Positions 1-64,000 of a stretch of DNA of 64,000 bases are shown here, piece by piece. The stretch lies in the NCBI GenBank assembly GCA_965238175.1, contig CBDEGZ010000003.1:2976001-3040000 (forward strand), given 5' to 3'. The notes under the pieces are model-generated. The model was not told the DNA's origin and did no database searches. It saw only the letters and a program-made list of their open reading frames with translations. Position numbers and translations under genes: made by a program. The stretch comes from Gammaproteobacteria bacterium (GTDB lineage Bacteria > Pseudomonadota > Gammaproteobacteria > CAJXQU01). Numbering within the stretch: position 1 is the first letter of the stretch; every line of letters starts with the position of its first letter.

Positions 1-1127
1 GCACTGATAGTTACACGTTGATGAGCTGATATTTTTAGATCTGGCCGCATCGCCATGCTGTCATCAAGCGTGATTGTTGTAGGTAATTCACTCGCTTTTA
101 ATTTAGCTACTGCGAGAGGAATGGGGGGACCTTGAACTGCTTTCGCAAATACAAACACAGTATCTTCCGCATCAACCTGATCATTTAATTTCCCTGCAAG
201 ACTAACTTCTACTTGCAAAGAAATTTTTGATTGAACCGATTCCTCAGGCGTCTTTGCAGGCAATTCTTCTGACTGAGATTGAGACTGCGCTTCCACAATC
301 AGTCTTTTCATACTTTCGTGCACCGCAGAACCTGGTTTGGTTTGCATCAAAATTGGCTGTAAAAACTCAGCTACTTTCTCATATTCCTGCTCTTGATAGG
401 CCAACATTCCTGCAAGCCAACGTAGTTTTGGATAATCAGGATCAACATCAAGCGCACTAACAATTAACGATTTTGCATCGCCGGTAAGATCACCACTGTT
501 ACCCCGTCCGATCGCATCGGCATAATCTGCAAGCAGCGCAACATTATTACCGAAGATTTTATGTGCTTTGGAAAATGCTTCTCTGGCCTCACCAAAACGG
601 TTCATCACTAGATAAGATTTACCAAGCATGACCCAACCTTCCCCATCGCTCGGATCGGATTCAAGACGTTCAGCTAAAGCAGCAATCATAGTTTCTATAT
701 CAGGGGATTGCTCACTTAGTGCTTGCTCGGTTTTTTGTAATTCAACATCAAGTGCAGTCAATGATCCTGTCTGTAAATAAACCCCGATTGCAATAATCGG
801 CAGCCCAATCATGAGCAAGAAGATCAGTCCAATATTATTAGGCCTGCTTTGACTATCGTTTTCATTCGTTATTTTAGAAGCAGCTAATATCACTTGCGAT
901 AACTCTAATTCTAACTCTGATCGTGCTTGCTCAAATTGAGCTTGATCAATTCGTCCAGAACTTAAATCCTTATTCAACTCTTGTAAATATTCGCGTCCAA
1001 TCGCCAGATTATGTTCATTCTGAATCGATTCCTGATCAGCCTGAAAATTTTTCCTCAAAAGTGGCGGTAAAATTAACGCGAAAGCAACTACGATCATCAC
1101 TACAACACAGAGAAGAAAAATTGTCAT
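1..1127 (-). CDS. ccmI: cytochrome c biogenesis protein CcmI (TPR), 3' end runs off the window
   Basis: ATG at 1127 overlaps the ccmH stop (ATGA). Manual translation gives MTIFLLCVVVMIVVAFALILPPLLRK...NLAIGREYLQELNKDLSSGRIDQAQFEQARSEL, a typical CcmI N-terminus; follows ccmH. Not in the ORF track because it is truncated. Confidence 0.9.
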   Translation of the reverse strand, partial: MTIFLLCVVVMIVVAFALILPPLLRKNFQADQESIQNEHNLAIGREYLQELNKDLSSGRIDQAQFEQARSELELELSQVILAASKITNENDSQSRPNNIGLIFLLMIGLPIIAIGVYLQTGSLTALDVELQKTEQALSEQSPDIETMIAALAERLESDPSDGEGWVMLGKSYLVMNRFGEAREAFSKAHKIFGNNVALLADYADAIGRGNSGDLTGDAKSLIVSALDVDPDYPKLRWLAGMLAYQEQEYEKVAEFLQPILMQTKPGSAVHESMKRLIVEAQSQSQSEELPAKTPEESVQSKISLQVEVSLAGKLNDQVDAEDTVFVFAKAVQGPPIPLAVAKLKASELPTTITLDDSMAMRPDLKISAHQRVTIS

Positions 1128-1570
1128 TTCTCATCCTCAAGCAATCTTCTAACATTAACCAGATCTGTTTGATCAATTTCTGTAGTATCTGATCGACGTC
1201 TGATCATTAATACAACGGCAATAATTCCTATCAACACTAAGATTATTGGTGCGAACCAGAGTAAATAGGTCTCTGGCATCAATCGCGGCCGATACAAAAC
1301 AAATTCGCCATAACGGGCCACCAACTCTTCAATAATTTCATCATTGGTTTTACCTTCATCCATCAAGGCATACACTTTTTCACGCAAGTCATTTGCTAAT
1401 GGCGCATCCGAATCCGCTAAGGATTGATTCTGGCAAACAAGACATCGTAGCTCTTCCGTCAATTGACGAAACTGTTCAACCTGCTTTTGATCGGCAAAAG
1501 GAAAGCGTTGATCTTCCGCAAATGAAAAACCTGAAATTAAAATCAAGAATAATGCGATCAACTTATTCAC
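1124..1570 (-). CDS. ccmH: cytochrome c biogenesis protein CcmH
   Basis: LRCLVCQNQSLADS motif, signal peptide, C-terminal TM. Confidence 0.95.
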   Translation of the reverse strand: MNKLIALFLILISGFSFAEDQRFPFADQKQVEQFRQLTEELRCLVCQNQSLADSDAPLANDLREKVYALMDEGKTNDEIIEELVARYGEFVLYRPRLMPETYLLWFAPIILVLIGIIAVVLMIRRRSDTTEIDQTDLVNVRRLLEDEK

Positions 1571-2159
1571 TATTTTCTTCCTGGTATTGTATTTCTGCAG
1601 TAGCCACTTCTTGTGTATTCCATTGTTCTGTTTGAAGTTCTATCACGATAGGTTCCAAAATCTGCTTCCAATCTTGCCAGCTTATCGCGCCAACATGCTT
1701 GTAACGAATGATCCCTTGCGCATCAAGTATAAATGTTTCTGGCGTGCCATAAACTCCCCAGTCGAGACCCGTAACACCTTTTTGATCAAACGCCACCGCC
1801 CGATAAGGATTACCTAATTGTTGCAACCAACTTAGGGCATCTTCCTTCTCATCTTTATAATCAATACCATAAATGGCTAAGTTTTTATTACTCCGGGCAA
1901 CTTCCACCAAAACATCATGTTCACCGCGACAAGTGGGACACCAGGTTGCCCAAAAGTTGACTAGCGAAACTTCACCTTCAAGATCCGCCTGAGTGATCAA
2001 TTGATCTTCGTTTTGTAGATGCGGCAGTGAAAATTCTGGTGCTGGTTTACCGATAAAAGGCGAAGGGATAAAACGCGGATCGCGTTCCAATCCGACAATA
2101 AAAAACCCGATCAGAATTACAAACAAGACCAACGGTAAAATAAAAACCAGCTTTTTCAT
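1563..2159 (-). CDS. ccmG: thiol:disulfide interchange protein CcmG/DsbE
   Basis: WATWCPTC thioredoxin motif, GVYGTPETF, operon context. Confidence 0.95.
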   Translation of the reverse strand: MKKLVFILPLVLFVILIGFFIVGLERDPRFIPSPFIGKPAPEFSLPHLQNEDQLITQADLEGEVSLVNFWATWCPTCRGEHDVLVEVARSNKNLAIYGIDYKDEKEDALSWLQQLGNPYRAVAFDQKGVTGLDWGVYGTPETFILDAQGIIRYKHVGAISWQDWKQILEPIVIELQTEQWNTQEVATAEIQYQEENSE

Positions 2160-2165
2160 TTAATC

Positions 2166-4184
2166 TTAAGCAGGTGAAACAGACGATGTTTCAGTTTCAT
2201 CTACGTCTTTGGAAGGTTTGTGTATAGTTGCCTTATTTCTAGAAATTCTATATTTTGAAGTTTGTCGATAACGCCGATCCAGCGCTGCAAAAATCCCTCC
2301 CAAGGCCATAATCACACCACCACCCCAGATCCAACTAATAAAGGGTTTATAGTACAAACGCACCGGCCACATCTCATCTGTTTCTGGTGGTTGTCCAAGT
2401 GAAATATACAAATCACGTGTCAACGCAGTGTCAATTGCCGCTTCAGTCATTACGTTTTGTCTGACATGATAGATGCGCTTTTCAGGTCTCATTGTTGCGA
2501 TTATTTCACCGTCTTTGATTACCGTAAATACACCAACGTTAGCCAGATAATTTGCACCTTGCTGCTGCTCGACTGACTCAAACTTGAACAAAAATCCCGC
2601 TAACTCTTTTTCATCACCGGGTGTCATCCGTATATCATGATCATGGCTGTATGCACTGGAAAACGTCACACCCATTACAGTAATTGCTATTCCAATATGG
2701 GCTAATACCATGCCATAAACACCAGTAGGAATTGCTCTCAACCCAGATAAACCTTGGCGCCTGGAAACTCGTTGTTTAAGGTAGCCTAGGCTAGAAACGA
2801 TCATCCAAATGGAGACAGCCAACCCTGCAAATACCATCAACGAAGAGGACTGCATAAGAACAAAGACAGCAATGCTCAGAACGATTAAAAAGGTGATAAA
2901 AATAGTTCTAAGGTTTTGAATTAACTTACTCGCATCTTGTTCTTTCCATCGAACCATTGGACCAATTCCCAACAACAAAAACAGTGGCAGCATAAGTGGA
3001 GCAAAAACCGTATTAAAGTAAGGTGGTCCAACTGAGAGCTTGCCCTTGCCCAAAGCATCAATGATGAGTGGATAAATGGTTCCTAGCAAAATACATGCAG
3101 CGGCAGCGACTAATAACACGTTATTCAATAATAATAAGGTCTCACGTGAAAGTGGCTTGAACTCACCAACGGTCTTCAAAGTCTGCATTCGCCATGCATA
3201 TAAGATAAGTGAACCACCAATGACAACACCAAGAAATGCCAGAATAAAGAGTCCGCGCGAAGGATCCGTCGCAAAAGCATGCACTGAGGTTAATACGCCT
3301 GAACGGACCAGAAAGGTGCCTAAAAGACTTAACGAAAATGCAATAATGGCGAGTAATACCGTCCAACCACGGAACAGTCCACGTTTTTCTGTTACCGCAA
3401 GTGAATGGATCAAGGCCGTTGCAACTAGCCACGGCATGAACGATGCGTTTTCTACCGGATCCCAAAACCACCAGCCGCCCCAGCCAAGTTCATAATAAGC
3501 CCACCAGCTACCAAGCATGATCCCAAAAGTCAAAAATGACCAGGCAATAATCGTCCAGGGACGCGACCAACGTGCCCAGGCTGCATCAAGTCGCCCACCT
3601 ATCAGCGCTGCAATCGCAAATGCGAAGGGGACTGCTAAACCGACATAGCCCATGTAGAGCATCGGTGGATGAAAAGCCATTCCTGGATCTTGTAACAAAG
3701 GGTTAAGATCTGCACCGTCTACTGCCGCTGGAAAAAGGCGATCAAAAGGATTCGATGTGAATAACATGAAGAGTATCAAACCAATATTCAAGAAGCCCAG
3801 AACTGATAAAACTCGAGCAACAATATTTTCCGGCAAGCTACGACTAAACAGTGCAACTAAGGCTGTCCAGATCCCTAGAATAAAAACCCAGAGTAACATC
3901 GAGCCTTCATGCGCACCCCAAACTCCAGAGATCAAATAAATTAAAGGTAACCCTGAATTTGAATTGTTCGCCACATATAAAACACTAAAATCATGGCTGA
4001 TAAATGCATAGGTCAGTGCAGCATATGAAATAAGCAAAAATAGAAATTGCCCAAAAGCAGCCGGTCTGGCAACAGCCATTAAAGCAGGGTTATTTCTTTG
4101 CGCTCCCCACAACGGCAATGCAGCCTGAACGAGGGCTGTGCTCAACGCCATAATAAGTGCAAAGTGTCCTATCTCGGGTATCAT
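2166..4184 (-). CDS. ccmF: heme lyase CcmF
   Basis: WWAYYELGWGGWWFWDPVENASFMPW tryptophan-rich motif. Confidence 0.97.
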   Translation of the reverse strand: MIPEIGHFALIMALSTALVQAALPLWGAQRNNPALMAVARPAAFGQFLFLLISYAALTYAFISHDFSVLYVANNSNSGLPLIYLISGVWGAHEGSMLLWVFILGIWTALVALFSRSLPENIVARVLSVLGFLNIGLILFMLFTSNPFDRLFPAAVDGADLNPLLQDPGMAFHPPMLYMGYVGLAVPFAFAIAALIGGRLDAAWARWSRPWTIIAWSFLTFGIMLGSWWAYYELGWGGWWFWDPVENASFMPWLVATALIHSLAVTEKRGLFRGWTVLLAIIAFSLSLLGTFLVRSGVLTSVHAFATDPSRGLFILAFLGVVIGGSLILYAWRMQTLKTVGEFKPLSRETLLLLNNVLLVAAAACILLGTIYPLIIDALGKGKLSVGPPYFNTVFAPLMLPLFLLLGIGPMVRWKEQDASKLIQNLRTIFITFLIVLSIAVFVLMQSSSLMVFAGLAVSIWMIVSSLGYLKQRVSRRQGLSGLRAIPTGVYGMVLAHIGIAITVMGVTFSSAYSHDHDIRMTPGDEKELAGFLFKFESVEQQQGANYLANVGVFTVIKDGEIIATMRPEKRIYHVRQNVMTEAAIDTALTRDLYISLGQPPETDEMWPVRLYYKPFISWIWGGGVIMALGGIFAALDRRYRQTSKYRISRNKATIHKPSKDVDETETSSVSPA

Positions 4185-4220
4185 TTCTTGTGCCTTTTCT
4201 GCTTCTTACCTATTGAATGA

Positions 4221-4673
4221 TTACTGATTCTGTTTGTATTTTTGCATATCCTGAGCAGCTTCTAATGCTTCAGTCACTTCAGGTGGCATATAATTTTCAT
4301 CGTGTTTTGCGAGTACCAAATCGGCGATAAAAATACCCTTTTGATCAAGCTTTCCCTGCGCGATAATGCCCTGACCTTCTCTGAAAAGATCCGGCAAAAT
4401 ACCGGTGTATTTTACCGTTGTAGTATTAGCTGTATCGGTAACGACAAAAGTCACATCTAAGGTCTTTTTATCATGCTGAACACTGCCTTCCTCAACCATA
4501 CCTCCGACTCTAAAAGTATGATCCGCTGGCACTTCTCCAGCCATAACCTGGCTGGGACTATAAAAAGCATTCAGGTTTTTGCCTAACGCCATCAACGTCA
4601 GTGCTACCGCTATCGAAACCCCAAGCACCAAACCACCAATCATAAGTAAGCGCCGTTTACGTACTGGGTGCAT
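4221..4673 (-). CDS. ccmE: heme chaperone CcmE
   Basis: LPDLFREGQG and LAKHDENY motifs. Confidence 0.97.
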   Translation of the reverse strand: MHPVRKRRLLMIGGLVLGVSIAVALTLMALGKNLNAFYSPSQVMAGEVPADHTFRVGGMVEEGSVQHDKKTLDVTFVVTDTANTTTVKYTGILPDLFREGQGIIAQGKLDQKGIFIADLVLAKHDENYMPPEVTEALEAAQDMQKYKQNQ

Positions 4674-4845
4674 TTTTCTTATCTCTCAAATTATTATCGC
4701 GATCAATTTTCATGACCAATTCACGTTTTATTTGCCTCTCACGAAGCTTAGGCATCACTACATTTGCGATCAAAATTATGGCAGTAAGCCCATAACTTAA
4801 CCAGACATAAAGAGCATATCCGCCCATATTAAAAAATTCATCCAT
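4657..4845 (-). CDS. ccmD: heme exporter protein CcmD
   Basis: FFNMGGYALYVWLSYG, small single-TM protein between ccmC and ccmE. Confidence 0.93.
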   Translation of the reverse strand: MDEFFNMGGYALYVWLSYGLTAIILIANVVMPKLRERQIKRELVMKIDRDNNLRDKKNAPST

Positions 4846-5578
4846 CTTTTATCAAAACCTCTTTAACCCAACTGGTTTTTCGCTCCAGGAATAACAGCTC
4901 AGATCGCGCGCGCATCAAAACAACAGCACCATAATAAAGTTTAAAAGCCAAAGCCATGATCAAAAGTGGCGTTAGCATACTCGCATCAATGGCCGATTTA
5001 TTCATCACGCCAACACTCGATCCTTGGTGAAGCGTGTTCCACCAAGTCACTGAGTAATGAATGATTGGAATAATAACCACACAGACAATGGCTAATAAGG
5101 CACACGCCCGGCCTGCTACACGTCGATCTTCAATTGCGGATCCTAATCCTATATAACCGAGATAAATAAATAACAGTAATAGTTCTGAAGTAAGCCGTGC
5201 ATCCCAGATCCAATAGGTTCCCCACATAGGCTTACCCCAAAGTGAACCGGTAACCAAAGCCAAAAATGTAAACGATGCTCCAATCGGCGCGCTTGCTCTT
5301 GCGATAATATCTGCGACGGTGATTTTCCAGATCAAAAATGCTGCGCTACTAAAAGCGATCACCATATAAACAAACATCGACATCCAAGCCGCCGGCACAT
5401 GAACATACATAATTCGGAAACTATCGCCTTGTTGATAATCCGCAGGTGCCTGAATCAAGCCTCCATAAAGACCATATAGGATCAGTAATAATGCACTCCA
5501 ACCAAACAGAGGAACCAATTTATTAGCAAGATTATAAAAAATCTTTGGAGATCCTAATTTATGTAACCACGTCCACAT
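4838..5578 (-). CDS. ccmC: heme exporter protein CcmC
   Basis: WGKPMWGTYWIWDARLT WWD domain, HVPAAW. Confidence 0.97.
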   Translation of the reverse strand: MWTWLHKLGSPKIFYNLANKLVPLFGWSALLLILYGLYGGLIQAPADYQQGDSFRIMYVHVPAAWMSMFVYMVIAFSSAAFLIWKITVADIIARASAPIGASFTFLALVTGSLWGKPMWGTYWIWDARLTSELLLLFIYLGYIGLGSAIEDRRVAGRACALLAIVCVVIIPIIHYSVTWWNTLHQGSSVGVMNKSAIDASMLTPLLIMALAFKLYYGAVVLMRARSELLFLERKTSWVKEVLIKDG

Positions 5579-5606
5579 ACTTTTTAACTCTTTTTTAATC
5601 TGTTTG

Positions 5607-6272
5607 TTAACTCATACTAATTTTTAACGCTGCACCTATCGCAAGTGGTGCGAGTGTCAAGGTAAAAACTAACATTGCAGCCATTAGATAAATTTGACTA
5701 GAAACATCTAAACCCATTGCAGAAGCTTGAGCCGCATTTGCACCGAAGATCAACACCGGAACATAAAGCGGCAAGATCAATAAGGTCAACAGCATTCCAC
5801 CGCGCCTCAGACCAATTGTTAAAGCGACACCTATCGCCCCAACTAAACTTAATACCGGTGTGCCTAGCAATAATGTTAGCATGAGTACACCTAAGGATTC
5901 TGACGGAAGGTGCATCAACATCGCTAATATTGGTGTCACTAAAATAAGTGGTAATCCAGTTACCAACCAATGCGCGACTACTTTTGCCAGCATCAATACT
6001 GGCAACGGTTGTGGACTCAGCAATATCTGTTCAATGGTTCCATCATCAAAATCGGATCTAAAAATTCGTTCGATTGATAACAACGTCGCTAGTAAAGCAG
6101 CAACCCAAATAACACCGGCTGCCATAACTTCTAAAATTTTCGAGTCTGGGCTTACTGCAAGTGGGAACATGCTAACAATGATAATAAAGAACAACATGGG
6201 GTTCACAAGTTCCCCACGATTTCGATAAGCGAGTAATAAATCCCTTTTCAACAAGGCTAAAAAAGCATTCAT
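5607..6272 (-). CDS. ccmB: heme exporter protein CcmB
   Basis: FRSDFDDGTIEQ, LPLYVPVLIFG, hydrophobic. Confidence 0.95.
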   Translation of the reverse strand: MNAFLALLKRDLLLAYRNRGELVNPMLFFIIIVSMFPLAVSPDSKILEVMAAGVIWVAALLATLLSIERIFRSDFDDGTIEQILLSPQPLPVLMLAKVVAHWLVTGLPLILVTPILAMLMHLPSESLGVLMLTLLLGTPVLSLVGAIGVALTIGLRRGGMLLTLLILPLYVPVLIFGANAAQASAMGLDVSSQIYLMAAMLVFTLTLAPLAIGAALKISMS

Positions 6273-6910
6273 AACCGTTGCCTAGCATCTAGACTAATCG
6301 TTTTAATCTGAGGCAAGTTTACATCATGGTGACTAGTCAAAATTACCAACCCATCTGACGTTGCATGATCTGCAATAATAGCTTCTAGTTCCCCAATCCC
6401 AGATTTATCAATTGCGGTAAACGGTTCATCAAGAATCCAGAGCTTAGTGGGGCTGATCAATAATCGAGCTAACGCGACTCTTCGTCTTTGCCCTGCTGAA
6501 AGTGTTCGACAAAGTTGATGCTCAAAACCACGTAAACCAACTTTTTGTATCGCTTCTTGTGGCGATAAACTTTGTTGTTTATTTTCATCAGAGCCGGAAA
6601 GTGCTGCTGATAAGGTTAGGTTTTCTAATGGTGTGCAATCACCTTTTAAACCATCATGGTGACCGACATAGCTCATATTAACTGAATAGTCATAACGATC
6701 TTTGTGGATATTTTGATCGGACCAGAATATTTGCCCTAGATCAGCTTTGATCAAGCCACAGAGAATTCTTAATAAGGTTGTTTTGCCACTACCGTTAGGC
6801 CCTTCAATCTGCAAAACTTCTCCAGAATTAACCTCAAAATCGAGATCACTGAAGAGGAGTTGATCATTCCGTGAATATTCCAGACCCTTTGCAATCAGCT
6901 TCGCTGACAT
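6269..6910 (-). CDS. ccmA: heme exporter ATP-binding protein CcmA
   Basis: GPNGSGKTT Walker A, LSAGQRRR, LDEPFTAID; the ATG at 6910 is preferred over the TTG at 6916. Confidence 0.95.
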   Translation of the reverse strand: MSAKLIAKGLEYSRNDQLLFSDLDFEVNSGEVLQIEGPNGSGKTTLLRILCGLIKADLGQIFWSDQNIHKDRYDYSVNMSYVGHHDGLKGDCTPLENLTLSAALSGSDENKQQSLSPQEAIQKVGLRGFEHQLCRTLSAGQRRRVALARLLISPTKLWILDEPFTAIDKSGIGELEAIIADHATSDGLVILTSHHDVNLPQIKTISLDARQRL

Positions 6911-6912
6911 AA

Positions 6913-8226
<1,314 letters not shown>

Positions 8227-8246
8227 TTAATTAACAATCTATCCAA

Positions 8247-9470
8247 TCACAGTTTGCGCTTAGATATGAGTAGATTCGGGCGTTTGATCTCTTTAATAAC
8301 CCAACTATCGTTTTCTTTTACTAACTTTTTATTAGATAAATCATCTTCATGTCCGGGCAATTGGTTAACGACCCGCTTACCCTCTTTTCGCAATTTCTGT
8401 ATCACAACTGCTAGTTCAGGATCATCTGACCAAGATGCATATATTATCTCCTTCTGACCACATTCCAACGTCCCAGCGTGAACCAATGACTTCAGATCGG
8501 TACTGAAACCTGTTGCAGGCCTGGCCCGCCCGAAAACCTCACCGATCTCATCATAACGACCACCCCTTGCGATAGCCTGACCATGCCCAGGTAAATAGGC
8601 TGCAAACATAACGCCCGTGTGATAGTGAAACCCTCGCAGTTCTGAGAGATCAATATTCAATTTAAGATCCGGAACACGTAACAAAACTTGATCAACTATT
8701 ACAACTAAATCAGATAATGCCTGTTGTACATTCTGATCGGCCTTGGAAAGTGTATCTTGCGCCATTTCCAGCACTTCTCTTCCACCATTTAGGTCAACCA
8801 GTGCTTCGAGCATGGCTGACACATCTGTAGATAAATTCCATCCTGCTAAACATTCTTTTAATTCTGGAACGGCTTTGCGTTGTAACACATCAAACAACTG
8901 ATGTTGTTGATCGCTAGTCAAACCAGCTTGTTTAACCAAACCATTAAAGATCTTGATATGTCCAATATCCATATAAACAGATTCAAGACCTGCTTCATTT
9001 AATACCGCAAGCATCAAACAAATAATTTCAATATCGCTTTCCAGTCCATCATGACCAAAAAGCTCAGCACCGATCTGTAAAGGATTTCTGGAAGCCGACA
9101 ACCCTTTTGGATTTGTTTGCAGTACTGGGCCGAGATAACATAGTCGATTAGGTGACTCGTTTTTTAGACGATGTGCATCAATACGCGCGATTTGTGGTGT
9201 CATGTCCGCACGAATCCCCATTAAACGTCCCGTTCGTTGATCAGTTATTTTAAACGTTTGCAGATCAAGATCATGACTTGATCCGGTCAATAAGGATTCC
9301 AGATATTCCATCAATGGTGGAATAACCAGCTCATAACCCCAAGATTGAAATAGATCAATAATACCGCGACGCAACTGCTCCAGACATGCTGCGTGTGGAG
9401 GCAAAACTTCTTCAACACCTTCAGGCAACAGCCATTTATCTGACCACTGATCAGCTACTTTATTATTCAT
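8247..9470 (-). CDS. hisZ: ATP phosphoribosyltransferase regulatory subunit
   Basis: WLLPEGVEEVLP, RADMTPQIARIDAH, GGRYD; conserved position upstream of purA. Confidence 0.95.
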   Translation of the reverse strand: MNNKVADQWSDKWLLPEGVEEVLPPHAACLEQLRRGIIDLFQSWGYELVIPPLMEYLESLLTGSSHDLDLQTFKITDQRTGRLMGIRADMTPQIARIDAHRLKNESPNRLCYLGPVLQTNPKGLSASRNPLQIGAELFGHDGLESDIEIICLMLAVLNEAGLESVYMDIGHIKIFNGLVKQAGLTSDQQHQLFDVLQRKAVPELKECLAGWNLSTDVSAMLEALVDLNGGREVLEMAQDTLSKADQNVQQALSDLVVIVDQVLLRVPDLKLNIDLSELRGFHYHTGVMFAAYLPGHGQAIARGGRYDEIGEVFGRARPATGFSTDLKSLVHAGTLECGQKEIIYASWSDDPELAVVIQKLRKEGKRVVNQLPGHEDDLSNKKLVKENDSWVIKEIKRPNLLISKRKL

Positions 9471-9474
9471 ATTT

Positions 9475-9786
9475 AGTACTTTATCCGGCTAATATTGTCG
9501 CATTCAGCGCTTCGGTAATTGCTCCTGCATTCTCTACCGCCTGCATTCATGCAGTCGACCGTGGTGTTTTGCAGCAAGGCGCAGTACACCGAGAATAGTC
9601 GCTCTATTCTCAAACGCTGCAACGTAGCTACAGGACGCTACGGTAGCGTCCTTCGGGTTAGCTTGTCTGTGCCCATGAACTACGTTGTGTCTCTTGGAAA
9701 TGGAACGACCATTCCCAGCAAGACACGCCTTGCCATGATCACAGACAAGCTAACTGAACCCGACAATATTAACCGGGCAGAGTACT
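9475..9786. mobile_element. MITE-like palindromic element with 26-bp terminal inverted repeats and two inverted copies of a 53-nt structured motif
   Basis: AGTACTTTATCCGGCTAATATTGTCG (9475-9500) vs CGACAATATTAACCGGGCAGAGTACT (9761-9786): 22/26 inverted match. Internal long hairpins at 9558-9644 and ~9657-9754. Fills the DUF2065-hisZ gap. Confidence 0.75.
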
Positions 9787-9788
9787 GG

Positions 9789-9974
9789 TTAGCGAATCCA
9801 GTACAAAAGACCGACACCGATCAGCATGCATGTCAGTCCTACAAACCGCAGCGTAGAATCATCAATCTGTGATGCTTTGAGCATTGCTTCTCGAAAAGCC
9901 TTTGGACTCAAAAAGGGCATAATCCCTTCGATCACAAGTACCAAACCGAGCGCAATTAATAATCCCTGCCACAT
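9789..9974 (-). CDS. DUF2065 family small membrane protein (YjeT-like)
   Basis: ALGLVLVIEGIMPFLSP...LRFVG; conserved position after hflC. Confidence 0.9.
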   Translation of the reverse strand: MWQGLLIALGLVLVIEGIMPFLSPKAFREAMLKASQIDDSTLRFVGLTCMLIGVGLLYWIR

Positions 9975-9985
9975 TCAAGATCTGC

Positions 9986-10858
9986 TTATGGATAAGCTGG
10001 TATTTTAGAACTTGGATCTTTAAAGAACTTGAAAAAATCCGAATCAGGTTCTAATAACATCACATCATTCTGGTTTGAAAAACTACTTTGATAGGCATTC
10101 AAACGTCGATAAAAAGAATAAAACTCTTCATCTTGTTCATAGGCTTTTGCATAAGTTTCAGTGGCCTCTGCATCAGCCGCACCCCGGGTAATTTCTGCCT
10201 TCCGATAACCTTCAGCAAGTATGGTTGTTGATTCACGATCAGCTTTTGCACGAATTCTTTCTGCAGCCTCTTCCCCTTGTGAGCGTAACTGACGTGCAAT
10301 TCGTTCACGCTCAGCGCGCATCCGGCCATAAACAGATTCACTAATATCATCAGGGAAATCGATACGTTTGAGACGCACATCAACGACTTCTGCACCAAGC
10401 TCCACTGCCTGTTTATTTGATAATTCCGTAACGATTCTCATCACCTCTGCACGTTCACCCGCAATCAGATCATGGAGTGATCGCTTACCAAATTCACCCC
10501 GCATATTGTCATTTACTTTTTGATAAATAAGCAATCCCGCCTGATTTTGATCGCCGCTGGTAGCATTGTAATAAACAATGGGATCTTTAATACGCCATTT
10601 AATAAACGAGTCGACAATAACGTAGTTTTGATCTTGGGTCAGATAACGCTGCGGCTGTTCGTCTTCGGTCAAAATACGCTTATCAAACTTGCGGATATTA
10701 TTAATGAGTGGCATCTTAAAGTGTAAGCCCGGTTCAAAATCGGCACGCTTAATCTCACCCAGTTGGAACAAGATCGCCCATTCCGGTTCTTTTACGGTAA
10801 ATGCTGAAAGCGCGAATATAAACGCCGCAATCACTAAAGCAATAATATATTTAGGCAT
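9986..10858 (-). CDS. hflC: FtsH modulator HflC
   Basis: SPFH domain, RMRAERERIARQLRSQG. Confidence 0.96.
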   Translation of the reverse strand: MPKYIIALVIAAFIFALSAFTVKEPEWAILFQLGEIKRADFEPGLHFKMPLINNIRKFDKRILTEDEQPQRYLTQDQNYVIVDSFIKWRIKDPIVYYNATSGDQNQAGLLIYQKVNDNMRGEFGKRSLHDLIAGERAEVMRIVTELSNKQAVELGAEVVDVRLKRIDFPDDISESVYGRMRAERERIARQLRSQGEEAAERIRAKADRESTTILAEGYRKAEITRGAADAEATETYAKAYEQDEEFYSFYRRLNAYQSSFSNQNDVMLLEPDSDFFKFFKDPSSKIPAYP

Positions 10859-10860
10859 GA

Positions 10861-12033
10861 TTAGCGTGTACTCCGACTTCTTAGATCATCTTGGTTTTTC
10901 ATGCGTTGATCAACACTGTTTGACGTACTTCTGGAACCCGAAGGCAATGTTGATGGTAAAACTGGACGCGGGGATTGTCCTTCTGTGCCTTGTCCTATCG
11001 GCAAGTAAAGAATCTTATCGCCATCGCCAGTATCAAGAAATATCTTACGATTTCTCGATAACACAGACTCTACTGACTCAAGATATAGTCTTTCACGTGT
11101 GACAACAGGTGCTTTCTTGTACTCTGTGAGTAATTGCTCAAAACGACTTGCTTGACCTTGAGCCTGTGCAACGACACGCGCTTTATAAGCCAGAGCATCT
11201 TCCGTCAATCTAGCGGCTTTACCACGGGATTTAGGAATAATTTCATTTTCATAAGCTTGCGCTTCATTGATTAAACGCTCTTTATCTTCACTGGCTTTTT
11301 TGACATCGTCAAAAGCATCTTTTACTTGTTCTGGCGGTTTCGCTGGAAGCATATTGACACTGGTAACAATAATTCCCGACTTATATTGATCAAGCGTATC
11401 TTGTATCAACTTATGGGTGTCGTCAGCAATTGCACCACGCCCTTTTGTCAATATGAAGTCCATATCGCTATGACCAATCACATTTCTGATAGAACTTTCC
11501 GTTGCTTGCAAAAGCGTCGCATCTGGGCCTTTTACATTGAACAGATAGTTCTTCACATCTTTTATCTTGTATTGCACAGCCAATTCGACATCAACGATAT
11601 TTTCATCATTGGTCAACATGGTTGCATGGTGTTTGACAGAATTAATTTTATTAACGTTAACCGGATAAACATACTCGATAGGTTTAGGAAAACGAATATT
11701 AAGACCTGGGTTTAACGTCGTTACGTATTTACCAAATCGTAACACCACACCTCGCTCTGGCTCATCAATAATATGGACAGAATTAAATGCGGCGTAGACT
11801 ATGGCAAGTATGGCAAGTATGGCTATAAAACCTGCATTACCCGAATTACTGCCACCTTCATTACCACCGGAAGATCCTTTGGATTTTTTACCACCAAAAA
11901 TTCCAGAGAGTTTCTCTTGCATATTGCGGATTACTTCATCGAGATCGGGTGGGGCATCGCCTTTATCACGCTGACCCCAGGGATCTTTATCATCACGTTT
12001 TTTATCGTCTTTATCAGGCTCGTTCCAAGCCAT
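10861..12033 (-). CDS. hflK: FtsH modulator HflK
   Basis: MAWNEP...PPDLDE N-terminus, SPFH domain, APVVTRERLYLE. Confidence 0.97.
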   Translation of the reverse strand: MAWNEPDKDDKKRDDKDPWGQRDKGDAPPDLDEVIRNMQEKLSGIFGGKKSKGSSGGNEGGSNSGNAGFIAILAILAIVYAAFNSVHIIDEPERGVVLRFGKYVTTLNPGLNIRFPKPIEYVYPVNVNKINSVKHHATMLTNDENIVDVELAVQYKIKDVKNYLFNVKGPDATLLQATESSIRNVIGHSDMDFILTKGRGAIADDTHKLIQDTLDQYKSGIIVTSVNMLPAKPPEQVKDAFDDVKKASEDKERLINEAQAYENEIIPKSRGKAARLTEDALAYKARVVAQAQGQASRFEQLLTEYKKAPVVTRERLYLESVESVLSRNRKIFLDTGDGDKILYLPIGQGTEGQSPRPVLPSTLPSGSRSTSNSVDQRMKNQDDLRSRSTR

Positions 12034-12080
12034 ACTAATTCTCCAACATATTGTGGTTTTAAGGCAAAGATTGTACGGGG

Positions 12081-13364
12081 CTAGCCAACTTGAGGCAAGC
12101 TACTCACCCCCTCTTCTCGACAGATACTATCAAGGTGTGATTGAGGTAGTTCGACTTTTAACTGCCATATCGCTTCTTTCCCAAGTTTCTCTTCGACAAC
12201 TGCGCCCATTTCATAAAGCTTGGCCCGAACTTGTCCCGCACTCATATCAACAGATAACCAGCGACTGGTTTTATATTGACGAAAAAATTCAGTTATTGCG
12301 GTAAACAATTCCTCGACACCTTCTCCAGTGACAGAAGACAGCCAGACTCTTTTCGGCAAACCATCATCTCCATAATCAATTCGTGGTGCCACACCTTCAA
12401 GCAGATCAATTTTGTTCCAGACTTCGATAATGGGAACTTTGCCCGCCCCCATCTCTTCGATCACATCCTTCACATTTTCAATCCGTTCCAGACGCCCATC
12501 GGAACTGGCATCAATAATATGCAGTAGTAAATCAGCCTGACGAGTTTCTTCTAAAGTGGCACGAAAAGCTGCCACTAGATCGTGGGGTAAATGACGGATA
12601 AACCCTACAGTATCACTCAGTACCAGTGCACCCGCACCAGGAATGTGAATACGACGTAAAGTTGGATCGAGTGTTGCAAAAAGTTGATCAGCAGCATAAA
12701 CCTTCGCACCGGTCAGACGATTAAATAACGTTGATTTTCCTGCATTGGTATAACCCACCAATGAGATAGACGAAACATCTGCTCGCCGGCGAGATTTACG
12801 ACTTTCATCTCGTTGTGAACGCACTTTCTCTAAACGAGAATTGATCTGTTTGATTCGAGCACCAATCAAACGCCGATCAGTTTCTAACTGAGTCTCCCCT
12901 GGTCCGCGTAAACCAATCCCACCCTTTTGTCTTTCCAAATGAGTCCACCCTCGAATTAACCGCGTCGAAAGATGTTTTAACTGCGCCAGTTCAACCTGTA
13001 AATTACCTTCAAAAGTACTTGCTCGTTGAGCAAAAATATCCAAAATCAGACCTGTTCGATCTAATACTCGACATTCAAGAGTCGCTTCAATATTCCTTTC
13101 TTGAGCAGGACTCAAAGAATGATCAAATATGACTAATTCTGCTGCGCCTGATTCTATTAGGGATTTAATCTCATCGAGCTTGCCTTTGCCGACAAAATAT
13201 TTTGGATCAGGTGTACTTCGACTGCCAGTGACTACACCCGCAATTTCTGCACCTGCGGATTCAGCAAGCTCTACCAGTTCGTCTAGATCATCTGAGGATT
13301 CTGCATAGTGTATTTCAAGGTGAACGAGAATTGCTCGTTCACCTTGTTGAGGACGATCAAACAA
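12081..13364 (-). CDS. hflX: ribosome-splitting GTPase HflX
   Basis: GYTNAGKST, DTVGFI, NKID G-motifs. Confidence 0.98.
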   Translation of the reverse strand: MFDRPQQGERAILVHLEIHYAESSDDLDELVELAESAGAEIAGVVTGSRSTPDPKYFVGKGKLDEIKSLIESGAAELVIFDHSLSPAQERNIEATLECRVLDRTGLILDIFAQRASTFEGNLQVELAQLKHLSTRLIRGWTHLERQKGGIGLRGPGETQLETDRRLIGARIKQINSRLEKVRSQRDESRKSRRRADVSSISLVGYTNAGKSTLFNRLTGAKVYAADQLFATLDPTLRRIHIPGAGALVLSDTVGFIRHLPHDLVAAFRATLEETRQADLLLHIIDASSDGRLERIENVKDVIEEMGAGKVPIIEVWNKIDLLEGVAPRIDYGDDGLPKRVWLSSVTGEGVEELFTAITEFFRQYKTSRWLSVDMSAGQVRAKLYEMGAVVEEKLGKEAIWQLKVELPQSHLDSICREEGVSSLPQVG

Positions 13365-13372
13365 ATTGGTGC

Positions 13373-13621
13373 TTACTCTTCCTCGCCATCAAGATCATCA
13401 TCTGTACGCGGCAACTTAATATTTCGCGCCGGCACTACCGTGGAAACAGCATGCTTATATACCATCTGACTGACTGAATTTTTGAGTAATATAACAAACT
13501 GATCAAAAGATTCGATTTGACCTTGTAATTTAATACCATTTACAAGAAAAATTGAAACTGGAACACGTTCCTTTCGTAATGCATTTAAATATGGTTCTTG
13601 AAGTGATTGGCCTTTGCCCAT
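13373..13621 (-). CDS. hfq: RNA chaperone Hfq
   Basis: [28 protein letters not shown]...[10 protein letters not shown]. Confidence 0.99.
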
Positions 13622-13766
13622 TGTAGATCCCCACTCTTATTTTAGTTATAGAATCTAGTCCGTAATTAACGGTAGAAACTGACAACATGAAAATTGAAAC
13701 TATAGAAAACGCTGTACTTCCCCTTAATCTAAGCACTCGTCTATGTAAACTTAACTAGTATATACC

Positions 13767-14711
13767 CTATTTCGACAAAAATAATTCTTCATTGTTCAGA
13801 ATTTGTAAAATTTCATGGATAGAACGTGATTTATCCACGAAAATTCGATAAGCATTTTCTACTGAACGAAACCAGGTCAGTTGGCGTTTAGCCAGTTGAC
13901 GAGTCGCAACTACGGCTTTTTCGATCATTGTCTCTCGATCGATGACACCTTGTAAGTGGTTCAAAACCTGCCGATAACCCACTAGACGCATAGACGGACT
14001 TTCGGCATTTAGATTAAATTTCTCTCGAATGTTTTCTACTTCTTCTATGAGTCCATTCTCGATCATTTGATCAAATCGTATCTCTAGTCTCTTATGAAGC
14101 CAGGATCGATCCTTCGGCTCAAAAATAAAATTGATTGGAGTATACGGAAAATCAGCTCTTTGACCTTCCTCATGAAAAGAAGTAATTGTCTTTCCACTAA
14201 TTTCATAGACTTCCAACGCCCGCTCAATGCGTTGTGGATCATTTGGATGTATACGTTCCGCTGCAACTGGATCAATCATAGCCAGTCGATCATGCATCGC
14301 TTGCCAGCCAAAATCTTTAGCCTGTTTCTCCAATTCTTGTCGTATCAAAACATTTGCGGATGGAAGTTCAGAGATACCCTCAAGTAAAGCTCTAAAATAG
14401 AATCCCGTACCTCCAACGAGTAGCGGAATTTTTCCAGCCTTAGTAATTTCTTCAATCTCAACTAAGGCATCTTTTCTAAAACTTGCAGCAGAATAAACCT
14501 CATCCGGATCGATGATATCGATCAAATGATGTGGTGCTTTTTGTAAGATCTCCTTTTCAGGTTTTGCTGTCCCAATGTCCATGCCACGATAAACCAGCGC
14601 AGAATCTACACTGATAATTTCAAAGGGGAATCGTGAAACCAGCTCCACGGCAAGATCTGTTTTACCGGTGCCGGTCGGCCCCATGATTGAGATAACATAA
14701 GGTAAACTCAT
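13767..14711 (-). CDS. miaA: tRNA dimethylallyltransferase
   Basis: GPTGTGKT, DSALVYRGMDIGTAKP, TRQLAKRQLTW. Confidence 0.98.
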   Translation of the reverse strand: MSLPYVISIMGPTGTGKTDLAVELVSRFPFEIISVDSALVYRGMDIGTAKPEKEILQKAPHHLIDIIDPDEVYSAASFRKDALVEIEEITKAGKIPLLVGGTGFYFRALLEGISELPSANVLIRQELEKQAKDFGWQAMHDRLAMIDPVAAERIHPNDPQRIERALEVYEISGKTITSFHEEGQRADFPYTPINFIFEPKDRSWLHKRLEIRFDQMIENGLIEEVENIREKFNLNAESPSMRLVGYRQVLNHLQGVIDRETMIEKAVVATRQLAKRQLTWFRSVENAYRIFVDKSRSIHEILQILNNEELFLSK

Positions 14712-14724
14712 TATTGACTAACAA

Positions 14725-16509
14725 TCATCGTTTACAAATCATGGTTAATAATTCTTCGGCCGATAATTTTCTTAGCCAACTCTGTGACTCAATTTTTGAA
14801 AATTTTCTATCAATTTCCTCAATGAATTTTTGTGGCTCTGAAAGTATGAATTTTTGAGAATGGTAATTCGCTAGTCGAGTAATTAATTCAAGTTTTCTAT
14901 CGTCAAGGTGTTGGCTAGCTAGCTGTTTCAAAAACGACAAGATCATAGTAAGAAATTGATCAAGATTCTGAATAGAAACAATCGCTGGCAGCTGTCTCAA
15001 CTGCATAGGTCCAAATTCGTTTTCGGATAAAATAATTCCAACTTCTGAAAGTAATTTGGAATATTCATTAAACAGCTTAATATCATTTTTTCCAAAAATG
15101 ATATTAACAGGAAAAAGTAATGGCTTTGAAATAACCGAACCACTTTCTAATTCCAATTTAAGTTGTTGTAAACATATCGCAGCGGAAGCTTCTTTTATAT
15201 TAATAAGTATTAATTGATCATCTTCTTTTACTAATAACACTTCACCAACTTTCGCTATTTTCTGATCAGCCTCCTGTTCAAAATCTTGATTGAAATTTTG
15301 TGAGATTTTCGTTTCTTTCACTTTTACAGTTTTAAGATCAGGAAAATAAGTTGCACCTGATTCTTTAACCTCACCCTGGCTATTCTCTTGTTGGTAGTTT
15401 GGTCTTGATTTTAAATGTGAAACAGAAATTGATCGTGCATCAGGAACAACATTTTTTATGACACTTTCTTGATAAGTAATCGTGTTTTGATCAGATAAAA
15501 TTCGATTTAACGCACTATAAATAAAATCATGAATTGTTCTTCCTTCACGAAAACGCACTTCTGTTTTTGCCGGATGAACATTCACATCCACCATCGAAGG
15601 ATCCATTTGTAGATAAAGTGCAAAAGTGGCATAACGTCCTTCCGGAAGAATATCTTGATAAGCTTGTACAATCGCATGATTAATACGCTTATCTTTAATG
15701 CAACGTCCATTCAAACAAAAAAATTGTGCATCGTTCATGGTTCTTGCCGCGTCGGCATTCCCAACCCATCCGGTAAGCTTTATTTCACGATCCTGTGCAT
15801 CAATTCGACAGGCATTCTGCATAAACCGAGTTCCACAAACATCACTAACTCGCTTTTTCCCGTCATTGTCAGTAATTGACTTAAGATCAACTATTTGTCG
15901 TCCATTATGAGTTAAACGCACTGCAATTTCTGGATGACTTATAGAAAAATGTCGAACTAATTGTTGGATCTGATAGAACTCCGTTCGCTCTGTACGTAAA
16001 TATTTTCGTCTCGCCGGAACGTTAAAAAACAGATCTCGAATGTCAACCGTCGTACCCACTGGGTGTGATGCTGGTTCTGCTTCAACACCGGTAGGATCTT
16101 CTCGACCTTCAGATTTTATCATCCAGGCATGATCACTTTCCTGAAATCCAGACGTGACTGTTAATCGAGAAATGGAGGCAATACTCGGCAACGCTTCACC
16201 CCGAAAGCCCATGGTAATCAAATGCTGCAAATCATCAAGCTGGGTAATTTTACTGGTCGCATGTCGTGTCAACGCTAGTTTCAGATCGTCTTGATGAATA
16301 CCGATTCCATTATCTTTAACGCGAATTAAACCAACACCGCCATGTTCGATATCGATCACAATTTTCGATGCGCCTGCATCTAATGAATTGTCCAATAATT
16401 CTTTCACAACAGAGGCTGGCCGTTCAATTACTTCACCCGCCGCGATCTGATTGATCAAATGATCCGGTAATAACCTGACTTGCGATATTCGAGCGACAGC
16501 TTTTTGCAT
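14725..16509 (-). CDS. mutL: DNA mismatch repair protein MutL (C-terminal endonuclease motifs degenerate)
   Basis: NQIAAGEVIERPASVVKEL, GFRGEALPSI, VDVNVHPAKTEVRF. Confidence 0.97.
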   Translation of the reverse strand: MQKAVARISQVRLLPDHLINQIAAGEVIERPASVVKELLDNSLDAGASKIVIDIEHGGVGLIRVKDNGIGIHQDDLKLALTRHATSKITQLDDLQHLITMGFRGEALPSIASISRLTVTSGFQESDHAWMIKSEGREDPTGVEAEPASHPVGTTVDIRDLFFNVPARRKYLRTERTEFYQIQQLVRHFSISHPEIAVRLTHNGRQIVDLKSITDNDGKKRVSDVCGTRFMQNACRIDAQDREIKLTGWVGNADAARTMNDAQFFCLNGRCIKDKRINHAIVQAYQDILPEGRYATFALYLQMDPSMVDVNVHPAKTEVRFREGRTIHDFIYSALNRILSDQNTITYQESVIKNVVPDARSISVSHLKSRPNYQQENSQGEVKESGATYFPDLKTVKVKETKISQNFNQDFEQEADQKIAKVGEVLLVKEDDQLILINIKEASAAICLQQLKLELESGSVISKPLLFPVNIIFGKNDIKLFNEYSKLLSEVGIILSENEFGPMQLRQLPAIVSIQNLDQFLTMILSFLKQLASQHLDDRKLELITRLANYHSQKFILSEPQKFIEEIDRKFSKIESQSWLRKLSAEELLTMICKR

Positions 16510-16757
16510 GCTGATATAATAAAACGAAAGATGATTCCCCGATACAGCTGACCGACTTATTTTGTAAAATTGGGGTAGACAATAAAAATACCAGCTGTTG
16601 CTATAGCAATAGGATCATTTGGAATACATTCCATCATTCTATGCTTCAACTATATGATAATATTACCGCTCAAATTCACATGGGTGTAATCGTCAAATAC
16701 TTTATTTAATGATTAATATTGGTACGTTCCTCTGACTCAGATAAAAATTAGAATAGT

Positions 16758-19115
16758 ATGGACAAATTAATTATTTCGATATTTAAAATAAAACAAATAG
16801 GTGCATCATTAGTATTTAGCCTTCTTCTACTTACCTTAAGCTTGATCACTTCAAACCCAGTCTATGCAGAATCGTTTAAAATAGGGTTTGTTTCAGATAA
16901 TGCTGTCGAATCAACTAGACTGCAGGCACTTATCATCAAAGAGCTGTCCCCTTTTATCGAAGATTCAGCAGGTATTGAGTTCGTCAGTTTCAACACTTTA
17001 CCCTCTCCACAGTTTTTTCAGGAACAAGTAGACAAGGCTAGTTCTGACCCAGATATTAAAGTCATTATTGCGCCTGGTTTTCTAGGCAGCCAATTTATTT
17101 ACCACCAAACATCATTTACCAAACCCACATTTTTATCCTGGGTTATCGATCCAAACCTGATCGGTAGTGAAGTAAAAAACAACACTCCAAACTTATATTG
17201 GCTTAGTACGCGCAACGATATTGAAACCACTTTTAAAACGATTGTCGAAGTTATTGGACAAAAACCCATAACTCTGATCGCAGATACTGGAGCGGCAAGT
17301 TTAGGAGAATCCTTTTTTGCCGGGTTAAAGAAAAAAGCTGGAAAATTTGGTATTGAATTTTCTGTCACATTATTAGACAAATCAAAGCCCATTGCTGAAC
17401 AAATAGATCCCAAAATCGCTTTGGCCATGGTACCTCCTCTGCGAGAAGGTACTTCAGATCTTATTCAGCAGATCCAAGCAGCGAACATTCCTGTCTTTAC
17501 ATTTGAAGGTCCCCAAATCGTAGAAGAAGGTGCCATGATGACGGATATCGTTAATGCTAACGAATCATTAATTGCACGTAGTATCGCACTGGATATATAT
17601 GGTCTTTTTCAAGGTGAAAAACTAGAACCTGGCCCACGTTGGTTAGAATCAGAACATCATCTGACCTTGAATATAAGCTCGGCACAACAAATGGGTATTG
17701 ATTTACCCATTGAAGCGCTTTCATCTGCAACCGTCGTTAGGTTTGCTAATATTAATACTGAAAGTATCACCTTAGAAAATGCGTTTCAGTGGGTTTTAGA
17801 CAAGAATCCTGATTTAGCCCAGTCCCGCAACAATATTGATTTAGCCGAAGAGTCGATCATTCAAGCTGAGTCATCACTTTACCCACAACTTAATGCCTCA
17901 GTGAGTCATACAAGATTTAGTAACAGTGGAAATACAGTTGAGACTGGCAACCCTGATCAAAACACGCTGGCTTCCGTCGATTTTTCCCAAGTAATCTACT
18001 CAGTAGTAGATCGCACTAATCATGAAGTGGCAAAATTAAATAAAAAAAGTCGACAGTATCTGGACGATGCTAACAATCAAAATTTAGTGGTGAATACCTT
18101 AAATGTGTTTTTACAGGTATTAATTTCGGAAGCAAGTTTATCTGCACAACAAGAGAATGTCCGACTAGCCAGATCAAATTTATCTATGGCTCAAAAACGA
18201 GTCAATTTGGGTAGTGGCATAATTGGTGATGTGTATAACTCTGAGGCCACGATAGCGACAGCCAATTCCGAATTATTAGCTGCACGCATAGGAGCATTAG
18301 AGGCAAGGCGTTTACTTATGGATATAAGTAATACTGAGTTTGACGAAAACGCCGTATTTGCTGATGTCGACCTGGATCACCCCAGTGTGGCCACCAGCCA
18401 TCAATTAGTAAAGCCGCTTCTGGAAACGTTGAGTGGTATACAAAAATTGGCTAGCTGGAGTTCAAAACAAGCCGTAAAAGAATCCCCTAACTTACAAGCT
18501 TCGATGGTGACAATGGACTCAAACCGACTTCAGGTTAAGGCTGCAAACAAAGTGCGATATACACCTGAAGTTAATTTAGTAGGCAAAGCCTATAGCTATT
18601 TAGATAGTTCAAGAGGATCTTCTGGTACAACATTTGATGATGTGGATGATATTAGTTTGAGTATTAATGTCACCGTGCCATTATGGACCAGCGGACGCAA
18701 CACTAGTCTACTACGTCAGGCGCATAAACAATTATTAGACTCAGAGCTAGAATACCTTGCGGGCAAAAACACCGCTCAGGTAAATACGCGAAATGCGGTT
18801 TATAGCTTGGCGCAGGCCTGGCAAGATATAAAACTAGGCAAAATAGCACTATCCTCTGCGGAAAAAAGTTTAGAGATAAACCAACGATCCTACGCCAGCG
18901 GAGCCATAACAATAGAAAACCTGCAAAGTATCCAAAACACCTATATTTCTGCTTTAAATAGCGATAAAACTAACCTTTATCAATACATACAAGCATTAGG
19001 CAACTGGCAACTTCAAGTTGCCGCAGTAAGTTACTTAATGGAAGCAGCGAGCTTTCAACAATGGTCGGTAGATTTTCGAACCCAACTGTCCAAACTTGAC
19101 CCTGATCACAATTAA
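16758..19115 (+). CDS. TolC-family outer membrane efflux protein with N-terminal ABC substrate-binding-like domain
   Basis: 785 aa. C-terminal ~450 aa has OEP repeats (ITLENAFQWVLDKNPDL...LYPQLNAS; YTPEVNL...VTVPLWTSG); N-terminal ~300 aa is alpha/beta and PBP-like. Precedes MFP and RND genes. Confidence 0.8.
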   Translation: MDKLIISIFKIKQIGASLVFSLLLLTLSLITSNPVYAESFKIGFVSDNAVESTRLQALIIKELSPFIEDSAGIEFVSFNTLPSPQFFQEQVDKASSDPDIKVIIAPGFLGSQFIYHQTSFTKPTFLSWVIDPNLIGSEVKNNTPNLYWLSTRNDIETTFKTIVEVIGQKPITLIADTGAASLGESFFAGLKKKAGKFGIEFSVTLLDKSKPIAEQIDPKIALAMVPPLREGTSDLIQQIQAANIPVFTFEGPQIVEEGAMMTDIVNANESLIARSIALDIYGLFQGEKLEPGPRWLESEHHLTLNISSAQQMGIDLPIEALSSATVVRFANINTESITLENAFQWVLDKNPDLAQSRNNIDLAEESIIQAESSLYPQLNASVSHTRFSNSGNTVETGNPDQNTLASVDFSQVIYSVVDRTNHEVAKLNKKSRQYLDDANNQNLVVNTLNVFLQVLISEASLSAQQENVRLARSNLSMAQKRVNLGSGIIGDVYNSEATIATANSELLAARIGALEARRLLMDISNTEFDENAVFADVDLDHPSVATSHQLVKPLLETLSGIQKLASWSSKQAVKESPNLQASMVTMDSNRLQVKAANKVRYTPEVNLVGKAYSYLDSSRGSSGTTFDDVDDISLSINVTVPLWTSGRNTSLLRQAHKQLLDSELEYLAGKNTAQVNTRNAVYSLAQAWQDIKLGKIALSSAEKSLEINQRSYASGAITIENLQSIQNTYISALNSDKTNLYQYIQALGNWQLQVAAVSYLMEAASFQQWSVDFRTQLSKLDPDHN

Positions 19116-19137
19116 CTAATTCTTATATAAAAATACT

Positions 19138-20256
19138 ATGCATTCCTTAATCAAATCTGCAAATGTGCTATTCATTGCCACACTAGTTATCATCAGCATT
19201 TCAAGCTGCGGTGAGAAAGAGACAGAAGTCTCTACTGTTCCAGAAGTGATCAAAGCTGTAAAAACTCAAATAATAAAAGGTCAATCGAGCGCTTTAGAGA
19301 GAGTACTCTCCGGCACGACCATTTCGGCTAACGAGCAAGATCTCAGCTTCCGAGTTTCTGGAGTCATTGTCGAATTACCAGTCCAGGTAGGAGACGCGCT
19401 TAATAAGGGCGACTTAATTGCGCGTCTGGATAGCACCGATTTTGAGATATCTTCTCGCCAGGCAAATGCCAGTGTATCTCAAGCCAAAGCTGCACAGGTT
19501 AATGCTCAACTCGCATATAAACGATCGAAAGAGCTTTATGCTGCACAAGCAGCAAGCTTGGCTGACTTAGAGTCGGCTAAAGCAAATGCCGACAGCGCGA
19601 AAGCCAGTTTATCCGTCGCACAACAACAACTGAACTCCACCCTTAAAAACAAACAATATACAAAGCTATCGAGTAGTTCTGACAACTGCGTGGTTATGAC
19701 GGTTCCCGCCTCCATTAACAGCAATATCAATGCAGGTTCCCCAGTGGTTAATTTATCTTGTGGGAAATTTCTACGAGCGAAAATCACCGTACCAGAAGCA
19801 TTTATTGATCAAATAAATGTCGGCAAAGAAGTGGCTGTTTCTATTCCCAGTGCCCGTTCTCAACCTTTTCCAGGAACTGTTGTTGAAGTTGGAGTAAGTA
19901 ATAACAATGCTGCTGGGTTTGATGTGGAGGTTGAGCTCCAGGAAGCAGATGAACATTTAAGAGTTGGCCTTGTGACTTCGGTCACTTTAAAACTTGGAAA
20001 GGATGATTCCACTCAGACCACGCTACTTTCACTACAGGCAATTTTGCAGGATGCAACCAGTAAGTTCGTTTATGTATTAGATCCTACTGAGACTGCAGGC
20101 GTATTTACTGCAACACGAAGAGATATCGTTACAGGCGAACTACGTAATAGCGGTATTGAGGTATCAAATGGCTTGTCCGAAGGCGATGAAGTCATCGTCT
20201 CTGGAACCTCAAGAGTGAGTGCAGGTATGAAAGTAAAACATCTGGGAAGTAAGTAA
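19138..20256 (+). CDS. RND efflux periplasmic adaptor (MFP), lipoprotein
   Basis: lipobox ISSC, LSFRVSGVIVELPVQVGD lipoyl-like motif, coiled coil, GLSEGDEVIVSG. Confidence 0.93.
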   Translation: MHSLIKSANVLFIATLVIISISSCGEKETEVSTVPEVIKAVKTQIIKGQSSALERVLSGTTISANEQDLSFRVSGVIVELPVQVGDALNKGDLIARLDSTDFEISSRQANASVSQAKAAQVNAQLAYKRSKELYAAQAASLADLESAKANADSAKASLSVAQQQLNSTLKNKQYTKLSSSSDNCVVMTVPASINSNINAGSPVVNLSCGKFLRAKITVPEAFIDQINVGKEVAVSIPSARSQPFPGTVVEVGVSNNNAAGFDVEVELQEADEHLRVGLVTSVTLKLGKDDSTQTTLLSLQAILQDATSKFVYVLDPTETAGVFTATRRDIVTGELRNSGIEVSNGLSEGDEVIVSGTSRVSAGMKVKHLGSK

Positions 20257-20267
20257 GAGATAATAAA

Positions 20268-23200
20268 ATGGCGCTGAACCTGGTCGATTTTACACTTAAA
20301 AATAATCGTCTGTCGATTATCCTGACACTCGCCATTGTAGTTTGGGGATGTCTGGCTTACCTAAGTCTACCAAAGGCCGAAGATCCTGGGTTTGTTGTCC
20401 GGACTGCCATTGTTAACACTAAAATGCCCGGGGCAAGTGCTCAGCGAATAGAAGAATTAGTCACGTCTGTGATTGAAGAAGCCATTATGGAAATGCCTGA
20501 GTTAGACAATGTACAGAGTATTTCAAGAGAAGGCCTTTCATATATTACCGTCAACTTCAAGGAAAGTTACAAGGTGATGCGGCCTATATTTGATTCTCTA
20601 CGTCGAAAAATTGAAGCCGTTTCCCCTGATCTGCCGCAAGGTATACAGGGTCCTATCGTCGATGACGAATTTGGTGATGTCTTTGGTAGTCTGTTCACAC
20701 TCACCGGTGATGGTTTTAACTTAACCGAATTAGCCGATATAGCCGATGATATTCGGGATCAACTTATTGGCCTTGATTTAGTTTCAAAAGTTGAACTTTA
20801 CGGCAAACAAAATGAGGTGATCTATGTACAATATAGTAATGCACGTTTGAGCGAAATGGGGTTGAACCCTGCAATGCTTAGCGATGCGATCAGTAGTGTC
20901 AATGTTATATCACCCGGTGGTGACATCATCATTGGAGAGGAACGAATAAGTCTTGAACCAAGCGGTAATTTCTCCTCTTTGGATGATCTAAAACAAACCC
21001 TAATTCGTGATAAACAGAATAACCTTGTACAGCTCCAGGACATTGCTGATGTAACACGAGTACTAGAAGATCCGGCTACCAGTCTGGTGTATGCCAATGG
21101 GAAACCCGCAATGGTTCTCGCTATTTCAATGAATGAAGGTGGAGACATTCTCAAACTAGGCGAAGAGTTACGCGCATTTGCCAGTGACGTGCAATCATCA
21201 CTCCCACTGGGCGTAGATCTCAGAGAATCCGCATTTCAAGCAGACATTGTGGCATTAAAAATAGAAGATTTTATTTCTAGTATTTTGCAAGCAATCGTTA
21301 TTGTCTTCGTCGTACTGCTTGTTTTTCTGGGTCTACGGACAGCACTCGCTGTTGCGATATTAATCCCTTTGGCCATCTTGAGTACTTTTGCGTTTATGAC
21401 CGTGTTTGATATCACGATCAACCAGGTTTCGTTAGCCGGTTTAATCATTTCTCTCGGGTTGCTTGTTGATAATGGCATTGTTATCAACGAGTCTATAATG
21501 CTTAAAATGGAGAAAGGTAAAACAGGCATTGAAGCTGCCAGTTTGACTATTAATGAGCTTAAAATTCCTCTCCTGGTCGCTTCTCTAACAACCGTGGCCG
21601 CCTTTATGCCAATTGCATTAGCAGAGTCAGGAATAGGCGAGTTTTGTGCGGCAATTTGCTACATAGTTGCAATCTCACTGGGATCTTCATGGGTGTTTTC
21701 TGTCACCATTATTCCCGCTATTGCATCGCTATTACTAAAGGTAAAAAACACCAAGAAAAACAAATCAGATGAAACATCGCGTGGGTTATTTATTCGCCTT
21801 TATGGAAAGATAATTCAAATAGTACTTAGGTTTAGATGGGTTGCCATATTATTGGTAGTCTCTCTTTTTGGTACGGTAGGTTATGCATTAAGCCATGTCC
21901 CTGCAGTGTTTATCCCTCCCTCAGATGAGGCAATTGTTAGTGTAGAGTTAGATCTACCACTTGGCCGTGATATTGAAGTCACACGACAATTATCCGATCA
22001 GCTACAGACTACCTATGAGACCCTTAAGTACAACAGTAAAAATGACAGTGGCTTGATTACGGGTTGGACAAATTTTGTGGGTTCTAGCGCCCCAAAATTT
22101 AAACTGGGCTACAACCCCGGTGCCGGAAATCCAGCTCACGTATCCAGTATCGTGAATGTACGAAATACAGCCGCACTTGATCCAACAATTACAAAGCTAA
22201 GTGAGTACGTTGCTAATCATCACCCTGATGTAGACTTTAAAATTCAACGCTTATCGCAGGGTCCACCCGTCGCTTATCCGATACAAGTGCGCCTGAGTGG
22301 TCACAATATCAACGAACTGGAACTTCGTGCAGCCGCAATCAAGCAACAGTTAATAAACATTCCAGGTGTACTCACTATAAAAGATGACTGGGGTGTAAGA
22401 TCTAAAAAAATAGCGATCAATGTTAATCAGGAACGCGCACGTGCATCTGGCGTATCAAGCGCAGACGTCGCTGATTCATTACGGCTAAGTTTGAGTGGAA
22501 ATTCAGTCAGTGACTTTCGCGAAGGTGAAGACAGAATTCCCATTACTTTAATTACTGAAGGGATCGAGCGAAATGACCTGAGGATCATCAATGATTTAAC
22601 GATCAATTCTCAGACAGGTGAAAGTGTTAAATTAGCCCAGGTGGCGGACAACAAGGTGCAATGGTCTGCTTCAAATATTTTACGTAGAAATCGTGTCCGT
22701 ACCGTGACAATATCAGCGACATTATTCCAGCACTATACTGCGACCATGATTAATCAGACGTTTACTCCCTGGTTAGATGAGTTTACCGCTCAACTACCGC
22801 CTGGTTATTCTATAGAAATTGGTGGTGAATCAGAATCTTCTGATGATGCTAGCCAGTCTATCGTCGATAAACTACCTATAGCATTTATTTTTATCGTGCT
22901 ATTGCTGGTTGGCCAATTTAATTCACTACGTAAAGCGACCTTGATCATGTTAACTATTCCGATGGGTGTTATCGGCATGGCATGGGGATTATGGATCGCG
23001 AGTTCAACGTTTGGTTTCTTTACCATCCTCGGTCTATTGTCGCTGGCGGGAATTATTATTAATAACGCGATCGTCTTGATTGACAGTATTGATTCCTTTC
23101 GAGATCAAGACTTAAGTCCCTGGGATGCAATCGTCTCTGCCAGCGAATCAAGACTTAGACCAATATTACTCACAACGGCTACAACTTGTGGTGGCATGAT

Positions 23201-23348
23201 TCCTTTATGGCTTGGCGGAGGAATGTTTGAAACCATGGCGGTCACGATTTTCTTCGGTCTATTATTTGGCTCTGTAATAACGCTTGTAGTGGTACCTGCT
23301 TTATATGCAATTTTCTTTAAAGTCGCTGCCCCAGTTAAATCTGCTTAA
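20268..23348 (+). CDS. RND efflux permease (AcrB/AcrD/AcrF family)
   Basis: 1026 aa, PGASAQRIEELV, GLLVDNGIV, RLRPILLTT, two TM clusters. Confidence 0.95.
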   Translation: MALNLVDFTLKNNRLSIILTLAIVVWGCLAYLSLPKAEDPGFVVRTAIVNTKMPGASAQRIEELVTSVIEEAIMEMPELDNVQSISREGLSYITVNFKESYKVMRPIFDSLRRKIEAVSPDLPQGIQGPIVDDEFGDVFGSLFTLTGDGFNLTELADIADDIRDQLIGLDLVSKVELYGKQNEVIYVQYSNARLSEMGLNPAMLSDAISSVNVISPGGDIIIGEERISLEPSGNFSSLDDLKQTLIRDKQNNLVQLQDIADVTRVLEDPATSLVYANGKPAMVLAISMNEGGDILKLGEELRAFASDVQSSLPLGVDLRESAFQADIVALKIEDFISSILQAIVIVFVVLLVFLGLRTALAVAILIPLAILSTFAFMTVFDITINQVSLAGLIISLGLLVDNGIVINESIMLKMEKGKTGIEAASLTINELKIPLLVASLTTVAAFMPIALAESGIGEFCAAICYIVAISLGSSWVFSVTIIPAIASLLLKVKNTKKNKSDETSRGLFIRLYGKIIQIVLRFRWVAILLVVSLFGTVGYALSHVPAVFIPPSDEAIVSVELDLPLGRDIEVTRQLSDQLQTTYETLKYNSKNDSGLITGWTNFVGSSAPKFKLGYNPGAGNPAHVSSIVNVRNTAALDPTITKLSEYVANHHPDVDFKIQRLSQGPPVAYPIQVRLSGHNINELELRAAAIKQQLINIPGVLTIKDDWGVRSKKIAINVNQERARASGVSSADVADSLRLSLSGNSVSDFREGEDRIPITLITEGIERNDLRIINDLTINSQTGESVKLAQVADNKVQWSASNILRRNRVRTVTISATLFQHYTATMINQTFTPWLDEFTAQLPPGYSIEIGGESESSDDASQSIVDKLPIAFIFIVLLLVGQFNSLRKATLIMLTIPMGVIGMAWGLWIASSTFGFFTILGLLSLAGIIINNAIVLIDSIDSFRDQDLSPWDAIVSASESRLRPILLTTATTCGGMIPLWLGGGMFETMAVTIFFGLLFGSVITLVVVPALYAIFFKVAAPVKSA

Positions 23349-23439
23349 ATAACCTGATGTGATGGTCTCCTCCCCCTAACGGCATCTAGGTGCCATGATT
23401 GAACTGACATACACACAATCAAAAGAGGAGAAGACCAAA

Positions 23440-24453
23440 ATGAAGACTACAACAATCGGGTTAGACATAGCAAAAAACGTATTTCATGCTGTCTGCTGTA
23501 ATCAACAAGGGCGTATAATCAAAAAGAAAATGTTAAAGCGAGCGCAGGTACTCTCCTTTTTTCAATCTCAACCTCCTTGTTTAGTCGCAATAGAATCTTG
23601 TGCAACGTCACAGTATTGGGCCCGAGCGATACAACAACAGGGACATCAGGTGAAATTACTACCACCTCAGCATGTTAACGCATTTCTAATCGGCAATAAG
23701 AATGATTATAACGATGCCTTGGCCATCGCCGTTGCTGCGAAACAACCTCATTTAAAAAGTGTGGGCATTAAATCAGTTGAGCAACAAGACAACCAGGCAC
23801 AACATAAAGCAAGAGACTTAGCGGTCAGACAAAGAACCGCATTATGTAACCAAATGAGAGCGCTTGTTGCAGAATATGGCATTAGCCTTCGTCCCGGCCT
23901 AAATACCCTACGTCAATCTATCCCGTTGCTATTAAGTGATGAGAACGAACGGTTGTCCGTTACTTTCAAAAGGATACTGCGCCAGCTAAAGGAACAATGG
24001 CAATCACTTGATGCCTGTATTGCGACATTTGACCAATTGATCATTCAATCGGCAAAAAACAATGCGATTTGCCAACGCTTACAAACTATTCCAGGGTTTG
24101 GGCCGATGGTCTCGAGCGCGTATTTTAATGAAGTGGGAAACGGCGCTCATTATCACAAAGGGCGCGATGTGTCCGCCTCATTAGGACTTGTTCCACGACA
24201 GTACAGTAGTGGTGGTAAAGAGGTGCTACTGGGGATCAGTAAACGCGGCAATAAATACCTTCGTTGTTTGTTAATTCTAGGCGCGAAGGCCGTGGTATCA
24301 AGAGCCAAAACGAAAGGCGATAAACTGAGTCAATGGATTAATCGTTTAGTTGAGACGCGGGGGCATAATCGAGCGTGTGTGGCGTATGCCAACAAAATGG
24401 CAAGAATGGCCTGGGCTATAACGGTTTCTGGTGATGACTACTCACCGGCCTAA
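23440..24453 (+). CDS. IS110-family recombinase/transposase
   Basis: RuvC-like DEDD N-domain (GLDIAKNVF, IESC, KNDYNDA) and C-terminal SSGGK serine motif; GAGGAG RBS at 23425-23430 favours the ATG at 23440. Confidence 0.96.
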   Translation: MKTTTIGLDIAKNVFHAVCCNQQGRIIKKKMLKRAQVLSFFQSQPPCLVAIESCATSQYWARAIQQQGHQVKLLPPQHVNAFLIGNKNDYNDALAIAVAAKQPHLKSVGIKSVEQQDNQAQHKARDLAVRQRTALCNQMRALVAEYGISLRPGLNTLRQSIPLLLSDENERLSVTFKRILRQLKEQWQSLDACIATFDQLIIQSAKNNAICQRLQTIPGFGPMVSSAYFNEVGNGAHYHKGRDVSASLGLVPRQYSSGGKEVLLGISKRGNKYLRCLLILGAKAVVSRAKTKGDKLSQWINRLVETRGHNRACVAYANKMARMAWAITVSGDDYSPA

Positions 24454-24499
24454 ATAGAGAGAACAAATCATTTCAACGAATTGCGAAGGTAAAACTAAA

Positions 24500-24665
24500 G
24501 ATGGCATAACAGGTCAAACCAGCCTATTGAAAACCTGTCGAGCTCAGGGGTAACTAATACCGATAACCTGATAAGGAAAATAGGCGCGTAATACATCCAG
24601 GTCAGAAGTTGAAAACTTCATTGAAGGCCGTATATATGACAGCAATCCTGTCCCTGTTATCTGAA
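24500..24665 (+). ncRNA. putative bridge RNA / seekRNA of the IS1111-group element
   Basis: Closing stem ATAACAGG(24506-13)/CCTGTTAT(24653-60); stem GCCTATT/AATAGGC enclosing target-matching segments; second loop with donor-matching segments. Boundaries approximate. Confidence 0.8.
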
Positions 24666-24674
24666 TGTTTTATC

Positions 24675-24703
24675 TTGCAATACGGGAGGAGACCATATAT
24701 GAA
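24675..24703 (+). promoter_or_regulatory. -35 box of the IS circle-junction promoter (TTGCAA-N17-TATGAT completed on circularisation)
   Basis: TTGCAA at 24675-80 then exactly 17 nt; joining the right end (..TA) to the left end (TGAT..) gives TATGAT, whereas the integrated form reads TATGAA. Confidence 0.75.
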
Positions 24704-24825
24704 CTCGGGATAAAAATGACCATAAAAACATTAAAAGACAATGACCGCACTCTTTTGCACTAAAAACGTCGATTTTTTCATAGAAAACTCTCCTAAATAC
24801 AGTGTAAGAATTTTCTACTTAAAAC

Positions 24826-27207
24826 TCAGATTGTTCTTCGGGGGATTACAATTATCTTACTCGACCAAAAAATCAGTATTAATATAGTAAGAATCGTGAT
24901 TATCAGACCTTCTTTTAATAACGGCGGGAAGTATTTTAGATCAATAATGTGCTGCCCTTTGCCCAATAACAGACCTGAAAAACCAGCATTAATTTTATAA
25001 ATATCAACTGCCTCATTGTTTACTGTTGCATGCCAACCAGAATCTTTAGGAATTGATAAAAATAACATTCCATCAGCTTCTAGATTTATATTGCCGGAAA
25101 TATCATCATCAGAAAATTTCGTCATTTTCATAACATTAAGTCTTCTCGAAGGGCAAGGATCAAATTCTGTGGCAGAACAAGTTAGCCCATCAAATTTTTC
25201 TGATATAAGTTCCATATTTTGATCTATCGAGGGTAAAAATCCAAATTGGAGTAAATTATCTCTTTCAGTAATATTCTCCATAGAAAAATACTTTTCTCGA
25301 TCAAGATACTTATCGTAAACAAACCCGAAAGGTAATGCCTCAGTCCTTTTAAAAACATGAATATCTCCGATAGTTTTTAGAAATTTTGAGGTCTCAGGTA
25401 TCACCTCTTCAGTTTTGGTCAGGTGATATTTGACACTTAATAGATTTGCTAAATCAGGTCTCTGCAGGGAAGTCCATCCTAGTATATTCATGCGTAAATT
25501 TGCTGGTGCATTGGGAACAGGAGGAATATTTAATGTATCAATAAACTCGAAATATGATGGAGTATTCAAAGAATTATATGAATCCATTCCCATATAATCC
25601 TGCACAACTGAATCATTCATACTTGAAATCCAACGATTTTTTTCAACCCTAAAAAAAGTATCATCGATACTCTCAAGATACTTAATAACATCATTTGTAT
25701 AACCAAAGAGATCAATCTCCTGATTATTAAGAAGTGCTTCTTTGTCTGCTTCCATCCCTTTCGTCAAAACATTTCTTTTTCCAAAAGTGTCACTATGTTC
25801 TGATACCATTTCCACAGACAACGTCATTATCAATATGGCAAGTGCAACGTATTTAGTAAATACATTTTTTGTCAGAAAAAATAACACTGCTCCATAGACA
25901 AGAATAAAAGCGATACTTTTCCAAGTTTTTATTACGTTATATTGATATATTGCTAATTCGTTTGCATATCGATGATTGATGAAAACCAGACTAATCAACA
26001 GAATAAAAATAGTCGTAATTAATAGCTTATAATTAACCTCTCTTTTTTCAAAGATCTCTTTCAACATAGAGGCTAACAATATAAGTTCTACAAAAATTAT
26101 GTTGTATCCCCAACGATATGTCGCATATTGAAATCCATTCATAATACGTGCAAAAAATGGAAATATCAGGAATACTAATACTATAAAAATACCAACGGAT
26201 ATAACTATTTTTCGTTTTCGATCAAAAAGGATAAAAGCCTGCGGAAATGTTACTAAAAATAGTAGCCCACAATACAACTGCATTGATTCGTAATAATTAA
26301 GAAAACCTATATAGGAAGAACCGATGCCTTGTAGATTATTGGAAAACAAACGACTAAATATAGAGAAATAATAATCGTAAGAGTTAAACAGAAACTGCAT
26401 ACGAAATATGCTCATTATTCCTTCGGTCGATGTTCTTGGACTTGATTTTAAAAGGTGATATTCAGGGAAAATGAATACTGCAACTAGCCCTACTGCAAGA
26501 AAGAATATGATTATAAATTTCCCTGTCGTTCTCAGAAAAAATTTCATATCAAATCCATAATCAAAATAGAATCTAAAAAGATAATAGGTAATTACGAAAA
26601 TAAATATCTGATAAAAAAAGTATATGTTTAACAAAAGTAAGGCCTTTGTTGACAACAACAATAACCATTTTCCTTCTGACATAAACCGTTCAAGTGCTAG
26701 CAATAGTAAAGGCAAGAAAACCACACTCGAACTGAAAAAATAATGTTGTCCCCATAACATTAAGTAACCATTAAAAGCGAAAAGAAAAGAACAAATAACG
26801 GCAGGAATGGCACCTACTTTTATATATGTAAAATAAAAGTAGGTGAAAAGTGCGGATAAAATTATTTTTAATATATAAACATATACCAATAAAAATGACA
26901 CATTTTCTGGACCAGCTATGAAATAGACAAGAGAAAATGGATCATACAAAAAGGCATATAAGGTTAGTACACTTGTCCCCACACCCATCTTAAAAGACCA
27001 GAATGAGAATTCTAAATTATGGATTTGTTCGGCTAAAAAATAATAAAAACGATAGTAAGAATAAAAAGTATCACTACCAATATCTCTGAACAAAAATAAT
27101 TTATTACCCACTAAAAATGATTTGAACAATACTAAGCAGGTTAAAAAAACTGCTGTGAAAAGTAGAATTAGATATTTTGGATGATCAAGAATACTTTTAG
27201 ATTGCAA
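24826..27207 (-). CDS. YfhO-family multi-pass membrane protein (GT-C-like)
   Basis: Many TMs; C-terminal LFLSIPKDSGWHATVN...GQHIIDLKYFPP typical of YfhO. Confidence 0.8.
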   Translation of the reverse strand: MQSKSILDHPKYLILLFTAVFLTCLVLFKSFLVGNKLFLFRDIGSDTFYSYYRFYYFLAEQIHNLEFSFWSFKMGVGTSVLTLYAFLYDPFSLVYFIAGPENVSFLLVYVYILKIILSALFTYFYFTYIKVGAIPAVICSFLFAFNGYLMLWGQHYFFSSSVVFLPLLLLALERFMSEGKWLLLLSTKALLLLNIYFFYQIFIFVITYYLFRFYFDYGFDMKFFLRTTGKFIIIFFLAVGLVAVFIFPEYHLLKSSPRTSTEGIMSIFRMQFLFNSYDYYFSIFSRLFSNNLQGIGSSYIGFLNYYESMQLYCGLLFLVTFPQAFILFDRKRKIVISVGIFIVLVFLIFPFFARIMNGFQYATYRWGYNIIFVELILLASMLKEIFEKREVNYKLLITTIFILLISLVFINHRYANELAIYQYNVIKTWKSIAFILVYGAVLFFLTKNVFTKYVALAILIMTLSVEMVSEHSDTFGKRNVLTKGMEADKEALLNNQEIDLFGYTNDVIKYLESIDDTFFRVEKNRWISSMNDSVVQDYMGMDSYNSLNTPSYFEFIDTLNIPPVPNAPANLRMNILGWTSLQRPDLANLLSVKYHLTKTEEVIPETSKFLKTIGDIHVFKRTEALPFGFVYDKYLDREKYFSMENITERDNLLQFGFLPSIDQNMELISEKFDGLTCSATEFDPCPSRRLNVMKMTKFSDDDISGNINLEADGMLFLSIPKDSGWHATVNNEAVDIYKINAGFSGLLLGKGQHIIDLKYFPPLLKEGLIITILTILILIFWSSKIIVIPRRTI

Positions 27208-27223
27208 ATTTCTAATCTCGGCT

Positions 27224-28429
27224 TTAAAAAAATTTGTTACTTATCCACCCAAAAAAAACGATTAACTTATGAGTTATCTTTTTCACAAAACGCGGGAGTT
27301 TTGTCGTCTTTCCTACATACCACAATAATGCTTTCTGGCTCTCATTAAACCAGGTTTTGAAGGGCTTTAGATGTATATCTTCTGGAAGAGAGCCTTCATC
27401 TCGATGGCTTTTGATCCACTGATAAAAACTAATCTTGTGGTTGCTAGCTAAAGCACTTACAGAAAATGGGTCATCAAACTCATCTTGTAAGTCACTATCA
27501 TTCCTAAATAGAACCCTGTCTCTTTGCTCTATTTTCTCACCATTATTATAGAAGCCATAGAACCACGGATGCTTACTAACAGTCTTCTGCCCTTGCTGGT
27601 CACATTGTTGTTTATACCATTTATCAAGTTCCCAAGCTGTTGGCATGTCATCAGCATATCTTTCCAGCATCATAAGGCTGGCTCCATTATCAACGCCAGA
27701 AAAATGATGAAAACAGATAGGGAAATCATTAACTTTAATTTCAGTTTTGACTGAGCCCGTCAACTTCCGAGTAGAATAATTCCAGGTTGCAACATTGTAG
27801 ATTGGATCTCTAACAATCTTGTGAGTCTCAAAAAATGCAGGGACAAAGTCCATCCATCTTTGATCAGTAAAAATTCCAAATGGGATATTGTCATGACAGA
27901 AATGTGTCAAGCGATGCGACCACCAATCAATCAATCGATTTCCGTCAGTATCGTTTTTTATACCGAGAAATCCTAGATTGTATATGCCGTGACGCATACT
28001 TGATGTTTCATTATCAATAATCGCCTGCAAATCATCTTCTTCCACCACCACATGAGGAGTTAACAAAATACTATGTTTATCTAGTAAATTTGATAAAGAA
28101 GACAATCCAGAAAAAATGACAACATCAGGATCAAAATAGAATAATTTTTCACTATTATATTTGTCGAGCAAATAACGAAAACAATGTGGTTTAACTGCAG
28201 TACATAACTCTACCACTGAATGGTGAAATACCCAGCTTTGTTCTAGACCTAAATCATCAATCGTAATTATTGAATCAAAAGGTTCCATTTCAACATCAAG
28301 CCAATCGGGAATTTTATCCGATAACATTAAGTGCATACGAATATCTGGCTCGTGCTCTTTAAGAGAGTTAGCTAGCACCCGAGCTTTTGCTAAATAATTA
28401 ATGTTTGCGCTTGTAAAGGCATCTACCAT
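27224..28429 (-). CDS. glycosyltransferase (GT-A fold, GT8-like)
   Basis: ELCTAVKP, YFDPD DxD motif, NLGFLG, DQRWMD. Confidence 0.75.
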   Translation of the reverse strand: MVDAFTSANINYLAKARVLANSLKEHEPDIRMHLMLSDKIPDWLDVEMEPFDSIITIDDLGLEQSWVFHHSVVELCTAVKPHCFRYLLDKYNSEKLFYFDPDVVIFSGLSSLSNLLDKHSILLTPHVVVEEDDLQAIIDNETSSMRHGIYNLGFLGIKNDTDGNRLIDWWSHRLTHFCHDNIPFGIFTDQRWMDFVPAFFETHKIVRDPIYNVATWNYSTRKLTGSVKTEIKVNDFPICFHHFSGVDNGASLMMLERYADDMPTAWELDKWYKQQCDQQGQKTVSKHPWFYGFYNNGEKIEQRDRVLFRNDSDLQDEFDDPFSVSALASNHKISFYQWIKSHRDEGSLPEDIHLKPFKTWFNESQKALLWYVGKTTKLPRFVKKITHKLIVFFGWISNKFF

Positions 28430-28430
28430 A

Positions 28431-29495
28431 CTAAGTTCTCAACCATAACCTTTTGATTAAACTCAAGTGAAGAATATCCTTTAATGCATATTCAATCCTT
28501 TGAGTAAACCATAATAATTTATTTTCTATTACTATACTGTTGGCTAAATTTATCGCCTCTAATACATTGGAAGAAATACAAGCTTGTTTCGGTATACCGG
28601 CATCGTGTTGATCAACAAAAAGTTTATAAACATTTGAATTAATAACGATATCCTTCGAAAATTTTGAGTAGACAAAAAAAGATAACTTTGTTGGTCTAAA
28701 TATTTCCGCAAGTATTTCAGTAATTAATTTCTCATCAACATCTACTAAAATTTCTTTTTGTTTATCTCTTACCAATGGATAGTACACATCTAACATTTTA
28801 TCGCGTGTTAAAATCTCATTTACACTGTATGGAGTTCGATACAAACTGCTAACTTCATTGACAAAAATAAAATCATCTTTGCTTGCATATCTCACCCACA
28901 AATGCCAATCCTCAAGCCGCCCTAATTCAGGATCAAAACCACCATATTCCATAAATAAAGTTCTTCTAAACAATACACATTGTATAGCGAGATTATTATT
29001 TACCAGTAAAGCACCACGACTAAATTCACGCTGAAATGAGAGAGTTTTTTTACCATCTGTATGATCAAAAGGAGTGTAACTCCGTATTTCGCTAGGAACT
29101 TCTTCTGCCAATGAATATGCTGCACCAACATCTTCATGCGTTTCTAGTGCCGTAACGAGTAGTTGCAAATGTTGCGGATAGAAAAGATCATCATCATCCA
29201 AGAAACAGAGGTATTCACCCTTTGCTTCTTTTAAACCGAGATTTCCAGCAGCACAACGATCAAAAAGTTCAGAGTAATAATAATTTATAACCCTGGAATC
29301 ATCCCCGAATTCATAGTTCAACAACCATGCCTCTAGATCATTTGAACCATTTTCAATAATAACTAGCTCTATACTTTGATACGTCTGTTTTAGAACAGAA
29401 TCAATCGCTTCGGCCAGACATCCTTTTCGAAAAGAATTTGTCCGAATAATTACGCTAACCGTGGGCAAATTCATTTTAGTATGCTTCTTACCCAT
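28431..29495 (-). CDS. glycosyltransferase family 2
   Basis: VSVIIRT, GEYLCFLDDDD, EDWHLW. Confidence 0.9.
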   Translation of the reverse strand: MGKKHTKMNLPTVSVIIRTNSFRKGCLAEAIDSVLKQTYQSIELVIIENGSNDLEAWLLNYEFGDDSRVINYYYSELFDRCAAGNLGLKEAKGEYLCFLDDDDLFYPQHLQLLVTALETHEDVGAAYSLAEEVPSEIRSYTPFDHTDGKKTLSFQREFSRGALLVNNNLAIQCVLFRRTLFMEYGGFDPELGRLEDWHLWVRYASKDDFIFVNEVSSLYRTPYSVNEILTRDKMLDVYYPLVRDKQKEILVDVDEKLITEILAEIFRPTKLSFFVYSKFSKDIVINSNVYKLFVDQHDAGIPKQACISSNVLEAINLANSIVIENKLLWFTQRIEYALKDILHLSLIKRLWLRT

Positions 29496-30541
29496 AAAAG
29501 CAAACGTATATCCAACCTATTATTTAACTTATCTCTGTATTCAACTAACAGTATATTTTCGTTTAACAGTTCCTTATTAACTGCCGCAAAGTCTTCTCGT
29601 TGTTCGACTAACGCTGTGTTTTCCTTCTTTAGTGCTGAAACCAGATCATTCCATGAGGCCGTTGCTTGACTAACCAATTCGTAAACTGGTGCTAATTTTT
29701 CCCGTACTCGTTGGATCCGATCACGATCTTTGTTTTTTTTCTCGCTAGCATTTGTTTGAATTAAAAACGCTTCGTACAGCTCCAATGTGCAGACAGACTC
29801 ATCGGAATACTTTTCTAATAAGTCAGCAGATTTGTTATGCCACAAACTATCTGTGACTAAATCTGCCATTTTTGCTTGAACTTCTATACCCTCAACTGAA
29901 CGAGGCCACTCAATATCAAGATCACTTCCTACTCTCGAAATTGTGCTTTTCCAATCCTTATTCAATGCTTCATAGGTAAGCCAAGATCGCTGATGTTCAA
30001 CACTAAATTCCTCCGCTTCTAAAAAATACCTAATCCATAAGTAAAGGCTATATTGCCACGGCAAGCTATCCCTCTTTACCAAAGAAGCTGCAACTTCGAA
30101 AGGATGTCTCCCAATAAAGAGAAATTTAGGTGTGATGTTTAATTCTTCAAAAATTGAATGCCAGAGTGGTAGCAAGCGACACATCCGCGGGTCTTTTATA
30201 CCCCACAAGTCATGACCCGAAAATTCTGTTTTTATGATATCTACAAGTACTTCTCTGTAGGGTTTGACTCTCTCATCATGCTGCCAATGTGCTGGCAAAG
30301 CAGAAATTTTATCCCAATGAAGACCGAACACCGAAAATATTTCATCATGAATTGCGACAATCTTCTCATGTTCCCAAAATCCCTTTGCATTGACATCCTT
30401 CTGTGCTCCCATCAGGTTCTTCTCGTCACCCAGATGTATACCAAGATTATATAGTGCCCCAGCAAGCAGCGAGGTCCCACTTCTATGCATACCCAATACG
30501 ATGAGTGGTGTTCCAACTTTAGTCATTGATGTTGTTGTCAT
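29471..30541 (-). CDS. sulfotransferase-family protein with C-terminal coiled coil
   Basis: VLGMHRSGTS PAPS-binding loop, KDPR, RHPFEVAASL. Confidence 0.8.
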   Translation of the reverse strand: MTTTSMTKVGTPLIVLGMHRSGTSLLAGALYNLGIHLGDEKNLMGAQKDVNAKGFWEHEKIVAIHDEIFSVFGLHWDKISALPAHWQHDERVKPYREVLVDIIKTEFSGHDLWGIKDPRMCRLLPLWHSIFEELNITPKFLFIGRHPFEVAASLVKRDSLPWQYSLYLWIRYFLEAEEFSVEHQRSWLTYEALNKDWKSTISRVGSDLDIEWPRSVEGIEVQAKMADLVTDSLWHNKSADLLEKYSDESVCTLELYEAFLIQTNASEKKNKDRDRIQRVREKLAPVYELVSQATASWNDLVSALKKENTALVEQREDFAAVNKELLNENILLVEYRDKLNNRLDIRLLLWVRSILK

Positions 30542-30661
30542 CTTTGGAAACAGTAACTCTTTGGGTCTGTGGTTGGAAAATAAGCAAGAAATTGGGAGTT
30601 TTTTAAATAAGTGCTGTTTAGTTGGCTGGAATAATTCAATAGATTTTAGGCAGAATTATAC

Positions 30662-32473
30662 ATGATATCTAACTCCATGGCGCGTTTCCTGCTTGTATAT
30701 GATCTAAATTTTCCCTACTCTTTTATTATACCAAAACTTAATACAACTACTTTGACAGAACTAAACATATCTACCCGTCACACAAGTCCTCCTAAATTAA
30801 AAAATTTAACCGACACTTTGATCTTAAATGGCGTGTTAAAAAATGATGATCTTAGTCGGGTTGAGGCAATTTCTAAACAGAAAGGTGAGAAGATTCTTAC
30901 CTTGCTGATTTCATCAGGTCTTGTTCCAGCGGGTCTAATTGCAAGCACCTGGTCAGAATTGACAAACTACCCGCTTGCAAAAATCGACGAGTTACAATCT
31001 TACCCACTTTGCACAGATAACTTTTCGTTAAACTTCCTTAAACAACATACTGTTATCCCGTTTTCAGAAAACGAAGATTCTGTTGCTTTTGTCCTTACCG
31101 ATCCTAGCGATGAATATTTGATACAAGCCTTAGAACTCGCTATTGATAAAAATATTTCACTGCTGATTTCAACGCCAGATCAAATAGGTAATGCAATTGA
31201 AAGAATTTATGCTAATCAAGATACTCTCTCAGAAATATCTGATGAAATTATTGAAACCGGTAATGAAGATTCAGATGACGTAGAACGCTTAAAGGATCTT
31301 GCCAGTGAAGCACCCGTTGTCCGATTGGTTAACTTACTCATCAACCGAGCAGTCGAATTACGCGCTTCTGACATCCATATTGAACCTTGCAAAAATATTC
31401 TGAAAGTTCGTTATCGTGTCGATGGCGTTCTGCAAGAAGTCGAATCTCCTCCTGCTCGATCCACCGCCGCTGTTATTTCTCGTGTAAAGATCATGGCCAA
31501 ATTGGATATTGCGGAACGACGGCGACCACAAGATGGTCGGATCCAGCTTCGCACTCATGGTCGGGAAATTGATCTACGTGTGTCGACCGTACCATCACTG
31601 TACGGTGAAAGTGTTGTACTCAGGATCCTCGATAAAGAACAAACAGTACTCGATCTTGTCAGCCTCGGTTTTGATGAAGAAGTACATGAAGATTTTTTAT
31701 CTACCATTTCACTCCCTCATGGAATTCTACTGGTAACAGGGCCAACAGGAAGCGGTAAAACAACCACGCTTTATGGTGCAGTTCAGGTTCTGAACAAGCC
31801 TGATAAGAAGATTATCACCGTTGAAGATCCTGTTGAATATCAATTAGATGGCATTACTCAAATACAAGTTAGATCACAAGTCGACCTCACCTTCGCAAGT
31901 GCGTTGAGATCAGTTGTTCGACAAGATCCTGATGTCATTATGATTGGTGAAATGCGCGATCTTGAAACCGCCGGGATAGCAGTACAAGCGGCCTTGACCG
32001 GCCACCAGGTCTTCTCAACCTTGCATACCAATGATGCCGGCAGCGCAATTACACGTTTGCTTGATATGGGTGTTCAAGATTATCTACTTACCTCAACTGT
32101 TAACGCGATTATCGGGCAACGTCTTGTTAGAACACTTTGCCCACATTGTAAAAAAGAACATGGCGTTTTACCGGAATTACAAAAACAACTACATTTAGAT
32201 AAATACGGTTATCAAGAAGGTCAATCGATTTATGAAGCGGTAGGCTGTGATCAATGTGCGCATAGCGGTTTTAATGGACGCACGATTATTTTGGAATTCT
32301 TGCCAATTTCAGACACCATCAGACAATTAGTATTAGCCAAAGCAGATGGCTCCCGCATTCAAAAAGCCGCCATTGAAGAAGGGATGCAATCCATGCGTGG
32401 CCATGGCCTGAAAAAAGCAATCCGCGGTGAAACCACACTGGAAGAAGTGCTTAGAGTCACTCAGGAAATCTAA
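30662..32473 (+). CDS. gspE: type II secretion ATPase GspE (true start may be downstream)
   Basis: ASDIHIEP, GPTGSGKTTT, RQDPDVIMIGEMRD, CPHC/CDQC zinc motif. Confidence 0.95.
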   Translation: MISNSMARFLLVYDLNFPYSFIIPKLNTTTLTELNISTRHTSPPKLKNLTDTLILNGVLKNDDLSRVEAISKQKGEKILTLLISSGLVPAGLIASTWSELTNYPLAKIDELQSYPLCTDNFSLNFLKQHTVIPFSENEDSVAFVLTDPSDEYLIQALELAIDKNISLLISTPDQIGNAIERIYANQDTLSEISDEIIETGNEDSDDVERLKDLASEAPVVRLVNLLINRAVELRASDIHIEPCKNILKVRYRVDGVLQEVESPPARSTAAVISRVKIMAKLDIAERRRPQDGRIQLRTHGREIDLRVSTVPSLYGESVVLRILDKEQTVLDLVSLGFDEEVHEDFLSTISLPHGILLVTGPTGSGKTTTLYGAVQVLNKPDKKIITVEDPVEYQLDGITQIQVRSQVDLTFASALRSVVRQDPDVIMIGEMRDLETAGIAVQAALTGHQVFSTLHTNDAGSAITRLLDMGVQDYLLTSTVNAIIGQRLVRTLCPHCKKEHGVLPELQKQLHLDKYGYQEGQSIYEAVGCDQCAHSGFNGRTIILEFLPISDTIRQLVLAKADGSRIQKAAIEEGMQSMRGHGLKKAIRGETTLEEVLRVTQEI

Positions 32474-33690
32474 TGTCTTTATTTAGTTATCGTGCACTGA
32501 CCGCAAACGGCGAATCCATTACTGGTGAAATCGAAGCTCCCAGCAAGGAGGCGGTCGTTAATCAATTACACGAAGCTGGCCATATTCCGATATCAACCGA
32601 AGAAGTCGGTAATTTAAATTCTTCTATAAAAAAAAATAAACGAACCAGATCAAAAAATCTATCCTCCGATGAGGTTCAATTAATCACCGGTAAACTTGCA
32701 TTGATGCTGCGCGCAGGTTTACCACTCGATCATGCACTAGAACTACTTTCAAATCTTGTCACTCCAGGTCCTGGACAGCAATTACTTGAAAAAGTACGTG
32801 CCGATGTGCAAAACGGCGCCGCACTTTCCGAAGCAATGAAAGCTTATCCGGATACGTTTAATAAACTCTACATAAGTACACTCAAAGCAGGTGAAACCGC
32901 AGGTGCTTTAGATACTGTTCTGGAAAGGCTGGCAGAATATCTGGAACGAAGTCGAGCGTTGAAAGAAACGGTTATATCCGCATTAATCTATCCAGCAATT
33001 CTACTGTTCGTTGCCATGATTTCCTTAGGGATATTATTGGTCTATGTCGTACCACAATTTAGTGATCTATTTGAAGGTATGGGACAAGCCATGCCAGCAT
33101 CGACTGCATTCGTAATTGCGATCTCTACTTTTGTACAAAATTATTGGTGGTTGATTTTAGGCCTCGTGTTTATTAGCTATCAAAGCTTCAAATGGATGCT
33201 GAAAAACCCATCATTTCGTAAATCGATAGATAAAAAATTATTAAAAATTCCTTTGATTTCTGATCTAATCAAAAAGGTGGAAACCGCACGTTTCAGCCGC
33301 ACGCTTGGCACCTTATCGGCCAACGGTGTACCTTTGTTGACTGGCTTGAATATTGTCAGTGATACAGTCACTAATAGCGTGATGGCTGAAGCATTGTCCG
33401 ATGTTTCTGATCAATTACGCGAAGGTAAAGGGATGGCAAAACCATTATCAAAATCTGGTATTTTTCCACAACTCGCCGTACAGCTTATTCAGGTTGGAGA
33501 AGAAACTGGAGAATTGGAAAAAATGCTCCATCAGCTTGCTGATATCTATGACAATGAAGTCAAAGAAACCGTCAAGCGTTTACTGGCACTATTGGAACCT
33601 GCTTTGATCGTTGGGTTAGGCATAATAATTGCCGGTATTATTATTTCCATTCTCTTAGCTATTCTTGGCTTGAATGAATTCGTCGTCTAA
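32473..33690 (+). CDS. gspF: type II secretion inner membrane platform protein GspF
   Basis: AGETAGALDTVLERLAEY, GEETGELEKML, LLEPALI. Confidence 0.95.
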   Translation: MSLFSYRALTANGESITGEIEAPSKEAVVNQLHEAGHIPISTEEVGNLNSSIKKNKRTRSKNLSSDEVQLITGKLALMLRAGLPLDHALELLSNLVTPGPGQQLLEKVRADVQNGAALSEAMKAYPDTFNKLYISTLKAGETAGALDTVLERLAEYLERSRALKETVISALIYPAILLFVAMISLGILLVYVVPQFSDLFEGMGQAMPASTAFVIAISTFVQNYWWLILGLVFISYQSFKWMLKNPSFRKSIDKKLLKIPLISDLIKKVETARFSRTLGTLSANGVPLLTGLNIVSDTVTNSVMAEALSDVSDQLREGKGMAKPLSKSGIFPQLAVQLIQVGEETGELEKMLHQLADIYDNEVKETVKRLLALLEPALIVGLGIIIAGIIISILLAILGLNEFVV

Positions 33691-34081
33691 GAACAAAAAA
33701 ATGCAGCAGGGATTTTCTTTGCTGGAAGTTCTGGTTGCCTTTTCTATCCTGGCATTGAGCTTATCCGTTCTGTTTCAAATTTACTCACGCGGCACACAAA
33801 GTACTGCACTCTCTCATGACTACAACCGGGCCGTGATCATTGCTCAATCGAAAATGGCTGAACTCGATCAGGAGAGGAAAATCGTCCTCGGTGAAAAAAA
33901 TGGTACTACTGATGAAGAAGTTCAATGGCAACGAATAGTTAGTGAGTATCAAGATCCAGATCCTGAGTTTTTCAACCGTAATTACCAACTGGTAGATGTT
34001 GAAGTGATTATTCGCTGGACTACCATGGGCCGTGATTACGATTTCAGCCTTAAATCTCGCCGTATTACGGATATGAAATAG
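33674..34081 (+). CDS. gspI: minor pseudopilin GspI (XpsI-like)
   Basis: QQG|FSLLEVLVAFSILALSL prepilin motif, 135 aa. Confidence 0.8.
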   Translation: MNSSSKNKKMQQGFSLLEVLVAFSILALSLSVLFQIYSRGTQSTALSHDYNRAVIIAQSKMAELDQERKIVLGEKNGTTDEEVQWQRIVSEYQDPDPEFFNRNYQLVDVEVIIRWTTMGRDYDFSLKSRRITDMK

Positions 34082-34854
34082 TGATAGGATTAAACAGGAA
34101 AAACAATCATGGTTTCACTCTTGTTGAGATTCAGATCGCACTTTTGCTATTAGTTTTGATCATGGGAATTCTATTTGGTGCATTACATTTAGCGTCTAAA
34201 AGTTGGAAGACCGGCCAAATTCAGAATGAATTGGTTGAAGAGCAAAGATTGGTCGCAGAATTTATGCGTAAACAATTTAGTCAGGTTATGCCGATACTTT
34301 GGATAACATCTCGAGGCTCTGATCTGATCTTTCGTGGCAATGAAGACTCAATGCTATACGTCAGTATTTTGCCTGCAAATCGCCTGTCCGGATTACCTTC
34401 TTTATTACAACTAGTAAAAAGTAATAACAAATTAGAGTTTGGTTACAGCCTTTTAACACCGGATCAAGTACCCTTTGACACGCGTGATCGTATGAATAAA
34501 ACACAGGTGATGGATGATATTGAGGAGATCAAGTTCCAATACTTCGGTAAAAAAAATAAAGGATCAAAATCCCCAGCATGGTATTCAAGCTGGGAAAGCA
34601 AAAGGAAACTTCCCAAATTGATTAAATGTCAGATCAGCCTTGCAAACGGCAAAAAATGGCCCGAAATGATTTTCCCACTTCACATTGATGACCCAACAGG
34701 CTTCAGACAATTCTTCCTGCAAGAATCAAGAAGCTATGAATTTGATCAAGGTGGTCAAAGCCGTGATCCAAACTCGCGGGAAGGTAAAGGTCCATCCCTT
34801 GACATAGATGAAGTCGATGATATTGAAAATACCGGGGGGCCGGGAAGTGGTTAG
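34081..34854 (+). CDS. gspJ: minor pseudopilin GspJ
   Basis: HG|FTLVEIQIALLLL prepilin motif; FQYFG...W...LPKLI C-terminus. Confidence 0.8.
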   Translation: MIGLNRKNNHGFTLVEIQIALLLLVLIMGILFGALHLASKSWKTGQIQNELVEEQRLVAEFMRKQFSQVMPILWITSRGSDLIFRGNEDSMLYVSILPANRLSGLPSLLQLVKSNNKLEFGYSLLTPDQVPFDTRDRMNKTQVMDDIEEIKFQYFGKKNKGSKSPAWYSSWESKRKLPKLIKCQISLANGKKWPEMIFPLHIDDPTGFRQFFLQESRSYEFDQGGQSRDPNSREGKGPSLDIDEVDDIENTGGPGSG

Positions 34855-35797
34855 TTCTGATCAACTAAACAAACAGAACGGTATCGCTCTCGTTATTGTT
34901 CTTTGGATGCTGGCATTGCTTTCCATTATCGCTTTAGCCTATTCGGGGATGACGCGATCAGAAAGCCAATTAACCGGCAATGTCGCACGTTCGGCTAAGG
35001 CAAGAGCTGTTGCCGAAGCGGGTTTATGGACTGCCGTTCACGACCTACTTAGGCCTCCCAATGAAAGACGTTTTTCTCCGGATGGTGTTGTCGTTAACTT
35101 ACTAATGGATAATGATCAGGAAGTACTCATATCGATTCAAGACGAGTCAGGAAAAGTAGATCTTAATAAAGCCAGCCAGGAACTATTGCTAGGTCTGATC
35201 AAATCTACCGGACTAGATTATGAGCAAAGCTTGCACCTCGTAGAAGCAATACTAGACTGGCGAGATAAAGATAATCTGCAACGCGTTAACGGTGCCGAAA
35301 CAGCAGAATATGCAGCAAATGATCTACCCTACGGTGCAAAAAATGGAACTTTTAACAGCGTAGAAGAACTTATGCTTATTCGAGGTATGACACAGGAGAT
35401 TTTTGACCAAGTGAAATCTGGCTTAACGGTTAACTCTATGCAAGCGCGAGTCCGCCTATCAACCAGTCCTGCAAGCGTACTAAATGGCTTACCCGGAATG
35501 ACTGAAGATCTAGCTGCAGAGATTATAGCTAGTCGCTTCAATGATGGTACTGTTATAATTCCATCATCCGTTATACCTGATATTACTCAACCCTATATTT
35601 TTGCATCAGGCCGCGGCAATATTTATACAATTGTAAGTAATGCTAGCGTTGATGAAGTAATTTCAAAACTTCAGGTAACATTGATACTTAAAAAAGTTGG
35701 GAACAGGCCAATTACGATACTCGATTGGAAAGAGGTTGCTCCCACCCTGAAAATTTTCCCCGAACAGGAAATATTAACTGATAATGTCTCACTCTAA
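34808..35797 (+). CDS. gspK: minor pseudopilin GspK
   Basis: QNG|IALVIVLW, DESGKVDLN, AILDWRDKD, FNSVEELMLIRG. Confidence 0.9.
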   Translation: MKSMILKIPGGREVVSSDQLNKQNGIALVIVLWMLALLSIIALAYSGMTRSESQLTGNVARSAKARAVAEAGLWTAVHDLLRPPNERRFSPDGVVVNLLMDNDQEVLISIQDESGKVDLNKASQELLLGLIKSTGLDYEQSLHLVEAILDWRDKDNLQRVNGAETAEYAANDLPYGAKNGTFNSVEELMLIRGMTQEIFDQVKSGLTVNSMQARVRLSTSPASVLNGLPGMTEDLAAEIIASRFNDGTVIIPSSVIPDITQPYIFASGRGNIYTIVSNASVDEVISKLQVTLILKKVGNRPITILDWKEVAPTLKIFPEQEILTDNVSL

Positions 35798-36872
35798 TTC
35801 TTCTTTTCTACAATGGTGGTTCCAGGGCCTGGGCTATCTCGTCCCTCGATCGCTTAAGACTCTTTTTAGTCCCGTAAAAAAGAGGATCTTATTACAGTTC
35901 AAAGATGAGCGGCTAGCCGTAGTTTGGCCAAATCAAAAAAGTGAAAGCCCCCTAGATTATTATTCAATTCAAGAAACAAATGATCAAAAATTATTCCTTA
36001 AACGTCTATCAAAGTTTCATAAAGAAAAACATGATATTTCTCTTTGTATTCCGGCAAAAAAAGGACTGAGAAACATTCTGAAATTACCCTTAAGTGCAGA
36101 AACGGATTTATCTCACATTCTCGAATTTGAAATTGATCGGCAAACCCCTTTTCGTCGTGAAGATATCTATTCTGGTCATCGCCTTATTACAAAAAATCCA
36201 GAAACAAATACCCTTGATGTCGAACTCAATGTCGTTCCCAAAAAGAGCGTAGATCCTCAATTAGCTGAGCTTAAACAAATAGGTGTTGTTCCTACAAGAA
36301 TCGAATTACAGAATGATAATGCCGAATATGGAATTAATATTCTTCAAAAAAGTAATTCTGAAGGGGAGCATAAAGCGACTCGATACATTAATTTTTCACT
36401 TTTATTTCTAACCTTTTTACTAACACTCGTAGCGATAGCACTGCCTTTCAAACATCTTGAAGATGCTCTAAAAACATCGAAAGAAGAGATTGAACTTTCA
36501 AGAAAAGAAGCCCTCGAAATTAATAACCTGAAAGCTGCCTGGGAAAAATCTCTGGAAAAACAGTCTTTCATTAGCGACAAAGTGAACAGTAGAAAATCGA
36601 TGACAGTGATACTGGACGAATTAACTAAAATCATCCCTGATAATTCATGGTTAAATCGGCTACAGCTAAGAGGTGATACGATCAGACTTCATGGAGAATC
36701 TGCTGCTGCTACAGATTTGATTGGTATCATAGAGCAATCAGACTATTTTAGTGATGCTCGCTTTCAATCTCCCGTAACGAATAACGTTTCGACGGGAAAT
36801 GATCGTTTTCAAATCACTGCAAAAATAACCGATGGAAATCTTGATCAAAAGAATCAGCAGGTGTCACAATGA
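35784..36872 (+). CDS. gspL: type II secretion protein GspL (PilN-like periplasmic domain)
   Basis: FEIDRQTPF, single TM, LDELTKIIPDNSWL; position in operon. Confidence 0.85.
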   Translation: MSHSNSSFLQWWFQGLGYLVPRSLKTLFSPVKKRILLQFKDERLAVVWPNQKSESPLDYYSIQETNDQKLFLKRLSKFHKEKHDISLCIPAKKGLRNILKLPLSAETDLSHILEFEIDRQTPFRREDIYSGHRLITKNPETNTLDVELNVVPKKSVDPQLAELKQIGVVPTRIELQNDNAEYGINILQKSNSEGEHKATRYINFSLLFLTFLLTLVAIALPFKHLEDALKTSKEEIELSRKEALEINNLKAAWEKSLEKQSFISDKVNSRKSMTVILDELTKIIPDNSWLNRLQLRGDTIRLHGESAAATDLIGIIEQSDYFSDARFQSPVTNNVSTGNDRFQITAKITDGNLDQKNQQVSQ

Positions 36873-37465
36873 AACTCACTCGCTGGCAACATGGTTTATT
36901 GTCGTTCCTTATTTTAGTTGGGCTTGTAGCGCTGGTTTATGCTGCCTGCGTCCGGCCTGCTTTGACTTATTATCAAGATAAACAAGCAGAGTTAGAAACA
37001 CAGCAAGAACGTTTACAACGATACAAGAATGTGGCCAACCAAAAAGATACGCTGATCCCTTTTTATAAGAAACAGATCAATCAAAGCTCAGATACCGTCA
37101 ATTTTATGCCAGTGATGGCACCTTCTCTCGCAGCAGCAAAATTACAAGAACAGATTAAGTCTTTGCTTGAAAAAAATCACGGTCAACTCATCAGTACTCA
37201 ACCTATTCCAGCTCAAGCTGAAGACGTTGTCACACCGATAACGATCAAAGTACATATAAAATCTAATACTGACGCTTTACTACACGTATTGCATGATCTT
37301 GAATCAAAACGACCCTTAACGTTTATTGAGAATTTACAAATCCAAAGTGTCGGAGGATCAAATAGAAAAAACAACCGATCTAAAAATCAAAATATAAAAC
37401 CTTTGAACACCCGTTTTGATCTCAAAGTTTATATGCTGAATAAGGAAGCGAACCCAACGCCATGA
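36869..37465 (+). CDS. gspM: type II secretion protein GspM
   Basis: N-terminal TM, coiled coil, LHDLESKRPLTFIENLQI. Confidence 0.8.
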   Translation: MKLTRWQHGLLSFLILVGLVALVYAACVRPALTYYQDKQAELETQQERLQRYKNVANQKDTLIPFYKKQINQSSDTVNFMPVMAPSLAAAKLQEQIKSLLEKNHGQLISTQPIPAQAEDVVTPITIKVHIKSNTDALLHVLHDLESKRPLTFIENLQIQSVGGSNRKNNRSKNQNIKPLNTRFDLKVYMLNKEANPTP

Positions 37466-38130
37466 GTAGCAAAACTATCACTTTTCTACTAGTCGTGATG
37501 TGTACCATTCTTGGGAATTTGATCTACTACAACCTCAAGAACCAACCGGTATTTGATCAATTAGAAACTACCGAATTACCAAAAGAACCAACTTCCAAAG
37601 AAATCCAAAAAGTTTCAACATCGCAATTGGCTAATATAGATAGTTACAGCGAAATTATCGAACGTCCGCTCTTCTCTTTCGACAGACAAGAAACCCAGGA
37701 AGAAATTGTTACTGAACAAATTCCAACACAAAGGCCCGCAAGAGATCCAAACCTTCAACTAATCGGTATTGTACTAAGCGATGAAGGCCAAATTGCGCTG
37801 ATCAAAACTAGGAAAGATCCTAAAGTTAAGCGAGTCAAACTAGACGAAAAGATCGAAAACTGGACTTTGATCGAATTACAAAATAATTCGGTGAAGCTGC
37901 TCTCTGGCAAACAAGAATTTGTTTTAGAAATGACTAGAAAAGCCGATCCTAATAAGCGCATGCAATTAAACAATATCAATCAGCGTGATCAAAGGAATAA
38001 CTTGCCACCTGGAATGTCAAATCCCATCCCAACAGGACAGAGAACACTCGATCCTAGTAGTCCTGTATCCGGTATGGATGAATTTGATGAGATGGATGAA
38101 GAAGATGAGGATGAGGATGAAATCAATTAA
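37462..38130 (+). CDS. XpsN/GspC-like type II secretion accessory protein
   Basis: N-terminal TM, ERPLFS..R, LQLIGIV, W.LIEL; position after gspM; acidic tail. Confidence 0.65.
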   Translation: MSSKTITFLLVVMCTILGNLIYYNLKNQPVFDQLETTELPKEPTSKEIQKVSTSQLANIDSYSEIIERPLFSFDRQETQEEIVTEQIPTQRPARDPNLQLIGIVLSDEGQIALIKTRKDPKVKRVKLDEKIENWTLIELQNNSVKLLSGKQEFVLEMTRKADPNKRMQLNNINQRDQRNNLPPGMSNPIPTGQRTLDPSSPVSGMDEFDEMDEEDEDEDEIN

Positions 38131-38186
38131 CAACCAGATCATTACACTGGCTCAATAGCCCTTTCGCATAAGCTGGAAATTCATAC

Positions 38187-38588
38187 ATGATCAAATGCCT
38201 ATCTCAAATTGCACTTATATCTTTACTGTCTTATTCACCCTTTTCTTTAAGTCAGCAGGAAAACGAGAAACACAGTACAAACAATAATATGATGAATTCA
38301 GTCATTGTTACCTTAGCAATTCCAGAACAAAATAAAAATTCGTCTGATGCTATTGCTACCGCTCAAGATAAGCTATTACAAGCTTTGGAGCTGTATGAAA
38401 CCGAAAACATCACGCGCTATCGCTTTTCACCAATAATAGCCTTATCCATTGACCAAGCCGGACTTGAAATACTAAAAACGCTGGAGAATATAACGTCTAT
38501 TACGAAAGAGAATCTACACCAGACACAAAATACTCCCCAACCTGAAACAAGTTCTAAAACGAATAATCCACCATGTGAAAATGAATAA
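38187..38588 (+). CDS. secreted stand-alone subtilase propeptide (inhibitor I9-like) protein
   Basis: Signal peptide; VIVTL...RYRFSPIIALSIDQAGLEILKTLENITSITKENL resembles the prodomain of the S8 protease at 40467. Confidence 0.55.
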   Translation: MIKCLSQIALISLLSYSPFSLSQQENEKHSTNNNMMNSVIVTLAIPEQNKNSSDAIATAQDKLLQALELYETENITRYRFSPIIALSIDQAGLEILKTLENITSITKENLHQTQNTPQPETSSKTNNPPCENE

Positions 38589-38899
38589 TTAAACCTGGAT
38601 GCTACAGTGTCTGAAATATTCAATCTGAATGATATGTTTCAACTGGTCATTGGATTGTCTCAATGATAAACCATCTGGACAGCACCCCTTTGTTCCATGC
38701 AGAGATGAGTTTTTCTTTCATATTTGTCTCACATCCGTGACTAAATCAACACTGTAATGACTCGCTAAACCTACATTACTTTCAAGGTCTATCCAAGAGT
38801 CAAATACATTTATGTAAACGCGTAATTTACCTCCTCATTCGTTTGGTATTTGGATGTACCAAAGATCGAGTTACATGTAAGACATCGAATGTGCTCATG

Positions 38900-40027
38900 C
38901 TAGTCAAGTATTTGGAGTTTAGAGATTAAAGAATCTGCAACCTTTTGATGACCATATACGTTCCAGTGAGCATCTAAATTAAAATAAGTACTTCTAGTCT
39001 CTGTTCTGAGAAGAGGGATCATGTCGAAACAGTCAATACCCTGCTCTTTACAATTCTGCATTACATTGGTGATAAGTTTTTTTGAGTCGTAAGCAGCAAG
39101 TCTTTGGGAATCATCAAGATTGGTATGATAGCTATTTTCATTTTTATTAATGAAGAAATCCTGTGGAATTAAGAAGTTTGTCAATCTACATTTTGAATTT
39201 CTGGATTTACATCTTTTTTCTAATTGCTTCATAAACATTAAATTATTGGAACAGGCTTCTTTATCTTCACCAGAGTCAAAAGCTATAGGGTTAGCACTAT
39301 TAGGTCTTGCCTTTTCATTAAAAACAAGAGTGGAAGCATCTGGATGATAATAGATCTTCTTAAATAATACCTTAAAGAAAGAGGAGTAATTGCTTAACAC
39401 CCTTACATACCCTGGGTATTCCGTACGATCAGCTGTTATATTTCCATCTTTAATAATACGCGTTGGATAACCTCCTTGGCTTTCCGATATTAAAATCGTT
39501 TCATTAATATCTGAGAAACAATCATTCCCAAGATAGGTAAATACATAAACACGCGAAGGTCTTAAATCTTTATTTAAATTAAAGTGGAGGAGGTAATGCG
39601 GAGTAGTAAACCCGCCACTATACGCAAAGTTTGCAATATTCATGGAGCCAAGCTTAGACGAAATTATATCCGAAAATCGTTCGCCTTCACTTACGCCCAA
39701 ACCAAAAGTAAATGAATCTCCATAGAAAATGATATCTACGGGTTGCCCAACATTATAGTTTTTATTTCGATAACCATTTGAGTTGACTTCGAAAGATTCT
39801 GTAAACTCATCTGTAGTATTGGAGTAAAGTCCTGGTTTAAATTCATATATCTTATTCTCAGTGAATGGATATGCAGAACTCCAAAAAGCATAAGAATTTC
39901 TGGTGTTTGTATTATTCTCATTCGTTAATTTTATACTATAAAAAAATTCTAAAAAGATGAAAAGGATCAGCAAAAAAATTAAAAAAATACTTGAGTTCCA
40001 TAATAAAATATTTGTTGTAGGTTTCAT
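38900..40027 (-). CDS. SGNH/GDSL hydrolase-family membrane-anchored protein (possible glycan O-acetyl transferase/esterase)
   Basis: N-terminal TM, YGDSFTFG block I, GND block III, DAHWNVYGH block V; very AT-rich. Confidence 0.75.
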   Translation of the reverse strand: MKPTTNILLWNSSIFLIFLLILFIFLEFFYSIKLTNENNTNTRNSYAFWSSAYPFTENKIYEFKPGLYSNTTDEFTESFEVNSNGYRNKNYNVGQPVDIIFYGDSFTFGLGVSEGERFSDIISSKLGSMNIANFAYSGGFTTPHYLLHFNLNKDLRPSRVYVFTYLGNDCFSDINETILISESQGGYPTRIIKDGNITADRTEYPGYVRVLSNYSSFFKVLFKKIYYHPDASTLVFNEKARPNSANPIAFDSGEDKEACSNNLMFMKQLEKRCKSRNSKCRLTNFLIPQDFFINKNENSYHTNLDDSQRLAAYDSKKLITNVMQNCKEQGIDCFDMIPLLRTETRSTYFNLDAHWNVYGHQKVADSLISKLQILD

Positions 40028-40291
40028 ATTCCTTCTATACTAGTTACGTGTTTTTATATCTTTATTTGCTTGAAAGAAAACTATAGAGTTTTTATAGATG
40101 GTTAAGCTAAGTTCGGACATTAAGAGGTCTTACAGTATAAACATAAAATCAAGCTAAATCCTTGTAACATGATCGTATTTAATAACCAGGTTGTTCCATA
40201 AACATAAATTTTCAGTTTATCTTACTTAGTCGGAGTCTATACATCGATCTGGGGTTAGTTATCCACGTCTTTCTTTTTTAATCCTGAGTAT

Positions 40292-40307
40292 TGTGATGAG
40301 AATCACA
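40292..40307. promoter_or_regulatory. CRP-family (Crp/Vfr/Clp) binding site
   Basis: perfect TGTGA-TGAGAA-TCACA, 160 bp upstream of the S8 protease start. Confidence 0.65.
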
Positions 40308-40337
40308 AACTACCTTGTTAAACCGTCCCATATACAC

Positions 40338-40365
40338 TAAAGGTTTCCATCAAATGTTCCGATAA
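40338..40365 (+). promoter_or_regulatory. possible sigma28 (FliA) promoter of the S8 protease
   Basis: TAAAGGTT...TCCGATAA resembles TAAAGTTT-N11-GCCGATAA, with the spacer one base longer. Confidence 0.4.
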
Positions 40366-40466
40366 ATAACTTAATCAACGTTGCTCTGTAGGATTGATAT
40401 TGGATGTATCAACAATATCCAAGAGTAACGAACTGAATAAAATATATAACCAAGGATGGTAAATCA

Positions 40467-42764
40467 GTGAAACGTTTATTTGATCATACGTATATTGTTC
40501 CTGTTATTTTTTCTTTACTGTTCTGCGCATCAAGTCAGGCTGTTGTAGATTCTGACTCACCTAAACAAGCCTCTCACGCATCAATCATGGCCAAAGCCGA
40601 CAGTGCAGGTAAGGTTCGTGTTATTGTCAGAATGAAAACAAACACTACATACGCGGAACTTTCAGCATCCAGCATGGCAATGGATTCACGAAAGACACGT
40701 GTAGTAAGTAAACTGAGACAGCTAAACTCCGCTGATGTGAAAAAATTCCAACACCTTCCAATTACCTCAGCGGAAGTTGATTCCGAAGGATTAAGTTCTT
40801 TACTCAATAATCCAGATGTAGAAGAGGTTTTTGAAGACAAATTATTCAAACCATATCTGGCTGATAGTACATCCTTAGTTGGTTCAACTACCGCAGTAAA
40901 TTCAGGTAGTGGAGGCAGTGGCCAAGTGATTGCTATTCTTGATACCGGAGTTGATAGTAGCCACCCTTTTCTCTCAGGTAAGGTTGTTGATGAAGCTTGC
41001 TTCTCTAAAACAAGTGGAGATTCAACCTCTATTTGTCCTAATGGAAGTAATAGCCAGCTTGGTACTGGGGCTGCCGAGCCATGCAGTGGAATCTGCAACC
41101 ATGGCACTCATGTTGCCGGTATTGCTGCTGGTAAAGGAAGCAGTTTCTCAGGGGTTGCGCCGGATGCAAACATTATGGCAATACAGGTTTTCTCAAAATT
41201 CACGGGTAGTTACTGCAATGGGGCAAGCTCATGCGTATTAGCTTATACCTCTGATATCTTAAGTGGTCTTGAACATGTCTATTCGATGAAAGACACTTAT
41301 AACATAGCTTCAATCAATATGAGTTTAGGTGGAGGAGCCTATTCAAGTGCCTGCGATAGTGAGGTATATAAATCGACTATAGACTTACTCAAAGCAGCAA
41401 ATATTGCCACAGTAATAGCTTCCGGAAATGATGGTTACAGCTCTCAAATAAGTTCACCTGCTTGTATTTCTTCTGCGATCAGCGTTGGCGCAACAACAAA
41501 AAGTGATGGCATTGCCAGTTATTCGAATAGTTCTGAGCTCCTTGATATCTTAGCGCCAGGTAGTTCCATCGAATCTTCACTGCCAGGAACAGGCTATGGT
41601 TACTATAGCGGCACCTCAATGGCTACACCTCATGTCGCAGGTGCATTCGCAATATTACGTTCAAAATATCCAAAAAGTACTGTTGATGAAATTCTAGCAG
41701 TTCTAAAAACTAGTGGCGTTGCTGTTACTGATTCCCGTAACAACATTACCCGTTCTCGTATTAAAATAGATTCTGCTATAGCTGCATATGAGCCCAGTAT
41801 TGAAGAAGAGCCTGTTCTTGAAGAGCCTGTTATTGAAGAGAAACCGATCAGGATCAGAAATGACTTTAGCCCGGATGGAAAATCAGATATTCACTGGAGA
41901 AATCGTCTTACTGCTGAACGCCAAGTATTTCACATGAATGGGGCGAATGTGATTTCGAGCCAGACAATAAATGACAATAAAGATCTTAATTCGAAATTTG
42001 TAGGCATTGGTGACTTGAATGGAGATAACAATGCGGATGTTGTCTGGAGAAATAATCTTAACGGCTCAAGCACTATCGATATTATGAACGGTGCAAGTAT
42101 AACGTCTTCTGCCAGTCTCAATATTCAAACTGATCTTTCTTGGAGCACCGTTGGTATTGGTGACTTTGACGGTGATGGGAAGGATGATCTTCTCTGGAAA
42201 AATGCAACAACTGGGGAAGTTAGAATTTCATTTATGAACGGAACAACATTAGCCTCAGATCAATCAGTTACCACCGTAGGCACAGAATGGGAAATTAAAG
42301 GTGTTGGTGACTTTGACGGTGATGGTAAGAGCGATATCCTTTGGCGTCATAGTGCTAATGGACGAGTATGGATGCACCTTTTGGATGGAGTTACTATCAC
42401 CACTTCCTCCCACATTGCCTACACTTCACTATCTTGGGATATTGAAAAAGTTGGGGACTTCAATGGCGATGGTAAGTACGATATCCTCTGGAAAAATAAT
42501 CAACATGGTCGTGTATGGACATACTTGATGAATGGAGCATTAATCACAAATGGCAATCTGGCAGGTCCTGGAGAGCATGTAGCGTTCAGTGCTCTAAGTT
42601 GGGATATTAAATCCGCGAGTGATTTTAACGGTGACGGTAAAGATGATATTTTTTGGAGAAACAATACCACTGGAGAAAACTGGATGTATCTTATGGATGG
42701 TTCAAACATTCTAATTCAGAATCCTGTGCAAGCAATCACCGATCTTCAATGGACAGTTGAGTAA
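40467..42764 (+). CDS. secreted S8 subtilisin-like serine protease with C-terminal FG-GAP/VCBS repeats
   Basis: Signal peptide, prodomain, catalytic triad ILDTG / HGTHVAG / GTSMATPHVAG, six DFxGDGKxDxxW-type repeats. Confidence 0.93.
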   Translation: MKRLFDHTYIVPVIFSLLFCASSQAVVDSDSPKQASHASIMAKADSAGKVRVIVRMKTNTTYAELSASSMAMDSRKTRVVSKLRQLNSADVKKFQHLPITSAEVDSEGLSSLLNNPDVEEVFEDKLFKPYLADSTSLVGSTTAVNSGSGGSGQVIAILDTGVDSSHPFLSGKVVDEACFSKTSGDSTSICPNGSNSQLGTGAAEPCSGICNHGTHVAGIAAGKGSSFSGVAPDANIMAIQVFSKFTGSYCNGASSCVLAYTSDILSGLEHVYSMKDTYNIASINMSLGGGAYSSACDSEVYKSTIDLLKAANIATVIASGNDGYSSQISSPACISSAISVGATTKSDGIASYSNSSELLDILAPGSSIESSLPGTGYGYYSGTSMATPHVAGAFAILRSKYPKSTVDEILAVLKTSGVAVTDSRNNITRSRIKIDSAIAAYEPSIEEEPVLEEPVIEEKPIRIRNDFSPDGKSDIHWRNRLTAERQVFHMNGANVISSQTINDNKDLNSKFVGIGDLNGDNNADVVWRNNLNGSSTIDIMNGASITSSASLNIQTDLSWSTVGIGDFDGDGKDDLLWKNATTGEVRISFMNGTTLASDQSVTTVGTEWEIKGVGDFDGDGKSDILWRHSANGRVWMHLLDGVTITTSSHIAYTSLSWDIEKVGDFNGDGKYDILWKNNQHGRVWTYLMNGALITNGNLAGPGEHVAFSALSWDIKSASDFNGDGKDDIFWRNNTTGENWMYLMDGSNILIQNPVQAITDLQWTVE

Positions 42765-43073
42765 TCACATTGTTCAACTGTATAAATAATGATCCTGGTT
42801 TAATTATTTCGACCTATCTCACACTAGACTGAAAAGATAGAAATAAAGTAAGTATTAAATCTGCAGACACCAACTTTACGAGCACCTGTTGATCAGGTAT
42901 TACAAACATATTAAGTAATTGATCACTTTATACTAAGCATTCATTTCTTTATGCGTACAACTACGCATCATCAGTACTCACATCATATAGAACATGCCCT
43001 ATAATATACGCAGGCAATTTTTTGTATTTCAGCTTAATTCACAATCAATCAAGATAAGAGAAAACAAATTCAT

Positions 43074-43385
43074 ATGAGACTAATTGGAATAATACTAATA
43101 ATCGTTTTGATTTCGGCAGCTTTTTGGCTTCTCAATAAGGGTAGTAATACTACATCTGATCTTCCTGCAATTGATCAACCCTCTCCATCACCTGAGAATA
43201 CATTGCAAGAGCAAAACATCGAAGCCGCTGTGGTAGAAATTGATTCAACTATTAACATAGAACCCAGCTCCCCTTTCAGTGGTCCTTCGATCGAAGTTGA
43301 CGAGAGCCTTTATGGTGATGGTCCGAGCACGGGTGCTGCTACCGACATGGAGTTAACGGCTCCAGAAGATAGTCTGCCTAATTAA
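43074..43385 (+). CDS. hypothetical membrane-anchored acidic protein
   Basis: N-terminal TM, Pro/Asp/Glu-rich tail; co-oriented with downstream GT. Confidence 0.6.
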   Translation: MRLIGIILIIVLISAAFWLLNKGSNTTSDLPAIDQPSPSPENTLQEQNIEAAVVEIDSTINIEPSSPFSGPSIEVDESLYGDGPSTGAATDMELTAPEDSLPN

Positions 43386-43412
43386 ATAATAACCAGCTAA
43401 CGATCAATAAAA

Positions 43413-44345
43413 ATGTCGATTCAAGTCTCCGTTATTATCGTCAATTTTAATTCTGGCTCTTTGTTATACGATTGTCTCCTGTCCTTATTTGATTCAACCA
43501 TTTCCATAGAAGTCATCGTTGTCGATAATAATTCTGAAGATGACAGTTTATTAAAGGTAGCTTCCGCTTTCAAAAACGATACAAGGCTGACGATAATTCG
43601 AAACTCGACCAATTCTGGTTTCGCACATGCTTCAAATCAAGCCGTAGAAAAAGCAACTGGCGATTACTGGTTATTCTTAAATCCTGATTGTGTCATCAGA
43701 TCTGACACTATTAGTGAGGTGCGTGAATTGATGGAAAAAAATCCAGATGTTGGCATGTCTGGTCCCTTGATCGTAAATCCTGATGGTAGTGAGCAGAGAG
43801 GTTGTCGAAGAGCTATTCCAACACCGTGGCGATCGTTTGTTCGGGCTTTTGGCTTATCTAAGTTTTTCCAAGATAATCCAAAATATAAAGACTTTTTGCT
43901 GCATACAGAACCCTTGCCAGATCATCCCATCAATGTAGAAGCTATTTCCGGTGCGTTTATGTTTGTTAGAGCGTCTGCGACTAACGAGGTTGGTCTACTC
44001 GATGATGGTTATTTTTTACACTGTGAAGATCTTGATTGGTGTATGCGTTTTCGACAAAAAAACTGGAGATTGTTATTCAATCCAAATACTATCGTGACAC
44101 ATGTAAAAGGTGGTTGTAGCGAGAACCGACAGATATTTGTGATCTGGCATATGCATAATGGCATGGTACGTTTCTATAAAAAATTCTTCAAAGAAGAATA
44201 TCCAAAACCACTGATGTGGTTGATTGTGATCGGCGTGTGGTTACGTTTTATTATGATGGCTAGCTACTACAAAATCATGCAAATAGTTGATCGTTTCAGA
44301 TCAATAAAAACAAAGTTATTAGCTTGTGTCAGCGACTTCAAATAA
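43413..44345 (+). CDS. glycosyltransferase family 2 (WbbL/rhamnosyltransferase-like)
   Basis: VSVIIVNFN, VVDNNSED, FLNPD, EDLDWCMR. Confidence 0.9.
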   Translation: MSIQVSVIIVNFNSGSLLYDCLLSLFDSTISIEVIVVDNNSEDDSLLKVASAFKNDTRLTIIRNSTNSGFAHASNQAVEKATGDYWLFLNPDCVIRSDTISEVRELMEKNPDVGMSGPLIVNPDGSEQRGCRRAIPTPWRSFVRAFGLSKFFQDNPKYKDFLLHTEPLPDHPINVEAISGAFMFVRASATNEVGLLDDGYFLHCEDLDWCMRFRQKNWRLLFNPNTIVTHVKGGCSENRQIFVIWHMHNGMVRFYKKFFKEEYPKPLMWLIVIGVWLRFIMMASYYKIMQIVDRFRSIKTKLLACVSDFK

Positions 44346-45264
44346 AGCTTTAAACAATAAAGAAACAAGTATTATTGTCACTGGTGCGACGAGTCTGATT
44401 GGTCGTTTCCTGTTACCACTACTTCGGAATAATGGTTATAAAATTCATGCCCTGACAAGATCACAAAAGAGTAGATCAGAAATAAACAATCCTTCTGAAG
44501 AATGGCATCATTACGATGGTTCATTAAAAAGCGTCAGTCCAAAAATCACTAGTGCAAATATTCTTATACATCTTGCTCCTCTGTATAGTCTTCCAGACAT
44601 CATCGAAGATTTTGTTTCTTTGGGAGGAGAAAGAATCATCGCTTTTAGTTCTACAAGCCGGTTTAGTAAAAAAAGTTCTACGGTTGCATCAGAGCGAGAA
44701 ATAGCGAAAAAACTTATAGCCGCCGAAGAATCTGTTGCTTCTAACTGTAACAATCATCAGCTTGCCTGGACAATTTTCAGACCGACGCTAATTTATGGTG
44801 CAGGCCTTGATCAAAACGTGTCAAGTATTGCAGCTTTGATTCAATGCTTAAAGATCTTCCCTTTAGTAGGAAAAAGCACAGGCTTACGCCAACCCGTACA
44901 TGCGGAAGATCTTGCGATTGCATGCACGAAAATATTGAACGTCAAAAAAATGCCAAACCAATCTTATAATTTAGTTGGTGGAGAAACGCTGACTTATAAA
45001 GAAATGGTCGAACGGATTTTTTTAACGTTAAAGAAAAAACCACGATTTATGTCTTTTCCACTGCCTTTGTTCAAAGCACTGATTAAGTGTATTTCGATCA
45101 TTCCTGCATATTCACATTTAACAACAGAAATGGCAGATCGAATGAATCAGGATTTATGTTTTGACAGTAAAGAAGCGATCAAGGATTTTGACTATATGCC
45201 ACGAGAATTTTACCCGCAGAAAAAAGATCTGATCGAAAATTCAGATACTACTATTTTCAACTAA
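44326..45264 (+). CDS. NAD-dependent epimerase/dehydratase family protein
   Basis: VTGATSLIG Rossmann motif, RPTLIYG, RQPVHAEDLA. Confidence 0.85.
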   Translation: MSATSNKALNNKETSIIVTGATSLIGRFLLPLLRNNGYKIHALTRSQKSRSEINNPSEEWHHYDGSLKSVSPKITSANILIHLAPLYSLPDIIEDFVSLGGERIIAFSSTSRFSKKSSTVASEREIAKKLIAAEESVASNCNNHQLAWTIFRPTLIYGAGLDQNVSSIAALIQCLKIFPLVGKSTGLRQPVHAEDLAIACTKILNVKKMPNQSYNLVGGETLTYKEMVERIFLTLKKKPRFMSFPLPLFKALIKCISIIPAYSHLTTEMADRMNQDLCFDSKEAIKDFDYMPREFYPQKKDLIENSDTTIFN

Positions 45265-46703
45265 GCCCGATTATAAATATCTTCGAACCGGACGATATCG
45301 TCTTCACCAAGATAAGAACCAGACTGAACTTCGATCAGTTCTAATGTAATCGTACCCGGATTAACCAAACGATGGGTCACACCTAACGGAATATAAGTTG
45401 ACTGGTTCTCTGTCAGCATGATTTCTTCGTCACCTTTAGTGACTATTGCGGTACCTGACACAACAATCCAATGTTCCGCACGATGATGATGCATTTGTAG
45501 AGAAAGGCTTTCCTCCGGCTTAACCGAAATTCGTTTAACTTGAAAACGATCACCTGCATCAATGCCTTCATAACAACCCCATGGTCGGTATACACGACGA
45601 TGCATTAATGATTCATCACGCTGTTCTTTTTTCAGAAATTCAACGATTTTTTTAACATCCTGCGCGCGATCTTTAGGTACCACCATTACCGCATCCGATG
45701 TTTCAACCACGATCAAATCGTCACAACCCACAACCGACAATAAACGGTGCTCCGCAACTAAAATATTATTGTTTGCATCGTGAGTAAAAACATCACCCGT
45801 TGCTGCATTACCGTTTTCATCCTGATCAGAAATTTCCCACAAGCTAGACCATGAACCCACATCAGACCAACCTGCATCAAGTGAAAGGACGGCAGACTTA
45901 AACGAATGATGATCCGTCACTTTTTCCATCACCGCATAATCCACAGAATCAGCAGGGCAATTCACAAATGAATCATTTTCAAGACGGAAAAAATCACCAT
46001 CTGCAGAACCAGATTGATACGCTGTTGTACAGGCATCGAAAATATCTTGTCTAAAGGTTTTGATAGCTTCTAACCAAACCGAAGCCTTCATCATGAACAT
46101 GCCACTGTTCCATGAATACTCTCCAGAATCCAGATAGGACTGTGCCGTCTGTGTATCAGGTTTTTCAACGAATGCACTAATTGAATAAGCGCTACTTCCA
46201 TCAACATTCGCTCCTTGTTTGATGTAGCCATAACCTGTTTCTGGTTTATCCGGCACAACTCCAAAAGTGATCAGATAACCTTGTTCTGCCAGCTTGGCAC
46301 CCTCTTGAATAGTGTTATGAAACGTATCCAAATCTTGAATAACATGATCAGAAGGCATCATTATGATAATTGGATCGTTGTCTAGACTTTGACCACCTTG
46401 CGCAGCCATGGCTGCAACCGTTAAAGCCGGTGCTGAATTTCGCCCCTCAGGTTCGAGCACAATCGTATTCAGGCTTTGTTCTTTCAATCTCGCTTGTTCT
46501 GCCACTAAAAAACGATGTTCTTCATTACTGACTATGATCGCTGGTTCAACACCTTCAACACTCGTATCCATTCTTGCCAAGGTCTGTTGTAAGAGAGAAT
46601 CTTCCCCAGTCAACCTAAGAAATTGCTTAGGATAATGTTCGCGTGATAATGGCCACAAACGTGTGCCACCACCGCCAGCTAGAATTACAGGTAAGATCAT
46701 CAT
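45261..46703 (-). CDS. manC: mannose-1-phosphate guanylyltransferase / mannose-6-phosphate isomerase
   Basis: GGGGTRLWPLSREHYPKQF, FVEKP, C-terminal cupin LSLQMHHHRAEHW. Confidence 0.95.
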   Translation of the reverse strand: MMILPVILAGGGGTRLWPLSREHYPKQFLRLTGEDSLLQQTLARMDTSVEGVEPAIIVSNEEHRFLVAEQARLKEQSLNTIVLEPEGRNSAPALTVAAMAAQGGQSLDNDPIIIMMPSDHVIQDLDTFHNTIQEGAKLAEQGYLITFGVVPDKPETGYGYIKQGANVDGSSAYSISAFVEKPDTQTAQSYLDSGEYSWNSGMFMMKASVWLEAIKTFRQDIFDACTTAYQSGSADGDFFRLENDSFVNCPADSVDYAVMEKVTDHHSFKSAVLSLDAGWSDVGSWSSLWEISDQDENGNAATGDVFTHDANNNILVAEHRLLSVVGCDDLIVVETSDAVMVVPKDRAQDVKKIVEFLKKEQRDESLMHRRVYRPWGCYEGIDAGDRFQVKRISVKPEESLSLQMHHHRAEHWIVVSGTAIVTKGDEEIMLTENQSTYIPLGVTHRLVNPGTITLELIEVQSGSYLGEDDIVRFEDIYNRA

Positions 46704-46738
46704 TCTTTAAAATATATCCTTAAATTAAAACTCGAAAA

Positions 46739-48028
46739 TTAAAGTCTAATCAGAGAAACACCAACAGGAATATCTTCTCGTGACAGTTTTGCTTTCACGT
46801 CATAAACAGCACCTTGACCATTATCGAGCAAGCTGGATACAAATTCCCAACCCCGATCAAGATAACTGCGATGAGGTACCGCACAAATAACAGCCTGAGC
46901 TGGTTTCAAATCAGCTTCTTTGACTAAATCAATGCCGTATTCTTCAACGGCCTCTTCAGGATCAGCCTCAGGATCTGTCACCTGCACATTAATCCCATAA
47001 TCTTCAAGTTCGCACAAAATATCTGTGACGCGCGTATTTCTGAGATCAGGAACGTCCTCTTTAAAAGTCAAACCCAAAACAGTAATAGTAGAACCTTTGA
47101 CCTTGACGCCATCTTTGATCATTTGTTTAACTACTTGGCCCGCAACATGTGCGCCCATGCCATCATTGATGCAACGACCAGAGAGGATCACTTGAGGGCT
47201 GTATCCTAAAACCGAGGCTTTGTATGTAAGATAGTAAGGATCAACTCCAATACAATGACCACCAACTAAACCTGGATCGAAAGGCAGGAAATTCCATTTT
47301 GATCCAGCGGCAGCTAATACGTCACGCGTATCAATCCCCATACGTTCAAAAATTAACGCTAACTCATTCATCAAAGAGATATTTAAATCACGCTGTGTAT
47401 TTTCAATTACCTTGGCGGCTTCAGCAACTTTTATCGTTGCTGCGCGATGAACACCCGCCGTGACGACTGACTCATAAACTGCGGCAACAATATCAAGAAT
47501 TTCTGGTGTCTGACCGGCGACCACCTTGATGATCGTTTTAAAAGTATGCTCTTTATCACCGGGGTTAATGCGTTCTGGTGAATAACCCACAAAAAAATCC
47601 TCACCACATTTCAAACCTGAAACTTGTTCAAGTACAGGCACACAATCTTCTTCTGTTGCTCCTGGGTAGACAGTTGATTCATAAACGACTATATCGCCTT
47701 TTTTGAGTATGCTCCCAACTGTTTTTGACGCACCAATCACCGGCGACAAATCAGGTTGTTTTGCATTATCAATCGGTGTCGGAACAGCAACAATATGAAA
47801 ATCCGCTTTGTTAAGGTCTTCTGGATTAGCCGTGTATAAAACATCGGTATTGTTCAGATCATCATCTTCAACTTCGTTTGTGCGATCCCAACCATCTTTC
47901 AGTTCCTGAATACGCTTAGGGTCAATATCAAAGCCGATTGATTGCTCTGTTTTACCGAACTCGACGGCCACAGGCAAACCTACATACCCAAGACCAATGA
48001 CTGAAATTTTTCTGTTATGTGTCATCAC
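46739..48028 (-). CDS. tviB: UDP-N-acetylhexosamine 6-dehydrogenase (TviB/WbpO-like)
   Basis: [30 protein letters not shown]. Confidence 0.85.
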
Positions 48029-49035
48029 GCAACCTGATAAAATTCTCTATACCAATTAACAAAATTCTGTATTCCTGTCACCAACTTCGTTTCAGGTTTA
48101 TATCCCATATCATTAACCAAATCTTCAACATTTGCATAAGTCGCAGGAACGTCTCCAGCCTGCAAAGGCAACATGTTTTTCTCGGCTTTTTTGCCCAGTA
48201 CATTTTCTAACGTTTCGATAAACGTCATTAAATGGACAGGATCATTATTTCCAATGTTATAAACTCGATACGGTGCCTTACTGGTTCCTGGATCGGGTTT
48301 GTTACCTGACCATTCAGGATCCGCGGTTGCAGTTGTGTCTACACAGCGAGTCACACCTTCAACGATATCATCGACATAGGTAAAATCACGTTGGTGATCT
48401 CCATAATTAAAAACATCAATCGGCTTTCCTTCGATAATGTTTTTAGTGAACATGAACAAAGACATATCCGGTCTTCCCCAAGGACCATAAACGGTGAAAA
48501 AGCGCAGCCCTGTAGTAGGCAGACCAAATAAGTGACTATAGGTGTGCGCCATCAATTCATTGGCTTTTTTTGAAGCCGCATACAATGAAACCGGGTGATC
48601 GATATTGTCATGGATTGAAAATGGCATGCTGGTATTCGCACCATAGACCGAACTCGATGAAGCATAGACCAAATGCTCGACCTTGTTATGTCGACAACCT
48701 TCTAGAATATTCGTAAAACCTACAATATTTGCATCAATATAAGCTTGAGGATTTTCCAATGAATATCGCACCCCTGCTTGCGCAGCAAGATGAACAACAC
48801 GCTCAAACTGTTCTTCTTCAAACATCGCTTTCATACCAACCTGATCAGCAATATCAAGTTTTATAAATTTGAAGTTATTATTTGGAGTTAAGCGATCAAG
48901 ACGTGCTTGTTTCAACGACACATCATAATAGTCATTCATATTATCGAGACCAACAATCTCGTCGCCACGCGCTAATAATTTGTGACTCAGCGTTGACCCG
49001 ATAAAACCAGCCGCACCTGTAACCAGTATTTTCAT
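48025..49035 (-). CDS. UDP-glucuronate 4-epimerase-type NAD-dependent epimerase
   Basis: [40 protein letters not shown]. Confidence 0.92.
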
Positions 49036-49214
49036 ACTACCCTTCCCATCTTCAGAACACTGGATTGTACAGTCCAGAACACTTTGTGTTTTGATAACCC
49101 AGTGAAAATTCGTTAACTGTTTACTATAAATATAGTTAGATCAGCTATAACTGATCTTTATATCAACTGAATATAGCTATCGGCGTGCAATAAAATTAGT
49201 TTAGATATTCAGGC

Positions 49215-49733
49215 TTATAATTGCTTATTTTTCTTCTCGTCCAAAACCTGTTTTATGGAATCTAATTTGACATTTACGTCTGATAATTGAATGAATTCCT
49301 GCTCAATTTCTTCTGGAGAAGAAAAAGCACCTAATAATTTTGGATTCTTCAACAAATAACCTGCCTGACGCATATCCTGGCTTATTGTTCTGGCTTGTTC
49401 TGGAGGGAATTCCGATCTTCGTAAACGTGATGAAAGTCGACTAACACGCATTTTTATTTTCTTTCTGATCTCTTTTAGATCAGAAAATTTACTGTGCATC
49501 AATTGACGCCTCACTTCTTGTTCATCGACTATTGGCCCCTTCACTAGAGAAGTATCTTGATTCTGATCACTTTGAAAGTGGCCATTTTGATCAATAGTTG
49601 ATCCGCCACTGATTTTTGAAGCATCTCCAGAAACTGAAGGCTTAATATCCTGAATCTGATCTCCGTCACTAGTTACTAATACAATTGATCCAGCGACAAT
49701 AGCTAAAACCAACAAAATCATCATAATTCTCAT
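49215..49733 (-). CDS. hypothetical protein, N-terminal TM/signal and helical C-terminus
   Basis: 172-aa ORF filling the gap, hydrophobic N-terminus, GAG-containing RBS upstream. Confidence 0.65.
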   Translation of the reverse strand: MRIMMILLVLAIVAGSIVLVTSDGDQIQDIKPSVSGDASKISGGSTIDQNGHFQSDQNQDTSLVKGPIVDEQEVRRQLMHSKFSDLKEIRKKIKMRVSRLSSRLRRSEFPPEQARTISQDMRQAGYLLKNPKLLGAFSSPEEIEQEFIQLSDVNVKLDSIKQVLDEKKNKQL

Positions 49734-49865
49734 ACAGAAACTCTCACTTTATCAGGGCACCTTTGGCATAAATATTGAATCACAGTTGAGTAACCAACGA
49801 AGACAGTTTAACAAACTACCAGATGTCGATGTAATTAACTAAACACCCAGATTAAGGAAAATAAA

Positions 49866-51035
49866 ATGCTAAAGCTTGAAAACTTCACCCTGAAACAAAG
49901 AATGTTCTTTATCTCCAGTATAGGTGTTGCCGGGCTATTGACAATGATGACACTTGAGTATTTTCATATTTCGATTGCAATTTCCATGGGTATAGGTGTT
50001 TTGTTCATCATAGCTATAACTACCCTGGCTGAATATTTCGGGAGGCATGCCTCTGAACGCAGTAAAAATTTGGTTGAGAGTATTCAAAACGTGAATAAAG
50101 GTGATCTAACTCAGACTCTCTCTCTTCCAGGTAAAAGTGAATTTAGTTGGATAGCAAGAGAATTTGAAGACACTCGTAAATCACTGGCCGTACTTGTAAG
50201 TGAAATAGTTGGTGGGATTGATCAATTAGCAATCACAAGTAATCAACTCACCTCTGTTGGCGCTCAAACAAGCGAAGGTGTTCAAAAACAACAAATGGAA
50301 ACAAATCAGGTTGCTTCAGCCATTAATCAAATGGCGACCACCGTCCAGGAAGTAGCGAAAAATGCGTCAAGTGCTGCAGCTGCAGCTAAAAATGCCGATC
50401 AAGAAGCTGAAAATGGTAAAAATGTAGTAAGCAGTTCAATCAAATCTATAGATACACTAGCAAAAGAGGTTGAACAAGCCGCCGATACGCTACAGCGACT
50501 TGATGGTGATATTGGAAACATCGGCGATATCGTAAATGTTATTCGAGCAATTACTGAACAAACAAACTTACTTGCACTAAATGCTGCAATTGAAGCCGCA
50601 CGCGCTGGCGAACATGGTCGTGGATTTGCAGTTGTTGCGGATGAAGTACGCACATTAGCCGCAAGAACACAGTCATCGACAATTGAAATAGAAGAAATGG
50701 TTAATAGACTTCAAGCAGGAGCAGAAGAATCCGTTGCTGTAATGGAAAACAGCCGTAACCGTGCTCATGAAACTGTAGAAAGTGCAGCTAAAGCAGGTGA
50801 AGCGTTAGATAAAATCACCAGTATGATCACAACCATCGATCAAATGAATGCACAAATTGCACAGGCGTCAAACCAACAAACTACGGTTGCAAATGAGATA
50901 AATCAAAGTATTGTTAATATTAGCCAGGTCGTTGAACAAACTGCAAGTGGCGTACAGGGATCTGTACGATCATCCGGAACACTTTCATCTGTTTCCAAAC
51001 AACTTCAAAATACCGTTAGCAAGTTTAAAATTTAA
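49866..51035 (+). CDS. methyl-accepting chemotaxis protein
   Basis: Two TMs, [35 protein letters not shown]. Confidence 0.96.
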
Positions 51036-51076
51036 TTATCAGGGTTCTCAAACTAAGTCATTTATGGGAACTGAGA

Positions 51077-53491
51077 CTACTGAGGCATGGTGACTACTGT
51101 TTGTGGGAATGGAATTTCAATTCCTGCTTGTCGGAACTTTTGCAAAATACATTTGCGAATTTCACTCGAAACCCTTTTTCGACTTTCGATATTGTCAACA
51201 AAGGCATACAACTGAAAATCGAGCGAGCTCTCACCAAAATCATTGAAATAAACAAAAGGTGCCGGCCAGGAGAGGACTTCTGATCGCTCTCCAGCACATT
51301 CGAGTAACATAGTTTCAACCTGTTCAATATCAGAATCATAAGCAACACCAATTGGAATTTCGATCCGACCAAAGGCACTTTTATGGGTCCAGTTAACCAC
51401 GGCATTCTGTAATAAATCTGCATTTGGAATAATCACGGAAGCGCGACTAAATGTCTCGATCTCAGTCGAGCGAACATTGATCTGCTTAACCTTACCTTCC
51501 AATTCTCCAACAATGACCCAGTCACCCATTTTGATCGGTCGTTCAAATAACAAGATCAAACCTGAAACAAAATTATTAACGATATCCTTTAAACCAAAAC
51601 CAATACCGACAGAAAGTGCACCCGCGATTAGAGCAAGTTTGGTGAGATCAATTCCTAAAGTAGATAGCGCTAACAATAACGCGATCAAAATGCCTACATA
51701 ACTGATACCAGAACTCACAGCCGTTCTTACACCAATATCCATATTGGTTTGTGGAAATAATCTGTTTTCCAGAAATGTCCGAATAACACGAGTTAAGGCA
51801 ACTACGCCAAACAAGACAAAAAAAGCAAGAATCACATCCGCTAGCGAAAAGGTGTATGAACCGATCGAAATACCTGTGAACCAGCCAGAGATCAAGTTGA
51901 CTAAATCCTGATGAGGGAACCTCCACAAGACTAAAAGCAAATAGGCTGCGGCAAGAATTCCAAAAAGATCCAACAAGGTCATAATCCAGAAATTCAATCT
52001 TTTCCCTGTATCTCGATCAAAGGTCAACACTTTTCTCAACGAGTTCGCGACCGAAGTCTCTTTTTCTAACAACAAGAGAAGTGAATCACGGAGGAAAACG
52101 CGCAGTGCTACAAAAATTGCAGCCAATAAGCTCGTTAAGATGATTCTTAGCAGGAGAAAATCAGCAAGATTATGAAAACCTAAAATACTACAAACCAATC
52201 CAGTAAAAGCAACAAAACCCGTCAACAATCGAAGATAAGGCCAAAACCATAACCGTGCAGAATCAACCTCTCCTTCACCCTGAACAATCTCTGGATCAAT
52301 ATTTCCAGACACTCGCCACAACGATCTACCAGATAAAAACAGTAAGATCACCGAAATAAGTGAATTCTTAACGAAAGCATAAATAGAACCAAATTCAGCA
52401 GCTACACCTGTGTCTACGAGCACCAAATCAAACGCAATGCCTATCGCAAGAACAGCGACAAGAAGGTTTAAACGATGAGCTATTTTTCTAGCCGCATTTG
52501 GAGAAACCCAAGTTAAACTCCATTGTGGCATCCGAGGCGAAAATATCGCCCGAACCAACGCTGAACCCATTAAATAAAAAATAACGGCGAAAAATACTCC
52601 TTTCGGCCAAATGAATTGTGGATCCAATACGAACTGCATCCAATAATTCCAAGCAATCCCACACAGAACAGTAAAGATCAGAACTGGAATAATCCCTCGA
52701 CTGATTGTGACACCTATCGCCGCAAAAATTCTATGCCGATACGATGGTGCTTCTATCGCAGCATTTCTCAGAAAGCGATGTAGAGGCCCTTTTCTCATCA
52801 AATATCCAGCTAAAATTGTGAGAAAGATACCTACCACAAGAACAGGTAATATGATTAAAACAGGTGACTTATAACCACCTTCCTGACGTGCTTTTATCAA
52901 CGACTTATAACCATTAAAGAACTGCGCGCCAGCTTTTATCCAAATTCTTGGATCGAGCGGCAAAGGAGCCTGACTAACCAATGTAGAAACCATTTGATCA
53001 ATCTCTACATTCGAGATCTCATGCAACAACAGATCACTGCGTTTACTGATCAAATCGGACTGCTTAGCGTGTCCTTCCGCCTCTCGTAACAACCTCGCCA
53101 GTTTCCGCCTTTCACGTGAGACCTGAGCCGCTTCATCTGGCTCACCGTCCTCAGGTAGCCGCCCTAGTGAATCTACAAGTTTTTTTAGTTCACGTGTCTT
53201 ATCAGACGCATCAAGACTCCTTTTAAGCGCCTCAGTACGAACGGTGTTTATTTGTTCTCGTAAAAGTATTGCAGACTCATCATTAAGACGACTTTTCTTG
53301 ATCAACCCTTCCGCATTATTCAACGTGGTGTTCCACCGTGAATGAACAATGTTGAAACTGGGTTCTGACAAACCTGCATCATCCACCGCTACACTCACTG
53401 AAGAAAAATAAGCAAGTACAAACAAACCGACCAGAATCAGTATTGTTTGTCTACGGAAAGTATTGAAATATGTATGCATAACGTGTATCAA
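51077..53491 (-). CDS. MscS/MscK-family mechanosensitive channel with periplasmic coiled coil
   Basis: GALSVGIGFGLKDIVNNFVSGLILLFERPIKMGDW, GIEIPFPQ. Confidence 0.93.
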   Translation of the reverse strand: MIHVMHTYFNTFRRQTILILVGLFVLAYFSSVSVAVDDAGLSEPSFNIVHSRWNTTLNNAEGLIKKSRLNDESAILLREQINTVRTEALKRSLDASDKTRELKKLVDSLGRLPEDGEPDEAAQVSRERRKLARLLREAEGHAKQSDLISKRSDLLLHEISNVEIDQMVSTLVSQAPLPLDPRIWIKAGAQFFNGYKSLIKARQEGGYKSPVLIILPVLVVGIFLTILAGYLMRKGPLHRFLRNAAIEAPSYRHRIFAAIGVTISRGIIPVLIFTVLCGIAWNYWMQFVLDPQFIWPKGVFFAVIFYLMGSALVRAIFSPRMPQWSLTWVSPNAARKIAHRLNLLVAVLAIGIAFDLVLVDTGVAAEFGSIYAFVKNSLISVILLFLSGRSLWRVSGNIDPEIVQGEGEVDSARLWFWPYLRLLTGFVAFTGLVCSILGFHNLADFLLLRIILTSLLAAIFVALRVFLRDSLLLLLEKETSVANSLRKVLTFDRDTGKRLNFWIMTLLDLFGILAAAYLLLVLWRFPHQDLVNLISGWFTGISIGSYTFSLADVILAFFVLFGVVALTRVIRTFLENRLFPQTNMDIGVRTAVSSGISYVGILIALLLALSTLGIDLTKLALIAGALSVGIGFGLKDIVNNFVSGLILLFERPIKMGDWVIVGELEGKVKQINVRSTEIETFSRASVIIPNADLLQNAVVNWTHKSAFGRIEIPIGVAYDSDIEQVETMLLECAGERSEVLSWPAPFVYFNDFGESSLDFQLYAFVDNIESRKRVSSEIRKCILQKFRQAGIEIPFPQTVVTMPQ

Positions 53492-53606
53492 TAATTACGG
53501 TTGTCTTAAATATAATTACAATTTCACCTTTTTTTAGCCACAATTCAATTCTAAACTAAAGCCAAACTATTTATGCCTGATTTAATGGGACTTACTTCTA
53601 GGATCT

Positions 53607-56600
53607 ATGATGAATAAAGTAAAAATTCTGTTTTCATTCTTTTTGATTGTTGTTTTTAAACTCACTCCGGCCTATTCGGCAGAAGAATTAAAAATCTTAC
53701 GGATCACACCACAAGGTGACAACATTCCTGCCAAACAACAAATTGTTATCGAATTTGATCAAGCCGTTGTTCCTTTAGGAAATATGCAACGAGACACCAA
53801 ACAATTACCCATTAGCATAACACCACAGATAAACTGCCAATGGCGCTGGATGGATACACGCTCACTGGTTTGCCAACTGGATGTTGAAGAAAAACTATCC
53901 CTCGCCACAAAATACTCTATTAAGGTTGAAACAGGCATTACGACTGAGAACGATACAGGAATGAAGTCGTCATATGATCACACCTTTACGACACAACTGC
54001 CCGACATTCATTCCACCTGGTTTCGTACATGGGCGACTCCCGGAACCCCGGTTATCAAAACCAGATTCAATATGCCAGTCACCAAAGCCTCCATCGAAAA
54101 ACATATCTATTTTGAAGCCTCAGGACAACGCTTTGCGATTAAAGCTGAACTCAATCCAGATATGGAAGTTAACCAACACACGGACCTTGAGTTTCAACAG
54201 ATATGGTTACTTTCTCCAAAAGACGAACTACCACTGGATACAGCGATAAAATTAATGACCGAAGCAGGTCTTGTTTCAAATCAAGGAACAACTTTCGGTC
54301 AATCAAGTCGTACTGTTGTCGAATTCCAGACCTTTCCGGAATTTGAATTTCTTGGCGTGAAGTGTTTCTCAACCACTAAACAAAAACAGATATTAATTTC
54401 TGAATCGAATGATTTACCTATATGTAATCCACAAGGCAGCATTACTCTTACTTTCAGCTCTCCCGTTGCGGAACACGCCCTTCGAGACCATTTGATCATT
54501 CAACCAGATCTGACTAATGGTCGGAAAGATTATGATCCCTGGGCTGGTAATTATTTTTATTCCAGACTGACTAGCCCGCACCAAAAAGATCAAAACTACG
54601 ATGTTTATCTTCCTGAAAACTTAAAAGCATTTCAACCTTACAAATTTAGTAGTAAAGATATCCGTGATGAATTTGGTCGCAGGTTAAAATCACCCATCGA
54701 TCTGAATTTTTTTACTGACCATCGACAACCAAATTTAAACCTTGCACACCCAGTGGCCGTATTAGAAAAAGAGATAGACAGCCAATTGCCCGTTTATATC
54801 ACCAACCTGAAGAAACTTGATCTGAACTATTCGATACTTACCTCTAAAGAAACAGCATCTCAACAAAAATCATTAGATGTACCTGATATTGTAGATATTG
54901 CTTTCGCTCATCCGCTCTCTGTTCGCGAAATCCTCAAACAACAATCCGGCATCATTTCTGGAAAGATCTCAATGCATCCAAATCCTCGAGGATATGATCC
55001 AACAGACTTTTTTGTGCAAGTTACCCCTTGGCAAGTTCATGTAAAACTTGGCCATTTTAATTCGTTAGTTTGGGTTATTGATATGGCGACAGGTCAACCT
55101 GTACAAAATGCAAATGTCAGTATTTATGAAGGCACTTTAGATCTAAAAGAACCCAATAAAATAATAGAAAGCGTGATCACAAATGATCAAGGGCTGGCAA
55201 AATTTTCTGGCTTGTTAACACTTGATCCAGATCTGGAATTGATCAATAGCTGGAAGCATGACGCGACAAAATTAATGTTCAAAGTTGAGAAAGATAAAGA
55301 TATCGCGCTATTACCCGCAAAAAATTCCTTCACAGTCTGGGGAAGAGATATCTATCCATGGAACCGCGATCAATTTGGTTATTTGAAAGCTTGGGGAACC
55401 ACAGCACAAGGCGTATATCGCCCCGGTGACACTATTCAATACAAACTCTACGTTCGTGATCAGAATAATCAAACATTGATCAAATCATCTTTCAATGGAC
55501 CAGATACCCTTTGGAGCCTGACGATTACAGATCCAAAAGACAAAGTAGTAAGTGAGATTAAAAATCTGCAGCTTAATGAATTCGGTGCTTACGATAACGA
55601 ACTTTTAATTCCTGAAAATGCCAGTGTTGGTGCTTATAGGTTCACACTCAAAGCGGAAAAAGAAACAAACCAAAACAATCAAGAAAACAAAAACACAAAA
55701 ATAATATTTCAGTCAGATCCACTTACAGTCCTGGTGAGTGATTTCACACCTGCACCTTTTAAAGTCAAAACAGAATTAAATGGAAAAATGTTCCAACCGG
55801 GTGATCAATTAATTGTTTCAACCACAGCACGTCTCCATGCAGGTGGGCCATATACTCAAGCTCAAACTTCAATTTCAGCAGATCTGATCGCTGGCAATTT
55901 TACTTCTAAACATCCCATAGCTAAAGAACTACATTTTGACACTCGATCTGCAAATGGATCCCAATCAGAAGTTATTTTTCAAAAACAGGAATTATTAGAC
56001 GATAAGGGTGATCTAGAAACAGCTATTGATCTCATTGATAAAAATATTATTTATGGAACCGTACGTGTAGAGAGTCGTGTTCAGGATGATCGTGGTAAAA
56101 ATGTCGCTAATCTTGCTAACGCAAAATTCTTCGCTCGCGATCAACTGGTTGGTTTGAAAAACAGTCGTTGGGTATATCAGGAAGAACAACCTGCTGAAAT
56201 ACAATATATGGTCGTTGACAAAGACGGTAATCCTATTACAGATACAGCCGTAAGTCTTATTATTGAGCGTCAAGAAACAAGCGCAGCACGCGTCAAAAGT
56301 GCTGGCAATGCTTATACCACCCGATATATTACTGAATGGGTTCAAGCGTCAACTTGCACTGGCGTTAGTTCTAGCGAGTTAGCCGCCTGTATTTTCACAC
56401 CTGCAGAGCCGGGTAACTATCGGATCACAGCTAATATTAAAGATTCACAAAAGCGGCAACACAATTCTCAAATTTATGCCTGGGTTGTAGGCAAAGGCCA
56501 AGTTTTATGGGAACAACCTAGCAATAATAATTTATCAATTATTCCTGAAAATAATGATCCAAAAATCGGTGACACGGTTCGATATTTAGTTAAAAACCCT

Positions 56601-59414
56601 TACCCCGGTGGCAAGGCGCTGATCACGGTTGAACGTTATGGGATCTTAAAAAGTTGGGTTGAAGATTTTGACGACAGCACAGAAATTGTCGAGTTCGAAG
56701 TTGGGCCAGACTTTATGCCGGGTTTTTATTTATCGGTTAATGTTTTTTCTCCCAGAATTGAACCACCAAAAGAAATAACCTGCGATACTAAAAATACTAA
56801 TTTAGGTCAAGTTGATTTAGGAAAACCAGCTTTCAGTATGGGTTATGTCAGTGTGCCGGTTTCTGATCCTTATAAACAACTTGATGTCTCGATTGAAAGT
56901 AACAAAAAAACTTATAAACCCGGTGAAAACATCGAACTCACATTCTCGGCCCACCCTAAAAATGATGACCAAAAACAAGATGTTGAATTAACCATTGTAG
57001 TACTCGATGAAGCAGTTTTTGATTTAATCAAACAAGGTGATAAATATTTTGATCCTTATAAAGGCTTTTATTCTCTTGAGAGTTTAGATGTTGCGAATTT
57101 TAGTTTATTAACACGCTTAATCGGACGTCAAAACTTTGAGAAAAAAGGTACGAATCCCGGTGGTGATGGCCAAGGTTCAGATAATGTTAGTTTTCGATCC
57201 ATCGATAAATATGTCGGTTATTGGAATCCTTCTTTAATTTTACAACCAGATCAAAAACAAACCATCTCATTCACAGCACCGGATAATTTAACTGGCTGGC
57301 ACGTATTCGCAATGGCGGCAAACAAAACTGATCGTCTTGGTCTCGGTAAAGGAGAGTTTAAAGTCAACAAAGAAATTGAACTGCGTCCAGTAATGCCGAA
57401 TCAAGTTATGCAAGGTGATCAATTTCAAGCGGGGTTTAGTGTTTTAAATAGAACAGATAAAACAAAAGAAATTAATGTTGAAATAAAACTCAGTGGAGAT
57501 AGTGTTGATGGATTTGATAAAAAAAATAATCAACAAAAATCCGTCAGCAAATATTTGACCGTTGAACCATTTAAACGTCAATCTTTCTGGCTGCCTGTTC
57601 AAACTAAATCAGCTGGTAAAATTGTTTTTACTGCGCAAGCAAGATCAGGTTCTGAAACCGACGGATTGAAGCATACTATTCCTGTTCTAAAACGTAGAGT
57701 GTTTGATACCGCAGCCGACTACGGCACATCTATTGATCCGATTACTAAAACAGAAATTTTATTCCCGGAAAAAATTCATAACGACTCTGGTTCTTTAAGC
57801 GTGAACGTATCACCAACCGTTATTGGTAATGTCGATGGTGCATTTAAGTATATGCGCGACTATCCATACAGGTGTTGGGAACAACGTTTGAGTAAAGGCG
57901 TTATGGCAGATCATTTTCAAAGTCTGAAGAATTACCTGCCTGATAATCTACAATGGAACGAGAGCGAAAAACTCGCAGAGAAAATGATTAATGACGCCAC
58001 TAACTTTCAGGCACCGAATGGTGGCATGACATTTTGGATCCCGAAAGATGAATATGTCAGCCCGTACCTAAGTGCTTATACCGCGCTCGCTTTTAACTGG
58101 TTGCGAAATAGCGGCCACAGTATTCCTGATCAAACAGAAGAAAAATTACACGGCTATCTTAATCAATTACTTAAGCACGACGTCATGCCAACCTTTTATG
58201 ATAAAGGAATGGCTTCCACCGTCAGAGCAGTGGCACTAGCCGCACTTTCAAAGCAAGGAAAAACACAATTATCTGATCTGGAACGCTTCCGCGAACATGT
58301 TCCTCAAATGAGTTTGTTCGGCAAAGCACATTATTTGATCGCCGCTAATAATACGCAGGGCGCAGATGAAATTATTACAGATGTTGCGCATATAATCCTT
58401 TCACATGTTGTTCAAAGTACTGGAAAATTTCAGTTCAATGAAGATTTGAGTTCTGCTTATAATCGTATCTTAGCGACACCAATGCGTACGCAATGTTCAA
58501 TCTTGAGTGCCTTAACAGAGACAGCTCAGACCACCGTCGGAAGAAACTTAGTTGGTGAAATTCCATTCAAAATTGTCAGAGCTATAACTCAAGGGCGAGG
58601 AGCTCGAGATCACTGGCAAAACACTCAAGAAAATATGTTCTGCATGAATGCACTCAGCGAATATAGCCGCGTTTATGAAGCAAAATCCTCAGCAATGCTC
58701 ATAAAAGCAACGCTCGACGATGAGCTATTAGGCGTTTCCAAATTTGAAAACAAACGTTCAACTGAAATGAGTTTTGTCCATGAGATCAATAATAATGATC
58801 TCGGTAGAAAAGCGACTATCACACTCGAAAAAGAAGGTTCTGGTCGAGTCTATTACACCACACAATTGCAATATGCCTTACTCGACAGTGAAGCAGAACG
58901 GCTAAATTCTGGCATTGAAATTCGACGTGAATATAGTATTAAACGAAATGATACATGGGAGCAATTAAATACGTCGAAAGCAGCCATGCAAATTAAACGC
59001 GGCGACCTAGTACGTGTCGACCTATTTGTAAACCTTCCAACAGCACGTAACTATGTCGTCATTGATGATCCCGTTCCGGGAGGGTTAGAACCTGTTAATC
59101 GTGATCTGGCAACCACCTCTGTCTTCGATGCTGAAGCTGGAGAATTTCAAGCCTCTGACGGTTCTTTCTGGTTTGAAAAAGACGATTGGCAAGATTATAA
59201 CTATTCTAGATGGAGTTTTTATCATCAAGAAATGCGTCACGATTCTGTTCGATTTTATTCAGATTATCTCAGCCCTGGCAATTATCACCTAAGCTACACC
59301 GCCCAAGCGATTGCGTCAGGGACTTTTTCAGTCTTACCGGCAAAAACAGAAGAGATGTATGATCCCGATATTTATGGAAGAAGTTTGCCAGCGACGTTGG
59401 AAGTATTAGATTAG
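53607..59414 (+). CDS. bacterial alpha-2-macroglobulin
   Basis: 1935 aa, GVYRPGD, APDNLTGW, thioester motif YPYRCWEQ, EEMYDP; followed by pbpC. Confidence 0.95.
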   Translation: MMNKVKILFSFFLIVVFKLTPAYSAEELKILRITPQGDNIPAKQQIVIEFDQAVVPLGNMQRDTKQLPISITPQINCQWRWMDTRSLVCQLDVEEKLSLATKYSIKVETGITTENDTGMKSSYDHTFTTQLPDIHSTWFRTWATPGTPVIKTRFNMPVTKASIEKHIYFEASGQRFAIKAELNPDMEVNQHTDLEFQQIWLLSPKDELPLDTAIKLMTEAGLVSNQGTTFGQSSRTVVEFQTFPEFEFLGVKCFSTTKQKQILISESNDLPICNPQGSITLTFSSPVAEHALRDHLIIQPDLTNGRKDYDPWAGNYFYSRLTSPHQKDQNYDVYLPENLKAFQPYKFSSKDIRDEFGRRLKSPIDLNFFTDHRQPNLNLAHPVAVLEKEIDSQLPVYITNLKKLDLNYSILTSKETASQQKSLDVPDIVDIAFAHPLSVREILKQQSGIISGKISMHPNPRGYDPTDFFVQVTPWQVHVKLGHFNSLVWVIDMATGQPVQNANVSIYEGTLDLKEPNKIIESVITNDQGLAKFSGLLTLDPDLELINSWKHDATKLMFKVEKDKDIALLPAKNSFTVWGRDIYPWNRDQFGYLKAWGTTAQGVYRPGDTIQYKLYVRDQNNQTLIKSSFNGPDTLWSLTITDPKDKVVSEIKNLQLNEFGAYDNELLIPENASVGAYRFTLKAEKETNQNNQENKNTKIIFQSDPLTVLVSDFTPAPFKVKTELNGKMFQPGDQLIVSTTARLHAGGPYTQAQTSISADLIAGNFTSKHPIAKELHFDTRSANGSQSEVIFQKQELLDDKGDLETAIDLIDKNIIYGTVRVESRVQDDRGKNVANLANAKFFARDQLVGLKNSRWVYQEEQPAEIQYMVVDKDGNPITDTAVSLIIERQETSAARVKSAGNAYTTRYITEWVQASTCTGVSSSELAACIFTPAEPGNYRITANIKDSQKRQHNSQIYAWVVGKGQVLWEQPSNNNLSIIPENNDPKIGDTVRYLVKNPYPGGKALITVERYGILKSWVEDFDDSTEIVEFEVGPDFMPGFYLSVNVFSPRIEPPKEITCDTKNTNLGQVDLGKPAFSMGYVSVPVSDPYKQLDVSIESNKKTYKPGENIELTFSAHPKNDDQKQDVELTIVVLDEAVFDLIKQGDKYFDPYKGFYSLESLDVANFSLLTRLIGRQNFEKKGTNPGGDGQGSDNVSFRSIDKYVGYWNPSLILQPDQKQTISFTAPDNLTGWHVFAMAANKTDRLGLGKGEFKVNKEIELRPVMPNQVMQGDQFQAGFSVLNRTDKTKEINVEIKLSGDSVDGFDKKNNQQKSVSKYLTVEPFKRQSFWLPVQTKSAGKIVFTAQARSGSETDGLKHTIPVLKRRVFDTAADYGTSIDPITKTEILFPEKIHNDSGSLSVNVSPTVIGNVDGAFKYMRDYPYRCWEQRLSKGVMADHFQSLKNYLPDNLQWNESEKLAEKMINDATNFQAPNGGMTFWIPKDEYVSPYLSAYTALAFNWLRNSGHSIPDQTEEKLHGYLNQLLKHDVMPTFYDKGMASTVRAVALAALSKQGKTQLSDLERFREHVPQMSLFGKAHYLIAANNTQGADEIITDVAHIILSHVVQSTGKFQFNEDLSSAYNRILATPMRTQCSILSALTETAQTTVGRNLVGEIPFKIVRAITQGRGARDHWQNTQENMFCMNALSEYSRVYEAKSSAMLIKATLDDELLGVSKFENKRSTEMSFVHEINNNDLGRKATITLEKEGSGRVYYTTQLQYALLDSEAERLNSGIEIRREYSIKRNDTWEQLNTSKAAMQIKRGDLVRVDLFVNLPTARNYVVIDDPVPGGLEPVNRDLATTSVFDAEAGEFQASDGSFWFEKDDWQDYNYSRWSFYHQEMRHDSVRFYSDYLSPGNYHLSYTAQAIASGTFSVLPAKTEEMYDPDIYGRSLPATLEVLD

Positions 59415-59417
59415 ATC

Positions 59418-61601
59418 ATGAAATTATTTGCTAGCGCTATAATCGCTTTTCTTTTCACACTAATAACTATAGCTGTACAGACATATACTGATCTGCAAGA
59501 TATCCCAACGACACTCAATCTCACCGAATCGACGATCCAAAAACCACAACTGTTAGATCGTCATCTAAAACCGATCACGATTACTTATAAAAACTATTGG
59601 AACCTGCATGATATTGTTCCTCTGCATAAAGTTCCGGAATTTCTAAAGCAAGCATTTATTATTTCGGAAGATAAACGTTTTTATAATCATCATGGACCGG
59701 ATTGGGCTGCGCGTGCACATGCGCTTTGGCAAAATATTTTTGCCATGAGTAATGTGCGTGGTGCAAGCACCATCAGCGAACAAACGATCAAAATGTTACA
59801 TCCTCGACCAAGAACCATCTGGACACGTTGGCTGGAAGGGTTTGAAGCCGCTCAATTAGAAAAAAGATTTAGTAAAAATGAAATCCTGGAATTTTATCTC
59901 AATCAAGTCCCCTACTCCGCTCAACGACGGGGCGTCACTCAAGCTGCTCGTTATTATTTTGATCGCGACTTAGAAACGTTAAACTATCAGGAAATGATGA
60001 CTATTGCTGTACTCGTTAGAGCACCTTCCAGACTCGATCCGATCAAGAATCCAGATGTTGTAAAACCAGCTGTCAAACGATTAGCAAAACTTATGAACAA
60101 ATCGATAAGTTGGTCGAATACAACTTCGCAACAAGAGTCAGGTTCGATCAAAGCCAGTCATTTTGCAAGTTATATCTATAAACAAAATAATGAAAGCCGA
60201 AAAACAAAAACACGCAAGATTAAGACTACCCTTGATCGAAACCTGCAACAGGTTACGCAACAAATTCTTGAACAAAGGATTATTGATCTAAAAAATAGCA
60301 ATGTGAAAAACGGCGCAGTTTTAATTATCGATCATAAAACAAATGAAGTTCTCAGTTGGGTTGTCGCCGGAGATAGTCAAGCAGAATATCCTGGTGGTGG
60401 CATTGATGCTGTCACGACACCAAGACAACCTGGTTCTACATTAAAACCATTACTTTACACACTTGCGCTTGAACATGGTTTTACTGCAGCCACACTGATT
60501 GATGACCGTTCTCTGAGCGAATCAGTTGGGTTTGGCCAACATACCTACCGCAACTACAGTCGCCGGCATTATGGATTGATTTCCGTACGTGAAGCTTTAG
60601 GAAATTCCCTCAATATTCCTGCGGTTAAAACCTTACAAAAAGTCGGTACAGAAAATTTTTTAAATATACTTCATCAATTAGGAATGTCTAGTTTACAGAA
60701 ACATCCTGACTTATACGGTGATGGGCTGGCATTAGGTAATGGCGAGATCACACTTTATGAACTGGTTCAGGCATACACCACGCTTGCAAGACAAGGTAAT
60801 TACAAACCATTATCGGTCAATAGAGATAAATATTATGATCACAAAAACAAAAACATATTCACGCCAGAATCTACATCTCTAATTGCAAATATTCTTTCTG
60901 ATCCAAAAGCCAGAAGACGAGAGTTTGGAACAGGTGGGTTATTAAACTTTCCAATTCAAACCGCAGTAAAAACAGGCACTTCTAATGATTACCGCGATGC
61001 ATGGGCGGTTGGTTATGATCATCATCATACAGTTGGTGTCTGGATGGGAAATATGGATAGAACCGGTATGAAAGAAATTACCGGATCAATTGGCCCAGCA
61101 TTTGTGCTTCGTTCTGTTTTTTCAGAACTTAATAAACATAAAAAACCCCAGGCGCTTTTTTTTAGTCCAAAATTAGTCAACGCTGAAGTATGTACAGAAA
61201 ATGGTTTACCATTCTCATTAGAAAATAAAAATTGCACGACTATTAACGAATGGTTTATCCCCGGAACGATACCAGAAAATATTCCCGAACTAAATCCAAA
61301 GTCTCAACAAAAAATTGTCATAAAGAATGATCATAAAATCAGAATTCAACAACCAAGTCCAAATCTACAAATAGCCATGGATCCCAGAATTCCTGATCAT
61401 AAAGAAAAATTCATATTTTCTTTAAATAATCCAAATGAAAATCGAAAGGTGAAATGGATACTTAATGATAAATTACTAGCTGAAACAGAAGATTATAATT
61501 ACCAATGGAAATTGGAAAAAGGATCGCATCAACTGCAAGCTGAAGCTTCAATAAACGGCCAATATATCAAGACACCATTAGTAAAATTTTTAGTAAAGTA
61601 A
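59418..61601 (+). CDS. pbpC: penicillin-binding protein 1C
   Basis: EDKRFYNHHG and GASTI transglycosylase motifs; STLK, SLN, KTG transpeptidase motifs; downstream of A2M. Confidence 0.92.
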   Translation: MKLFASAIIAFLFTLITIAVQTYTDLQDIPTTLNLTESTIQKPQLLDRHLKPITITYKNYWNLHDIVPLHKVPEFLKQAFIISEDKRFYNHHGPDWAARAHALWQNIFAMSNVRGASTISEQTIKMLHPRPRTIWTRWLEGFEAAQLEKRFSKNEILEFYLNQVPYSAQRRGVTQAARYYFDRDLETLNYQEMMTIAVLVRAPSRLDPIKNPDVVKPAVKRLAKLMNKSISWSNTTSQQESGSIKASHFASYIYKQNNESRKTKTRKIKTTLDRNLQQVTQQILEQRIIDLKNSNVKNGAVLIIDHKTNEVLSWVVAGDSQAEYPGGGIDAVTTPRQPGSTLKPLLYTLALEHGFTAATLIDDRSLSESVGFGQHTYRNYSRRHYGLISVREALGNSLNIPAVKTLQKVGTENFLNILHQLGMSSLQKHPDLYGDGLALGNGEITLYELVQAYTTLARQGNYKPLSVNRDKYYDHKNKNIFTPESTSLIANILSDPKARRREFGTGGLLNFPIQTAVKTGTSNDYRDAWAVGYDHHHTVGVWMGNMDRTGMKEITGSIGPAFVLRSVFSELNKHKKPQALFFSPKLVNAEVCTENGLPFSLENKNCTTINEWFIPGTIPENIPELNPKSQQKIVIKNDHKIRIQQPSPNLQIAMDPRIPDHKEKFIFSLNNPNENRKVKWILNDKLLAETEDYNYQWKLEKGSHQLQAEASINGQYIKTPLVKFLVK

Positions 61602-61976
61602 GAACTACTCTACAATGAAAATAAAACTGATCCTTCCTCCATTAACTGAAGCCCCCCCCTTATTGGCGACCAATAAAATATTCACTATTTCCACCACTCG
61701 GTTTAAGCAACCTTAACAACCTATCTATATCTAGATCCAAGTGACAAAGCCCCTGCAGATCAACACATGGAAAAACTATTTCTTAATGACAAATCAGGTT
61801 TGGTAATAATACAGGCCTGTGCTTCCAATCTACTTCACGGCAATGAAGCCACGGTAATCGGAATAGGATGTGGAGTAGATGTTTTAAATAATGAAATAGT
61901 GTTTATACTTGACAAAATTAATTTATATAAAACAAAATTAACAGACAATCTTAACCACTAAACTTAAAACTACAAA

Positions 61977-62396
61977 ATGAACACTACCTCAACTTATAAT
62001 ACCGGATTTATCTCTGTTGGAATAATGATATTTATATTTGTAATTATTCCTTCTTACCTCATCATAAAAAACAAATCCTACAAAACGCTTAAAATAACTT
62101 CTTTTATATTGTTTGTTACAATGACAATTCTTAGTATAGGAGCCTATATTACAGGCGGTTTATTAAATTCTTTTATTGCTTTATTTAGTGGTCCTGCCTT
62201 AATTATTGGAATCTATTACCTACTAATATATCTTTTTACACAGCTACAATACACTCGTAAAACAATATCAGTTTTCCCCTTGTATGTACTTCTTTTTTTA
62301 TTGTTTTCCCCGATTGTTTATATAGTTATAGATTTTGAGGGATTTATTAATTTATCAATTTTTGACTTAGTAACTCCAGAGATTGATATGAAATAA
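61977..62396 (+). CDS. hypothetical 4-TM membrane protein
   Basis: 139-aa very AT-rich hydrophobic ORF. Confidence 0.6.
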   Translation: MNTTSTYNTGFISVGIMIFIFVIIPSYLIIKNKSYKTLKITSFILFVTMTILSIGAYITGGLLNSFIALFSGPALIIGIYYLLIYLFTQLQYTRKTISVFPLYVLLFLLFSPIVYIVIDFEGFINLSIFDLVTPEIDMK

Positions 62397-62616
62397 ATTT
62401 AATAGCATTGAACCAAAGATGATAAAACCTGACAATAACCATTTTTTTCATAATGAAAGATTTCAATAAAAAAATTAGCAAAAAGTTAGTACAACGAACT
62501 GATTCGCTCACTGCATAATTTAATTACACTTAATGATCCGAAACCACGTTTTTTTGGTGTACTCTAACCCTATTGATTTTTCGCTTCGCTCAATTCAGTA
62601 AAGATGTGAATTTTCC

Positions 62617-63138
62617 TTGCTCTATCTCTTGAAAGACATGGTACAGATCTTTGTAGATAGATTAAATGTTGATTTTCTGGGATTGGTGGATAAAACTATA
62701 GGCATAGGTCAAGTGAGAATGTCTACACTTGCTATGGCGTTAGGATGGATTCCTTTAATCGAGCATGAAAGAATTAGTGGTCATGCATCCGCCGCAGATG
62801 AAATAAGCGAGGAATTTTTTAAATTAAACACCGATCAAATGTGGGAACTCTTTAGGATGCTGAAGTGGTCTAAGAGTGCCATACATGCATTAGCTAAGAT
62901 ACTAGATTTTCTGAAAAATAGATCTAATCGTTACCCTACTCTATCTCGTTCTGAGTTTAGTCAGAACACCAGAGCAGTTTCTATAATTGGTTCTGAGTAC
63001 AATTTAGGTGCTGCAAACTCTCCCCTATCATCGGCTAGCCCAAGTAGTTATGGCAGTCTTATTGGTCAGCTTTGCTCGGGCGTATATGGAGATGGGTATC
63101 TTCAATTCTCAACCACAATAGGGCAATTTACACATTAA
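62617..63138 (+). pseudogene. N-terminally truncated protein, possibly a lysozyme-like toxin C-terminal domain
   Basis: TTG start without RBS, in-frame stop at 62599; TIGIGQV and SEYNLG...YG resemble lysozyme/SLT-fold motifs. Confidence 0.4.
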
Positions 63139-63147
63139 GGCCACACA

Positions 63148-63441
63148 ATGAAAATTTTTACAATTATATATACAGCCTTGTTCGTTCTTATCGCTACCGC
63201 CGTACATACTCATAATAAATATTTTTGGGGTGGCAACCACTGGATTACTTTCAACACCAAGTATGAAAAATTATTGTTTTCTCTTATGGAAGCGGCGTTT
63301 ATTATTTCATTTATTCCATTGGGTATAATATTTTTTATTAGTATTTGGAAGAAAGAGTGGCTATCGCTTTTGCTTTCTGTAGTTTCGATACCGGTGGTAT
63401 ATGTTTCTTTTCTGATAGTTGCAGTTATAGTTGGCGACTAG
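63148..63441 (+). CDS. small membrane protein, immunity-like
   Basis: 97 aa, 3 TMs, starts 9 nt after the previous stop with AAGG RBS. Confidence 0.55.
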   Translation: MKIFTIIYTALFVLIATAVHTHNKYFWGGNHWITFNTKYEKLLFSLMEAAFIISFIPLGIIFFISIWKKEWLSLLLSVVSIPVVYVSFLIVAVIVGD

Positions 63442-63497
63442 CTTTTTGAAAATCCCACTTCTGCTTTTGCTCAGAATAGAACCCCTCAGAGTCAGGC

Positions 63498-63639
63498 TGA
63501 ACTACCCCCATAAAAACGGACAGGTTAATTAAGCCGCATTCATTAATTCAAACTCATGTGGAGATAAATAATCCAGTGTTTGATGAATACGTTGCCGATT
63601 ATAAAAGGTTTCTATGTAATCAAAAATAGCGATTTTAAC
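63498..63639 (-). mobile_element. IS3-family remnant (transposase C-terminus plus right inverted repeat)
   Basis: Minus strand reads [36 protein letters not shown] followed by ...CTGTCCGTTTTTATGGGGGTAGTTCA ending in CA. Confidence 0.85.
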
Positions 63640-63643
63640 GGAA

Positions 63644-63742
63644 CAGGGTCAGGCCTTACATTTCACATAGAATAGAAACATAGAAGCTGTAGAAAATTTC
63701 AGTTGTAAGGCCTGACCCTGGCTGATCTTTATAAGGCCTGAC
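63644..63742. repeat. 17-bp perfect inverted repeat plus partial third copy (REP-like)
   Basis: CAGGGTCAGGCCTTACA (63644-60) / TGTAAGGCCTGACCCTG (63704-20); TAAGGCCTGAC again at 63732-42. Confidence 0.8.
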
Positions 63743-63753
63743 GCTGACGTTTG

Positions 63754-64000
63754 TTACTTTTTATACCATCTCTTTACATAAAAATTAACATACCAATCGA
63801 ACAATTCCTGAATCCGTTCTTCCGAAAAGAAAGTATTATCGATATGACTAGCACCAGAATCATCTCCGACGACCATATCCTCTGGATGGAGATGCTCAGT
63901 TCCAATATAGCCAAGAAGCGCTGACATTCGGCTAGCAATAACCTCACAACATCTGGCAAATGCTTTCAATCTAAGAATGTCTGCTTTACCACCATCCGAC
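63754..64000 (-). CDS. hypothetical protein, 5' end outside window
   Basis: Frame open from the right edge (SDGGKADILRLKAFARCCEV...WYKK*). Confidence 0.55.
   Translation of the reverse strand, partial: SDGGKADILRLKAFARCCEVIASRMSALLGYIGTEHLHPEDMVVGDDSGASHIDNTFFSEERIQELFDWYVNFYVKRWYKK

Follow-up and report, generated by a model that had tools for sequence, protein, structure and literature searches.

RNA-guided recombinases of the IS110/IS1111 family are under development as programmable DNA-insertion tools. To our knowledge, mechanistic work has been carried out almost entirely on the IS110 group (IS621, IS622 and ISCro4). Within the IS1111 group, IS4321 and IS5075 are classical elements that insert into the terminal repeats of Tn21-type transposons. 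Four further elements, ISEc11, ISPa11, ISKpn4 and ISPst6, are presented in the sections on them in Siddiquee et al. 2024 (PMC11187229) as having a two-domain recombinase of 330–350 aa with the motif GL-P----S(T)G, subterminal inverted repeats, a long non-coding region 3' of the gene, and one-orientation insertion into a short repeated site. In the IS1111-type seekRNAs described there, the match to the top strand comes first (5'), that to the bottom strand second, and the two overlap where insertion takes place; the long forms measure 148–172 nt. For IS621, the structural and guide descriptions of Durrant et al. 2024 (PMC11208160; PDB 8WT6) give a bispecific RNA with a target loop and a donor loop, and a mismatch (rG:dT, position 4) that is tolerated at the commonest natural site.

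The present locus lies in a 64,000-nt stretch of a gammaproteobacterial genome (the window), of which positions 23357–24699 are an intact, recently active IS1111-group insertion sequence (Table 1). Its 3' region very probably gives rise to a bispecific guide RNA, of the kind termed bridge RNA or long seekRNA, and the element's own non-coding RNA appears to guide the recombinase both to the target site and to the element's own ends. It adds a clear further case of the mechanism described in 2024 but no novel type of system: an earlier note on this DNA had suggested a new ortholog, which holds for membership but not for mechanism.

Table 1. Positions of the features of the element and of its predicted RNA, numbered along the window.
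Feature	Position	Strand	Sequence and remarks
IS body	23357–24699	+	1343 bp, neither core copy counted
Left junction	23347–23365		AAATAACC-TGA-TGTGATGG
Left core copy	23355–23356	+	TG; left target half TAACC adjoining, 23350–23354
Left terminal extension	23357–23361	+	ATGTG; right-donor half (RD), putatively read by the donor loop
Left subterminal inverted repeat	23362–23374	+	ATGGTCTCCTCCC; 13 bp, 5 nt from end
Recombinase gene	23440–24453	+	337 aa from ATG 23440; GAGGAG ribosome-binding motif upstream
Helix P0, 5' strand	24481–24489	+	TTGC-G-AAGG; G24485 bulged; partner 24673–24680
Helix P1	24500–05 / 24656–61	+	GATGGC/GTTATC; 85.6% of cells paired
Helix P2	24509–13 / 24647–51	+	ACAGG/CCTGT; 94.7% paired, 2 pairs changed on both sides
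Target-binding arm	24522–24585	+	Outer stem 24522–29/24578–85
Target arm clamp	24534–36 / 24574–76	+	CCT/AGG
Right-target guide	24538–24546	+	UCGAGCUCA; complementary to top strand, core + right flank
Target arm inner hairpin	24549–52 / 24558–61	+	GGTA/TACC
Left-target guide	24563–24570	+	AUAACCUG; identical to top strand of left flank + core, pairs with bottom strand
Donor-binding arm	24586–24643	+	GC/GC clamp 24586–87/24642–43
Right-donor guide	24592–24598	+	UACAUCC; complementary to top strand TG-ATGTG (core + left IS end)
Donor arm inner stem	24600–03 / 24626–29	+	GGTC/GGCC; 100% paired, 2 compensatory pairs
Donor arm hairpin	24605–10 / 24614–19	+	GAAGTT/AACTTC; many compensatory changes (RNAalifold consensus)
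Left-donor guide	24631–24638	+	UAUAUAUG; identical to right IS end + core (CATATA-TG)
Helix P0, 3' strand	24673–24680	+	Overlaps conserved TTGCAA at 24675–80
Right subterminal inverted repeat	24684–24696	+	GGGAGGAGACCAT; 13 bp, 3 nt from end
Right terminal extension	24697–24699	+	ATA; directly 3' of right subterminal repeat
Right junction	24691–24710		GACCATATA-TGA-ACTCGGGA
Right core copy	24700–24701	+	TG; then right target half AACTCGG, 24702–24708

Judged by its domains, the protein is a full-length DEDD recombinase of the IS110/IS1111 family. A DEDD/RuvC-like N-terminal domain is combined with a C-terminal domain (Pfam PF01548, E = 3.6e-16; PF02371, E = 6.4e-20), and NCBIfam NF033542 ("IS110 family RNA-guided transposase") is matched with 302.9 bits, the cut-off being 140. 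Conservation is 98% or more over 59 aligned rows at residues E52, D89, D92, G249, P252 and G258; D9 (in GLD) is present and falls below this threshold owing to alignment noise at the N-terminus. The alignments of the relatives begin at residue 1–2 of the start at ATG 23440, and the resulting length lies within the 330–350 aa of IS1111-group transposases. Residues 249–258, GLVPRQYSSG, correspond to the GL-P----S(T)G motif of that group. The other marks of the group are found as well. The subterminal inverted repeats fall in the range of 7–17 bp and are followed by short terminal extensions; they pair with each other as a 10–16-bp inverted repeat that is conserved in most relatives. The non-coding region is longer 3' of the transposase gene (246 nt after the stop codon, 24454–24699) than before ATG 23440 (83 nt). 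Finally, insertion is in one orientation into one short sequence with duplication of the core only: all 25 left flanks in the genome end in TAACC-TG(A), which bears out the earlier note's prediction for other copies, and all 24 right junctions read TG-A.

The element thus shares with ISEc11, ISPa11, ISKpn4 and ISPst6 its protein architecture, subterminal repeats, 3' non-coding region, guide order with overlap at the insertion point, and mode of insertion, as far as the sections cited above describe them (PMC11187229), and its structured region of about 160–200 nt is comparable to their long forms. The target given there for ISPa11, GTAGGGCG..., resembles the left targets of two relatives of the present element (L102 and L109). 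Unlike those four, it uses the target TAACC-TG-AACTCGG; the comparison with them is one of described features. The resemblance to IS621 is more distant. The protein similarity is weak and confined to the C-terminal domain (E = 2e-4), the RNA follows the gene instead of preceding it, and the guide strands of each loop come in the opposite order. Further, unlike IS621, the element has long subterminal repeats (13 bp), common closing helices that enclose both arms, and a TG core in place of CT.

Twenty-four complete copies and one cut by a contig end are present in the genome. All complete copies have open reading frames and each lies at a different place with different flanks; 22 are identical and the other two carry one substitution each, a pattern that indicates very recent transposition. 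A DNA search of the IS against plasmids gave no match. Among the contigs from three public DNA runs of one sample, the IS appears as one collapsed repeat contig (about 23350–24702), and no joint corresponding to an empty site or a circle junction was found there. A look through public runs for this sequence returned no RNA run. As far as the host genome is concerned, the element is no more than an abundant IS with a specific site.

In place of the TGA of the earlier note, the dinucleotide TG is most likely the core. The left ends of the 63 relatives (49–78% amino acid identity) always read ATG(A/T/G/C)N-ATGG and the duplicated bases next to them are YG, so that A23357 would belong to the IS.

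The non-coding region follows one scaffold common to the 63 relatives, with compensatory changes at 21 of 36 base pairs. In this 36-pair model, 91.7% of cells are paired as compared with 84.2% in shuffled alignments, slid controls pair at 31–41%, and none of 500 shuffles reaches 21 pairs changed on both sides. In the target arm, 98–99% of cells are paired, with compensatory changes in all eight outer-stem pairs and all four hairpin pairs. For the donor hairpin, the RNAalifold consensus is the preferred version, as helix 8 of the 36-pair model is mis-registered by alignment gaps and pairs in 57% of cells. The single-sequence fold of 24454–24702 (z = −2.68) holds the three inner hairpins and the stems. 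G-U pairs are common on the + strand (for example, columns 143/198: UG 22, CG 22, UA 19). As the other strand would have A-C in their place, the fold is assigned to the + strand. A scan of 23000–25000 against Rfam 15, with E up to 1, gave no match.

Every motif listed in the earlier note is present where it had been placed: ATAACCTGA at 24563–71, CGAGCTCAGG at 24539–48, the target-arm hairpin GGTA/TACC with the stem GCCTATT/AATAGGC at 24522–28/24579–85, and, in the second loop, ATATATGA at 24632–39 and the hairpin GAAGTT/AACTTC. The 8-bp closing stem proposed there, ATAACAGG/CCTGTTAT (24506–13/24653–60), exists in the sequence but fails in the family, where 73.2% of cells pair against a shuffled mean of 73.0% (223/500 shuffles reach the observed value) and covariation is not above that of shuffles. 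In the predicted structure it is replaced by P0, P1 and P2. For P0, 79.2% of cells are paired, 8 of 13 pairs have changed on both sides, and the covariation score is 0.269 as compared with 0.134 in shuffles (0/500).

The strands of the target loop covary with each element's own flanks, and relatives with different guides occupy correspondingly different sites. Flanks and guides could be compared for 62 of 64 elements (58 distinct guide pairs), two having been dropped because a contig end cuts the flank. On average, 9.68 of 13 non-core positions match at an element's own site and 3.87 at the sites of other elements, and none of 10,000 label permutations reaches the observed sum; with wobble allowed and three of 64 rows dropped, the values are 10.31 and 5.39. 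In five relatives (L070, L073, L089, L103 and L136) the right-target guide is shifted by one alignment column and was scored uncorrected; these rows have low strict-register scores, which biases the result against the guide reading. The guide/target covariation that the earlier note had proposed to look for among homologous non-coding ends is thus present.

At the window copy, the left-target guide matches at 8/8 positions, and TAACCTG is invariant in 24/24 complete copies. The right-target guide pairs at 8/9 positions of TG-AACTCGG when rU:dG wobble is counted; its one mismatch, rC:dA, is located at 24542–43, and GG at 24547–48 can lengthen the pairing into the left flank. The strand complementary to the top strand (24538–46) precedes the one identical to it (24563–70). 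The same mismatch recurs at most copies: where the guide calls for G at the second base past the core, 19 of 24 sites have A. Over the 24 sites, the right-flank counts are A 24, A 19 (G 3), C 16, T 22, C 17 and G 14. The preferred target named in the earlier note, ATAACCTGAGCTCG, is indeed what the guides encode, but the sites used are mostly TAACC-TG-AACTCGG.

Among the sites used, the left half is kept strictly and the right half less so, and one systematic rC:dA mismatch is tolerated. The agreement with the guides is well beyond what chance would give. Twenty of the 24 reconstructed empty sites agree with the guide-encoded 15-mer at no fewer than 11 positions, a level reached by only 558 of 454,853 TG-centred positions in the genome; the other four insertions match at 8–10 of 15. 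TG-AACTCGG sites are occupied eight times. A repeat with the full left half and the wrong right half, TAACC-TG-ACAGTC, is present in 58–60 empty copies and occupied once, and AACC-TG-AACTCGGG has two empty occurrences. The sole empty site that fully fits the core guide positions, TAACC-TG-AGCTCGG (contig C3, near 393,936), is unoccupied, and an IS copy lies about 10 nt away.

Comparison of the relatives supports donor-loop strands that follow the IS ends and the core; owing to the small variation of the ends, this support is weaker than that for the target loop. In the window element, the left-donor guide matches at 7/8 positions (8/8 with wobble). The right-donor guide, given in the earlier note as ACATC at 24593–97, is present there and extends over 24592–98, where 5/7 positions pair strictly and 6/7 with rU:dG wobble; C24598, opposite the first core base, cannot pair. 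Across 61 right-donor guides, pairing that includes wobble reaches 7/7 positions in 39 and 6/7 in 19. The left terminal extension takes the forms ATGAG, ATGAA, ATGTA, ATGGA and ATGGT among the relatives, and the right-donor guide changes accordingly. The core of the left-donor guide is ACG in elements with a right end of ...ATACG (32 elements) and ATG with ...ATATG (23 elements). Independent contrasts on the recombinase tree behave as pairing predicts for T (3/3) and G (1/1) at position 6 of the right-donor 7-mer and for the left-donor core base following the right-junction core (4–5/5). None opposes pairing, and no single sign test reaches 0.05. The tree omits L087, L109, L115 and L133, whose longest reading frames are below 300 aa, and places L102 on a very long branch. 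The part of the earlier note that took this for an IS110/IS1111 recombinase with a bispecific RNA is borne out by the protein family, the scaffold covariation, the guide-flank covariation and a donor loop that follows the IS ends. The sections of the papers cited above that deal with the four IS1111-group elements give target matches only; here, the comparison also supports a second loop whose sequence changes with the IS ends.

Opposite the first core base, the right-donor guide has G, which can only wobble with T, in 17 of 28 TG-core elements and C, which cannot pair, in two of the 28, including the window element. Further, 12 of 61 relatives have TG at the left junction but CG at the right one. 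We tentatively consider it possible that the RNA of this IS1111 clade is a true bispecific bridge in which the first core base is read asymmetrically. Were this so, strand exchange or excision would require each junction to satisfy just one half per loop, and the sufficiency of a short RNA in some assays would also be accounted for.

The proposed mechanism is as follows. The RNA would span about 24481–24680, closed by the stacked helices P0, P1 and P2, with two arms that each carry two guide strands in an internal loop. The target-arm guides would jointly specify (A)TAACC-TG-AGCTCG. In the donor arm, the 5' strand (24592–98) would pair with the core and left IS end, and the 3' strand (24631–38) with the right IS end and core, the two ends being abutted in the excised circle. 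The RNA-bound DEDD/serine recombinase would then bring circle and target together for strand exchange at the TG core, giving insertion in one orientation with a duplication limited to the core. Binding of the RNA by the recombinase and the chemistry of strand exchange are proposed by analogy with ISEc11, ISPa11, ISKpn4 and IS621, as is the origin of the RNA, which is probably made from a circle-junction promoter or by read-through and then trimmed.

A sequence scan of 23300–24800 found no promoter-like site on the + strand and two terminator-like sites, no more than in shuffles. A −35/−10 pair at TTGCGA (24481–86) was set aside, its −10 being poor and not conserved. Of 67 elements, 47 would have TTGCAA-17-TA(C/T)GAT across the joined ends, and three would have TATAAT. 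We infer, by analogy, that TTGCAA at 24675–80, whose TTGC is invariant, is a putative −35 box of a promoter that would be completed on end joining (17-nt spacer; TA + core + AT). A co-directional reading frame ends within 120 nt upstream of 13 of 24 copies, which is too weak a bias to make read-through expression the rule.

It should be asked whether the second loop guides at all. On the seekRNA model, the target arm would be the sole guide, the recombinase would recognise the ends via the subterminal repeats, and the matches in the second loop would be inherited scaffold without a pairing role. This would agree with the strong conservation of those repeats, with a review scheme that gives end recognition to the transposase, and with the plasmid assay of ISEc11, in which, by the account in Siddiquee et al. 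(PMC11187229), an 82-nt short RNA was enough and supported movement better than the 154-nt form, so that the donor arm may be dispensable in the group. It can also be held that, with ends that vary so little, donor covariation comes down to 3, 1 and 5 independent contrasts. We nevertheless regard this account as improbable. All of those contrasts fit pairing, compensatory changes maintain the stems of the donor arm, and individual relatives with altered ends have guides to suit: L081 combines an AATGAG end with a CUCAUUG guide, L087 and L104 pair at 7/7 positions, and ATGGA and ATGGT ends are both matched. Donor-complementary loop nucleotides are also described for the IS1111 elements inspected by Durrant et al., within the set shown there (PMC11208160).

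A role of the conserved region as DNA, either as protein-binding sites or as a single-stranded fold resembling the target, is very improbable. The lack of an internal promoter-like site would fit such a role, and part of the conservation may lie at the DNA level where the 3' strand of P0 overlaps the likely −35 box. However, the frequent G-U pairs of the + strand would be A-C mismatches on the other, related elements yield transposase-bound RNA from the same region, and a DNA role leaves unexplained why loop strands copy one DNA strand, complement the other and overlap at the core. Hardly credible, finally, is a fossil, in which past spread or duplication of host DNA would have left a recombinase-RNA pair that no longer works. 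The guides do mismatch the commonest site and C24598 does mismatch the core, yet the near-identity of the copies, with intact reading frames in different flanks, speaks against decay. The bispecific guide RNA is hence the preferred reading.

The finding leaves the understanding of how such systems work unchanged. Its value lies in a well-documented IS1111-group example with 24 near-identical copies, in a natural record of which sites are tolerated and which rejected, with some 59 half-matching sites that are almost never used, and in 63 relatives with comparable guides, ends and scaffold. At the level of sequence, the comparison supports the presence, in an IS1111 clade, of a loop that reads the donor.

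IS4321 and IS5075 belong to the same protein family (35% identity over 98% of the length), and, as with these elements, several copies lie at the edges of other mobile elements. In two cases the copy is 10 nt past an IS982-family transposase gene, and in three it is 100 nt past a gene of the IS481 family. Unlike theirs, the sites used here are for the most part short, imperfect palindromes without a link to any one transposon family.

The insertion sequence spans 23357-24699 (1343 bp), is flanked by TG on either side, and has all the testable defining features of the IS1111 group. At the sequence level it also has the features of a bridge/seek RNA. The recombinase carries both Pfam domains typical for IS110-family transposases and scores 302.9 bits against the NCBIfam model NF033542, 'IS110 family RNA-guided transposase' (cut-off 140). 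Its E52, D89 and D92 and a GL-P----SG stretch (residues 249-258) are conserved in at least 98% of 59 aligned relatives. The recombinase is 35% identical to the IS4321/IS5075 transposases, and its similarity to the solved IS621 and ISCro4 recombinases is weak (E ~2e-4) and confined to the C-terminal domain.

Parts of the insertion sequence, family-supported closing helices of its RNA, and related loci (L-numbers, locus labels; C3, a contig of the own genome)
Feature	Position	Remark
Terminal extension ATGTG		Left end of the insertion sequence; first part in order
Subterminal inverted repeat, 13 bp	23362-74	Left side
Leader, 83 nt, with GAGGAG ribosome-binding motif		Before the reading frame
Recombinase reading frame, 337 aa	23440-24453	
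Non-coding region, 246 nt		3' of the recombinase frame
Second inverted repeat	24684-96	Right side
Extension ATA		Right end of the insertion sequence
Helix ACAGG/CCUGU	24509-13 with 24647-51	
Helix GAUGGC/GUUAUC	24500-05 with 24656-61	
Long-range helix	24481-89 with 24673-80	
Genes of other insertion sequences near copies	L021:2856-3791 (-); L017:2946-3980 (-); C3 near 118,150 and 1,051,640	
Left-end fragments and degenerate relative	C3:1,393,274-1,393,339; 1,154,716-1,154,798; 2,897,431-2,897,503; 2,357,911-2,358,383	

A scan with one genome per species yielded 80 loci of relatives, mostly from marine Gammaproteobacteria and Desulfuromonadales, with recombinase identities of 49-78%. Both inverted repeats could be placed in 67 of them, 63 were left after identical copies were dropped, and the last 270 nt of these were aligned with the window. 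The scaffold is conserved and interrupted by four short variable stretches, which coincide exactly with the four guides proposed in the earlier note. For each element, two stretches were compared with the flanks: the eight columns that precede AUAAGG with the left flank and core, and the nine columns that follow AAAACCUG, read as reverse complement, with the core and right flank (62 of 64 rows usable, 58 distinct guide pairs). The guide/target covariation that the earlier note had suggested looking for is evident in these aligned non-coding ends: with the core excluded, the guides agree with the element's own site at 9.68 of 13 positions and with the sites of other elements at 3.87, and in 10,000 permutations of the labels of the sites the observed sum was never reached. 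If rG:dT and rU:dG wobble is counted as pairing, the values are 10.31 and 5.39. Two close relatives illustrate the relationship, L061 with the site AGATC-TG-AGGTTA and the guides GAUCUG and UAACCUCA, and L062, from Colwellia, with the site TAACC-TG-AGATCG and the guide CGAUCUCA. The order of the guides, top-strand match first, is that reported for IS1111-type seekRNAs by Siddiquee et al. 2024 (PMC11187229).

There are 24 complete copies in the own genome (3.35 Mb, 40% G+C), and a 25th is cut off at a contig end; a DNA similarity search of this genome turned up no RNA region detached from an element. Identical sequences are found in 22 of the complete copies, the other two having one base change each. 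One of these changes, A24625G in window numbering, affects the donor arm, directly 5' to the inner stem's GGCC strand (copy C3:747,417-748,764, -), and the other, C24078T, lies within the recombinase gene. As the earlier note had anticipated, the copies occupy the same kind of site, with TAACC-TG closing the left flank in 25/25. Past the core, the 24 right flanks most often read A (24), A (19; G in 3), C (16), T (22), C (17) and G (14). The site encoded by the guides is ATAACC-TG-AGCTCGA, and at least 11 of its 15 positions are matched by 20 of 24 reconstructed sites, whereas only 558 of the genome's 454,853 positions centred on TG do as well. The frequent A two bases past the core stands where the guide asks for G; IS621 likewise favours a natural site with one mismatch, there a wobble pair (Durrant et al. 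2024, PMC11208160).

A natural control is provided by a repeat with the full left half and an unrelated right half (TAACC-TG-ACAGTC), 58-60 copies of which are empty and one occupied. Eight TG-AACTCGG sites are occupied, and two AACC-TG-AACTCGGG sites are empty. Use of a site thus depends on its two halves, as predicted for a two-strand guide. The repeat ...AAACTTAACCTGACAGTC(G/A)GTTAC... in C3 (e.g., at 5297, 11562 and 129450) holds the complete left target half and core; the sole insertion among its ~59 copies is at C3:589241, where the upstream neighbour, a reading frame of 353 aa, stops 10 nt away. Only one empty site, TAACC-TG-AGCTCGG at C3:393,936-393,950, fully fits the effective guide positions; a copy in inverted orientation (393,960-395,307) has its right end ~10 nt from this site. 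Two copies are found 10 nt past the end of an IS982-family transposase gene (counted from its stop codon) and three 100 nt past an IS481-family gene; other insertion sequences therefore have part of the target repeat at their edge. The guide of the Colwellia relative is an exact fit to the IS982-side site, TG-AGATCGG. The usual target (24702-24723 in the window, and other sites) forms an imperfect palindrome, CTTAACCTGA-AC-TCGGGATAAG, which borders at least two different longer repeats and is reminiscent of a short hairpin of the REP or terminator type.

All motifs listed in the earlier note are present where it placed them, and folding of this single sequence gives back its inner stems and hairpins (z = -2.68). 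Two arms emerge both from RNAalifold and from pair counts. One, the target arm, which carries the guides for the insertion site, has an 8-bp outer stem with compensatory changes in 8/8 pairs, a CCU/AGG clamp and a 4-bp hairpin (4/4 pairs compensatory), while the donor arm, with the putative guides for the abutted IS ends, combines a hairpin with a GC clamp and a GGYC/GRCC stem. Of the cells in 36 pairs, 91.7% are paired vs. 84.2% in column shuffles and 31-41% with slid partners; 21 of the pairs have changes on both sides, a count reached by 0/500 shuffles. The 8-bp stem previously proposed to close the whole is present in the window sequence, but in the family it has 73% of cells paired, equal to the shuffles, and its covariation is not above theirs. 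Family support was found for three closing helices, including a long-range one with 79% of cells paired and a covariation score of 0.269 vs. 0.134 (0/500 shuffles reach it). Thus, with its two arms and three closing helices, the RNA would be Y-shaped and ~200 nt long. Frequent G-U pairs indicate that the + strand is the folding strand.

In the donor loop, strand 24631-38 is a copy of the right end plus core, and the core base of its equivalents is, with few exceptions, C in 32 elements with the right junction ...ATACG and T in 23 with ...ATATG. The opposite strand, 24592-98, is complementary to the core plus left extension; with wobble allowed, 7/7 positions pair in 39 of 61 elements and 6/7 in 19. 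C24598 does not pair with the first core base, and close relatives have G, U or A there. Since relatives share guide and end traits by descent, independent contrasts were counted on the recombinase tree. At position 6 of the right-donor 7-mer, 3/3 contrasts for T and 1/1 for G agree with pairing, as do 4-5 of 5 for the core base of the left-donor guide. None runs in the opposite direction, although events are few and no single test is significant; the comparative evidence therefore supports a donor loop that reads the IS ends, less firmly than it does the target loop.

Of the TGA core proposed earlier, TG most likely stands, and the third base is ambiguous only because most targets here continue with A. 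The left end is (A/G)ATG... in all relatives, and only YG is common to both junctions. Known core features of IS621 (PMC11208160) fit a dinucleotide core. In 12 of 61 relatives (L086, L088, L089, L107, L113, L116, L118, L120, L123, L124, L130 and L138) the left junction has TG and the right CG; thus, the core copies are not always identical. Three of the four guide strands encode C in these elements, and the right-donor guide often encodes T or A at the core base, or a wobble-capable G. Heteroduplex resolution, or a core that is read asymmetrically, may lie behind the unequal copies.

By analogy with ISEc11, ISPa11, ISKpn4 and IS621, the insertion sequence would be excised as a circle. The abutted ends place an invariant TTGCAA (24675-80) 17 nt from TA + core + AT, a box that reads TATGAT in the window, TA(C/T)GAT in 47 of 67 relatives and TATAAT in three, and could plausibly serve as a junction promoter. 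The RNA would arise from a transcript that crosses both the recombinase gene and the non-coding region, and would probably be trimmed. In complex with the recombinase, its target loop would pair with TAACC-TG-A(A/G)CTCG and its donor loop with the circle junction, and strand exchange at the core would follow pairing of both. The element starts 6 nt past the stop codon of a co-oriented gene for a 1026-aa RND-type efflux transporter (20268-23348, +), read-through from which could also transcribe it; genome-wide, a co-directional reading frame ends at most 120 nt away in 13 of 24 copies.

This mechanism was already published in 2024. Bridge RNAs were predicted in 93% of the ISfinder IS1111 elements by Durrant et al. 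(PMC11208160), and NF033542 already labels the enzyme type RNA-guided. As a natural case the present element is well resolved and its site spectrum is rich; it also adds comparative support for a loop that reads the donor in an IS1111 clade, and further closing helices for the RNA scaffold.

Solo left-end fragments, including two 40-bp inverted copies, are scattered in C3, along with a degenerate relative (79% identity over the first 390 nt) containing stop codons. Four relatives (L087, L109, L115 and L133) retain the RNA scaffold and matching guides with a longest recombinase frame below 300 aa (115-287 aa), and are probably decaying copies. An ftsH-like gene lies on contig C1 of the assembly (10,967 bp; locus L142), whose G+C content is 56% vs. 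40% for the genome; C1 probably stems from another organism rather than being a plasmid of this one.
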